Assembly (NCBI GenBank): GCA_003427395.1 | Contig: BFEA01000007.1 | Location: 3,563,210-3,627,209, forward strand | Length of the DNA: 64,000 bases | Origin: Chara braunii | Taxonomy: Eukaryota > Plantae > Charophyceae | Direction of reading: 5' to 3' | In this document: positions 1 to 64,000 of the stretch, one piece after another | How positions within the stretch are numbered: position 1 is the first letter of the stretch | How the letters are laid out: each line of letters opens with the position of its first letter | Made by a program: the position numbers and the translations under genes | The notes under the pieces: model-generated | Told to the model about the DNA's origin: nothing | Seen by the model: only the letters and a program-made list of their open reading frames with translations | Databases searched by the model: none

Positions 1-1767
1 GTTGTTGTCGATGGCTTTCATTACACGGTGGAAGGCTGCTACCCTATTCGTCAGGGCAAAATGTGTTTGTGTGCGTGTGTGGGCGAGGGAAAAGGTGCCG
101 AACTCACGAACTCGCAGCCTGGTACTCCGTTGAGGCTCATGAGAGATGCTGAAAGAGGTCTCTTATCTAAACTAATGATCAATTGACGACTGCTCTCTTT
201 AGATGCGTTGAACTCGGTAACGCAACTGACGACACCTGTGAACGACGACTGCAAGGCGGACCTGTTATGAGAGGGGGCCACGCCGATGCGCGTATACCCC
301 ACCGTCTTCCCCGAACACAACGCACCCTCATTATGAATGTACACAAGCTAGATTTCCGGTCATTACAGTCAAGACGGGGGTGCGTTATGTTCGGGGGAAG
401 ACGGTAGTAGCTCGGAGGACGGTTGTGGCATCGGGCCTCGCTCCAGCACTCCCAAACGTGCAAAATGAGAATGAATCTTGCGGTAGAACATGGGAATATA
501 CAACGCCATATTGTTTGTGCATGTGGTGAGTAGTGGAGCGAGAGGTCCATGAACTACTCGAAGCGGATATGCGCCGTGGCGCCCATACCTCTCAACCGAC
601 TACCTACCTCGACTACCTACCTCTCAACAGACTACCTACCTCTCAACCGACTACCTATCAGAACAAGTTAGCAGAATGGAATGGGATCTTGAGCCGTCTG
701 AAACGTAGCTGGAAAGTTTCATGGGAAGGGTACGTATTTTTATTTTTTCTGTATTGTAGTTTTCTGGGAAGGCTATGTATGAGGCCGCGCCGTTGGTTCG
801 GCTGGTCGTGGGACTGAGGGCTGTACAATGGGGTGATCAGGACGCCCCACCACCGTAAGGTGGCTGGCGTCCGTTCGAAAGAAGTCGTCGTCGGAGGTAC
901 TTGTGGTCTGAGAAATGGATGGTCCTTCTTGACTAGATATTCCTCTGACCTGGTTAAAAAGAATTTGTCGCTCGAGCTGGTGGAAGAAGGGCCACGTGAG
1001 AGAGTATCCGTACGAACGCGAGTTATAGACGACAGGAACTGTCCCTGGTTCTCTCATTACGAGGTAGTCCTGGTCTCTTCATTTGCACAATTTTGAGTCT
1101 CTCCCCGTTGGACGCTGCCGGGTTTTGGGATGTGCAAACGGTAACCGAAACGGGGATCTTTCTTTGACCGTTGGTTGTCTTCTCAGCACCTCAAACGGGT
1201 TCTGAGTATGGGCCGTGTATCCGTATTTGTCGAGCTATGCACGATGATGAAAGGCGATGGGATCTTCAACGAACGTAGGGGTGGTCGTCCTTACGTTAGC
1301 GTCCATTGGAACACTGTTGGTGAAGTTGTCCTGCTTCATCAGCAAGTTCGTTCCTACATCGTAACGGCTCACCGCGACAGCCCTTTTGCGTGCGGCGGAA
1401 TATCGGACGGAGGCGGAAGTCTGCATCCAACCCTCGTAAAAGAGTTGTTTTAAGCATCCATGATACTCCATGTCTTCGGTGAATCAGCAGTCATTGCGTG
1501 TTTATGGGCAAGTTGCAGCGTCTTTGCTTCGTAGGTCCTCCCAGTGAAATATAGAAAAAGGAGTTTTATGGCACCTTACATTAGGGTAAATGAGGTTAAA
1601 GGGGGGTTATCTGCGGGGACTTCAATTTCGCAGCTCGGATCCCTGTTTTTGAATTACCTTCAATTTCTGATCTCTTTTATCGCTTGTTGTTTTTTATGTA
1701 TCCATTCTCGGCGTTTTCCTTTCCGTGCCGTTCCCGCGTTTCTCAAGCCGCTCTCTTCCTGTTGTAT

Positions 1768-1836
<69 letters not shown>

Positions 1837-2283
1837 GAACAAGCAGAGCCGTTGCAGTACCGAGAACATGGATTTACGCGAGGATGTCAGTGGCCCCCGT
1901 CGACCGGCTCGCCCCGGTCTTACTGACGAGCAAAGTTGCCTGCGCGTCTTAGCTATCTCCCTCGTTCGCATGCGAACTATCTGTGACTCCACTTGAGAGT
2001 CTCGCTCTTTCGTTCCGCGTCGGCGCAAATTTGTCTGATATCCATGTCCTCGCTCTGTATGCCTGGGAAGAATGGGGTTCGTCAAACGCATCTTGCGTCA
2101 CCCATTGCCACACGTTTCAGTACGTCCGAATCATCGTGTGACTATTCCCATCGTGCGTCCATAGCGTCATGGGACACCTTTTGCGCTCCCCTTCGCCCCC
2201 AATACTTGTTCAAAACATCTTGCGATTCCCACGCACATCGCACAATACAGCGAACATGACAGCACACACACACTCACACTCAC

Positions 2284-2315
<32 letters not shown>

Positions 2316-2401
2316 GTGCAGCGCGTTCACGGGTATGTGGAGAGAGAGATAGAGAACATCTTGCGATTCCCACGCACATCGCACGACACAGAGACACACA
2401 C

Positions 2402-2467
<66 letters not shown>

Positions 2468-4086
2468 CGCGTTTACCGGGGTGTGGAGAGAAAGAGAGAG
2501 GGGGAGGGACAGCGCGTTCAACGGGGTGCAAAGGAGATTTGTATGGTGAGGGAGAATAGGTGTAATTAAGGATTGGGGGGGTAAAAGAGCACTTTAGCAT
2601 CCGCTAGAAACGGAGGGCACGGGCACGGCAATACAACGGACGCGTGGTATGGATTATGAATATCACCAGTACGTTGTGATTCGATGGACTGTGGTCGTGG
2701 CAAATGTGCTTCTGGAGATGCATCCCCCAAGGACATGTAGACGTTTCGTGGAGGCTTGCGCTCTCGTAAGAAAGGAAGTTTTCTTGCGGCATGCATACGC
2801 CTGGGAAACTTGAGTCTGTGGGGGTTGGGAATCTTGTCTGTGGGGGGACTAGGAAGAGGCCGTCTGTCGTCATAATTTTTCTATTAGTGTGCACAATCGA
2901 AGTCCGGTTTTGTCATTTGCACCGTGCAAGATCCGGTCCTGGGAGTTGGGATCACGTGGTATGGAGGGTTTTCATTCGTTACATACACAGCGAGGCAGTT
3001 TCTTCAGTGGCAGTGGTTTTCACCGTTGAAGTTAGCCGATATGTGAAGGTGATGTTTTGTTGTTAATTTCGCTGATATGAAGTTAGCCGATATGTGGAGA
3101 CGATGTTTTGTAATCAATTTCGTGTGTTGTCATCGCTGACATCGTGGAAGCCGAAGGCGAAATTTAGACATCACTCCAAAGCCGTTCCTCTCCTGTTATG
3201 GAGGCATCGAGCACGTCCTTTGGCATGTGCGAGGACATTGTGCTTTCATGTGCACGGGTGTTGTGCATGGATTTGCATGCTGCTGCAGACGAATGAGGGA
3301 CTGTTCTCAATGCACGGTGATGGACTGTTTTGCATTGAGTAGCGTTTGTGTGGTAGTCTCATGAAGCGTTTCATGTCATCAAGCCGCCCCTTTTGGTGTG
3401 ATTGGCTGATCGAGTATTTTCTGTTAGCGAGCCAGCCACTGGGAGCTGTAATTGTTGCCGGTAGGAACAACATACATGATAGCTTTGTCTTTACATGTGG
3501 GAACAATATGCCTGGTAGTTATTGTTTTTGAAGTGTCGCCTTTTGAGAGATGGTTAACCGACCCCCCATTTTTCACCTCAATTTATAAGAAAACCATAAG
3601 GCCCGCCTTTTATGGCCACGGGGAGGGTGGAACGCACTTTTGGGGTTTCTTCGTGTCTGTGAGGATTCTGCCCGTGCTATCCTCGGGATAGAAGAGCAAC
3701 CTGAAGCTCGCAATTTGTTCCTGTTCGTCATATGTCATGTCATCAGTTATCGGAATTGTTGAACTGTCAGATCCGTGACTCTGGTGAAATTAAGAAAGCG
3801 ACGGAACAACGTAAAGAAGAGCAATGCGTCAGTGCCAGGAAAACTGCGGCTTATTGCTATGCCCTAGAAGCTGCACGGTTGTTGTACATACGCATGCAGG
3901 GTTTTCTTGGGACTGAAAACGTGAACGCAGGTTGAAATCAACAAAGCGACGGAACAAAGTAAAGAAATGCGCTTTGTTTTGACCCTATTTTTGTGGATTT
4001 GGTTGACTGTATTTGTTGCGAATTTTGGGTTGTGCACTTCGTGCTGTTTGACATGGGTTTTCTTGGGACTGGAAACGTGTGCGCAG

Positions 4087-4203
4087 GTTCGATTGGTGGT
4101 GGACAGGGAGACTGGACAGTGCAAAGGTTATGGATTTGTCACATTTATGAATAAGGAGTCGGCACAGAAGGCGATCGAGACGCTCAACGAGACCGAGTTC
4201 AAG
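4087..4203 (+). CDS. hnRNP Q-like exon, C-terminal half of RRM1
   Basis: gcgcag|GTT...AAG|gtacac; VRLVVDRETGQCKGYGFVTFMNKESAQKAIETLNETEFK. Confidence 0.92.
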
Positions 4204-7200
4204 GTACACTCAGCAGGCGAAAGGATTTCCATGTGTGCCTCTGCTGAATGGTTATGCGCTGATGCCGTGTATCAATCTTAATTGCTTGTTTCTGAATGAC
4301 GAATCTCATGGATCGGCTTTCTTTTTTTGCGAATGACGAATCTCATGGATCATGAGGGAGGAAAAATTTGAATGATTTTTGCATTCTTGTGCCGAATGAG
4401 AAATCTTGTGAACGTATGCATGGTTGTAGAAATTTTGCTTTGCTGAAGCCAAGTTGCTTTTCTCAGTGTTTTGGAAGTCCGAAAATTTATCCTTTTATCT
4501 CGCATATCTCTCATGACGTGGCTGAGATCACGGTAGATTGATTGCCGACTGGTGCCGGTTTCTCACTGCGTCTTCTTTATTGTTCCCAGGGTAAGAAGAT
4601 AAGAGTTACACCGTCGCAGTCAAAGCACAGGCTTTTTATTGGGAACATCCCCAAGCTCTGGACAAAGGAGGAGCTCTTGAAAGCCTTATCAGACGAGTCT
4701 GCTGGAATTGAAAGTGTGGATCTGCTGCAGGTTAGTTTTGGTTCTGTGGAATTCCTCAATACAGCGTTTTCTTCTCTTTTTTCTGAGCAAACCTCCCACT
4801 CTCAAGTCATGTCACAGGGGTTGAACTATAGTCAAGCTCAACAGGGTTTTCTTTCCCCGCCGATTCTTCCTAGCCCGTTCGCTCGGCTAGCAAAACGGAC
4901 CAAAATCTTTGCAAAGCTATTTCATAGTAGCAAGCGAGTTTCTATGAAATAGCTTCGCAAAGATTTTGGTCTTTTTCTGTTCAGCCTAGTAAGTAGTAAC
5001 GTGATCTGGCGTGTTGACCCGAAGTGAAGAGGTTGGCAATGTGGTGCGATTGAATACATGTGAACGCTGAGGCAACACAAATGATGGCATTGTTTGTTGT
5101 AGCTGTGTATGCAAAGGATGAGGTGAAGTTACAGTAGCGCCACACAGTTATGGCATTGTTTGGTGAGCAACCAGAAGTTAGGTGCAGAAAGTAAAGGAAA
5201 AGGGAAACTGATCTCTCGAGTGGTTGCCGGCAGTTTGAACAGTTTGCGTCTTGAGCTGGAATCATGGCTGCTCCTCTTTGTTCGTGATGGTCGTGAGTTT
5301 TTGTTCGTGGTGGCTGTGGTTAATGGCCGACCACAAGATTTTAGGACCGGCTGCTAATCGCAGCCATTTTTTGGTGTGCAAAGGTCACGGATTCTTTTGT
5401 TATAGAGGAAGAGAGGTGGTGGAGGAAAAAAAGGAGCGGAGGGTTCTTTTTACCCTTTTCTTTTTCCAAATGTTGCGAGGTGGCGGAGGACGAGGAGCAC
5501 AATAGTATGGAGTAACGAGCGGTGGAGACGAGGAGGAAGATGGAGGTAGTGGCTCTCCATGCGAACCCTGTGAGGAGAAGTAGGATTCTGATTTTCATTT
5601 TTGTTTTCTCTATAATATCTTCGGCATTGAGTGGATGCGGAGCATACTGAGAAGCAGGGTGATGGAGATCTATCTTTGGCATTGAGGGGATGCAGGACGT
5701 GCCGAGCAACAGGGTGATAGATAGATGTGGAGGTAAAAACGGAGAGAGTCTGTGAAGTAAGGAAAGGGTAGAGAGAGATTCAGTTATCCAGTGGTTGACA
5801 CTGTGCCCGAGTACCTGTGTTGCATGCATGGGAAGGGGAGCAGGGTCAATGGTGAGGTAGTGGAGGCATCGATGTGTGGAGAGGTCAGCAAGCTGAAGGG
5901 TGTTTTCTGTTGTTACGCGGGACCTGTGCACTACGGAAATCTGGATCCATACCCGGACTTCCTGGGTGCGTCCAAATTGCCTGCGTATATGCACAATATC
6001 AAGACCAACCATATCTCTAAACTAGGGACTACCCGGGTGAGTCCGCCTATCCCTCATGGAAACAAGTGAAATGGGTTAAGTCTTCCTAACAAATAGGATT
6101 ATTCTCTCACACTTCTGCACCACTGTGCCACCTGCTTCTGGCATTCTCACAATGCAAATAGAGCAGGATAGTAGTGCATGAAAAAGAGGAATCTCTGACG
6201 AAAGGGGCATGAGTAATCTGACAATCAAAATTCCTCACAGCTCGGTAGGCACTAGAGCAAAATAACAGCACGAGAGAGTGAGGGAGCTGTTTTTGGATCC
6301 CGAACTGTCAGAGCACTGTGAGGATCTGCTGTCCGTTTGCCTGCATTTCCTTTTCGTTTCGTCACTGATGAGCTCGCTGTTTTGCCCTTCTTAGGAATTA
6401 CAGAAACAGTCTTGTTCTGTTTATTGCTTTTCTGTGGAAAGTGGTGGTTACTGCAACAAAGTTTTGCTGAGATTTGCATTGTTTATCTTGTTTGTTTCCA
6501 TTTTTCTTGGGTTCTGGCCGCCATGAGGTCAGAGGGATGGCAGAAGGCAATGGGAAATGCCCCCATGCTGTTAGAGTTGCGTTGTTGGGGCATGTCTCGT
6601 CAGCGTACTTGACGTTGTGGACGTCTGGTCCAAAAAACCGTTGTCTTGTGTTGCCAGCGTACTTGACCCTGTGGAGGTCTTTCCCACTGGTCTGGATTGT
6701 TTGACTTCGCCCTAAAAACAATGCGGACACCTCCCCTGACTTCTTACCCTTCGGGTCCCCCTCCTGCTGTAAGCATGGTTTTATCAACTCGAGCTTGTGG
6801 AGGTGACAGGAGTCGGAGAGGGGAAGTCAAAGATGTGGTAGGAGGTAGTGGCGGAGTGATGGTTTAATGAACATCCGGAGGGAGGGACAGATGTGTTTTT
6901 CCCTCTCCCTGAGGGGGAGGATGGTAAAGAGTTGTTTTTCCCGGTCACTAATATGGTTGCGCAAGGGGATGGTTGCGCAAGGGGATCCAAAAGAGGACGA
7001 TGACCGATTGAAGCAAGACAAGCAGGAAGCAGGAGAGCAAGGAGAGCACAGCAGTGCTACACTTGCCCACATCTTTTTGTGCACATTGCATGTCGATTGT
7101 TTTCCTGTGGCGGTATGGAAGAAACTCCTGCCAGCACATCCGAGGCAGAGAGAGGGGGGGAAGTAGGGGATGCCATTGCATCATGTACTCAGATTGCATG

Positions 7201-10149
7201 TTTTCCACTGCCAGCTCACATCCTACGAACAGTAGTTCACAAGAACAGGCGGTAATGATTTGGTAACGACTTAGATAAGGTGCACCGTGTGACTACTGGT
7301 TGGTTCTTGCAAAACTCTGTGCTTCTACTTATGCCTTCAGTTTTCTCTGTCTAAAATTTTCAGTATTTAATCTTCTTCTTTCAGTGGAAGCAGCAGTAGT
7401 TCCGACAGTGACCCATCCCAACTTGCTGCAGGTTGTTGATTAGGGTCAACTTGTGATGACCCGTCCAAACATGGACTGAAACACACAGCTGATTTCTGAG
7501 TTCTGCTCATAGACTGAATGCCTTGCTGAGTTTCCCGCCTGCTACTTAGTCTGTGTGTGCATGCTTGCTGGACTGCATGTCTGTCTGAGTGCTGGTTGGC
7601 TTGGGTGTGTGTGTGACCGTGCCTGTCTGAGTGCTGGTTGGCATGAGTATGTGTGTGGCCCGTCAGGGCACTTGCTCGTTCGTTGGGTCCTCAGGGCGTA
7701 CTTACCTGTGGCCGTGACATTGAGGGGTTGCAGCGGGGAAAAGCACTCAAGTAGTGGGTAGGCCGGTACCGCACCTGGAAGGGGTACAAGTGGCATTTTT
7801 AGAGGTCCAGTAGTGTAGGCTAGGTCTAGGCAAATACCAGTCTGAGTCTAGGGCCTGTACGGGCAATATCAGAGTCTGCAATGATGTTTCCCTCCAAAAA
7901 GGAGGTACCGGTTGCTTGGGAGGCCAAGCGGCCTGGAAGTCACCGCCCAAGAGGCAAAGCAGGCCGCTATATCTTCGGGCTGGGCGGAGAGTCCGGCCTC
8001 TTTTTCGGTGTGCAAGTTTGGCGACACACTGGTGGAGCGCTGGCTGGAGCAGCGCTATGCTGGAGCAGCGCTGCTGGGGAGGAAGGAGAAGGACACGAGG
8101 AAGGAAGGGGGGAGGAGCGCCAGGGTACTAACCTGGCTATGGTGGCAGCCATCTTCATCACCTTGGTGGGCGCTGTAGCAGGGAGTCCCCAACTGGGGAG
8201 AGCCACACCAAGAAGCTTCAAGGCAGCGTTGGGCATGGCGACCTGAGCTAGAGCAGCCATAGCTGCTTTGGGTTGTCATTTGGGCATCTGGGCAAGGCCT
8301 AGTAGTCCGCCATAGCCTCGGCCTATGAGAGTGAAGAGTGGGAATGCGGCCATGGCTATGGTGGACCTCAAGTGATACCTGCAGTAGAAGAGGGACTCGG
8401 ACATTGATTCTGGATCAGCCATTCAACATTGTATTATTATTTCTTGTATGAATAAGAGAAGGGGGAGATAAGGAGGAAGAGATTGTTGGGCGAAGAAGAA
8501 GAGCCTTGTCATTGTCTTTGCTGGTGTACGTCTTCTTCTTCTTCTTTCTTCTTCTTCTAATCCTCTCTCTCTCCTCTCAAGTTCATTCATTTCTTTCTGC
8601 AATTGGACGGCATTGTACTTTCTGATAGATGTGTATCTCGAAATTGGCCAGGATCATAACGAACTTGCTTATTGACATGACTTGCGACGTTTTGCTATGT
8701 CTCAGGATCCATCAAACCCACACAAGAACCGCGGTTTTGCTTTTGTGGAATATTATAACCATGCAGCAGCAGAACAGGCTAGAAGAGTTTTGTCGAAGCA
8801 ATCCTTTTTGCTGGGGGGAAGGACTCCAACTGTCAACTATGCAGAAAATCGCACTGAGCCAGATGCAGCTGCGATGGCACAGGTATGCGGACTTGAGTAG
8901 TCCTTGGATTGATGTTGAACTGCAGTGCTTTTGTTCTGCTTTGATACTGTGGATTGGGTTCTGTGCATCCTCTCTCAACGTCAAGGGGGCTCGCGGAGTG
9001 TCTGCTTTGGATTTCTGATGATCCAATATATGCAGGGGGCTTCATGTTGTCTAAGGGTGTGTTTGGACGAGCGGATTCTTACAGTACTATGTGCTAATTG
9101 ACTCTTGTAGAGGGATTTGAAGTGTTTATCACAACAACTCTCTGCTGAACGGCAGACGCCTTTCATTTTGAAGTGTTAGGTCAGGGGCTGTGGAGAATTG
9201 GGGCTGAGGACTGCTGTGGGTGGTTTATTTATGCATCTTTCTACGCTTTGTCTTAATGGACAAAGTAGTGCCCTACCTGTACGCTCTCTTCTTTTAATTA
9301 AACAAGTTTCTTCTTTTAATTAAACAAGTTTCTTCTTTTAATTAAACAAGTTTCTTTTAATTAAACAAGTTTCTTCTTTTAATTAAACAAGTTTCTTTTA
9401 ATTAAACAAGTTTCTTTTAATTAAACAAGCTTCCTTTTCGCATCTCCCTCCATCCTAGCGCCCTGCTCCTCCATCAACCTCGAACATTTTCTCTCTTACA
9501 GATGAGCAGAAAGACGAAGAAGGAAGGAGGCGGCGGCGGAGAAGAAGGCTCCCGAGGGAAAGGGGTGGACGATGGAGCGGAGGAGGACAAGGATGTATAG
9601 AGAAAGGAGGAAGAAGAAGATTTGTCTTAGCTTTCTTCTCTTTCTCCATCCCAGCGCCCTGCTCCTGGATCGTCCTCCAGCCTCCCATTGATCGATATTC
9701 CTCCCTCCGGCATACGTTCCTCCCCTTTCTCGGCGGCTGTGATTGGGTTGAGGTCGGATGGGATGATGGGTTGGATCCAGAGGCATTGGGCAGGTCGGGA
9801 TGGGATTGGATGGGATCAGGTCGGGATGGGATTCAATGGGATCAGATTGGGATCGGGTTACCCCGCTCTGCCATCTCTCATCTCTCCTCGTCAGTGCGTG
9901 CAGCGCTAAACGTTCCCTCTCTCCTCTTCCTCCCTCCTTTCTTCTACTTCCCTCTTCCCCATCATCCAACTTACGTTCCTCATGTTTCTCGTTGTCCTTC
10001 ATTGTCGTAGCCATATCGGCCTCCTTTGTTGAGCCCCTCCAGTTTCTATCGTTTAACATCGTCACGATGCCTTCTGAGACAGAGAGAGAAGCAAGGCATC
10101 ATTGCGCTGCTGTCAACTGTCGAGGACGACCGAAGGGGGGTTGAACGGC

Positions 10150-10183
<34 letters not shown>

Positions 10184-11672
10184 GTTGAGGTAAGTCGTGG
10201 TTATCTCCCCCTTGCTTCTTTTTGGCTTCTCCTACGCCGCCTCCTCTCCTGAACCATGTCGTCTTCGCCCCCCCGCACTTAGGCGTACCACCACCTCCTC
10301 CCTCTCTTCCCTCCTCCTACCTGCCTCCTTTGTGTCCCAGTTCCCTGTCCTTCCCCGTTATTGCCGTTATCACCCCCTTTCTCACTTCACCCCCTTTCTC
10401 ACTTCTTTTCGAATTCTCCTCCTCTCCCCACCTCCACCTGCTTCGATTTGTCTCCCTTACCCAGTTCAATATCGTTACTCCATGGATGTATCTGTCCGCA
10501 ATTACAACTGGACTTGGATGTAATTGCGATCAGATACATTCGCGTCCAATCTCCCACCATCGTCATCCTGCATTGTCCTCTCTCATTTGTCATTGATCGT
10601 CATTACACACACACACACACTCACACACACACATCCACGTCCAGTTTCAGGCATGGGCCAAGATCGGCATGGCGGATATAGCAGGTTGAGGGGGCGTTGC
10701 ATAGTGCACCCTCTCGCTGAAAGTGTCCAAACGCATGTAGTGAACTGTGTAGTGGAGCGAGCCGCATTAGCGGAGTGAACGAATCGCTCACGAACACGCG
10801 CTGCTCGGACACACTGGGCGTCAGAAAGGCAAAAAATATGGCCATGTATCTTTCCATGTTCTAGTGGACGATTCAGTCCCATTTTGCACGTTTGATGAGC
10901 AGCAGAGCGAGGCCTGCCAAACCCGACATCTTTCCCTAAGTGTTAGGTCAGGGGCTGTGGAGCATTGGGGGTGAAGAGTGCAGTGGGTGCTTTATTTATG
11001 CATCTTTCTACGCTTTGTCTTAATGGACAAAGGAGTGCCCTACCTGCTCGCTTTCTTCTTTTAATTAAATTCATTATCCAGACCTTGTCTGTGTCTTTGA
11101 CGGATGTTCCTTGAAATTTCTGTGGTTGGAATTATCATTGGTTTGAGGCACATGGATTTGTTTCTTGGGTCTTTTGTAGCATTTGAGTCTTCTCATAGCC
11201 TGTGAATGTTGTGAATGAGCGCAGGTCAAAGTTGTGTATGTCAGAAATCTTCCCGAGTCAGTGACGGAGGATTACCTACGAAAACTTTTTGAAAAGCACG
11301 GAGAGATCACGAAGATCATTCTGCCAATTCCAAAGCCTGGGCAGCCCAAGAGGGACTTTGGATTCATTCACTTTGCAGAGAGGAGCAGCGCAGTTGCTGC
11401 TATTGACAAAGATGAGAAATATGAAGTGGATGGTAAGTACGGTGCTCGTGGATGTGCTTGAAGTCGATTGTGAGCTGAACTGGGTGTTGGAATCATGCTC
11501 GTGGGTTCTAGTCTTGTATCTGGTTGTGTGTTGAATTTCAGTGAAATAACTATGGTGCCAGCTGGACAAATTCTGAACTATGACCTGTCGTCCCCCTTGC
11601 TCTACTCGAATCCAACAGCCGTTGGGTCGAGGGATGGGGACTCGGGTTAGTCACTTTTGTCCCTATCCCCTC

Positions 11673-11770
<98 letters not shown>

Positions 11771-12281
11771 NNNNNNNNNNNNNNNNNNNNNNNNNNNNNN
11801 NNNNNNNNNNNNNGGAGGAGGGAGGAAGGATTGATGGACATACATAGAGAGAGAGGATGAAGATGATGGTGGGGGAGGAGCGGAGAGAGAGAGAGAGGGG
11901 ATGAAGATGATGGTGGGGGAGGAGCCTCGATGGAGGATGATGATGATGATGGGGAAAGGGTGAGGAAGGAGGAAGGATTGGTGATGGAGAGAGGCTGAGA
12001 GAGAGATGAGGGATGCGGAAGGGAGGATGGTTGAGGCAAAGTTGGTAGAGGGGGGGAAAGGTACATACCGCATGGTGCTTATTCTAGTTTTTTTTTTAAT
12101 ATCCCCGATTTTCCTTTGTATGAGAGAGAGAGAGAGCGAGAGAGAGAGAGAGATGCGGGATGGGGGAGGGGGGAGGGTTAGGGCAAAGCTGGCGGTTGCA
12201 GGGGGAGGCAAAAGCATGCCATGTGGTGCGATCTTTCGTTTCCCGTGTCTTGTGTGCATGTATTGTGTGTGTGCGTGTGTG

Positions 12282-12325
<44 letters not shown>

Positions 12326-12732
12326 AGAGGGGGGGGATGAGGATGGGGGGGGAGTGTTAGGTTAAAGTTGGTGGAGGGCGGGGAGGCTAAAAGTGCGCTA
12401 TTTTTTATTATGTATTTCTTTTGCCCTCTTTTGTTTGTGTGTATGTGCGGCATACTGCGCAGCCACACGGGCCTGCAGTGCCTGACCAGATGGAAAATAA
12501 GTGCCCCTCTTCTTCGTCTGATCCCCTCCTTTTCGTCTGTGCATGGACCTGGCGCCTGCTTCCTGTGTGTAGCGCCAGGCCCTTCACACCTTGGGATGAT
12601 GATGATGTATGTTTGGTCTGCAGTGCGACATTGATTGGTCGGATCATTGGTATATTAGCCTTTCGCTGCGTTATCTCGTACTATGTGAGAGAGGTCGGTT
12701 CTTGTTCTGGTCTGCACCGTTACGGTATGCGA

Positions 12733-12801
<69 letters not shown>

Positions 12802-15800
12802 GCTTGGGAAGGGGGGAGAGTTAGGGCAAAGTTGGCGGTGTGGAGTGGAGGGTAAGTATGTGTACGTGAGAGAGAGAGAGAGAGAGAGAGATGGGGCATG
12901 GGGTAGGGGGGAGAGTTAGGTCTAAGTTGGCTCATTGGAAGGGAGGGTGAAGATGCACCGTGTGGCGCGATCTTGTTTTTTTACTCCCTTTTTTTGTGTA
13001 CGAGAGAGAGAGGGAGAGGGAGAGTATGCTTCGATCAGTTGCCTCGACAATGAATGAAATGTATCATATTTGTTGTTGCGAGCGAAGCCGCAACAGGTCA
13101 TTTAGTGCGCTAAAGGAAAGTGTAATTGTCAGTAATTGATGGTTGTTTTGATGGTTGTTGCTTGTGGCTGGTCGCAGGGAGGACCCTCGAATGCTCGCTT
13201 GCGAAGCCCCCAGCTGAGAAGCGTGCACCTCCTCCGCCGGAGCCGTCCTATCCTGTTCGGGGAGGAACTGCAGGGCTATTGCCACAATACCAGCCGCAGA
13301 GGTCCGCAGCATATGCATATCAGGCAGCAGGAGCTTATGCTGGCTACGGGCATGTTGGAGTAAGAGCATACCCGAGCGCCCAGGTGAGTTTGGTCATTCT
13401 TAGTTCTAAACTACTCTAGAATGGTGCATGCGCTACTCCATAAGGTTGTCCATGGTGCTGTTTTGCAGTATTTGCCGCATTGTACTATGGCACTAACACT
13501 CGTCAATGGATCTCGTAGGAATCCTTGGGCAAGTGCATAATTTGTGCGTCAGTTGCCTGGGCCGTAGGTGTATCCTGACAAGGGTAGTCTTGGATCTGTT
13601 GAACATGCAGGGTCTATTTCTGTCCTCAATCCCTATGAAATTCATGCTGGCAAATGCCATCACGCTCTGGTCAACCCAGCCTGCTAAGAAAGTAGTTCTC
13701 CCTCCAGTTGCTCTGACGATGTTAATGGTTTTTGCTCCCCCGCCCCCCGGCCCCCAAATCTTCAAAACAGGGCCTTACGGTCCTGGATCCATATCCATTC
13801 TGGGGAGGGTCAGTCCAGTTCCTTTTCCACCGGCAAGTCGTAAAGAATACAATAGGATCACACACACACGCTTCCTTCCGTCCGGTCGAATGACACCTGA
13901 TCAGCATTGATTACTCCGTTCACGTGGAGGACTGACTGTCCGCTTGCCTTCCTGGTAGGAATCCTCTCAGCTATGGGGAACCACAGCCGTCGACTCAGCT
14001 TGCTGTCGTCTTCGCTCTTGTTCTCTCCTGCCTCCTTTGGTATCTCCGAGTACCCTGTATGTTCGAACGCAGCTGCCTTTTGCAAGGCCTTCCTGGTTAT
14101 CACACTAAATGCAGATAGGGATTGACTCCTTTCCTGTGCCGGGGTTTTCCGCCGAGATGAGAAATACTGGGCAAGAGCAACAGAACTATGGGACAGCCTT
14201 TCCTCCTCCCCTTCCAGAACACCCTATCCAATTGCACCTTTGGACTAACTTAACTCACCAAATCTGAAAAGATCCGGTTTGGGATGATACGCAAGGTTGC
14301 ACTTTGGGCTACATGGAAGGAAAGGTGCAGCAGAACCCATGAAGGTACCAACAACTCAAGGGAGAAGGCCTGGGCCACCTCCAAAGGGAAGATGTAATCA
14401 GAGATCCTGTGCCACCGGACGAAGAACAAACTGTGGGTGCAAAATTGCCCAGAAAAAGAACAGACGACAGCTGCAAAGTTCAACCGTGCTGGCAGAAGGC
14501 AACGTTGCTGGGCTGGATAGGCTCAACCTAAGGGCGGACTCACACTAGGCACTCAAAATCGCAGAATTGCAAATCAGCTGCCTGATCCAGTCCTCCTAAT
14601 GGAAGAACTCGAGCTGGCTACTCATTTCGCTAGTGTGATTATGAAGTCCTAATGGAAGAACTCGATCTGGAAAGACTTGCATAACTCAACTGTTGTTTTT
14701 GCTATTTGTTTCTATACGTCATTGTATTTTACTGTAATCTTGATAAATGTGACTGCTGGTTGTTGTTCCAAACATAATTGCTCCTAAAGCGCACACTCGT
14801 GTGGTATGTGGCCTTCCGTTGCAGTGGCTTTAGGTGGCCCCTCGAAAAGCATGCGGGATGCAATGATGGGGTGTTATTATTTCAGGGGTCTGGCATATTT
14901 AGGTCGTCAAAAGAGCCTGATGGATGGCCCCTCGAAAAGCATGCATGATGCAACGATGGGGTGTTATTATTTCAGGGGTCTGGCATATTTTAGGTCGTCA
15001 AAAGAGCCTGATGGATAGCAGAGGCTGTAGGGGTACTCTGGTTCACCCGGGTCAGGGAGGAACGTCGGGATCTGAAAGTAGTGCAGCTCGTTCACTCTCT
15101 TTCTAGGACCATGGTGGGAGATTTCCTCTCGTTTTAGGAAAGGGTTTCAAACCGTCTCCTAAAGGGCACACTTGTGTGGAATGTGGCCTTCCGTCGCAGT
15201 CGCTTTAGGGTCGCCCCTCGAAAAGCATGCGTGATGCAATGGTGGTGTGTTATTATTTCAGGGGTCCGGCATATTTTAGGCTTTGTTTTGTTGTATGGCA
15301 TGTGACTCACTCTGGTTTTTCAATGTCCTTGCTGTTCTTCCTACAGCCTGTAATTTACGGCAGAGGTCCCACGCCTGCAGGGATGACAATGGTCCCGATG
15401 ATGCTGCCGGATGGCACAGTAGGCTATGTCCTGTAAGTACGCTCTTGAACATTTGGGAGTGTTTTGCATACCCTTCGCTTTTCTCGCCTATGTACCCTGT
15501 TTTTGCGAGCTGCCCTTTACCTCTGTCTCTGCATGTTGCGCTTAAAATTATTGGAGTCTTGGATGCCTTGTTGTTTGAAGCCTCTGTTAGTCGGGATATA
15601 AGTCTTTAGGCAGATGAACACCTGTCTCTGGCATGCTATGCTTTGGGGCTCTTGGGTTTCCGACTTCTTTCAAGTCTCTCTGTGAGGATACTGACCGCAA
15701 ACAATTTGTTCGTGCTCATCTTTCTGCTTGATGCAGGCAACAACCAGGCCAGATCCCACCTGCTACTGCCTATCGGAGAGCAGGAGCTCAGGGAATGATC

Positions 15801-15860
15801 ACATACGCACATTCTGGAGCCCCAATTGGTCGGCAGGATCGGCGGTATCGCCCGTACTGA
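4087..15860 (+). CDS. LIF2: hnRNP Q/R-like (LIF2-type) three-RRM RNA-binding protein, spliced, 5'-partial: join(4087-4203,4590-4730,8706-8882,11225-11432,13178-13383,15347-15432,15737-15860), 352 aa visible
   Basis: Seven exons with AG/GT boundaries join in frame. RNP motifs: KGYGFVTF, RLFIGNIP, NRGFAFVEY, VYVRNLP, RDFGFIHF. Plant hnRNP-Q C-terminal motif PVIYGRGPTPAGMTMVPMMLPDGTVGYVLQQPG and terminal RRYRPY*. The symbol denotes the family or co-ortholog, not proven one-to-one orthology. Confidence 0.92.
4590..4730 (+). CDS. hnRNP Q-like exon, RRM1 end and RRM2 start
   Basis: ttcccag|GGT...CAG|gttagt; GKKIRVTPSQSKHRLFIGNIPKLWTKEELLKALSDESAGIESVDLLQ. Confidence 0.92.
4898..4971. other. Intronic inverted repeat (30-bp stem, 14-nt loop)
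   Basis: GACCAAAATCTTTGCAAAGCTATTTCATAG (4898-4927) matches the reverse complement of 4942-4971 at 29 of 30 positions. Confidence 0.85.
7452..8661 (+). mobile_element. Solo LTR of the chromovirus family (family A) in the intron between the second and third visible exons
   Basis: Starts TGTGATGACCC and ends GGCCAGGATCATAAC(G). It is the reverse complement of the LTRs at 17139-19692 and 29906-31230. AACT flanks both sides and there is no internal region. Confidence 0.85.
8706..8882 (+). CDS. hnRNP Q-like exon, RRM2
   Basis: tctcag|GAT...CAG|gtatgc; DPSNPHKNRGFAFVEYYNHAAAEQARR...TPTVNYAENRTEPDAAAMAQ. Confidence 0.92.
9303..10937. mobile_element. Non-coding insertion (probable non-autonomous retroposon) flanked by 132-bp direct repeats 9171-9302 and 10938-11069
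   Basis: The flanking repeats align without gaps, with about 10 mismatches. The left end has six tandem CAAGTTTC(TTC)TTTTAATTAAA units. The right end carries the dispersed ~60-bp module also seen at 430-515. Confidence 0.7.
11225..11432 (+). CDS. hnRNP Q-like exon, RRM3
   Basis: gcgcag|GTC...GATG|gtaagt; VKVVYVRNLPESVTEDYLRKLFEKHGEITKII...RDFGFIHFAERSSAVAAI. Confidence 0.93.
11572..13105 (+). mobile_element. Helitron-like non-autonomous element with microsatellite-rich internal repeats (5' end approximate)
   Basis: 3' hairpin TGTTGCG-AGCGAAGC-CGCAACA, then GGTCATTTAG|T. Subterminal inverted repeat ATGACCTGTCG (11580) / CAACAGGTCAT (13091). Internal GTTAGGGCAAAGTTGG-like module occurs about 5 times. 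Confidence 0.5.
13178..13383 (+). CDS. hnRNP Q-like exon, RRM3 end and Pro/Tyr/Gly-rich region
   Basis: gtcgcag|GG...CAG|gtgagt; phase matches the previous exon; GRTLECSLAKPP...YAGYGHVGVRAYPSAQ. Confidence 0.9.
14904..15155. mobile_element. Short insertion flanked by ~124-bp direct repeats 14781-14903 and 15156-15280
   Basis: CTCCTAAAG...CATATTT(T)AGG is repeated. At the left junction, 21 nt of insert end plus 70 nt of target (14904-14994) are copied once more. Confidence 0.7.
15347..15432 (+). CDS. hnRNP Q-like exon, conserved C-terminal motif
   Basis: ctacag|CCT...CT|gtaagt; PVIYGRGPTPAGMTMVPMMLPDGTVGYVL. Confidence 0.92.
15737..15860 (+). CDS. hnRNP Q-like last coding exon
   Basis: atgcag|G CAA CAA CCA GGC...; QQPGQIPP...RQDRRYRPY, stop TGA at 15858-15860. 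Confidence 0.9.
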
Positions 15861-17138
15861 GGGTGATTTGTGTAAAGTGTCGTGAGTGTAGGTCGGGTTG
15901 ATCAGTCTTTATTAGTAGGGGTATATGGTGGTAGTGTTTGCCTGCCCTGGCATGCATGGAGGTGCGAGGGTCTTTAAACACTGTCTGCCTTTCTCTTCCA
16001 TTGTAATGTGCCTGCCTTTCTCTGCATGTGAGTCAGGTGCATGCTCTACTGGGTTGTTTGGTTCAAACCCCCCCCAACTGACCTGTTTAAGTTTTGTCCG
16101 TTGATGTGCGACCGGGTTGTTTGGTTCGAACCCCAACTGTGGCCTGTGGACGGACATGTTTTGAACGGGAGATGTAAAAGCAGGGTGACGTGGGTCGTCG
16201 CTGTAGTATGTGGATATTCCTGGAAAGCGTACATTGACGGATGTTTCCTGGGTCCTGTTTTCTTGTTGGGAGGGACGATCTCGAGATCGAAAAGGACCCA
16301 CTGTCGCATTCATCATGCTGAATGCATTTTGACTCTGGCATATGAACAGCACAGCTCTTTTTTACGGTCTGGATGTTGGTCATCCATTGAGTAAATTGCA
16401 TGGGTGGGTCAGGACGGGCCGGCAATTCGTAGGCTGTCCCCATTCTTGGATGAAGATTGGTTGTCCAAGTACTTGATGGGAAAAGGTAGGGTCGGGAAAG
16501 GACAGATCGGACATGGTAGGGACCCGTTCCTCAATTTCCTTTCTCCCGAAGTGTGAGAAGTAGCGAAAGGTTTTGTGTTCTGCAAATTATTTGTCGCCAG
16601 CGAGTGGTTTTTCGGAGAGCATCTCTGCTCTTTGCCTTCTGCTTCTTTCCATGTCTAGGAGCATTGCACAGCCTGCACATCGATCTCTTGGGTGCCTGTC
16701 CCGTGTCTGATAGTCGAGCGATGGGCTGAGCCGGGCGGGTGTCTTGTGTCATGGGGCTGAAGGTAACGAACTGCTCAGGTGAAAATGGGAAAGGTTGGGG
16801 TGATGGGATGAGAGTGTTCGTAATGATATGAAATAGTTGTTAATCCCTTTTTAAATTTGTAAAAGCCACAAATGTTGTGATGATTTGATTTTTTGTCACC
16901 ATGTATAGACGGGTAACAAACGTCCGTTTTCCTGTCACGTTTGTTCTTTGGGGTCGAGCACTTTATTGATTTTCCCTTTTCGCATCTGTGAAGTTATGTA
17001 TCAGGTTCAGAAGCGATGATGCGTTGTTGCTGGGTCCAACCAGATTCCAAGCTTCACCTCTTTCACTCCAGTGCCTTGTTCCTTCCATGGGATACACAGT
17101 TTTTCTTGCCGTATTTGATACGGTTGTTTTTTTGGGTA

Positions 17139-18495
17139 TGTTACGATCCTGGCCAATTTCGAAGTATACATTCGTCAGAAAGTACAATGCCGTCCAATTG
17201 CAAAAAGAAATGAATGAACTTGAGAGGGGAGAGAGGGAAAGAAGAAGAAGAAGAAAGAAAGAAGAAGAACATGCACTCCAGCATAGACCAGAGATAATGC
17301 TCTTCTTCTTTGCCAACCAATCTCCTCATCTTCTCCCCTCTCATTCAAACAAGAAATCACAATAATAATGTTGAATGGCTGAACCAGAATTAATGTCCGA
17401 ATCCCTCTTCTACTGCAGGCACAACATGAGGTCCACCATAGACATGGCAGCCCTTCCTCTTCCTCTTCATGTAGGCCGATAGCCATGGCAGCCGTTCCTC
17501 TTCCTCTTCATGTAGGCTGATAGCCATGGCAGCCGTTCCTCTTCCTCTTCATGTAGGCCGAGGCTATGGCAGAGCACTGAGGGCTCTATCCTCCAGTCCA
17601 AAGGACAACCCAAAGCAGCTATGTGGCTCGCCTCCTGTCCCAAGGTCGACACCAGGCAGCTATGCCGCTGTTCATTTATAGCCGCCATGCCTGACTGTCG
17701 CGAGATTCCTTTGATGTGGCACTACCCCAACTGGGGCGCTTCCAGATGCAGCGCCTAAGAAGGTGATGAAGATGGTGTCCACCATATCCAGGCAGGCTAT
17801 GAAACACCCGCGGCTGCGGTCACCACGGGCGCGACGCGGTCGATGGCTGCGGTCGTGAGGCCGAGGTCATGACCGTGGCAGCCACACTCTGCCGCGGCCC
17901 ACAGCTGCTGAGGGGAGAGGGGGTTGGGGGTCGGGGTTGCAGATTGGGGTTCCGGAACGCTGACCCTACCCCTTTGAACAGAAAAGAGTTACAAGAAATA
18001 ATTTCCGGGGGTATGTTTTTGGGGTGTGGAAAATAACATAAAAGAAAATGGGAAAAAATAAATATTGATTGCTTGATTGTTTTTTGATCGATTGATTGAT
18101 TGGTTGATTGATTGCTTGATTGCTTGATTGCTTGCTTGATTGATTGATTGGTGGGGGATGTCCTCCCAACCCTCCCCCCTGCGTACACACACACACACAC
18201 ACACGCGCGCGGGCACAGACGGACGTGCGCTTGCACACACACACACACACGCACACACACACACACACACACACAGAAACACGCACACACACCCGCGCAC
18301 ACAAACACAGGCGGGCGCACATGCACACACCCGCGCCAGCACACACACACACGCCCGTGCCCACACAAACACAAACACACACACACACACACACACGCCC
18401 GTGCCCACACAAACACACAAACACACACACGAGCACACACGCACACATGCGGACAAATACACAAACAGACAAGTGCACACATATGCACACACACT

Positions 18496-18531
<36 letters not shown>

Positions 18532-18532
18532 C

Positions 18533-18586
<54 letters not shown>

Positions 18587-19692
18587 TATCAATCAATCAA
18601 TCAATGAGTGTGTACCTAGTAAAAACAAGTATCTCACCAGCAATCAGAAACAAAAATAAAAAAAGACGAATTCCCTTTTTATTTATTATGTTTCTTTTAA
18701 TTTGAATACTTGTTTTTTTGACTTTTTTCGTTTTATATTTTTAAAAAATCACGAAAAACATTTGAAAAATGAGAAACTTGTGAAAAACTTTACAACCCCA
18801 TGTTTTTTTTTTTTTTTTGCCTATTATCCTAGGAATTAAAAATGTCGGGGGTTTGCAATGGCACTTGGCCCTCGGGGCTGGCCGCCGTGGCCATTATCGG
18901 GACTGCATGTAGTTAGCGGGCCGTCATGACTGAGCATGATACATAGCAGGCAGGTACCTCACCACTCTCCTCCTTGGTCCTCTTCTCTCTCCTCCTACGG
19001 ATAGAGCTCCACCGTAGCCAAGATGGAAGCTCCCAGCCTTCTTCCTCCCAGCAGTGCTGTAGTAGCTCGTGTTCCTCCAGCCAGCGCTCCAGCAGCGTGT
19101 CGCCAATCTTGCACACTGAAGAATGAGGCTGGGCTCTTCGCTTAGCTTCAACATATAGCAGATTACCCGCCTCCTGGGCAGTGACTTCCAGCAACCGGTA
19201 CCTGCTCCCTTTCGGAGGGAAATATCGTTGCAAACTCTGATATTGCCTGTACAGGCCCTAGACTCAGACTGGATGGACTGGTACCCCCTTAGGCCTAGCC
19301 TACCGCTACTGGGCCTTCAAAAATGCCAACTTTGTTATATTCTGCTCAGCCTAGAGTACCGGGAACATCTACTTCTACTGGGTAGCGGTACTGGCCAACC
19401 TGCTACTTGGGTATTTTTCTGCTGATCCAAGTGCTGCGGGCCTCTGGCTCTGCCACTCGAGTGTTTTCCGTGAAGCACCCCTCAATGTCACAGCCACAGG
19501 TAAGTACGCTTGCCGGGTCACACACACACTCATGCCGGCCGACAAGCACTCAGACAGCCACGCAGGTCACCAAGCACCCACACACACAGACATAAAAAGC
19601 TCAGCGGAATGCGGGATTCTCAGCAAGGCATCCATTCCATCGGCAGAACTACAAAATCAGCAATGTTCTCTGTATTATGGTGGGTCATTACA
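17139..19692 (-). repeat. 3' LTR of family A copy 1, interrupted by the DNA element at 17797-18946
   Basis: TGTTACGATCCTGGCC...GGGTCATTACA; homologous to 29906-31230; contains a 41-bp unit triplicated at ~17440-17560. Confidence 0.88.
17797..18946. mobile_element. Non-autonomous TIR DNA transposon with CTATG termini and an 8-bp TSD
   Basis: TSD CAGGCAGG at 17789-17796 and 18947-18954. Ends are CTATGAAACACCCGCGG...TGATACATAG. The empty site is visible in the LTR at ~30460. Confidence 0.85.
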
Positions 19693-19789
19693 ATAGCCCC
19701 TCTTTGAGAGCAAGCTCCCTTTGACCGTGTGTCTCACTGAGAGTCCCTGCATAATCCCTTGTCTCTCACTGAGAGTCCCTTGTCAGTCG

Positions 19790-20160
19790 GTCGTATGCGT
19801 TGACAACTCGTGGGGCACTCTGCAGCCAGTCCTTAGCAATCCAGTAAAAGTCGTTTAAAAGTCGTTTAATTGTCTGTTTCGCCATTGTCTGTGCGAGGAA
19901 TCACCGATTCCCGATATTGGAAAGTTCTGAGTGGTACATACGGAAACAATTTCGAGGTGTGAAAGACTGCGTACGTGCACAGGACGTCGATTGTGCGAGG
20001 ACCAAATGAATCCTCCTCTACCTGGTTCGGTACTTTCCACGAACTGTAATACTGAGGAAGAAGTTTTAGGGATGCACCTTCAGAAAATTCAAACATTTTG
20101 ACCCATACATAACTTCCCATTGTGAAAGGTTGAGGCGTCTGCTTCTTTCACCGGATGCGC

Positions 20161-20201
<41 letters not shown>

Positions 20202-20256
20202 TGGCGGACCAAACTTGGCCTCTCTCTCTCACTGTCCCTCTCTGTAAACTCCATGG

Positions 20257-20312
<56 letters not shown>

Positions 20313-22890
20313 ACCTCTGCGTCCATCATGGTCAGTGGGCTTGGCCGAAATGCACAAAAGACTGAAATCATCAGGGTCTATGTTTTTGTGTTTGGGCAGA
20401 AGATTCACTATCGTTTTGCAAATTTCAAGAGTAGTGGAGCCACAGGCCTTTGTTTTTCGATGTTTTGTTTTTCGGGCGGACAGATTGTTGCTGTGTTTTG
20501 TTTTTTGAGTACCTACCGGTAGCTCGAGGCTCGGCAAGGTTTAGGTTACCGGTAAGCTTAGGCACAGACCTTAACAACCGCTAGGTACTGGTTGTTTAAT
20601 ATTGGCACTGCGTCGCCCTTCCATAGCTGCAACAACAACTTTGCGCAAGCGATCAAATTTAGCGCTGTGGCCTGGCTAGCCAGTTGTTAGGCCAGGTTGC
20701 GGGTTAGGAAACAGTTAGGATGGGAGATTGCCAATTTGCCATCCGAGGTGCAGCCGATTAGGTGTTATCAGGGTGGAGTGTATGGAGTTGTTGTAAAATC
20801 CTTGCACAATCGGCAATTCCTCATCCCAAGAGTTCTGATTAGGCACAATTAGAGTTTGAAGAAGTTGGATCTCCTCGACCAGTTCATTGGCTTCGGGATC
20901 TGAACCGGACGTCATCTCGAGTTTGATGTCATACATCTGGGAGGTGAAGTCCTTTCAATCTGCAGTTATAAAATTAGTGTCCCGGTCACTCACAAGAATC
21001 TTTGGAGGGCCACACTGCAGAATAAACTTGTTGTGAAACTCCTTGATCACAAGGTTAGATGGGGTATGAGGTGGCAATAGGATCAAATTCAGGAGTTTTG
21101 AAAACAATCAACAATCACCAGTTTACTTATGCATATGTGTTTCAGCTTTTTTTTTCCGTGTTCGTGAAGTTGATGGAAAGATACCCACCCAGGTCATCAG
21201 GAATAGGAAGAGGATACAGAAGCCCATTGGGCTTTTGCCGAGACGGTTTATTGCGTTGATGAACTTCATACTTAACCACAAACTTTGGTGCCATTTATTT
21301 TATCCCAGGCTATACAAACTTTGCAATAGACTTTCGTATGTTTTTTCGAAACCGAACTGTCCACTCTGGCTATCAGCCAAGTCCTAGAAGTATGGATAGG
21401 GTAATGGTTGGGTACGTACAATCGAGCGTACTTCCCGACTACTAGGGTTAGCGTGGATGTGCTCAAGGATGGGATACAGCCGCCCCCTTTAAATTCTTAC
21501 AGAAATCGTAGGAACCCACAAGACAAGTCATGTACTAAGGGTGGCGAGACAAAGCATCCACAATGGGATTGTAACAACGTTTCTTACGTAAGTTCAAAAT
21601 CATACACATCAATGGTTTGCAGTCAGCGGGTCAGTGTAGTCGATGGATTAATTTGTGTCTGGATCCATTTCAAAATTTTGAAATGGCGACCCAAGAGGTA
21701 GTGTTTCCAATGATTTAGTGCATCTCTGTAGGTATAGAGTTCTCGCATGTAAGTGGAAGCAACTACTTGGTGACTGAGCAGACGTTTGGTGTAGTATTCA
21801 AGTGGACGTAAGCCTTCAGCATTACCTTGCTGCAGCAAGACACCAATCCATACAAGCTTGTATCTGTAGTTACTACGAGTGTAAGTTTGGGATCTGCAAT
21901 ACGGAGCATCGGACGACTCACCAAAGCCTCCTTCAATTGTTGGAAAGCGGTTATGAATTTTTCATCCCACGTGTAAGAATGATTGTTGCTTTGTCAATTT
22001 GGACAGTGCACGGGTTATGATAGAAAATGTAAGCTTCAACTTACGGTAGCACGACGCAAGACCAAGAAAAAAACGCAACTCTCAAACATTTGTCTTTTGA
22101 GCCCATTTGCGGATGACGTCCACTTTGGTTGTCTCCGTTTCTAGACTTGAAGCTGACAACTGATGGCGAAGGTAGGTGAGGCTGTGCTTTCCAAATTTTG
22201 AGGTGAAGTTGTGCATACCCCCGACATTTCTGATTGTCCATCGATTTGCTGAAGATCTGTATGTCATCACAGTAAACGACAACAAATCGATTGATCTGAT
22301 TGCGGAATACCTTCTGCATGACACTTTCGAAGGTGGCCGGTGCATTCGTGAGGCCGAAGGGATGATAGTAAATTGGCAGAGCCGGTTGTGAATTTTGATG
22401 CAGTTTTATGCTGGTCTGCGGGGTCGACTTCAATCAGGTAGTAATTAGAGTTAAGATCGATCTTGTTGAAGTCCTTGCATCCACCTGCGGAGTCAAGCAG
22501 ATCATTAATGCGTGACAAATAGTATGCATTCTTACTGGCTACTTTGTTCAGTCCACTATAAGCGATACGCATTAGGAACTTGCCTCCTTTCTCAGGGACA
22601 AACAAAATTGGTGCACTGAATTCAGATTCGTTTGGCTTGATCCAACCTTTTTTATTGCCTTCGCAACTCCTCCAATTTGCATGAGATCATTTGATAGACA
22701 AAACCTTTTGGAGGAGGGTTACCTTCTATCAACTCGACATTGTCTTGGACCGGATGGAAAGGTAATCCCACTCGGTTCGATCAAAACTTCAGCAAGTTGG
22801 TTGAGAAGGCTGCCGATTTTTGATGGGATCTCTGAAGCTAGATCATCTCATTTTGGTACGAGTGTATCGGATTGTTGTGTATCTTTTTAA
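19790..22890 (-). pseudogene. Gypsy pol remnants (RT, RNase H, integrase, chromodomain), copy 1
   Basis: Fragments [51 protein letters not shown]...RELY...LNHWKHYLLGRHF, WDEELPIVQGFYNNSIHS; many stops and frameshifts. Confidence 0.9.
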
Positions 22891-24418
22891 CGCAGAACGG
22901 GGTGGCCGGTGCATTCGTGAGGCCGAAGGGATGATAGTAAATTGGCAGAGCCGATCGTGAATTTTGATGCAGTTTTATGCTGGTCTGCGGGGTCGACTTC
23001 AATCAGGTAGGTTACGTTTTCTCCAGCTCCAGGATGTGATGAGTCGACATTGCAATTGTGTTAATTGAAACCATGTTAAACGCGAAAATGGGCCGCTCTC
23101 GCGCTTTTCGGAAAAACAGAATCAATGCGCGGTGTCCGGAACACGTGGCCCAAGGCGAAAAAAAAAAAAAAAAAAAAAATCCCCCCAACCCCTGAAGCAC
23201 CTCTCATTCGATGTCCCCCAACGCCCCAATTATGTGTGTGTAGGTGTGTTGTGTGTGCACGTATCTGTGTATGTGTGTGCCTACCGTGAGAGTGTGTCTG
23301 TGCATGAATATGAATGTATGCGCGTGGGTTTGTGTATGTGTGTGTTTGTAAGTGTGTGTGTGTATGTGTATGTGTGCGTTTGTGTATGTGTGTTTGTAAG
23401 TGTGTGTGTGTATGTGTATGTGTGCGTTTGTGTATGTGTGTTTGTAAGTGTGTGTGTGTATGTGTGTGTTTGTAAGAGTGTGTGTGTGTCTGTGCCTGCG
23501 CGTGAGAGTGTGTCTCGACTTACAACCTCGTTCCCCAATACAGATTCCACTTGCACCCAAGGACCACCTTGCGCAACACCAAGCTTACAGCAGCGCAGCT
23601 CGGCTATGGTTGCCTGCTCCTTCCTGCTCACCCGTGAGCGCGTGAGTGCCAGCGAGCTACAGCGCGGTAGCGCTTACGTAGCATGCAGCGAGCACCCGAA
23701 TGCCCAATGTGGATGTAGGCCCTTTGCTATATTGAAGTGACCTGCCTGTGTTCAGTCCCAGAAAGCTTCCAGTAGGTCCCGGTAACCTGAGGTACAACAC
23801 GAACGAGAACAGGCCTTGGGCATGAGGTGGTTGCATGCCCCCAACTGCCTTTGGCCTGTGTTTGGCCCAGTACCCGTATCCAGTCCAGGGCCTGCTTGCC
23901 ATACATTCATACAGGCGGCCGAGGACCTGGGTTCCCTCAACCAACTGACGCCAGACTCATGCAACCTGCTACAGGCCCACTTTTGTGTGTGTGTGTTTTT
24001 TTTTCCTTTTTTTAATTTGCTTTTTATGGTTTTGATTTTTTTAAAAATACACGAAGTTGCAAAAAAATAAAATAAAAAATAAATTGTTGTACATCTTGGA
24101 AAGATCTACAACCCTATATTTTTTATTTGTTTTATTTTATTTTATTTTTTTATCCCTTAAAAAATTTGTGTGAAACCCAAAACAAAAACACTCATTTCAT
24201 TTTAGTTTTTGTTTTTTTCATTGTGGGTTTATGTTTTTGATTTTTTTAAAATAGATTTAAGTAGTAAAGAGGTAGGTAGTTTTTAGGAAGGGAGTACTAC
24301 GTAGATAAGGCGTGGTTTTCTTATTAAGCGAAACTGGCTGAGGCTGCCAGGTTAACTTCCGGGTTGAGTTGTGAGGTCCCCGGCCTCGTCTATTGTTTTT
24401 GCAATATATTGAATGTGT

Positions 24419-24489
<71 letters not shown>

Positions 24490-24617
24490 NNNNNNNNNNN
24501 NNNNNNNNNNNNNNNNNNNNNNNNNNNTAATCCTAAAAAAAATCCTGTAACCCTTTTTTTTTTTGTTTTTTGGATAATTTTTAGTCCAGGAAAAAAATAA
24601 TCTTGGACCCCGTTGAT

Positions 24618-26683
24618 TCACGTCCAACTCGCGTTTGAACGGGAGTTTAAGGCGAATTCAACGTGCATTGAATTTTTTAAAGCGGAACCTGAGTTGAATT
24701 CATAATTGGACATACAACCGGATTGCATAGGTGTTGCCAAAACAACAGGATTTGAAGCAACGTTGTTTGGACTAAAAGTAGATTTGGTAGAGGTAGAAAT
24801 AGTTGCATTAGAAGTAGAAACGACATGCAAAGTGAAATCATTATGTACAAGAAAAATAAAAAGCACATGAGCAGACTTAAAAAAGACTATATACATTTGT
24901 TCAACAACTTTGCGTCTGCGCCACTTCTTGCAAATTTTCATTCTATTGAGGAAAGTGACGGGAGATTCGTGCGGTTTATCCAAGAGGGCGGGCGCTCGAT
25001 TCCCAAGATATCTTTTAGCATGAATTGTGAGTCCTTTCACGTAGGTCTTTTTTGCAACCAGCCCAAACAAATAACCACGTCGAAGGGAAACTTGTTAAGG
25101 ACATAGAAGTTAAATTCATGCGTGATTGTTGCGGTTTGCGTCAAAGGTGGTGCGCACAACTTTGATTGCATGCGTAGATGTGACCACCTCTTAGTTGCCC
25201 ACTTGTTTCCGCCAAGAATTTTGGACAGTCGCTTGCTTCATTCCCAAGCGTGCCTTATGAATATCGTGCGGTGAGAAGTAGTTGGCGGTCGCGCCTTAAT
25301 CAACCAACGCACGAATGTAACGACCGTTAGCTTCATGTCCGCCCTGCACATCAAGAGAGCATGCAAGTCAATTTCTTTTGAGCCGACCCAAGACTACTTA
25401 TAAAGGATGTGAAATTTTTTAGCCTTGAAATCAGCTTAGATGAGGTTTCAAGAGAGGTCTGTTGAGTAGGAGCAAAATCCGGTGAAGGATCTACACTTAC
25501 ATGTTCAGCCTCTCCGTGTGTAGAGTGTGCTGATGATGTGTTTATACCCCTTTTGCTGATTTTCGTGTTGTAATCTGAAGCAATGTTGGACTGGGTATCC
25601 TGGTTTGGTACAATGCGGGCAACCCCCTTTCTTCACCTTGTGTTTCCATTCACTTCTACTGATTCGGAGATCTACCCTTGGTTTTGTGGCAGGATCCTCC
25701 GCTTTGGGTGGAATCTTCGCTCCCTTGGGGAGAAGAATGGTGTTAGTGTTGGTCTTCACTGCGTTCTTTGGTCCCTTACTTTTGAAGGCAGTCTTCTTAA
25801 AGGCATTCTTGAATTCATTATCATCTGCATAGTCGGACTCCTGGGCGGTTTAAGAGCAAGATGGCTTATATTCTTGCTCTTAATCGTCACTAAGAGAAGG
25901 GTCCTCTGCGAAGGTCTCGTCGTCAACCTTAAGCTGATCATGCGCTGCGAAACGGTTATTGGCCGGAAACCGTTTGTGGTTTGTAATCTGTTTGCCACCC
26001 GATCCACCCGAGAGGTCTCGTGCCTCCAGCTTGACTAAATCCCATATGAGGGAAAACCAAACTGTATATGCTATGAGTTTGAGCCCCAGACGAGGTGTTA
26101 CAGAAGAGTGAACCATAAACGATGTGTTACAGAAGAGTGCACCATAAACGATGTGTTATAGAAGAGTGAACCGTACCTTTAATCACATCCAAGCTATGTA
26201 ACACCCGCGGACGCGTCCGCGGGTCCAATCTCGGATGGCGGACGCAGACGGGTCCGCATCCGCGGCCTACCTAGTCCGCGCCGCGAACCTGATTTTACCA
26301 GAAGTTTCCTGAATTAAATAATTGGTTAAAAAAAAAAACAAAAATTTGGGGTCGTAGGGAATTTTAAGCCCTACAATCCCTTTTTTTTTTTTGGAATCCG
26401 ACTTTGTTTCGGATTTTTAAAAAATAAAAAACTAAATTTGATTTTAAAAATATTAAAAATATATATATATAAAGAAAAATTGGATTTTTTTTGGTCATTT
26501 TTTATCATCAAATATATGGTCCCTGAGGTCACCTGTATTTTTAAGAAATGAATTTCTGTTTTTTGCAGGGGTATGAGGTGTTTTAGAAAAATAAAGATAC
26601 AAAATTTAAAAATAAATAAACAAAAAACTTGAAAAAAAAAAAGGTGTGATTGATTGATTGATATTGATTGATTGATTGATTGA

Positions 26684-26721
<38 letters not shown>

Positions 26722-27403
26722 NNNNNNNNNNNNNNNNNNNNNNNNNNNNNNNNNNNNNNNNNNNNNNNNNNNNNNNNNNNNNNNNNNNNNNNNNNNNNNN
26801 NNNNNNNNNNNNNNNNNNNNNNNNNNNNNNNNNNNNNNNNNNNNNNNNNNNNNNNNNNNNNNNNNNNNNNNNNNNNNNNNNNNNNNNNNNNNNNNNNNNN
26901 NNNNNNNNNNNNNNNNNNNNNNNNNNNNNNNNNNNNNNNNNNNNNNNNNNNNNNNNNNNNNNNNNNNNNNNNNNNNNNNNNNNNNNNNNNNNNNNNNNNN
27001 NNNNNNNNNNNNNNNNNNNNNNNNNNNNNNNNNNNNNNNNNNNNNNNNNNNNNNNNNNNNNNNNNNNNNNNNNNNNNNNNNNNNNNNNNNNNNNNNNNNN
27101 NNNNNNNNNNNNNNNNNNNNNNNNNNNNNNNNNTGTGTGTGTGTGTGTGTGTGTGCTCGCTGCCCCCGCTGCCCCCGCTGCCCCCGCTGCCCCCGCGCGC
27201 TGCCCCCGCTGCGCCAGCTGGTGTGTGTGTTTGTGTGTGTGTGTGTGTGTGTATGTGTGTGTGTGTGTGCGCGTGCGCCCGTGGTCGGGGGGGTGGGGCG
27301 ACCCCTCTCCCACCAACCAACAAATCAATCAATCAATCAACAAAAAAAAAACCAGAAGAAAAATCGAATAAAAAAATCAATCAATCAATCAATCAATCAA
27401 CGG

Positions 27404-27467
<64 letters not shown>

Positions 27468-27474
27468 AATCAAT

Positions 27475-27515
<41 letters not shown>

Positions 27516-28760
27516 GCGTTTTTTTTTTCCGACTTTCCTTGGATTTCTCCCATACCTCCCCCACCAAAAGTTCATCTTTTCCTTTTTTTTTTTGTAGGGG
27601 GGGGTGGGGCAGGGGATGCGCTGCCACGTGGCGGCGTCAAAATCGCGAAATCTCCTCCTCTGTGGCCGCCACGTGTCCGTGAATCCGAGCGTCCGCGCAG
27701 ACACTTCCGCGGGCTTCGCGGACTGGCGGCGGTCGCGGACTTGGCCGCGCCTGTTCGCTGCCGCGGGTGTTACATAGCATCCAAGTCACATCCAAGCAAG
27801 ACTGCGCAATTATCTATCGATCAGGAGTAACAAAGAGTTCATTAACGTACTGCTGCAGACTATGCATGGTGCATGCCCACTTGCTGTGCTTGAGCTTATC
27901 AAGCTTGAGTTTAGCTTTGGCTGCAACATGTGGATCAACATATTGCTCGATGAAAAGATCCTCGAGTGTGGCTATTGGCGTAACCTTCAACCATTTGTTC
28001 AGATCTATTTTCGTAACCTTCAACCATTTGTTCAGATCTATTTTTTTATAGCCCGACTGTACAACTTGGATTTCTGAGAAGCCCCTTCCGGCGGGGTTCC
28101 ACATTGGTCCCTAGGACCGACGACTTAGTGAGCGGGCGTATCCCCAACACATCAAAGTAGGATCGCATAGAGCTGGTCCATGATTCAATGTCGTCCTTTA
28201 TGTCGTATTTAGATGAAATTTGTGCCGCCTTTCTATCCAGGTAGGGCAAACTGCAACTAGGACCACCGATTGCTGGGTTCGATTTCGGGGCTGCAACAAA
28301 TGCTTTGTATTGCCACTTGCCATTGGAGCAGTAGCAGTAGCAACAGCGGGGTCTCGGCCTGCTGCACATCCGGATAGACTGTTGACCACACTCAAAGAAG
28401 AAGAAGACACAATTAGAGGGGCAAAAATGAACTGACACGCGACATTCGAAGCAGGGTAAGGAGACAAAAGGGCACTTGGGCTGGCTGCATGTTTGCAAAC
28501 TGTTGTAGGTGATCGTGCTGGTGCTGATCCATCAGGCTATATACTCGCGCAAATTCTCGAGTTCACCAAACACCTTTGCGAGTTGGCCAGTATGGTCTTC
28601 AACAACCCTGACATCTACTAAAGTCTGGAGAACTGGGACAAACTTCTCTTCTACCTCCGCGTTTGTTAAGGCGGGCATGGTACTGAAGACAACTTTACAA
28701 GCCTTTATTTTGTCTCCCTTCTCCTCTTTCTGCTCTTCCTCTTCCCTTGTCAATGTTTTT
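24618..28760 (-). pseudogene. Gypsy gag and aspartic protease remnants, copy 1 (interrupted at 26194-27777)
   Basis: Protease motif RALVD*GATANYF at ~25280-25312; Zn-knuckle-like CPHCTKPGYPVQHC; gag-like PYLDRKAAQISSKYD...ESWTSSMRSYFDVLG. Confidence 0.8.
26194..27777. mobile_element. Non-autonomous TIR DNA transposon with a perfect 17-bp TIR and an 8-bp TSD (contains an N gap)
   Basis: TIR CTATGTAACACCCGCGG / CCGCGGGTGTTACATAG; TSD CATCCAAG at 26186-26193 and 27778-27785; inserted in gag. Confidence 0.9.
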
Positions 28761-29892
28761 TCATAAAATAACCGGTAATGGGTTTTTTCAGCCTAGTCGG
28801 AGCGACAAATCAGTTGGATTGAGAGCAATCAAAATAAATAAATAAATATTAGAGAGATTTGATTCCGCAATACAGTCTGGTCCGACTACGTATGAGGTTC
28901 TCTCAAACCTTTCGTAAAGACATAACAAATCAAACTCAAAGTGTACTACGCAATGCACGAGAGAATTTTGTGGTGTCCAAGGTGCGGGTCAAGCGGCGGA
29001 TCGTGTGGTAAAGTCCGTTAAAATGTCTTAGCTGAAATCCCCTCAGCGGCTAGTGTTCTGGTCCGAAAGCATGAACTCCGAGTCCCAATCAGATAGAGCA
29101 ATGTAACTTACGTCAACAAATTTGGGCCTATGGGACCCTTATTGTATGAACCTGGTACCATTAAGTCTGAAATGGTCGCAGTGGAGTTAAACCGGGTCCC
29201 AACCAACAAGAGTTTCACAAAGACCTACTCTCTGCCCCTAACGGATTTAAAAAATGAATTTTAACCCGAGAAAGAACCTACATACTACAACCGTTCAAAA
29301 TCAAATAAACAAAGCACTGTAGAAAGATATAACATGATACACAAGATACTCCATTCATTCACTCGTCAGGTGAGCAAGTAATAAACACACGTCACACAAG
29401 ATCAAGACTATGGAGGATGGAAGAACCTGGAATACCCTAGCAGGTAGTCAATTCCATGCACACCTACATGGGCATCCTGGCGGCACGACACTTACTTGAG
29501 TGGACGGGCTCTTGAGATAAAAAGAAACTCAATAGCGTCCTATCATCTAGGAGGGTCAACATCTACCCCAAAGTACAACGCCGGATCCCCTGTCAATGTT
29601 GAAGATCGAAGTATCAACTTGCAGCCCGTAGGTGAAGATATGGCTTCCACCCTCAAGCTCGCCTAACTTGAGGGAAGCCCTAAAGTCCCTCCTCGTCTTC
29701 CTTGAAGTCCAGATTCCAGTTGTAGGTGCCCTTCACTGTTGCCTCTCTCCAATTGCATTACGAAGTCCCACCCTGTGTCTCGCCACCGCAAACATGCACT
29801 CTAACAACATGACCGGGTCTAATGTCGACCCTACAACATGCACTCTTGTTCGTTATGGCAGAAAAGTCAACTATCGCGAACAAGTAGAATCC

Positions 29893-29904
29893 GCTTTGAT
29901 ACCA
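29893..29904 (-). promoter_or_regulatory. Primer-binding site, tRNA-iMet
   Basis: Minus strand reads TGGTATCAAAGC, 1 nt after the LTR end ...TAACA. Confidence 0.85.
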
Positions 29905-29905
29905 T

Positions 29906-31230
29906 TGTTACAATCCTGGCCAATTTCAAAGTATACATTCATCAGAAAGTACAATGTCATCCAGTTGCAAAAAAAGATGAATGAAATTGAGAGGAGAGAG
30001 GGAAAGAACAAGAAGAATGAAGAAAGAAGAAGAAGATAATGTACTACACCATAAATCAAAGATAACCAACCAATCTCCTCCTCCTTATCTCCTCCCTTGT
30101 TATTCAAACAAGAAATAACAATAATAATGTTGCATGGCTGAACTAGAATCAATGTACGAATCCCTCTTCTACTGCAGGCACAACACGAGGTCCACCATAG
30201 CCATGGCCACCCTTCCTCTTCCTCTTCATGTAGGTCGAGGCTATGGCGGAGTACTGAGGGCTCTACGTCCTGTCCAAAGGACAACCCAAAGCAGCTATTT
30301 CGCTGCCCTCCCGTCCCAACGTCAACACTAGACAGCTATGTCGCTGCCCATTCATCCGTCATCCTTGACTCTATCCCGAGTTTTCTTAATGCGGCACTAC
30401 CCCAACTGCGGTCTTCTAGATGCAATGCCTAACAAGGTGATGAAGATGGTATCCACCAAAGCCAGGTAGGTACGTCGCCACTCTCCTTCTTGTTCCTCTT
30501 CTCCCTCCTCCTCCTACCGGAAGAGCTCCACCATAGCCAAGGTGGAAGCTCCCTGGCTTCTTCCTTCCAGCAGCGCTGTAGTAGCCAACGCTCCAGCAGC
30601 GTGTCGCCAAGAATGAGGTTGGGCTCTTCGCTCAGCTTCAAGATATAGCGGCCTACCTGCCTCCTGGGAGGTGGCTTCCAGTCCGCTTGGCCTCCCAAGC
30701 AACCGGTACCCCCTCCCTTTCGGAGGGAAACATCATTGCAAACTTTGATATTGCGTGTACAGGCCCTAAACTCAGACTGGATGGAGTGGTACCCGCTTGA
30801 GTCTAGCCTACCGCTACTGGGCCTTTAAAAATGCCAACTTTGTCTTCTTCTGCTCGGCCTGGAGTACCCGGCACATCTACTTTTACTGGGTGCGGTACCG
30901 ACCGACCTGCTATTTGGGTGTTTTTCCGCTGATCCAAATGTCGTGGGCCTCTGGCTCCGCCACTCGAGTGTTTTCTCTGTTGCAACCCTCAATGTCACGG
31001 CCACAGGTAAATACCGGCCCTACGGACCTCCGAAACAAGCAAGTACCCTTGGGGGTTACACACACACTCATGCCGATAAACACTTAGACAGGTATGGCGG
31101 TCACCAAGCACGCACACTTACAGACTTAGAGAACTCAACAGAATGCGTGAATCTTAGCAAGGCATCCATTCCATTGACATAACTCAGAAATCAGCATTGT
31201 TCTCAGTATGTGTTATGGCGGGTCATTACA
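29906..31230 (-). repeat. Family A LTR shared by two tandem elements (5' LTR of copy 1, 3' LTR of copy 2)
   Basis: TGTTACA...TCATTACA; PBS on one side, polypurine tract plus chromodomain/integrase on the other. Confidence 0.88.
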
Positions 31231-31243
31231 CTACCCCCCCCTC
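31231..31243 (-). promoter_or_regulatory. Polypurine tract of family A copy 2
   Basis: Minus-strand G-rich purine tract (GAG-G-run-TAG) immediately before the LTR start TGTAATGACCC. Confidence 0.85.
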
Positions 31244-31385
31244 AAGAGCGAGGTCCGTTCGATCGAGTGACTCACTTAGAGTCCCTACATAATGTATGAT
31301 AAGTGTAAATAGCAAAGAGAGATCGGGTATGATCCGTAGGAGAGAGGGTAGCAGTGAATTCAGGTTGTTGTTCGAAGACAATCAA

Positions 31386-33505
31386 TCATTCATATGCGTT
31401 GACGACTTGCAAGGCACTCTGCAGCAAGTCCTTCTTAGCAATCCGGTAAAAATCATTCAATGGGTGATATAGAAAATAAACTTTGTATTGTCCATTTCTC
31501 CCTTTTCCACTGTGCACGACAATTCTATCAATCTCGTGACCCCTAGTGATTGTGTCAGGAATCATCGACTCTCGATATCGAAAAGTTTTCAGTGGTACAT
31601 ACGGAAACAACTTCGACGTGTGAAAGTTTGGGTACGTGTGCAGATGAGCAGGCATGTCAATCATGTAAGAAGGACCGAATGAATCCTCCCTTACCTAGTT
31701 CAATACATTCCACGAACTGTAATACTGAGGAAAATTTTTTCGTGATACACCGTTTTCTTAAGAAAACTCAGACATTTATACCCATACATAACTTTTCACT
31801 GCGAAAGGTTCAGGCTGGCGCTTTTGGTTAACATGCTTAATCAAGGCACTGAGTCGCCTTTCCATAGCTGCAACAACAACTTTGAGTAAGTGATCGAACT
31901 TAGCGCTGTAGCATGGCTGGTTAGGTGTTAGGCCAGAGGGCGGGTGAGGAAACATATATCATAGGGGATTGCGAATTTGTCACTCGAGGTGCAGTCGATT
32001 AGGTGTCATCCTGGTGGACGAGTGAGTTGTTGTACAATCCCTGCACAATCGACAATTCCTCATCCCAAGAGTTGTGATCAAACACATTTAGAGCTTGGAG
32101 AAGTTGGATCATAGTCTTGTTGATCTCCTCGGCCAGACGTCATCTTGAGTTTGATGTCATACATATGGGATGTGAAGTCCTTCCAATTTGCACTTATGAA
32201 CCTAGTGTCCCGGTCACTCACAAGAGTCTTTGGGGGGCCACACTGCAGAATGTACTTATTGTGAAACTCCTTGATCACAAGGTTAGTTGGGGTGTGAGGT
32301 GGCAATGGGATCAAATTCAGAAATTTTGAAAAGCGGTCAACGATCACTATTACTTGTGAATATCCATTCCTGCTCTTCTTTCCCATGTCCGTGAAGTTGA
32401 TGAAAAGAGACTAACCCGGACTATCAAGAATAGGAAGAGGATGCAACAACCCATAGGGGATTTGCTGAGACGGTTTGATACGTTGACGAACTTCACACTC
32501 ATCTACAAACTTTTGTGTCATTTCTTTCCTCCCAAGCCATACAAACGTTTACAATAGACTTCCGTATGTCTTTTCAAAATCGAGGTTTCAACTCCGGACA
32601 TGAGCTAAGTCCAAGAAGTGAGTACGGATAGGCTCATGGTTGGGTACACATCGCCGGTTGTACTTCCCGTAACTTTGGAAGAACAAACCTTTACACTAGT
32701 GAAAATCAAGCTGACAACTAGGGTCAACATGAATCGGCTCAAGGATGGGACCGAGTTCCGGGTCCCTGGCGGTATGCTCAACTAGTTCCTTGTTCAAATT
32801 CTTACGGAGAACTTGAACGTAGAAACCTACAATAGACGTCATGTACTAAGGGTGACGAGACAAAGTATCCACAATGTGATTCTAACAACCTTTATTGTGT
32901 TTAAGTTCAAAATCATACATATCAACCTTATACAGCCAGCACGTTCAATGTAGTTGATGGATTAATCTTTGTATGAATCTATTTGAAAGTCTTGTGGTCT
33001 GAGAACACTTTGAAATGACGACCCACGAGGTAGTGTTTCCAATGATCTTGTACCTCTGTCAAGGGATAAAGTTCTCGCATGTAAGTGGAGACACCTACCT
33101 TTTGACTGGGCATGCGTTTGATGTAGTACTCAAGCGGACGTAAGTCGTCACCATCATCTTTGTGCATCACTGCACTAATCCCATACGAGCTTGCATCCGT
33201 AATTACTACGAATATAAGTTTGGGATCTTCAATACAGAGCATCAGATGACGCATCAAAGTCTCCTTCAATGCTCGCAAGGCGGCTGTGCATTCCCCATCC
33301 CACGTGTAAAACACGTATTTGCTTGTCAATTTGGACAGCGGACGGACGATCATAGAGAATTTGGGCACAAACTTACAATAGTACGACGTGAGACCAAGAA
33401 AAAAAACGCAACTCTCGGACATTTGCTGTTTGAGACCATTTGCGGATGACCTCCACTTTGGTTGCCTCGGGCTCTAGATCCACAACGAACAACTGATGGC
33501 GAAGG
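31386..33505 (-). pseudogene. Gypsy pol remnants (RT end, RNase H, integrase, chromodomain), copy 2, 5'-truncated
   Basis: FLGLTSYYCKFVPKFS, FVVITDASSYGISAV, VIVIVDRFSK, LVSDRDTRF, chromodomain HEIDRIVVHSGKGRNGQYKVYF...VVNAYE*. Confidence 0.9.
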
Positions 33506-36500
33506 CGCTCTGAGTAAGACGGTGACATTGAAGCCTTCATTCACTAATTGTTTGTTCACTTCAATCCCTGTGGACGTCCGACCTGGCATACCTCCTATCG
33601 CTGGTCTCCAAACAGATACCTCAGCTCCTCCAAGCCAACGTACTTGTCCTCTACGCGTCTTCGAGAATAGTCGATCAGATCGACCGGCCTCAGACAATCT
33701 ACCCAGCAAGTGGCGTCAATCAGCTTTCTCAACTTTCATTGTCAAAGTGCCTCCACCGCACACAGATGGCGAGGTATGCTTCCTTGAATCGGGGTGCCAA
33801 CCCCCATCCAAGAGCGAGGTGAGTATGGTGAACTGCTCGGGTCAAGTTCCCAACGCCTCCGCACGTTTGTTCTATCACAAATGCAGGGAGAGCCCACCTC
33901 CAGCCCTGTACGGGGTGGAGATCCTGTCTCGGGGATCCGAAGACAATACGCACCAGCGGTTGACTGTCTCCTGTCAAAGCGCCCGCTTTCTTAGCCACAA
34001 TAGTCCTCGCTAAAGCCTCGCATCTCCACCAGGTCCTCTCAACGCCAACGAGTGTTAGTCCTATCCATAGCTCCTGCGATCTATCAAATACGAGGTGTCG
34101 AATAGCCTCTACTCGTCCACCGCTCCTCAACTCCTTAATCTCTAGTATCACTGCCCACAAAAAGACTCCCTCTGCTATCCACGTCCCCGCGTATCCGAGT
34201 GACACTCTCTCTCTAGCGTCTAGTCGTATAGGAAGAGGAATGTCGTACTCGAGAGCCGTCTCTCTGGGTAGCGTCAATCTCTTCACCGGGTATGAATCAG
34301 AGTCGCGTAACAATAAATATGCCCACCATACGCTCGAATCGCTCCTCATCTCTCCATCGTCCTTTCTACATGGGCTAGGCAACTCTGACCTTAATCGCGA
34401 GCTCTACCATCTCACGCCACTCAAATCTCGAAAAGTTATTCCTTCAATCGGAGCAGTTGGAATCCCTTCGAACACCTCGATCCTAGTATCCCAACTAACA
34501 TCTCACCTTCTGGTTTTAAGTGGTCCACCTCTCCTATCACCAATCTAACCGCGCTCTCCCAAACCTTCTCGCGTAGATCCCCCTTTGCCCGGGTCGCAGG
34601 AACATAGATCCACACGTCGTACTCGTCAAGGCTAACAAAGCGATATGTAAGAATGTACACACACCGGTGATCTTTCCCTACTTCCTGGACATACTCGTCT
34701 ATAACGAGCTTGTATGGGAGAACCTCCCTCCTCGTCTTCTCGTTCGGGGATCGGACGACCTTACTAATCTCCTCTCTTGTAGGGCCTCGTCCCTCGGTGA
34801 TTAGCTACTCCCAATATACCCGTCTAAAGGACATCACATGCCTGCCATCAGTAACCCCCACCATTGTCTCTACCTCTCTCCTAGCTCTTTCTCTTTTCCC
34901 AGAACACCTATGCTCTAAAATCCACGACCATCCTCGGTACCTATACGATTCGTGCCCCGGTTTCGTGAATACACGCGTCCTCTCCGTCAGTGACCCTCGT
35001 TCGCGTCTAGGATATCCACGTCTCTATCCTCACCTATCTCGTGCCCCCAAGGGATATCCTCCTGTCCCTGGGCCCGGTGGAGGTGCCCCCAACGATCCTC
35101 CTCTAGTACCTCTCCGCCTACGCAGTCATCGTCACCGTCCTCTTGGTCGGCGCCTCGCTCGTCAAGTCCAACACCTCCCCAAGGCTTGTCCTGATCTCCC
35201 CAAGGCTCTATGTCCTCAAAATCCTCCCACTCTCTATCGTCCGCATACCAACCAAGGTCCTCTCTATCCGGGTATATCCGCCAATAATGCTCCTCAACCT
35301 CCCAGCTCGAGATGAGGGGAACAGGTCTACTGTCACAAGTCTTGCTCAAGAGTTGCTCCACACCTCCCAAGTAGTATAGGGATCTCTGAACCTCTCGCTC
35401 CAACGCTAACCAAAACTATGGGGGCTGGTACGAGAAAAACGATTCACGGTCTCCAGACGGTGCTAGAGTTTGAATGAACTCTATGAGCTGGAGCCCTCTC
35501 TCCCCAACACGAGGTCCCCCGACGAACTGTGCGTAAGCAATCCAATCTCGTTCCGTCAGTCCCCTACTCAAACCATCCCACTCGAGGGTGGCAAAATACG
35601 TCTCGACAACGTGGTCCAGACCCCAGAGTTCCTCTACCACAAAAATAGGGAGTCTCGCCCGCAGTCGGATGCTGGGGAACGGAAAGGTCCCTCAATCTGG
35701 AAGGTCACTCTCGTTGCCCTAGCTGGACCATACAATCCCTTGACCTCCTCACGAACACCCTCTGCCACATCTGACCGGATAACTCTCGCCTCCTGCTCGC
35801 CTCTCTAGTAACCCTGCACTAGCCCCTCAAAATAGACTGTCGCCCCTACCGCACGTGAGTAATAGATATGCCCAATAACTTCTATATTCGTCGTCCCGGG
35901 TGCTCACCACGATTGGCTGTCCAACTCGAAAGTCTCGACCACGTATGTCCACAAGTATACATCTGGCCCCAACAGAATCGACCTCCACCGACTCTGAAGT
36001 CCAGATCTAGACCCAGCCACACTCTTGGCCGGTAAGTCAAGTTCTAATACGTTGGGGGCCACGATCTCGGGAGCCGTAGGCCATCTAAGATTGTCGATTG
36101 GAAGTTCGATTTTTTTAGCCGGCTCTACCATCTGATCGCACTCAGTAGCTACCTGACACTAGTGAACGGCTCCTTGCTCAATCACTCCCTCTCTGGTTCC
36201 GTATTATAGATCTAAATCCTCTACTGCCGATACACGTCGCTCTGCAAGGTCTCGCCTAGGCCCTGATGGCGACTCCTATCCATAGGAAATGAGCGTCGGC
36301 GACGTCGTCTACCGACTCGGCATCTTCCCCGTCAGAGTCTATCCAGTCAGGCTCCCAGGCCTCCTCGTCGTCGTCCGACTCGTCCCTATACGGTACGGAG
36401 GGAGTCCTATCGCGTCATAATACTACGCCAATTGGTAGTCGTATATCAGAGGTCCCGCGTCCTCGCTTCACCAACTGCCCCAGTCCTCCGAGAAGAGCCT

Positions 36501-37230
36501 ACCTATGTAGGTAATATACTCAGGCCCTGCCCGGAGCTCCCGGTCCAACAAATCCCACACGTACGAGGGTGGGGGAACGCCCCTCTCGTAATTGTGACCT
36601 TAGGAGCGGATCAACTTTATGAGTTGAACCCTCTCATCTCCCCAACGAGGTCCCGCGGTCACGAGGGAGTAATATATAGAGCAAGAGTCGAGGTGTCCTC
36701 TGGCGAAGAGCTCGAGCTCTCAGAATGTGAGATAAGCCTCAATCAAGCCACCCACTCCTCCGAAAATGGAGTCTACCACGAACGAGGGAACAACTGCTCT
36801 CAAGCTAGTCCCTGAATATGGGAAAAAGTCGTTTCGGGCTATTAGGAGATCCCCCGTGATAGTGAGGGGAGGTCGTCCGTGAAACAAAGTCAACGGGTGT
36901 TGTAAGTACCGCAGGGCTCTACTGATGACGCAACTGGTTCCCCACGTCACGAGACCCAAAGCGACCTCCTTGACCATCTCTACCCCCAGGTACAGATAGG
37001 CCTTCACTACCCCGCCCGTCAAGCCTCCCCCCTGACTCCTCTGGTGCTCTCTGTACGTCCACAACCAAGCACCGAAAGACAAGAGGACGGACGTCCACTG
37101 GAACTGGCCATCGTGCAAGTGAGTGGGTCGTGCGAGGAGTGTGAACTCCACCAAGTCACCTTCTGTAAGTTCGGGAGGGTTTACCTCCCAAACACGATCA
37201 GCCTCATACTCCTCGACGTCCTTGGGGCGC
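33506..37230 (-). pseudogene. Long decayed ORF region of unknown function inside a tRNA-Asp-primed LTR element
   Basis: A chain of minus-strand ORF fragments (36720-37154, 35904-36131, 35416-35640, 34987-35403, 33729-34382) with protein-like composition and an internally duplicated domain. No gag or pol motif was recognised. Confidence 0.55.
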
Positions 37231-37331
37231 TACATCCAATCGACGCAGCAGAAGGCAGAAACAGTAGCGTGAAAGAAGAACGAGAAGGACAGAAGGGAGA
37301 ATAAAAACTAAGAAGGGCTCCAAGTTCTGAA

Positions 37332-38397
37332 TAAATTTCGGCAGGACTTCGCCTCCCCCTGTGGGGATGCGGTTCGGGAGGTCGTCCCTATAATATCGTC
37401 GCCTGCCTAAGTCCTTTCTAGATCCTAAAATGCCCCAGATAAAGAGGGTGTCGATCCCCAGTCTCGGATTGGCTTATAGGCCTTATACTTGATTTCCCTC
37501 GAATATAAGGTGCGGGCTCAACTTGAGGGAGTTCTGTTTACTGCACCCTCGAGTAGGTATCCGAGCAACGGACCCCGCCCCCTAGTCAAAACCCAAAAAT
37601 AAGAACCGCCCGCTCAGCGCATAGAGGAATGTGATGGAAACCCTAACGAGTCACGAGGTATGCACATGTTTTTTTTTATCCTTCGCTTTTGATTTATTCC
37701 TAATTTTTATCAAATAATTACAAAAAAATAGCTTTAATTATTGGAAATTTCCGTCACTTGCCCCAAGCCTTCGGGAATGGACCAATAGGTTCACCCGAAC
37801 CCAGGTTACTGCTGCTGCCCTTTCCCTTTTTCTCTTAGGGAATTTTCTCGTATTTTCTGAATATACATTAAGAAAAAAAAAATAGTTTGGATATTTTTTT
37901 TTTCTTAATTTATATGTAGTAAGGATCAATATATATAAAATCCCGCCGAATTGAAGAACTTTTAGGGATAGGAGTAAAATTTTGAGAATTTAGTAAAATT
38001 TCGACAGCATTTCGCCTCCCCCCGTTGGGATGGGGTTTGGGCGAAGCCCTTAAACAGCGCTGTCGAAGGGAGAAAAACAAGTAGAATAATGAAAAAATGA
38101 AAAAACGATTTTTTACTCGATTTTTAATATTTTGTTAATTAACTAGGAAAAATTCAAAGAAAAAAAAGAATTTCGAAAAACTCTGAAAATGTTTCGGCAA
38201 CAATTCCCCTCCCCCCGTTGGGATGGGGTTCGGGGAAGAAGTCCCTCGAATTATCAAAATGAGTAGGAATGGTAAAAGAGCAAATTTAGATATTTATTTT
38301 TAATTTTTATTAATTTGTATTAATTTAAATAACAAAATTCAGATTAAAAAAAAAAATTCAGTAGCAATTTCCCTCCCCCCCGTTGGGATGGGGTTCA
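37332..38397. repeat. Four dispersed copies of a ~45-bp motif in an AT-rich retroelement leader
   Basis: AAATTTCGGCAGCATTTCGCCTCCCCCGTTGGGATGGGGTTC-like at ~37332, 37996, 38192 and 38352. Confidence 0.8.
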
Positions 38398-39321
38398 AGA
38401 GGTTATCCATCGCTTAGGAAAAAGAAAAATAAATGCAGTCAAAACCCTACGTACTTGAATTTATATTGATTTTTAGTATTTATTTTAATTTTTACTTATT
38501 TAATATAACAAAAATTCTCGAATTTAAAAATTTATATCTTTACCGGATATATTCACACAAAAATTTTCCGCAACAATTTGGAAAGTTGAAGTTATAGATT
38601 AACACCATTAGCCCGATCCTCTCTAGATTTGTATTAGGGTTTTACCCTAATTAGGGTTTTTCCTGATTAGGGTTTTGGGTTTTGCGGGCGACCGCACGTG
38701 GACCGCAAACCCCATATCGGCGTAAGAAAGTTTTGGCTAGATTCTACTAGGTTTAGAGTAAATTCTTATCGGATTACATTTTTTTTCCCCCTTTAAATTT
38801 AAATAAAATTGCAAAGAAAATCAATCTTTTTTTTCTTTTTTTTCTTTTTTTTCTTTTATTTTTCCTATCTATCGGAGCTTTCCGTTTCTACAAACGGTGT
38901 CCGTTTCCCCAGACCAAAGTCTCAAAATGTCGGGAAAAACAAACCGGGCAACTTTGCTCCAAGCGGTTGTCACCAGTGTCAGCTCCAATTTCCCACAATT
39001 AATAAAAAAAAGAAAACGAAGAATCTCGAAATATTAATTAAAAAAATATGGAAAATTGAATATCCAAGTTTCTAGCCGTTAGAATTTTTCAGAAGAGGTC
39101 TCAAAATGTTCGCCTCGTCGAGAGGACGAACTTTGACCCTTGGGTGACTCGCCCAAAAACGTGCCGATCAGGAGATATCTTAAAAAAAATAAATTTCAAA
39201 ATCACAAAAAAAACAAGAAAAATCAATTGATCAACCTTTTCAAAGTCAATTAGTGTCTGGCTGATTAGCCAGCGCACCCCCATTGATTGGGGAAAGTCGT
39301 GGCCTTGGGGGTGCAATCCCC

Positions 39322-39339
39322 TCCCCGACAACGGCGCCA
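39322..39339 (-). promoter_or_regulatory. Primer-binding site, tRNA-Asp (Athila-type); the LTR begins at ~39344 and its far end is not resolved
   Basis: Minus strand TGGCGCCGTTGTCGGGGA, 4 nt after ...TCTCACA; differs at 1 of 18 positions from the canonical plant TGGCGCCGTTGCCGGGGA. Confidence 0.75.
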
Positions 39340-42300
39340 AGGTTGTGAGAAAACCCGGGGAGGGGTCACCTGTTGTCCGCTGAAGCCAAGGGCAACTGCA
39401 TCTGTCACTCGCTTTGCCCGCTTCGAAGGTCCTCGACGAGCAGCAGGGTTGATAATGTTAACTTTCCTCGTCACGCTTCGCTTACATAGAAGGTCTTGAC
39501 ACAATCACATGAGCGCAAGAACACATTAAATTTTCTTAGCAAAATAAAATATATCCTCTTGTCAAATTGATCCGAAATTCTGGTTAGTACCATTGACTGA
39601 TACTTTTCTTCCTTACTTCCTTTGATCCCTTCAGTCTGATCTGAGCTGCTTCGTCGCCCTGTTGTAGAGCAACGCCTCACTGAGTGCACGGGGATATATA
39701 ATAATAATAATAAATAAAAAAAGCCAGATTTATCCACGGTACATTATTACCAATTCAATCAACAGGCCGCTTCAAGAACATATATCCACTGGTAGATTAA
39801 AGAGCTTAAATCCCTCTCATTTCGTCAAGTCATTCATAACCCTCAGTTTCAATGCAGTCCGTGTTTTGTATGCCTACCCTCTTTTCCTGATTCAGACGGT
39901 TTAAACAAGACGAGGAAAAGAGATCTTTCAAAAACCTTGATTGTTGGAGTCTCGAGAGTCGGAACATGAGTTCGATTCTTAGGTGACCTTGCGAACATAA
40001 GTACAGTTTCAATACCACCTAAACGAGCGTGGCATTCCACAGGCGTGACCCCTTGTAGCTTAGCAAGCCCCTCGACGACCCGCATACAAGCTCATCAAGC
40101 AGTGAACGCCAAACTTGTTTCTTAATATTATGTTCAGCCGAAGGTGATACCGCTCAGAACCTCAATTTAAGGAGGCCTGTTAAGAGTATTTCCCGATACA
40201 GCTAGCAACCCTGGTCTCTAGTAACCACCCATAAGCACACGGTAAGGCAATCCAAAAACTCAGTTCCAATTATTTGCACAGGAGAGATGTACGAATCACT
40301 TATCGGGCTCGGCTCGAGATACTCGATCGAGTGTAAACAAAAAGTCAATCCTTCTATCTGTTCTCTGTTAGGAAGTACCTGGTCGAATTTATGCACTCGA
40401 TTCTAGCGAGGGTCGGATGCGGACTCTTCTTTCCCCCCCCTTACTCGCTCAATCATATACTCTCTCACTCTCTGATCTTATCAAAGTTCAATTTATGCAG
40501 AGCCAGGGGATGTGGTCATAAGCAAAAGGTTTCGCTATGTGACCTTCTCTTGTGCCTCTGCCTCGATCTTGTTCTCTCTCTCCTCCTCGTTGTCCCCTGA
40601 CCCCAGTTCGCCTCCACTGTTTCCCGCTTCGCATTTCCCCTTTTCCCTCGCGTTTTCACTGTTTCTTTTAACTTTGGTTTCCCTTCCCACTTCGTCATAA
40701 ACTCGCTCAGTTCGCACAGATGCCCCCTGCACAACTAGCGTCCTTCCTTCCTAGCAACAAGCCCCCATTGTTTATTCGCTTGGGCTCCCTGTGATGGCAG
40801 GTACTCCTCCTCTCATAGTCCCTCCCCCTTCCTCTCTTTCTCTCTCTCTCTCTCATGTATGCGTAGGTCGGTCAACCCTCCCCAACTCTTTGCACCAGAA
40901 CAATACACCCATTGAGATCAGCGCGAACAAAATCGCGAGCGTCGACGAAACGAGTCCCACTCTTACTCTAACCTCCCTTCGTTTCTCGTTTGAGTTTGCG
41001 GACCAACAGTAGTTTTCGAGTAAACGTACCTGGACGCACAGGCATCAGTTACTTGGCTTAGGAACCAAAGTCATGGCTGAATCCGTCACAAGCTAGTCTG
41101 ACCGGTTCAACAGGTATCGCCATCTCTGAATTTTATTCAGTTCATTCCCCTCCTCGCCTTCATCCCATCGTTGGCACGCAACTCTTTGCTAACGGCAGCG
41201 TACACGGGCAGGCACTCATGCGTTCCCCAAGCAGTATGCCACCAGTTCTAGCAGTTAACGTCTGAGCACGAGAGGACCGGTTCCCGGAGCTCCTGCTAGT
41301 CTTCCCGAGAACAGATAGCACCTGGATCGTTGAGTACACATCTTCGTGTTCGCACAGTTAGTTAGCCACTCTCTGTCCACTAACTGTTCGCTCCTGCAAT
41401 GAGAAGCATCCAAGACTAAACGGAGGCACAAGCGTCGACTGTCACTTCTCTCGTTACCCCTCGCCTTCGCCGCTCTTCGCCTCTCCCTTATCGCGAGCAA
41501 GTATACCAACGCGCCTCAGGAGTTGAGTATACCAGGCGCTTGGCTAATCTCCACACCCTTCTCCCTGCCTGCCGCTGACACCGTCTCATCCATTCGGTCG
41601 TTGTTGAGAGGGCGTCTGCATTGCGTACACCATGCATGCAAAATGCCTTCTCCTACTATTACGACGAATCTCGCCCAGAACAGCTCACCAGCGTCCGCCC
41701 GTTCATCGGGCGCCTTCCCGCTCCTCTCTGAGTCTCCTCCTCCAATGCCTCCTCTCTCTCCACCGAGCTTGTCCAAGAGCGAGCTATAGTTCCCTGACTC
41801 GCTGTAATCACCTCCCCACTGTGTCTCTACCTTCAATGCTTGTGCTCCATCCGGGTGGTGTTCCGACTGGGCAGCACGCGAGCGGCCGTGAGCTGAGTAC
41901 GCCGTGCGCCCAGAAGGCTCGTTCCCCCCTCTCCGATAGTCTTCGAGTCACCCCTCTCGCTGTGAACGGGCACTCACCCGGCAAACTCCGGTGGACTGGG
42001 TACACCTCGCCCGATGAATGAACAATCCCTCTCCCCATCTGTTCCCGTTTTCTCCGTTGGTTTGGCTATTTGTGTTCTGAAGCGTCGACCGTGCTCTCTC
42101 CTGAACGGAAGGTACCTGCAAAGCCAGACCCACAAGCCCAGAACAACGGTGTGATCGGCGCGGTGGAGCCCGAGCAAAACTCAGCGGAACCAACCACAGG
42201 GCCTGCAGTGGCACCGAACCAGTTCCAGTACTAGGAGCTCGGGCCATAGACCCTCCGTTCCTACCCGTGACTCAGCACAGTTGAGTTAAGAGTCATACCA

Positions 42301-44831
42301 TTAGACCGCCGTATCCAGATAAATTGTATCGCGCCTGCAGCCGAACCTGTAAACAGTACCATAGATCATGGAGCAAAATCGTACCAATCAGCACAAGCGT
42401 CGTGCCTGCGTCATCCAGTTGTCACACCGGTCCCCAGACCACACATCGAGCTAGTTGTCGTATGGGGAAAAAAACAGGGTGCAATGTTCTGTCCCAATAT
42501 CAGACGAGTGTTGTTCCAATCCCGAGCCTGAGATCATTCCAAAACAATAGAGTAGTGTGGCAACAAACCGACACTAAGTAAGCCTTGCGACAAAGTAGTG
42601 TACTGCAGTAGCCCCGAATTGAACCGGAGCCCCACATCAAGAATTACCAACGTCGAGCCGTCGAGTACCGTGCCTGCTCCAAACTGGTAACCCCATGTCA
42701 CTGTACCAATTGTTGCACCCATCATCCCAAACATCGAACCGCAGTAGCCTGCACCAGTGTTATCCCAGTAACCGTACCGTCCCTGTACCGAACCAGCGCA
42801 CCGTGTCATGTCCAAACCCGTGAACCGTGTTTGTTCCAACCCAAAGTTCCGGTCTGTTCCGATCCAGCCGCTGTACCACTTGTGCAAAGTACCGTACCGT
42901 GTTGCAATGTCAATACCAAACAAATAACTGTGTTGTATCACCCCCCCTCCGTGCTAATGTACAACGCTCATCCCGAACCAGCGTCTATTTCAATACAGTA
43001 GTGTCGCGCAGCCCGTCTCTTAGTAGCGTCGGTAGCAGCACCGAACCAACCGTGTCGTCATATACCAAAATCGGTCCGGTGCACTCCACAACATCCGGGC
43101 CATAATCGAGGATAGCAATCAGACCAATCAGAGGAAACCAAGCGTAGGTTCGTAATTATCGGGACTCACACGGATCAATAGGCCCGGGGTAAAACAAATA
43201 ATTCCTTGCAAAAATCAATCAAAAATAAATTATGGCAAAAATTGATCGACTAATAATTCTTCATTTGTTTTCTCTTCCTTTTGTTATTTCTAATTCTTTC
43301 GTGCATTATTAAATCTGTCATCTGAATAAATAAAAATTGAGGACAGTCCTATTAGGGATAAATTATGAGAGAATTTAATTAAATAGCAAATATCCCTTCA
43401 TTTTTTTCTTTTTTTGAATTTTAATTTTTTTTCTTAGTTTTAATTTGGTTATTAAAATTGGGGAAAATCGAGAGCTCAGTTACTCGTCAGTTGGCCAGTG
43501 TAAAAGAAGCGCGCCGAGGCCTAGCACCGTATCTCCGCTCCGCGGCCGACCGCTTCGGGAACAGCCTCGGAACGAACAAAAATAATAGGTCATAGGCACG
43601 ACAGGCGCGGTCGTTCCTCTTGTTGATTTCAAGGGTCAGTTTTAATAGTCAATGGGGGAAACTTTAGGGATCTTTTTCCAACCCCTAATTTTTCCCGATG
43701 ACTCTGATGAAAGTCCTGGTCGATTCCCCTCTAGGCACTTAATCCAAGGCCCAATCTGTTGTATTTCGGGTGGCCGATTGGTCTGCGGCCGCCCGACAAC
43801 GTTGCAAAGGCCGAAAACACTAGATAATAGGTGGGCGGTCTCCTTTCCCTTCCCTCTACGTCCTCCTCCAACTCCTTTTGGAAATGTACGTCGTTATGTT
43901 TTTTTTTTGTTTTTTTTTTTCTCTCTTTCATTTCTAATGAATCCAAGTTGCTTTTCAGATTCCCTACCCGCACAACGTACGTGCACATGACTACTGTTTG
44001 CACCTTATGTGACAGTACGTCGTCATCCACCTCCGTTGTGTTCCGATCTTCTCGTCCCTCGTCCTCCTCATGCTCCTAGTGCTTCTTACCTTCCCGTCGT
44101 ACCTCCCCAACTGCTCATTCTGCCTTGCCCTCCTTTTTCCTTCTCCTCGTCTGTCGTGCTCGCCCTCATAGTCCTTCCGTGTGCTTTTCTCTCCACTGCT
44201 CGTCTTATTTCCCCTTTGGTTTCCTCTTCCTCCTCCTCCTCCTCCTTACCCCTCCTCCCCTACCTATCGCCTGTCCTTCCTCCTCCTAAAGATTGCCTGT
44301 TTTCCTCAAATACAACCGAGGTTTTCTAAAGTGTACTTTCCTTTTGTTTTTTTTTTCACGTATTTTTTTTTCCCGATATTTTAGTCCGGGTTTTAACTAA
44401 TCTAGCCATAAGTTGTTAGGGATTTGCCAAAAGAATGTGTAGAATAGTAATTAGTATGTTCGACAGTTATCGAGCACTTGTGATAGGACGACTCGTAACT
44501 GACGCGCTGATTGATTTATTGATTTTTACAGTTTTTTTTTCTTTTTCGATTTATGCGTCTCATCCTTGCGCAGCAGCCTGATTCCGAGAAAAAAAAAAAA
44601 AAAAAAAAAAGAACGACGAGTGGCTCCTTTCATTATAGGGGCAGTTCGCTATAGTGGGCCGCCAATTTGTGTCGTAGCTGTGTCGTGGCTCCTTTCGTTG
44701 TTGGGGCAGTTCGCTATACTGGAGGAGGCACCACTACTATCGATATGTGCAAAACGAGATGGAATCTTCCACTAGAGCATGTAATAAAGATGCACTATCA
44801 TTCAGAGATCATAACCTAACCGCCCATTAAA

Positions 44832-44835
<4 letters not shown>

Positions 44836-44908
<73 letters not shown>

Positions 44909-45215
44909 CCATCGATTGCAATTGCCCAGGGAACAGGTAAGTCTCCAACCCTCGTTTCTGGCCTCACGCTACTCTATCGCTAGGATGACCAAATCGAATG
45001 AATCTTCCGCCAAAATATGGAAATATACACACCTTTTTTTTTTTCCATATTCGCTATACACTAAAAAAAAGCATGACTATACCAGACTGTTTCGTCAGAC
45101 TTTCACCGACTCATCAGGAGGTTGAACCCCGACAGTCTGCGCATGATGCATTTGACTGATGGAGAGNNNNNNNNNNNNNNNNNNNNNNNNNNNNNNNNNN
45201 NNNNNNNNNNNNNNN

Positions 45216-45288
<73 letters not shown>

Positions 45289-45411
45289 CTATCGACTGCA
45301 ACTGCCTGGGGAACAGTTAAGTCTCCAACCCTCGCTTCTGGCCTCACATTACTCTATCACTAGGATGAGCAAAATCGAATGCATCTTCCACTAGAATATG
45401 GAAATATACAC
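44836..45411 (+). repeat. Two copies of a (GA)n-associated ~125-bp dispersed repeat, either side of an N gap
   Basis: ATCGATTGCAA...AACAGGTAAGTCTCCAACCCTCG...GGATGAGCAAAATCGAATG...ATATGGAAATATACAC at ~44905 and ~45286; related to 63870-63998 on the minus strand. Confidence 0.75.
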
Positions 45412-47443
45412 CGTTTTTTTTTTTCTGTGTGTGTGTAAACATGGCGGGAGGTGGAGAAAAAGGTGGCGAAAGAGATGGGTTATGGCGTGGGGATAGGGGA
45501 CCACTGGTGAGAGGGAGGGGACCGAGGGAGCGGAGTGGGTAATCGTGAGTCAACTTACTCCGTGACCAGCGGGTCGCGCATGAGATGGTGGAGCGAATCC
45601 TCTTAAAGGGAGAGACGTCGTTCGGGTCCAGGGTGTCCGACGGGAGGAAGCGGATGAGGAGGGTGGTTAGGAGAACCCTAAACCTTAGAAAAACCCTAAG
45701 AAAATCCTAACCAGGATTTTGATGGTTAACGTAGGGTAACGGGAACTTAATCAAGAAAAAAAAGATAGTAACCATGGAGGGGAGGGGGAGAGAAAATAAA
45801 ATAAATAGTGAAATTTCGGGATAAAAATAAAAATAAATAAATAATAAAAATAAATAAATAAAGAAAGAAGCAAAAGGTGAGAAGAGAAAAAATATTTATT
45901 TTTTTGAAAATTTTGGCAACATTTTCTTACCCCAATGGGGTCACAAAGGTGCAAAGAGGAAGGAGAGGCTAAGAGAAGCACACTAAGTTTTATAATGCCG
46001 CAAATTATAATTTTCAGAAAAATAAATAAATAAATAAATAAATGAGGAGGTGAGGAAAAACTAAGTGTTGGAGTTTTTCAAAAATTTCGGCAGCATTTCG
46101 CTACCCCCATGGGGTCGAAGTGTGCCGCCAAGAAGAAAGGCTAAGGAAAATGAGAAGATTTTGTCAGCACTTCGCTACCCCCAAGGGGTCAAAATGTGTT
46201 GAAAAAGACTAAGTATGAAAAAAAAAAAAAAAAAAAACAGAAAATTTCGAAAGCACTGCGTTGCCGCAAAGAAATTCGAATTTTCATTATAAAAAAAAAA
46301 AAAAAAAATTAAATGAAAGAAAAAGACAAAAAAAAAAAAAAAAAAAAAATTCGAAGTTAGGGGGGGGGGGGGATGAAAGAGTGATGAAGAAAGAGAGAAA
46401 TAGGTGAGAGAGAGAGAAAGAGTGAAATGGGAGATAGGGGAGATGATGGGGTTGTAGTTGGGGGGAAAGAGGGAGAGGAGGGTGGTAGAATGAGAGAGAG
46501 GGATATGGAAAAGGTGGAGAGGAGTAGATGAGATTACTAGAAGATGATGAGTGGGGAGGAGAGGAGAGAAAAAAGGTTGTGGAAGATGAGTGAAGAGGGA
46601 GGTAGGAGGAGGGACTAGTGGTAGGGTTAGAAAGGATGATAAGATGACAGGGGGGAGAGAAAAGGGGTTGGGGGAGAGTAGGTTAGTGGGTAGGATGGTG
46701 ATATCAAGCTCTTGGGTGGCCAAGAGTGGAGCACTACCAAGATCCACAAGATCTTGGCCTTCAAGAGATTGTTAGTCTGATGTTACTGCAAAAAAAAAAA
46801 ATCTGGGGTGGGTTGAGATCTTGATCAGCCACCCAGATGTCACTGTAGTGCAGCCCCCTAGCCAGGGGGATCTTCAAGATCCACAGCAAGCTGCCACGTC
46901 GCACTCCAGATAGGCACCAGATATTAACCACGTGCGCATGCAGCAGCACCCACGACCACCCCGGGGGGAGGCGGCAAATAGTTGTCTTGCCGCACGCTAC
47001 TTGTCGCTTGTCGACAGAAAGGGGGGTTGGGGTAAATAGTTCTCGTGGCACTTCTTCAACACCAGCGAGCCATAATATCAACTCACATTGTGGCTTTGGC
47101 CAGTGTGTTAAGGCATTGGCCACGCACGTGCATGAGTGGCAGCTACCTAGGCTCAAACCCTGGCAGCAACAACATCCCGGATCTTAGTAATGATACATAA
47201 TCCGGGAGCGGGGCGGGGCGTGTCAGTGTGGGCGTGTGTGCGACAGCCTTGGCCTTGGCGCTTGCACGCACGAGTAGTGGCGGCAGTCTCTTTCTTCGTC
47301 ACGTGTCAGCCGCTCCACGCTGCTGCTTTTTTTCGTTGTTTTTTCGCCCTCTCCGCCCTGAAAAACCCTGAAAATCCCGCTATTGGGATTACAACAATTT
47401 CCCTTTGTTACGGGAGAGAGGGCGGGTTGGAGCGGGGACCGTT

Positions 47444-47458
47444 CCCGCTCTGATACCA
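47444..47458 (-). promoter_or_regulatory. Primer-binding site, tRNA-iMet (family B element)
   Basis: Minus strand TGGTATCAGAGCGGG, 1 nt after the LTR end ...GTCACA. Confidence 0.85.
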
Positions 47459-47459
47459 G

Positions 47460-48380
47460 TGTGACGGACCCGCCGGGATGGCGGTCTGTCAGGATCAACA
47501 CGGTGGGTGGAGGAAGGAGGAGATGAAGATGGATATGGAAGGGACAACACAGTTTCGGCGCAGACTCAACACCCACGTACTCCAAAATGTGCAAACACAG
47601 AATGAACTAGAATACAAACTGCAGTTGGGGTATACCCCTAGCAAACTGATTGGACTGGACTGGACTGGCCTCGTACCGACAGTGGTATTGGGCAGGGCTG
47701 GACCGGACTGAAACAGTACACTACTTGTGGGTTCATGCCACGGCCTGGTCCCACAGGCCGAACTGGCAAATAGCCGAATAGGCCCTGGCTGTAGGCCAGG
47801 GCAGATGGAGGCCCGCTGCAGCGAAACTGCATTGATACTACATCAACCGAGGACCAAAGTACTGCATCCGAATGCCGGTGAGAGCATACTCTCTCCTCCA
47901 CTGGCATACGAATCCAGAGTCCTTCCTTCTACTTGGTGCTCTGTGCCCAGACTATCATCACATATCTAGTATCATCCTACGAATCGATAATGCAATTGTT
48001 GAAGTCAACATCAGAATCAAAGTATATGATGAAGCCGATCCCGTAGACCATTGCCAAGACTAGGTACATGTTGATCCGTGTGACCTTGAACCGTAGGTCT
48101 ATAGATCAGAGGTCTTAGTAGTGGTAGGAGTCGTAGCTTCTACAGTGTAGAAAGGTCAAGTACACAGTCATCTGGAAGATCCGGAACTAGCCCTTCGTGA
48201 GTTCTAGGATGCAGTCTGTAGGCAAGTGGCAGTCCTACCGAGTCCAATCAGCGGTACCGAGTCCCAGTCACACTTTGTCAAGTCAACAAGTACCATGTGG
48301 GACTGTGCGCACCCCGTGCCCGACATTCAAGGGTAGACTTTTGGCGATCTGAAGTATAAATCAAGAGGCAGCGTTCAGAC
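47460..48380 (-). mobile_element. 5' LTR of a family B LTR retrotransposon (far boundary approximate)
   Basis: Begins TGTGACGGACCCGCCGGGATGG next to the PBS; an inverted homolog lies at ~61980-62468. Confidence 0.65.
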
Positions 48381-48805
48381 ATTCATCATTTTGCATTTGA
48401 GTCATGTGAAAGCGCTGCCTGTGTGTTTTGTGCTACGGAGGTTTGCAGGTGCCCGAAGAGGAAATGGGCTAAGACGAAGAAGATGCAGCCATAGCCACCT
48501 ATTTTAGTGATAGGCAGTAGACAGCAACCATAACCATCAGTTGGCTTAGTTATAGTGTGTGTGTACGTATGAGTGTGTTGTGCTTGTGTGTGAGGGATAT
48601 CCAGGGAGATCTGGGGTGTGGGTGCGAACAAGTTGTTGGGAGTACAATGATTGGTCATAGGACTCATAGCTGATCAAGACATGTTTGAATCTGATCTGTG
48701 TTTCTTGGCTTCATTATCTTTGAGCTGTGTGTGGGTGCAAGTTGCCAGCTTATTCTTCATCTGTTTGCATGCATGCTGGATGTTGAAGTAGATAAGTCTG
48801 ATTAC

Positions 48806-48860
<55 letters not shown>

Positions 48861-49854
48861 TTTAAAAATAATAATATAATAACAAGAATGATAATAACGA
48901 CAAACATAAGGAAAATTAACATATACAAGTTATCTTTCCGGTTCGATATAATCAAAATGAGTATGCACTGTATTCGGGGTCGACGACCAGTATCTTCCCC
49001 CTGTTTTGTTTTGTTTTTTTAGATTCCCGAACCGGTTTCACACGGGCACACACGCACACTTGCACACGCTTGCTTGCTTCATCACACACACTGCCTCGAC
49101 TAACCTGCGTGTGTCACTTGTGCATGCATGCACCTTTCTCACGAGTTTGCCTCACTGCGCTCACCTTTGTCACAACGCCTCCCCTCTTCTCACGCAGGTC
49201 TTTCTGTGTCGTAAGCTTCCTATCAGCCTCGCGCTTTCCAAGCAAGCACGCCTTACTGCTACTGTCGTCTCGTCATTTGCGCACTCTTTTCTGCACATGC
49301 GCCTGCTTCTCATGTGCGTGCGCCAAACAATCTACTGCGTGCTTATCTTCTTTACGTGTTGCTTACCTCCTCCCATAGCTTTGTTCTCCCCCATGGGGCC
49401 TACCTTCCAGCACGCGCCTTCCTTCTCGTTGCACACTTCTCCTTTGCCCGACTGCTCTCCGTTCCTGCTGCGCATATTTGTCATCGCACGGACTTAGCTC
49501 CAGCATGCCCACTTCGGTCGTGCACGTGTGCTTTTTCCTCATCGACACACTGGTTCCATCCACATGCACGCCACTCTCGTGAAGATAACGAGAGTTCGTC
49601 TCCGATACTATTTAAACGATCTGTATTACAGATCGACCAAGATCCATGATGCAACCGCAAAATCTACATGATGTAAACACACAGAGAACATAACTACAAC
49701 TTGAAACGATTTACACTGGTTTCTTAAGATTGTGGCTATGAAAGCCAGCACAATAACAAAAGTTAAAATTTTCTCTCTCTTCTTTCGCCCTCCCTACCAC
49801 TACTACTAACTACTTCGCCCAGATTTTGTGATCGCTCTCTGAATGTACTCGTTG

Positions 49855-49933
<79 letters not shown>

Positions 49934-49935
<2 letters not shown>

Positions 49936-49971
49936 GTCTCTTATACACATCTAGATGTGTATAAGAGACAG
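49934..49971. other. Nextera mate-pair junction adapter (assembly artefact)
   Basis: Exact CTGTCTCTTATACACATCT + AGATGTGTATAAGAGACAG (two inverted Tn5 mosaic ends) inside a (CA)n tract. Confidence 0.98.
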
Positions 49972-51437
49972 CACACACACCCACACACACACACGCGCGG
50001 GCGAGTGTGGCAATGTATATTTTCATGTTCTAGCGGTAGATCCATACGATTATGATCATCCTACCAGTGGAAGTACAGGGAAGCGAGCCGCAAAATTAGA
50101 GACTTCCCTGTTTCTTTTTCCCACTCTCTCGCAAATGATTCGTCACATTGCGCAGCGTACCAGCGCATATTCCAACGATTCGGGAATGCAACGAGCGCAA
50201 CCTCACGGCATCGTCGGAGGTTGCATCACACCTCCCGCAAGTCTCCACCCTCGCATATGGTAAGTAGCGGACTCAGGCCTGCTTCGTATCCCTCTTCCCT
50301 CCTCTCATTTCCCCCTTCTTCTTCTTCTTCCTCGTCTTCCTCGTCTCCTTCTTTTTCTCTTCCTTCTTCCTTATTGATCTTCTTTTCCTTCTTTGTGCGC
50401 CTTTATGAGTGCGGTTATGAAAACAACACCACGGCAAAGTTGCAACCGCTCTGCCCGAAACTTTTGACAAGAGCGAGGGTGAGAGCAACGATCCACAAGT
50501 CGGCACCACCTCATAGGAAAGCCTCGACAGTCGCTGCATAGTATTCTGGCGACCACCGAAAAATGACTCGCTCGTCCCTCGCAGACTGAAACTCACCCAA
50601 AACATGCACAAAGAGTCTCTTATAACTCAAGTATAAGGTCCCACGACCCACGCCTGGAACGTCGCCATCATCGATTGGAAGAGGGAAGGTAAGTCGCCTC
50701 TTCCCTTTTTTTCTTTTTCTTCTTCTTCTTCTTCTTCTTCTTCTTCTTCTTCTTCTTCTCTTCCTGGCAAGTGTCCTTCTTCTTTTTGGGGCCTCGTTAG
50801 ACACTCCTTGTGGACCCGAAATCCACCAGGAAATTATCGTTCCACCTGTCCTTGGGGACGATTCTCGAAAAAAAAAGTGAAAACACCAGAAGGAGATTTC
50901 CTTGTGGCGTCCTTGTGGCCACGACCATTTTTTCCTAACCCCCAAGGGACCTCCCGAGGTCCCTCAGAGCACAAGGAAGCGCGAAATTTGGAGCGACGAA
51001 GGCATGCGTCGATGCACAATTTCGGTTCGAGGGTGGTCCAGGCGTGGTCCAACGAATGGGAGCACGGACATCCCTGCGTCCGAAATCTGCACGGCGCCCC
51101 AATGACTCCAAACGGTAACCGGAGGCGTGAGGCCTCCGTCCGTCGACGTGAATTGCCGGCTAGCGTCCTGCGGTCTGCTGCGGCGGGCGATCGTCGACAA
51201 CGGTCCGGAATTCGAATACTTTTCCCACACGGCGCCCCTTTCGACGACGACAGTCTCATTCGACAAGATCGTCGTTTTCTTCAATTGTCGTCACGCGTCG
51301 CACGTTGGAGCACAGATCTTCCACCGATCTATCTCGTCGTCGTGCTGCTTCTCGTCGTTGTCTTCTTCCACTTGTGTTTCGTCAGCCTCATCCCGCTCGC
51401 GGCTCGCAGAAGGAGATCTTCGAAGAAAGCCGACAAG

Positions 51438-53156
51438 ATGGATCGACAATTGGCGAACGACAGACCGGCAGGCACAACCTCCGGAGCGAGCAATCGGCAA
51501 CGCAGTGCGGGGTCTGTGGAGAAGCACCCGTACGACCCGAGGTTGTATGCACACCTGCCTTCACACGAGATTCCTCTGCCGCCGTCGGATGACGAGGGGG
51601 GCGACGCCAAGTCGTCGACTTTGCCGTTGGGAAGTGGTTCGACGCAGGAATGGGCGGCGACGCAGTCGTCCGGCGGCAGGCGGGTGGAGACCCCGTGGTC
51701 TTACACCTCACTGCTGAACGAGGGGCTGTGAAACGACGACAACAATGCAGCGGTTGATCTCGACTTCCAGTTGTCCAGCAGCAGCGGAGCAGCAGCAACG
51801 CACACTCGGATCATCAATCCCCACCCGGGTGGGGATTGCGTGGACAACACACACGGTGGTGTGTGCGGGCCGTGAGACGGCAGTCTGCCTCAATCGCTTC
51901 ACGAAGGTGGTGGTAATCGGAATGACTCGTCGACGACCGTCGGAGGAGGAGTCGGTGCGCGCGAACGTCCGGAGTGGATGCGCTTGTCACCTGCGTCGCG
52001 AAGTGGATCCGACACTCCTCAAGGACGGTAGCGTCCGAAGGATTTGCGTGAGGGAGGTGCAGACGTGCAACGCGACAGCAGGCAGCTATAGGCAGAGTGC
52101 AGGCAGGCCTTGCATCAAGGTGAAATGGAGACAATCACGAGAGGGGTGCAACGACTCTACGTGGACGAAGGGGACAAAGCAGCTGTTGAGGAGGCCCAGG
52201 GGTGTGATGACGTTAACGGTGATGTCGATTGCAACTCCGACGATTTGCCAGCCATTAGGCCGCTTGGTAGGAAGGCGACGAATGGCGGAGCGAGTGCGAA
52301 GAAGGGTCCCGCTACGAAAACTCGACGGAGCAAGAAAATGGATGACGACACAAGACGGAGCGATGGCGAGGGCGGCTGAAATTTCTGGTCAGTGGCAGAC
52401 ACGATCGCACTCATCAGGGCAAAAAGGGATCAAGATCTGTATATCGCCGGCATGGGCACCAGTTTCGCCCGCATGAAAACGAGGGAGTGGAAGTGGGAGG
52501 ACGTGCGGGCGAGGTTGCAGACGATGGGCGTGACGAGGGAGGCCGTCGACTGCAGGAAGAAATGGGACAACTTGATGCAGCAATTCAAGAAGGTTCACAA
52601 GTTCCAGAACCTCTCCGGCGGGAAGGACTACTTCAAGCTTGCTTCAAAGGCCAGGCGATCGGAGGGCTTCAGCTTCGTCATGGACCGGAGCGTGCACGAC
52701 GAAATGGAGGCCATGACGAAGGGGGATCACACGATCCACCCGAAAAATTTGGCGGTCACGGGGGCGGCTGGGGGGGTTCATATGCCGGCAGGCGCGGGGG
52801 CCGGAGGGGACACCATGGGCAGTGAGGGTGGAGGGGAGGCAACCGACGAGGAGCAGGGGTCGACGAAAGACTCCACATTCAGCGCGGGGAGCGGCTACGG
52901 TTATGGGAAGAGGAAGAACATGCGGCAACAAACCTTTGAGGCCGTCGCCGAGGTCATGGACATACATGGTGCGCTCATGGCGAGCACAATGGACAGCACG
53001 AGCAAGCGACAATGCTCAATGATGTTACGTTAGTGCGAAATCCTAGAGAGCAAAGTGGAAGTGCAAGTTAAACATTATGTTGCGGCGGATGTGGCGAACA
53101 GAATAATGTGCAACGCCCTTATGGAGATAGCGAAAGCCATCCACGAGAGATCATGA
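51438..53156 (+). pseudogene. Harbinger-encoded trihelix/Myb-SANT DNA-binding protein (572 codons, 6 in-frame stops)
   Basis: One frame from MDRQLAND to AIHERS*. Trihelix domain FWSVADTIALIRAK...WKWEDVRARL...DCRKKWDNLMQQFKKV...YF; C-terminal coiled-coil-like helix. Confidence 0.88.
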
Positions 53157-53229
53157 GCGATGCTGCCAGTAATGTCCACCGTTGCTTTAGTGGCCTGTCT
53201 CTCCACGCGTTGCGCCTGCGAAGATGGCG

Positions 53230-53279
<50 letters not shown>

Positions 53280-54431
53280 CTGTGTGTGTGTGTGCGTGTG
53301 TGTGTGTGTGTCGTCGGCAAATGCTTAGCAGTACCTTTTTTAGATTTTTTTTTTTTTTGAGTTGTTGCACTTCGTCTTCCAGGAGAGTAGTATGTGCTAC
53401 ATTTGAGGTCTCCACAGCTAGAGGGCCACGTGTTGAAGGGGTTATGTGGGTCGAGGATTGTGGTGGACGGGGGTGTCACCGTTCGTGTCCACGACATTGC
53501 GAGCCGGGGGGGTGTGTGGGGGTTGTTTTTTTTTTAAGACATTCATATCGGCCTCTGGAGAGTGTATGGACGCGCGTCCACAGAGGCGCCGAAGGGTCTG
53601 TAGGCGCCTCGGGGAAGGTGGTCATGGCAACGGATGAAGGGCGTGTGCGTGAAGGAGGTCTGGAGAGTTGTTGTCACACGTGTCGCTGTCGACGACAACG
53701 GCAAGCGAAGAATCGAGGTTGGGGCCCGTCCGTCTGCTCCATGCTTTCGATGCGGCTGTGCCTCCTCCCGCATAAAGGTCGCCCGCTTGCGGCTTCTACA
53801 GCACTGAAGGTCAGCGCACACGGTGCACAACGACGACATCCACGAGGGACGCCCTCTGCCTTTTCTCGCCGTCGCACCGCACAACGATCACGTGGTCGCC
53901 CGTTTCTTCGCACTCCTCCTCGTCAGGGACTTCTTCAGTATCGTCGTCGATCATCGCTGTGGATCTTGTCGCTTTGTCGTGACGTCGATATTCCGTGCCA
54001 TGTAAAGTGCTCTCATTTGCCACGCGTACGTCTGCAGACACGTGGACAGACGGCGCGGCCGCGGACTTCAGCATCGCCCCGGATCAATATCGCCCCTTCG
54101 GAGGTCCGGCATCCTTTAGTCGCGAAGATCTTCTTCTTGCCGCGGAGCAGTGTTCGCAGGGTTCATCTCCTTCTCGCGTTCGCGTCGAGGTCGAGCTTGT
54201 GTGTGCGGCGAGGGCGGGCACCTCTCTCTTTGTCGCCGCGGATCTCTCTCGCCACGCAGGGGTTCGCCGTCGTCTGTGTCGTCTTCTTCTCGCCGAGACC
54301 AGTCTCGCTGGTGTCACCCAAGAACTTCGGTACACGTGGACGCATTGCTCCCCAGCACGGCAAAGGCGCTTGTTCGTCGTCGGTGCGAACGCCGACGAAG
54401 AATCGAACAGCCATTGACGGAAGCAGGAAGC

Positions 54432-56154
54432 ATGTCTGAGCGAGGCAGCGCCCGTGGCAAGAAGCGGGAAAACATCCCTGCAGACACTCAGGGGCGGGAA
54501 AGGGGTCGGCGGCATGTCCCCGAGGCGAAAGGGCTACGTTCGGAAGAAGCATTACCAAGCCTGCCTCTTCGGCGAGGGCGAAGTTGGGCGACAACTAACG
54601 AAGAGGAAGACGACAACGTGTTCATGACGGAGGAGGAAGCAGCAGAGGACACCGTGTCGGCGCCTCGGGGAAGCAGTCTTCAACGCTCATCTGATCAGAG
54701 CGCTGCGAGGAGATTGTTGACGCCCCCTCTGAAGGCGCAACAAGTGCGTGCCCACAACAGGAGGTTGTCATCGACGTCGGCGACGAGGACGACGAGCCCT
54801 TGGAAAGCCATAGGAAGCGCAATGTCACACAAGGCGCCACGGCGACGACAATCAGGATACGCGGCGCGACTGAAGAAAGGCCACCTCAGGGTGGCCTACC
54901 CTCCACGTTGTCCCAGCCCCGTCCGTGCAACACGGCTGCAAAGGGAGGCTCCATGGAACGCGGGGGAGGGGAGGGGGCCCAGCAAGAAGAGCGCGTGGCG
55001 AGTGGGGTGGTGATCGCTGGTGCAACTGCCGGGTCTTCGAGCAATGTTGCTGCCGTGGCGAGGGCGAGAGAGGAGCTCGCTGTTGTGGAGCGGGAGGTGA
55101 CGCGCGGCGACAACAAGGGTGAAAGAGAGGACGAGGACCGCCTTTTAAGCCGGGTTCGGAGGGGAGGGATGGCGAAAGATGTCGCCGAGTGTGACCGCCT
55201 GTGGGTTGATGACAAAGCGTTCTGGACGACGGGGGAGGGGCGAAGATTGTACAACATCGTCCACGAAACACGGGAGTACTTTGTCGCCATCGCCAGCGGG
55301 CTGCCAGCGCCCACCGTGTCCAGGAGTGTCGTCATGCCGAAATCCGCCACGACCCTGACAAGGATTGCAGATCCCTCACGACTGCAGCAGGCGATCTTCC
55401 GCGCGACGACAACGGAGAATATTTCTCTGCGCGTCTTGCACAGATGGGTCTTCAAGTCCGGGAACCGCCCCCGAGGATACAATCTCGCTTTCCAGTACGC
55501 GCTGGAGTCGGTGGCGACGGACATTGCGTGCGTCATGTGGTATGGCGAGGAGTGGAGCAACGTCGTGAGCGCGGCCGTTTGCGTGCACACAATCGACCTT
55601 AACATGGACTTGCCACTGTGGTTTGCGGCCGCGAACATCGAGGACAGGCCAGAGGACGACGACATGGCGGCGCACCAAGAGTCGACCGTTATATGCATCT
55701 CGCATGCATGTCGCGTCGCGTTGCAAATGGGTGGCAACGTCAACGACGAGTTCATCTCGCACGATCTTCTGTCAAGGATTGTGGATTGCTTCAGGCTTTT
55801 GTGGCTGCCGGTATGTGGTTGATGCACATGGCGGGAGACGATCCGCGCAGCCACTACGAAGCCTTTTACTTCGCAAAGCTGGTCGTGAAGCCCACGCTCG
55901 TCGCATCCATGTGTCGCGCCTTCGATCATCGATGGTCTGTCATCCGGGCCACGAACGCCGTCACGGAGAGACTAGGGAAGGCGAACGCCACCTTCGGAGA
56001 GTACCCGAAGTACATCCCCGACTGGGCTTCCTGCGACATCGTCTTCGGGCACGATGCGAGCATAGCGGGGCCCGAGCACGCGAAGAGGAGGGATTGGTTG
56101 GGTTCGGGGCCCTTAGAGGACGACGACGACGACGATGGAAAAAATGACACGTAG
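54432..56154 (+). pseudogene. Third Harbinger-borne ORF, unknown protein (~570 aa, two frameshifts at ~54760 and ~55797)
   Basis: Starts MSERGSARGKKR, then a basic/acidic disordered N-half and a ~300-aa aromatic-rich helical region (LWVDDKAFW...YALESVATDIA...HTIDLNMDLPLWF...HYEAFYFAKLVVKPTL...YIPDWA), ending in an acidic tail. Confidence 0.7.
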
Positions 56155-57255
56155 GGGGGAGGTGGGGGGGGAGAGGGTGTTGCTGCTGCTGACACATGCA
56201 GGGCGGGAGAGGGTAGGTGAACTGGTCGCATGTGCCGGTGGGGGTTAGGGAAGTGGAGAGGGGGGAGCGCTTGGCGGCATCCGAGATGCAGGTTTGGTGG
56301 CGGCGAGTCAGGAAAACGGATAGTTGATGGCATCTCCCTTCGTTCCGCACGTGTACAGCGTGTCGCTCGTGCTTGTAGACGCCCAACGTTTCCGGTCGTC
56401 CACTCTGACAGGGTGCTTGATGCAACTGCGGTCGTGGTTGCTTGTGGATGCGGATGGTGTTTGGCTGCTGATACTGGAGAAGCGACGGTAGACGGCGCTC
56501 TCTTCAGCGGATTGTAGTAGCGGAGTAGGTTTCTGCGATCTTCTTTTGTGTTGTTGTCGGCGCAGCTTGCGGCGAGACAAGTTGATTGCGCTTGGAGCGC
56601 ACCTTTTTTTATATAATTTCGATTCACAAGGAGATTTCGTCAGTTTGCAGATCATGAGTGAACACTCATTCCACACCGAGTGGTCCTTGCCTTGTTGGAT
56701 GTACATTCACACGTCTCATCTTCATTTGCATGTGCCATTGTCGGTCGTTGCTTTGTTTGTTTGTTTGTTTGTTTCTCCCCCAGTTATCCCAATGGCAAAC
56801 AAAAGATGTGTTTGTGTTCCAGTCCAACACTCGCAGGAAGACAAAGCGCAGCGCAGCAAACAACATGCGATGTCTGACAAAACATGTTGTGAATATGCAA
56901 TGGCACACTGCATCAACGCAAAGAAATAGCAACACACAATATCGACGCAATGAAATAGGCACACACACAACGCCAACACATAATGGAAATCGACGAAACA
57001 AACTTTGAAAGGGATTTGTGATGTCGTTCAACGATTCATAGCGGAGACTTCAAAATCGAAGGCAGGTGGGGGAGAAGTTTCAGGCCCACCCGAACGACCA
57101 ACAGTGCTCCATCCTCCAAACTGCACCCGCTGTGCCCAAAAATGACGCACTTCACACCCGCAGTGCGCCGTGTCCGCACTACACAACTTCAACGGCAATC
57201 ACAAAATTCAAGAAAATGGATGGCGATGCACATCCACGAATCGCGACAGCAACCA

Positions 57256-57546
57256 AACACGACCCTCGACGCAAACTACCGACCCCGACGCAGGACAGAA
57301 GCTAGCAACCCAATCAAGGTTGGACGGAACAATGAATCTGCCCTCCGGCCATTGCTACAATGAACGCACTTCCACGCGCTGCCGTCCACCATGGGGAACA
57401 CGACCCTCCACGCAAACCACCAACTCCGACGGGGTACAGACGATAGCGACCCAATCAAGGCATGATGGAACAAGGAATCTGCCCTCCCCCCATTGTTGCA
57501 ATGAATGCACTTCCATGCGCTGCCATCCACGAATGAAACACGACTC
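57256..57546. repeat. ~141-bp tandem repeat (2 copies and the start of a third) at the transposase 3' end
   Basis: AACACGAC unit starts at 57256, 57397 and 57537. Confidence 0.8.
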
Positions 57547-58891
57547 GATCGTGTTTCACTCGTTCCACCAAAGCATTCCTCAGGGCCAATGCTTTGTATG
57601 TCGACGTCATCATTGACACAGGCTGGAGGGGCTCTTCGATCCCCAAGTCCACACGTCGTCGCACACCATTAGCGCCAACCTCCCATAGCAGATTGTCGTC
57701 GGAGGGGATTCCTGCGTCGATCAGTATGTTGTGCAGTATGCACACGGCGATGAACTGCTACATGAGCGTGTCCAAGTTTGTCTTGTGTGTCCGCAGAAAC
57801 AACTGCCACTTGTCCTTCAGCCTGCCAAACGCCCTCTCCACCGCTCCCCTCGCCACCTTCTGCTTGTTGTCAAACCGCTCCTCGTCGACGTGATGATTGA
57901 TGCCTCCATACGGGACGACCATCCATTCCGAAGGGGGGTAGCCATTGTCCGCCAGAACGTACCCGTTCGTCTTCACACTGAACGGCAGTGTCACGGGGGG
58001 ACCACGGAACAACGACCCCTCCTCTGCGCGCAGCGACAGGCTGGACAACTGCAGCACCCTGATGTCGTGGCAGCTACCTGGGCATCCCATGTGCACGTCG
58101 AGCACACGCAAGTCCAGGTCGACGACAACCTGCGCAACAATGGAGAAACGGCGCTTGCTGTCGTAGTAGTTTTCGCTCGGAGCGTTCGCCGGCTTGTCGA
58201 CGTCGATGTGAGTACAATCAATGCAACTGTGGCAGTTGGGGAACCCTTTATCAGCAAACGCCCGCAGAACGACGAGTTTACGAACTCCTGTCGGCCACAC
58301 GATCTTCTCTTCGAATACCCTTAGCAGCACGTCAGTAACGTCGCGGACGGCAATCAGCTCAGAAGCTCGTCCAATCCCGAAGTTGCACGTGCTGCTCTCG
58401 TACGTCTCCCCTGAAGCCCACCTGTACAGTGCGTACGCCACAATCTGGTCCGGCTGCAAAGGCTCCCTGTAGAACGTGACCCGCCGCTGAAGATAAGGCG
58501 CACACGCCTCCACGATTTCCTGGAACACTCGCGGCGACATTCGCAGCTTATCCCGAAAGTAGTCGTCTGTCGTGGCGTCTCATTGCCTGAGGTCTTCCCA
58601 CGTGCCTCCTGTCCTGCGCTTCACCCACCATGGAGGCGTCGCACGAGGTATCACTCCGCAACCCAACGCGTAGCACAGCTGAACAACAGCCTCCGACGTC
58701 GCCACGTTTTCGACCCCATCGTACGGATCTTGCGTCAATGTCCTCCGTCTACGCGCGTGGAACTGCTCCTTCAGTCGCCCCAGCGCCCTCTCCTGCTGGC
58801 ATCGAAGAACGATCGTGGACACGGTCGCCACCACGGCCTGCAGCTCACGAGGAGTCAACACATCATGTCTACCCTCTGCGCCGGCCTCCAT
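57455..58891 (-). pseudogene. PIF/Harbinger (HARBI1-like, DDE_Tnp_4) transposase with two in-frame stops
   Basis: Single frame. Motifs LRMSPRVF, FPNCHSCIDCTHI, GSCHD, LADNGYP, VERAFGRLK, CILHN; stops at 58580-58582 and 57758-57760. Confidence 0.93.
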
Positions 58892-59790
58892 AGCCGCGAC
58901 GTGGACACGGTCCCATCGTTCCGCTGCTGTCTGTGTCGTCCTTCCGCATCCGACGAAGAAGCCGAAGACATTCGTCGAAAGGTGGCCCCTTTTCTCTGCT
59001 TACAGTCCCGCACACGGAAACGAGGAGCAACGCTCAGTCTGCGTGTGCAAAGGTCCACGGCGATGGAAGCACCACACGCTGCCCGCGCAGTCGCAACGGC
59101 TTCGGGACGGAACCTCCGCTGCCGCTGAGCCTCTTTCCGCAGCACGCCGCCCTCGCGCCGCCAGCCACACGTCGTCGTCGTCGTCGCAGCAGTCATTCGA
59201 ATTTCGAATTTCAAATGCCCACGCCCTTGGGGTGAAATTTCTTTTCGCGTCGCCCGTCGTGTGCCGTTTCCTGCCTCGCATCGCTGGACCACGCCGCCTC
59301 CACACGGACAAAAGAAGTTGGACCCCGCGATCGCTAATTTACGTATGACAACGGTCGCGGGGAAGCCACAAGGAAATATCCTCGGGGGAGGTCCCCAAGG
59401 ATGAGTGGAACGACGCCGCAAATTCCCCTAAAAAAACACAAGGACATTTCCTTGTGGCTCAAGGAAACCGTAAGGAGTGTCTAACGAGGCCCTTTATCTA
59501 CTTCCTTTCTCCGCGCACCCCTTCCTTTACTCGCGAGCCCGTTTTTTTCCCTTCGTGCTCGCTTCCCGGTTTTACGCATCCTCATTTCCCTCATAGTTCT
59601 TAAATAATTCCCTCACCACGGTCTGCTCCTCCGCACGGGCGATCTCCGTCATGCTGCATGGTACCTAGCACGATTGAGATCGTGGCGGGGTTTTCTCCTT
59701 CTCTTCTGCGAAGGCAAATCCTCTTTTTTGTAAACAGAATCCGCCCTGGTTTCAAAGGCAGATTCATTCAACTGAAACTATCAAGAATAA

Positions 59791-60217
59791 GGGTCTGATC
59801 CCACACTACTTACGGTAAGTAAAAATATGAGTTTCGGGGAGTCCCACTTCTTTCTGTATGAGCAGGTCACGGAGTAGCTGGTGGGAGGGTGTGGAAACAG
59901 TTTCTATCGTGGCAGTTCGGGAGTGATCGCCGGCCCAAGAATCTGTCCCATTTTTCAAGAGAAGCCAACCCGTACCCTAGCGCTAAAAAGTTGGAGCAGC
60001 TTTTTGTTATTGTTTTTTTGTTTTTTTTTCCGTCACTCCCTCCTTTCCTCAGGTGATCCGCCACCCTCCCACATTATTGCGCTGCGAAGCCTGTAAAAGG
60101 GTCATTCTTTTCGGAGTTGTGGGATGCGATTTTCCTTTCACAGTTCGATAGGAGCGGGCCTGACTTTTCTGTTACTTTTACGACTTTTTCGTAAAAGAGA
60201 CCAGTGGGATCAGACCC
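59791..60217. mobile_element. Tourist-like MITE (PIF/Harbinger superfamily), 427 bp
   Basis: 14-bp TIR GGGTCTGATCCCAC / GTGGGATCAGACCC; TAA TSD at 59788-59790 and 60218-60220. Confidence 0.88.
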
Positions 60218-60599
60218 TAACTACGGGATCGAAGAAAATTTATACTACTAAATAATAAGAAAAGAAAGAAAATGAATCTGACAATTCAAAAGAAAAAGGA
60301 AAATAATCTAACTACTATCTACCCCGTAGTGCCAACTGTCGAGCAGACAAACTAACTATAACTACTCGTAGCACTAAGGTCGCGGGTTCAAGTCCCTGCC
60401 GCACGAGGTCGAGGTTAAAGCGCGACCCCCTTATATCAAATGGGCTAGCTCATGAGCACAACTGGGCAAATTCGATTCGTATATCTCCTATTTGACAATC
60501 TACCCCAAAACTGACCGAGCTAGCACACACTTCAGATAAAAGTGGAGCAGCCCAAACCTATGTAGAGTGTTGGGGCTCAACCAACCTAGTAGCCTGAGC

Positions 60600-61040
60600 C
60601 CGTTTCTGAGTTTGTGTTTGTGCACGCTTGCCAGTCTGTGTACCTGTCTCAGTGATTGTTAGCTTGAGTGTGTGTGTGTCCCTCAAGGGCACTTGGTTGA
60701 TCGGATGGCCCGAAGGGCTGGTATTTACCCGCAGCCGTGACATTGAGGGTTGAGGCGGGGAAAACACTCGAGTGGCGGGGAAAGAGGGTCGCCATACTTA
60801 AGAGCAGCTGAAAACGCTCTCAAGTAGTAGGTAGACCAATACCACACCAAGTAAGGTTAGACGTGTCGGGTACTCAAGGTCGAGCAGGAGAAAATAAAAG
60901 TTGGCATTTTTAGAGGCCCAGTACCAGTAGATAGGCAGGTACGAGGTCGGGTAGCCTGAATCTAAACCCTGTGCGGACGATATCAGAGTTTGCAACAGTG
61001 TCTCCCCCTGCAAAGGGACAAAGGCACCGGTTGCTTGGGT
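60600..61040 (+). mobile_element. Diverged fragment of a family A-related LTR
   Basis: Shares GCCGTGACATTGAGGG, TGGCATTTTTAGAGG, ATATCAGAGT.TGCAA and ACCGGTTGCTTGGG with 7650-7925. Confidence 0.7.
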
Positions 61041-61979
61041 GGTCGCGTGGACACAAAGTCGCCACTTGAGAGGTGACTTCCTCTTTACATATGGGAGCCG
61101 GAGTTGGAGCCTTAACCCCACTCATGGCATACGAGGAAAGACAAAGGTACTGATTGTCGTTACCTATTATGGTGCGCAGTGTGTTTCTCTTGGTTGCCCC
61201 GGCCGCACGACCGGGGTTATATTAATTTTTCAGTCGTCTTTAGTTTTTACGATGATGCGACCTACTGACTTTTCTATATCGGTCGGTCTGTCGCCCCTTG
61301 GCTCGTTCTAATTCATTTTTTCCTTACCGCCTGAGACTTTGACTAATTTAGATCGTGGTTGCCACATTTCGCGTGACCTCTTCGAGTTTTCTTATAACCC
61401 TCCGGGCCTTATGGGTGAAGACTTTTAACTTTGATTAACCCTTACCTATTTTCGTGCACGTCGTATCACTGCATAATGCCACCTAGAAACCTCGGCCTCA
61501 GTGGTCGAGGAGTTTGCTTCACGACGCCATGCCAAAAAATTCTTACTTTTTACTCCAGACCGTCCTCGACAAAGTAACCAGCGTCGATACTGTATCGAAT
61601 GCAAAATCATGAGGAAATACCCTTGTAAGGGTGTTTGCTCCGACACCGCCTTAATGGTCTATCTGTTAGGGTCATTGGTTTTGCTTCGCTACCACTCCTT
61701 CACCCTGAGTGTGATGACCTTCTCACCATCGTGTGTGACTGCCCTTATAAGTTTTGATTCTTAGGGTGCATTCACCCCCTCTGAGACCATCCCACTCCTA
61801 GTGGTTCAGCGACACGACATTACGCTGTGACATGTTGTTCTCTTTTTCTTTCAGCACTAAGGCAATTGCCTCCCGTATTTTAAGATGTATCTTGCTACAT
61901 TTCATTTTCTGTTGTTATTTAGAATGTATATACCAAACATTTGTTTTTCATTTGACATTATGTAGCTTAGGCTGCATAA

Positions 61980-62468
61980 CATGGACTCTGCATCCTATAT
62001 TTCTCAACTCTCCTTGTTATAGAGTTCCACTGCTTTTGCGGATAGCGTGTTTATGGATTTTGCGATCCACTACAAGTCTGAGGATCGTGCAACGGACGTC
62101 TATTTGTCCTGACCTACAACCAGGGCCTATTAGGTTATTTTGCATGTTCAGCCTATTGGACCAGGCCGTGGCCTGACCCCACAGGCCGTGTGCTCATTCA
62201 GTCCAGTCAAGTCATGCCCGGTACCACTGTCGGTACCAGTCCAGTCAAATCCAGTCAAATCCAGTCCAATCCAGTGTAGCCAATCCATTGGGGGTGTACC
62301 CCAGCTGAAGTTTGTTTCAACCTCATTCTTCATTTTGCACACTTTGGAGTATGTGCCTATTGAGTCTGCGTCGGAGCTGCACTGTCCTTTCCAGCTCCAT
62401 CTCCACTCTGTCACCCTCACCCCTTCGTCTCCATCCCGACGGACCGCCATCCCAGCGGGTCAGCCACA
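61980..62468 (+). mobile_element. Diverged family B LTR copy (inverted relative to 47460)
   Basis: Ends GGACCGCCATCCCAGCGGGTCAGCCACA, the reverse complement of the 47460 start; not followed by a PBS. Confidence 0.7.
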
Positions 62469-63254
62469 TTGCGGCCTTCAACATCGGATTTTGAGCTCTG
62501 CAATGAGTGACGGCGGGACTTAATTCGAAAACGAGATCCCACTTGCATACCTTTGCCTGTCGGTTCGAAAAGACATCGAGTAGCCCGTACGGAGGTTCAT
62601 AGTACTTTTGGATTAGGTAGACGTTTGAAAACTGCGCGCACACATTTCCTTTGTCGTGTGGCGATGGTTGTTTCTCGCTAACGCTGGAATCACATGGGAG
62701 ATTCTAGTTTTGTCCGTGTCTCCACACTCAATTATCCAAAAATCATTGACACACCCCGTCTTGTTGTTCTTTCAGGGCCTTTTCTGCATTTTAATCACTC
62801 CGACCGGAAGACAGCATAGGGCCTGAGGTTGAACGTCGCACACCTTTTGGTGTAGCCTGGTTTCAGACCGATTCCTTTTTGGCCTGAGAATAGACAGTAG
62901 AAGTAGATATAGACATGTAGTTTTAGGGGATAGTGAAAGTTCGGCTGGTCCAACTTAGGGGGAGTCGTTGAGATTGGAAGTTGCCAATAAATAAAGATGA
63001 GTAATGCTCTCAGTAAGTTCTCTCTCGATTAAATTGTGAGGTCCACGACCTCAATCATTCTGTTATATGAACAAGTGGACCTGCTGCAGCTATGCTGAGG
63101 TGAATAACGATAACAAAACATTTTGCAGAACACCCCAACCATCAGTTGGATCCAAATTTGCAATGTGCCCCAACCGGACGCTCCCCCACTTTGCAAAATG
63201 CCTCGGCAATTGCTAAGTTTTCGCAAAAAAAAAAAAAAAAAAAAAAAAAAAACG

Positions 63255-63712
63255 TGTATATTTTCATGTTTTAGTGGTATACTCATTCGATTTTCCTCAT
63301 CCTATCAATGAAAGTACACTCTCTCTCCCTCTCTCTCTTTCTCACTCACAAAAAAAAATAAAAATGTATATGTTCTAACGGTAGATTCATTCGATTTTGC
63401 TCATCCTATCGATGGGAGTACCCTCTCTCTTTCTCTCTCATACACACTTACACACACCCACAAAGTGAATTTTTGCATGTTCAAGTGGTAGATTCGTTAG
63501 ATTTGGCTCATTGTATCGATGTAAGTACCCTCTCTCTCTCTCACACATAACAAAAATGTGTATATTTTCGTGTTCTAGCGGTAGATTGATTCAATTTTGC
63601 TCATCCTATCGACGAAACTACCCTCTCTCTCACACACACACACATGCACACAGTAGATTTTTGCATGTTCTAGCGGTAGATTTGTTAGATTTGGCTCATC
63701 GTATCGATGTAA

Positions 63713-63788
<76 letters not shown>

Positions 63789-63998
63789 AGTCTCAATCTC
63801 TCTGTCTGTCTGTCTCTCTCTCACTCTCTCTCTCTCTCACACACACAAACACACATAAACGTGTAATAGTGTATATTTCAATGTTCTCACTGAAGATTGA
63901 TTCGATTTTGCTCATCCTATTGATGGACGTAGCGTGAGGCCAACCGCGGGGTTCGAAACTTACCTGTTGGCCAGTGCGTTGCTCAACCAATCGATATA
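63255..63998. repeat. Tandem array of six ~60-bp modules separated by (CT)n/(CA)n spacers
   Basis: TTTTCATGTTCTAGCGGTAGATTCATTCGATTTTGCTCATCCTATCGATG-like at ~63255, 63365, 63470, 63558, 63655 and 63870. Confidence 0.85.
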
Positions 63999-64000
63999 AA

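Follow-up and report, generated by a model that had tools for sequence, protein, structure and literature searches.

A PIF/Harbinger clade of Chara braunii possesses a bona fide third gene, here called ORF3, which lies between the genes of the two canonical proteins, and the copy found in the window (the whole stretch of 64,000 nucleotides that was analysed) is a pseudogene within a dead element. PIF/Harbinger is the textbook two-protein DNA transposon of eukaryotes. Also in a survey of PHIS transposons covering 836 genomes, two ORFs were the rule for PIF/Harbinger (PMC4482050), and the two canonical Harbinger proteins have been found to cooperate at the ends of the transposon (PMC4671723). 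A Harbinger with three genes was nowhere described in the literature searched, Repbase being outside the scope of that search. The preliminary description of this DNA had raised the possibility of a lineage-specific third gene, and that the gene is genuine is borne out by synteny in nine of nine assessable loci, by intact copies, by the selection that acts on the gene, and by its own start codon.

The element in the window is 8,704 bp (about 8.7 kb) long and is bounded by a perfect 21-bp terminal inverted repeat (TIR), the left copy of which (50789-50809, + strand) is the reverse complement of the right copy (59472-59492, - strand) without any mismatch. The same TIR, with one to four mismatches, also bounds related elements in the loci L001, L003 and L004. 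The flanks of the window element are TTG and TTT, and the 3-bp TWA target-site duplication is thus not intact there; in L001 and L003, the related elements do have a TTA/TTA duplication. Inside the TIRs are three genes, which encode a Myb/trihelix protein (+), ORF3 (+), and a DDE_Tnp_4 transposase (-). The Myb/trihelix gene (ORF1, 51438-53153, +) was delimited by tblastn with the intact 553-aa Myb protein of L001, which aligns over its full length with 71% identity, and within it the ORF at 52392-53033 (+) matches Myb_DNA-bind_4 (PF13837) with a Pfam E-value of 9e-11. The gene is interrupted by six in-frame stops (51729, 51873, 52029, 52089, 52377 and 53031). The transposase gene (57548-58894, -) is 83% identical to the intact 455-aa transposase of L001 according to tblastn and has two in-frame stops (58582 and 57760), and its ORF at 57758-58540 (-) matches DDE_Tnp_4 (PF13359, E 1e-25) as well as Plant_tran (PF04827, E 1e-13). 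With the DDE_Tnp_4-type transposase, the Myb/SANT-like gene and the TIRs, the element has the defining features of PIF/Harbinger, the exception being the target-site duplication of the window copy.

The ORF3 copy in the window runs from an ATG at 54432 to a stop codon at 56152-56154 and is spread over three frames. When the intact relative P0003 (576 aa) was used as tblastn query, the copy was recovered in three pieces (54432-54758, 54713-55816 and 55753-56148) without any stop codon inside them. The first piece (54432-54758, +) corresponds to residues 1-108 of P0003 with 69% identity; in it are found the conserved ATG, basic motifs that resemble a bipartite NLS, and an acidic stretch, and it ends at the first frameshift, a 13-bp deletion after 54758. 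The second piece (54759-55801, +; residues 94-463, 70% identity, no stops) comprises the remainder of a disordered half and some two thirds of a helical domain, and it ends at the second frameshift, a 1-bp deletion after 55801. The third piece (55802-56154, +; residues 446-575, 73% identity) contains the remaining third of that domain, a DWLGSGP motif, an acidic tail and the stop codon, whose position is that of the intact copies. Both deletions were defined by nucleotide alignment with the intact L001 copy as reference, and the T that is missing after 55801 is inserted in four of four RNA reads, the source of which are diverged relatives. For the searches described below, the three pieces were used separately, and no spliced or frameshift-joined protein was used. 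The perfect 21-bp TIRs and the order and orientation of the genes, both noted in the preliminary description, are thereby confirmed, the latter by Pfam-matched ORFs, and the two frameshifts noted in ORF3 are real when compared with L001. Also the similar decay that had been ascribed to all three genes holds, with two deletions in ORF3, six stops in the Myb gene and two in the transposase gene. All three are pseudogenes, and the element in the window is dead.

Some further repeats were seen in and around the element. Imperfect inverted repeats (47457-47820 and 62088-62471), 14.3 kb apart, flank it on both sides; they are about 77-81% complementary in segments of 53-123 nt and could either represent a different repeat that is present in two inverted copies or mark the termini of a larger composite. 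A 21-bp sequence at 45361-45381 has an exact inverted match at 63388-63408, 63594-63608 and 63900-63919, near the end of the window, and the threefold recurrence suggests a tandemly repeated motif. A (GT)n microsatellite (53229-53311) lies within the element between the Myb gene and ORF3, and a (CA)n run (49905-49938) is found just beyond the left TIR.

Intact copies of ORF3 exist elsewhere in the genome. P0003, P0007, P0008, P0013 and P0014 are each encoded by one uninterrupted ORF of 576-582 aa, and a word search returned 52 ORF3 relatives, all of them Chara braunii entries named 'hypothetical protein', several of which have the same length of 576-582 aa and no Pfam domain. The element in L001 is apparently complete, with TIRs that differ by one mismatch, the TTA/TTA duplication and three intact genes, namely those of the 553-aa Myb protein, of ORF3 (576 aa) and of the 455-aa transposase. 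It has the same gene order and orientation as the element in the window and is collinear with it over the whole length at about 81-86% identity. The same gene order is found in L003, L004, L005 and L006, where the identity of ORF3 goes down to 38-42%. The loci L007-L009 were chosen solely by their transposase, which is 56-58% identical to the L001 protein, so as to avoid a selection by ORF3, and in three of three ORF3 lies between the transposase and the Myb gene. Altogether, the order Myb (+), ORF3 (+), transposase (-) is found in nine of nine assessable loci (the window, L001 and L003-L009), and the three-gene layout is thus general among the loci examined: ORF3, rather than being missing from most copies, is intact in several and syntenic in all nine. 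L002 stands outside this count, as the end of the contig and a large foreign ORF preclude an assessment of its Myb and transposase genes. In that locus, an ORF of more than 2,100 codons (1-6337, -) runs off the contig end and is found directly upstream of an intact ORF3, at the place where the Myb gene would be; it probably belongs to a large inserted retroelement or to a giant gene next to the element.

The expansion of Harbinger elements in Chara braunii is very large: with a threshold of E <= 1e-10, the transposase search gave 376 matches, of which the best 120 are all from Chara braunii at 56-92% identity; the corresponding search with the Myb protein gave 132 matches. Within the ORF3 family, three clades are resolved, and the pairwise distances of ORF3 correlate with those of the transposase (Mantel r 0.59, p 0.0006).

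To assess the selection that ORF3 has experienced, dN/dS was determined from four intact copies (dS 0.5-1.1). The ratio is 0.28-0.38 for the whole gene, and thus not near 1; it is lower in the C-terminal domain (0.18-0.24) than in the N-terminal half (0.45-0.61), and the transposase of the same loci gives 0.15-0.24. The deficit of non-synonymous changes is significant for the domain (Fisher test, p = 1e-18 to 1e-32) and also for the N-terminal half (p = 1e-3 to 1e-7). As copies decay neutrally after insertion, these measured values overestimate the ratio on active lineages. ORF3 is under purifying selection and has accompanied the genes of Myb and transposase over a deep divergence of the elements. 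ORF3 could in principle be passenger DNA, a captured fragment of a host gene or an ancient nested insertion that does not serve the element, as a capture of host sequences by DNA transposons does occur and as ORF3 has no assigned function. With purifying selection across element lineages at such synonymous distances, with the retention of ORF3 in nine of nine loci across its three clades, with relatives that are from Chara braunii in 20 of 20 cases checked (of 120) and are in several cases fused to Myb or transposase sequence in gene models, and with no match of ORF3 to any family of transposable-element proteins, this is extremely improbable, and neither a captured host exon nor a nested element was recognised in ORF3.

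A different objection concerns the borders of the gene, as ORF3 might represent the 3' exons of a long spliced Myb-ORF3 fusion protein and not a separate gene. About 50 GenBank models of Chara join a Myb part to ORF3, always in that order, among them the model of the window itself, CBR_g66685 (P0001), and the two genes always lie on the same strand, 1.2-3 kb apart. However, the junctions vary from model to model, connecting Myb residue 365, 409, 491 or 553 to ORF3 residue 1, 5, 10, 11 or 17, as would be expected of an ab initio predictor that merges adjacent ORFs of one strand, and in the intact L001 the two genes are modelled separately as full ORFs, with the Myb stop codon present. The fusion model of the window even skips the frameshifted stretch of the pseudogene. 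CBR_g66685 (window positions 52392-55822) is a 513-aa 'Myb/SANT-like domain-containing protein', 100% identical to the query, which consists of the Myb exon and the middle frame of ORF3, lacks the first ~108 ORF3 codons, and ends at a stop in the wrong frame; it is a chimeric prediction made on the Myb and ORF3 pseudogenes. To judge from such junctions, the ~50 fusion models are probably prediction artefacts. Other chimeras that include ORF3 are P0060, with a TRM tRNA methyltransferase and Myb, P0143, with a DDE_Tnp_4 segment, and P0071 with a reverse transcriptase, to which P0083 is added by the name of its source only; all four are likely annotation chimeras in DNA rich in transposable elements.

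More informative is the conservation around the start of ORF3. Between subfamilies, it runs exactly from the ATG to the stop, and the upstream sequence cannot be aligned. There is an A at position -3 of the ATG in five of five copies, in-frame stops are found just upstream of it in three of five, and synonymous differences are present already within the first ten conserved codons, which means that the beginning of ORF3 is conserved as coding sequence and the DNA in front of it is not. The own ATG that had been assigned to ORF3 before is supported by this pattern, which marks ORF3 as a separately initiated gene with its own conserved start codon. Such a conserved ATG makes a spliced fusion to Myb unlikely. 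In poly(A) RNA, reads that stem from diverged relatives map to ORF3 at low depth, so these relatives are transcribed at a low level, and the copy in the window is essentially unexpressed, with strand ratios too noisy for an interpretation. In three RNA runs, no splice joint between Myb and ORF3 was seen at a depth of only 0-6, which is too low to weigh against a fusion. With the conserved start, the variable junctions and the separate genes of L001, the fusion is very unlikely.

The protein encoded by ORF3 has an NLS-like start, continues with some 250 aa of fast-evolving disordered sequence, and ends in an all-alpha domain (about 300 aa) to which the DWLGSGP motif and an acidic tail belong. 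In the alignment, the N-terminus reads M-S-x-R-G-x-x-R-G-K-K-R and is accompanied by a second basic stretch, and the RGKKR motif is kept across 13 full-length relatives. The basic motifs are followed by an acidic run and then by the variable low-complexity half, and the C-terminal ~330 aa, which close with DWLGSGP and the acidic tail, are strongly conserved. AlphaFold2 predicts the C-terminal ~300 aa to be all-alpha, with nine long helices and two short strands, at a pLDDT of 79 and a pTM of 0.79. With 21 close paralogues the pLDDT was 48, which is unusable, and it rose to 79 with 42 sequences because divergent paralogues had been added; the quality of the predicted model can be regarded as fair. 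Among the conserved positions of the domain, W, F and Y predominate, next to some D, E and H, and there is no Cys/His cluster, a pattern that would be more in keeping with a role in structure or binding than with an enzyme. Both the NLS-like start and the folded helical domain of about 300 aa had been anticipated in the preliminary description, and they hold up, the first in the alignment of the relatives and the second in the AlphaFold2 model.

An exhaustive HMMER profile search against 1.84 billion representatives found 120 ORF3 relatives. The source was Chara braunii in 20 of 20 representatives that were checked, including the ten weakest, and thus the family is restricted to Chara braunii among the 20 of 120 checked, with few other Charophyceae genomes present in the databases. 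At the weak end of the profile matches are paralogues of still greater divergence, which have the first ~100 residues of the ORF3 domain in common. Pfam gave no match for the three ORF3 pieces, nor for 21 family members at E-values up to 10, and a sequence profile search of the PDB with ORF3 gave no match either. With the ORF3 model as query, Foldseek against the PDB found nothing above noise (best E 0.1, TM about 0.2), a shape search of the ESM Atlas reached a TM of at most 0.34, and the best E-value in BFVD was 0.18. In a wide VIA-align comparison with 48,161 chains, the best Z was 7.3, for designed helical repeats and for the core of cytomegalovirus IE1; the resemblance to IE1 was discounted, as for helical proteins a Z below about 13 is noise according to VIA-align. 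A language-model search had pointed to DUF6532 (PF20149) with a score of 0.91, but with only 137-141 shared features, and PF20149 gave no match at E up to 10; the lead was dropped, as a search with P0072, a relative of 43% identity, failed to reproduce it and brought up generic HEAT/TPR-like families instead. The hhalign comparison of the ORF3 domain with the Myb and transposase alignments gave probabilities below 1%, and thus ORF3 is not a duplicate of either of them. The ORF3 domain is without detectable relative by sequence or fold outside its own family.

As there is no homology to a characterised protein, any mechanism has to be proposed by analogy and from the evolutionary pattern. The conserved basic motifs suggest that the protein would be nuclear, and it may act in trans for the element in a non-catalytic manner. 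As a whole, the explanation that ORF3 is a third selected gene that encodes such a nuclear, non-catalytic, trans-acting helper appears reasonably probable. The role favoured for this helper is to work with the Myb and transposase proteins as their partner or to regulate them. Most extra genes of transposons serve the transposition reaction, which favours such a role also for ORF3, and it is further pointed to by the divergence of ORF3 between clades, which is faster than that of the transposase core (mean p-distance 0.53 versus 0.37), in combination with its tight constraint within clades. A function as partner or regulator of the Myb-transposase complex is, by this analogy, tentatively seen as the most likely one. 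A co-folding of the transposase, the C-terminal half of Myb and the ORF3 domain gave a score of 0.00, in a run in which alignments were unused and the fold of the partner was uncertain, and this score carries no weight for or against a complex.

The same divergence between clades with constraint within them would also suit a host-directed nuclear factor, with a VANC-like role in anti-silencing or chromatin targeting outside of the cut-and-paste reaction. The restriction of the family to one lineage, the architecture of NLS-like start, disordered region, helical domain and acidic tail, and the very large expansion of Harbinger elements in this genome would be compatible with such a factor. On the other hand, no likeness of ORF3 to VANC or chromatin factors was detected, with Pfam being empty at E 10 for the 21 members, and a dN/dS of about 0.18 in the domain shows no sign of an arms race. 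A host-directed role comes second to that of a partner or regulator and is considered rather unlikely. It is possible, if speculative, that the Harbingers of Chara form a true three-component system, in which ORF3 would be essential, either as a bridge or regulator between Myb and transposase or as a neutraliser of host silencing, and in which its domain would represent a new all-alpha fold.

Like rice Ping/Pong and zebrafish Harbinger3_DR, the Chara elements have a DDE_Tnp_4 transposase, a Myb/SANT-like gene, short TIRs and, in the intact relatives, a TTA duplication, but unlike these they possess a conserved third gene between the canonical two. Accessory genes that are specific to a lineage are found in Mutator elements, namely mudrB in maize MuDR and VANB/VANC in Arabidopsis VANDAL21. 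Like these, ORF3 is an extra, taxonomically restricted gene without outside homologues that lies beside the transposase gene in an autonomous DNA transposon, but it belongs to another superfamily and has no sequence similarity to them. For VANC in particular, no likeness was detected by the indirect routes of Pfam (E up to 10, 21 members), the PDB, BFVD and the ESM Atlas. PIF/Harbinger transposons have repeatedly given rise to chromatin regulators of the host, such as ALP1/ALP2 and HARBI1/NAIF1, which are Harbinger-derived pairs of interacting nuclear proteins. Unlike ORF3, these are immobile host genes that descend from the two canonical proteins, whereas ORF3 is unrelated to either canonical Harbinger protein and sits in mobile copies. 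Harbinger proteins have been described as interacting nuclear modules that are able to engage chromatin complexes (PMC4671723).

For the annotation of Chara braunii, it follows that about 50 proteins named 'Myb/SANT-like domain-containing' or 'hypothetical' are transposon genes, with many chimeric models among them, and these ought to be masked when transcription factors are compared among streptophytes. As an orphan family with a modelled new helical domain, ORF3 is a tractable subject for finding an interaction with the host or within the transposon. A third protein that is kept by selection across a clade of elements means that the Harbinger system can take on an extra component, and if this is a true three-component system, ORF3 would be part of the explanation for why Harbinger elements have expanded so greatly in this large genome.
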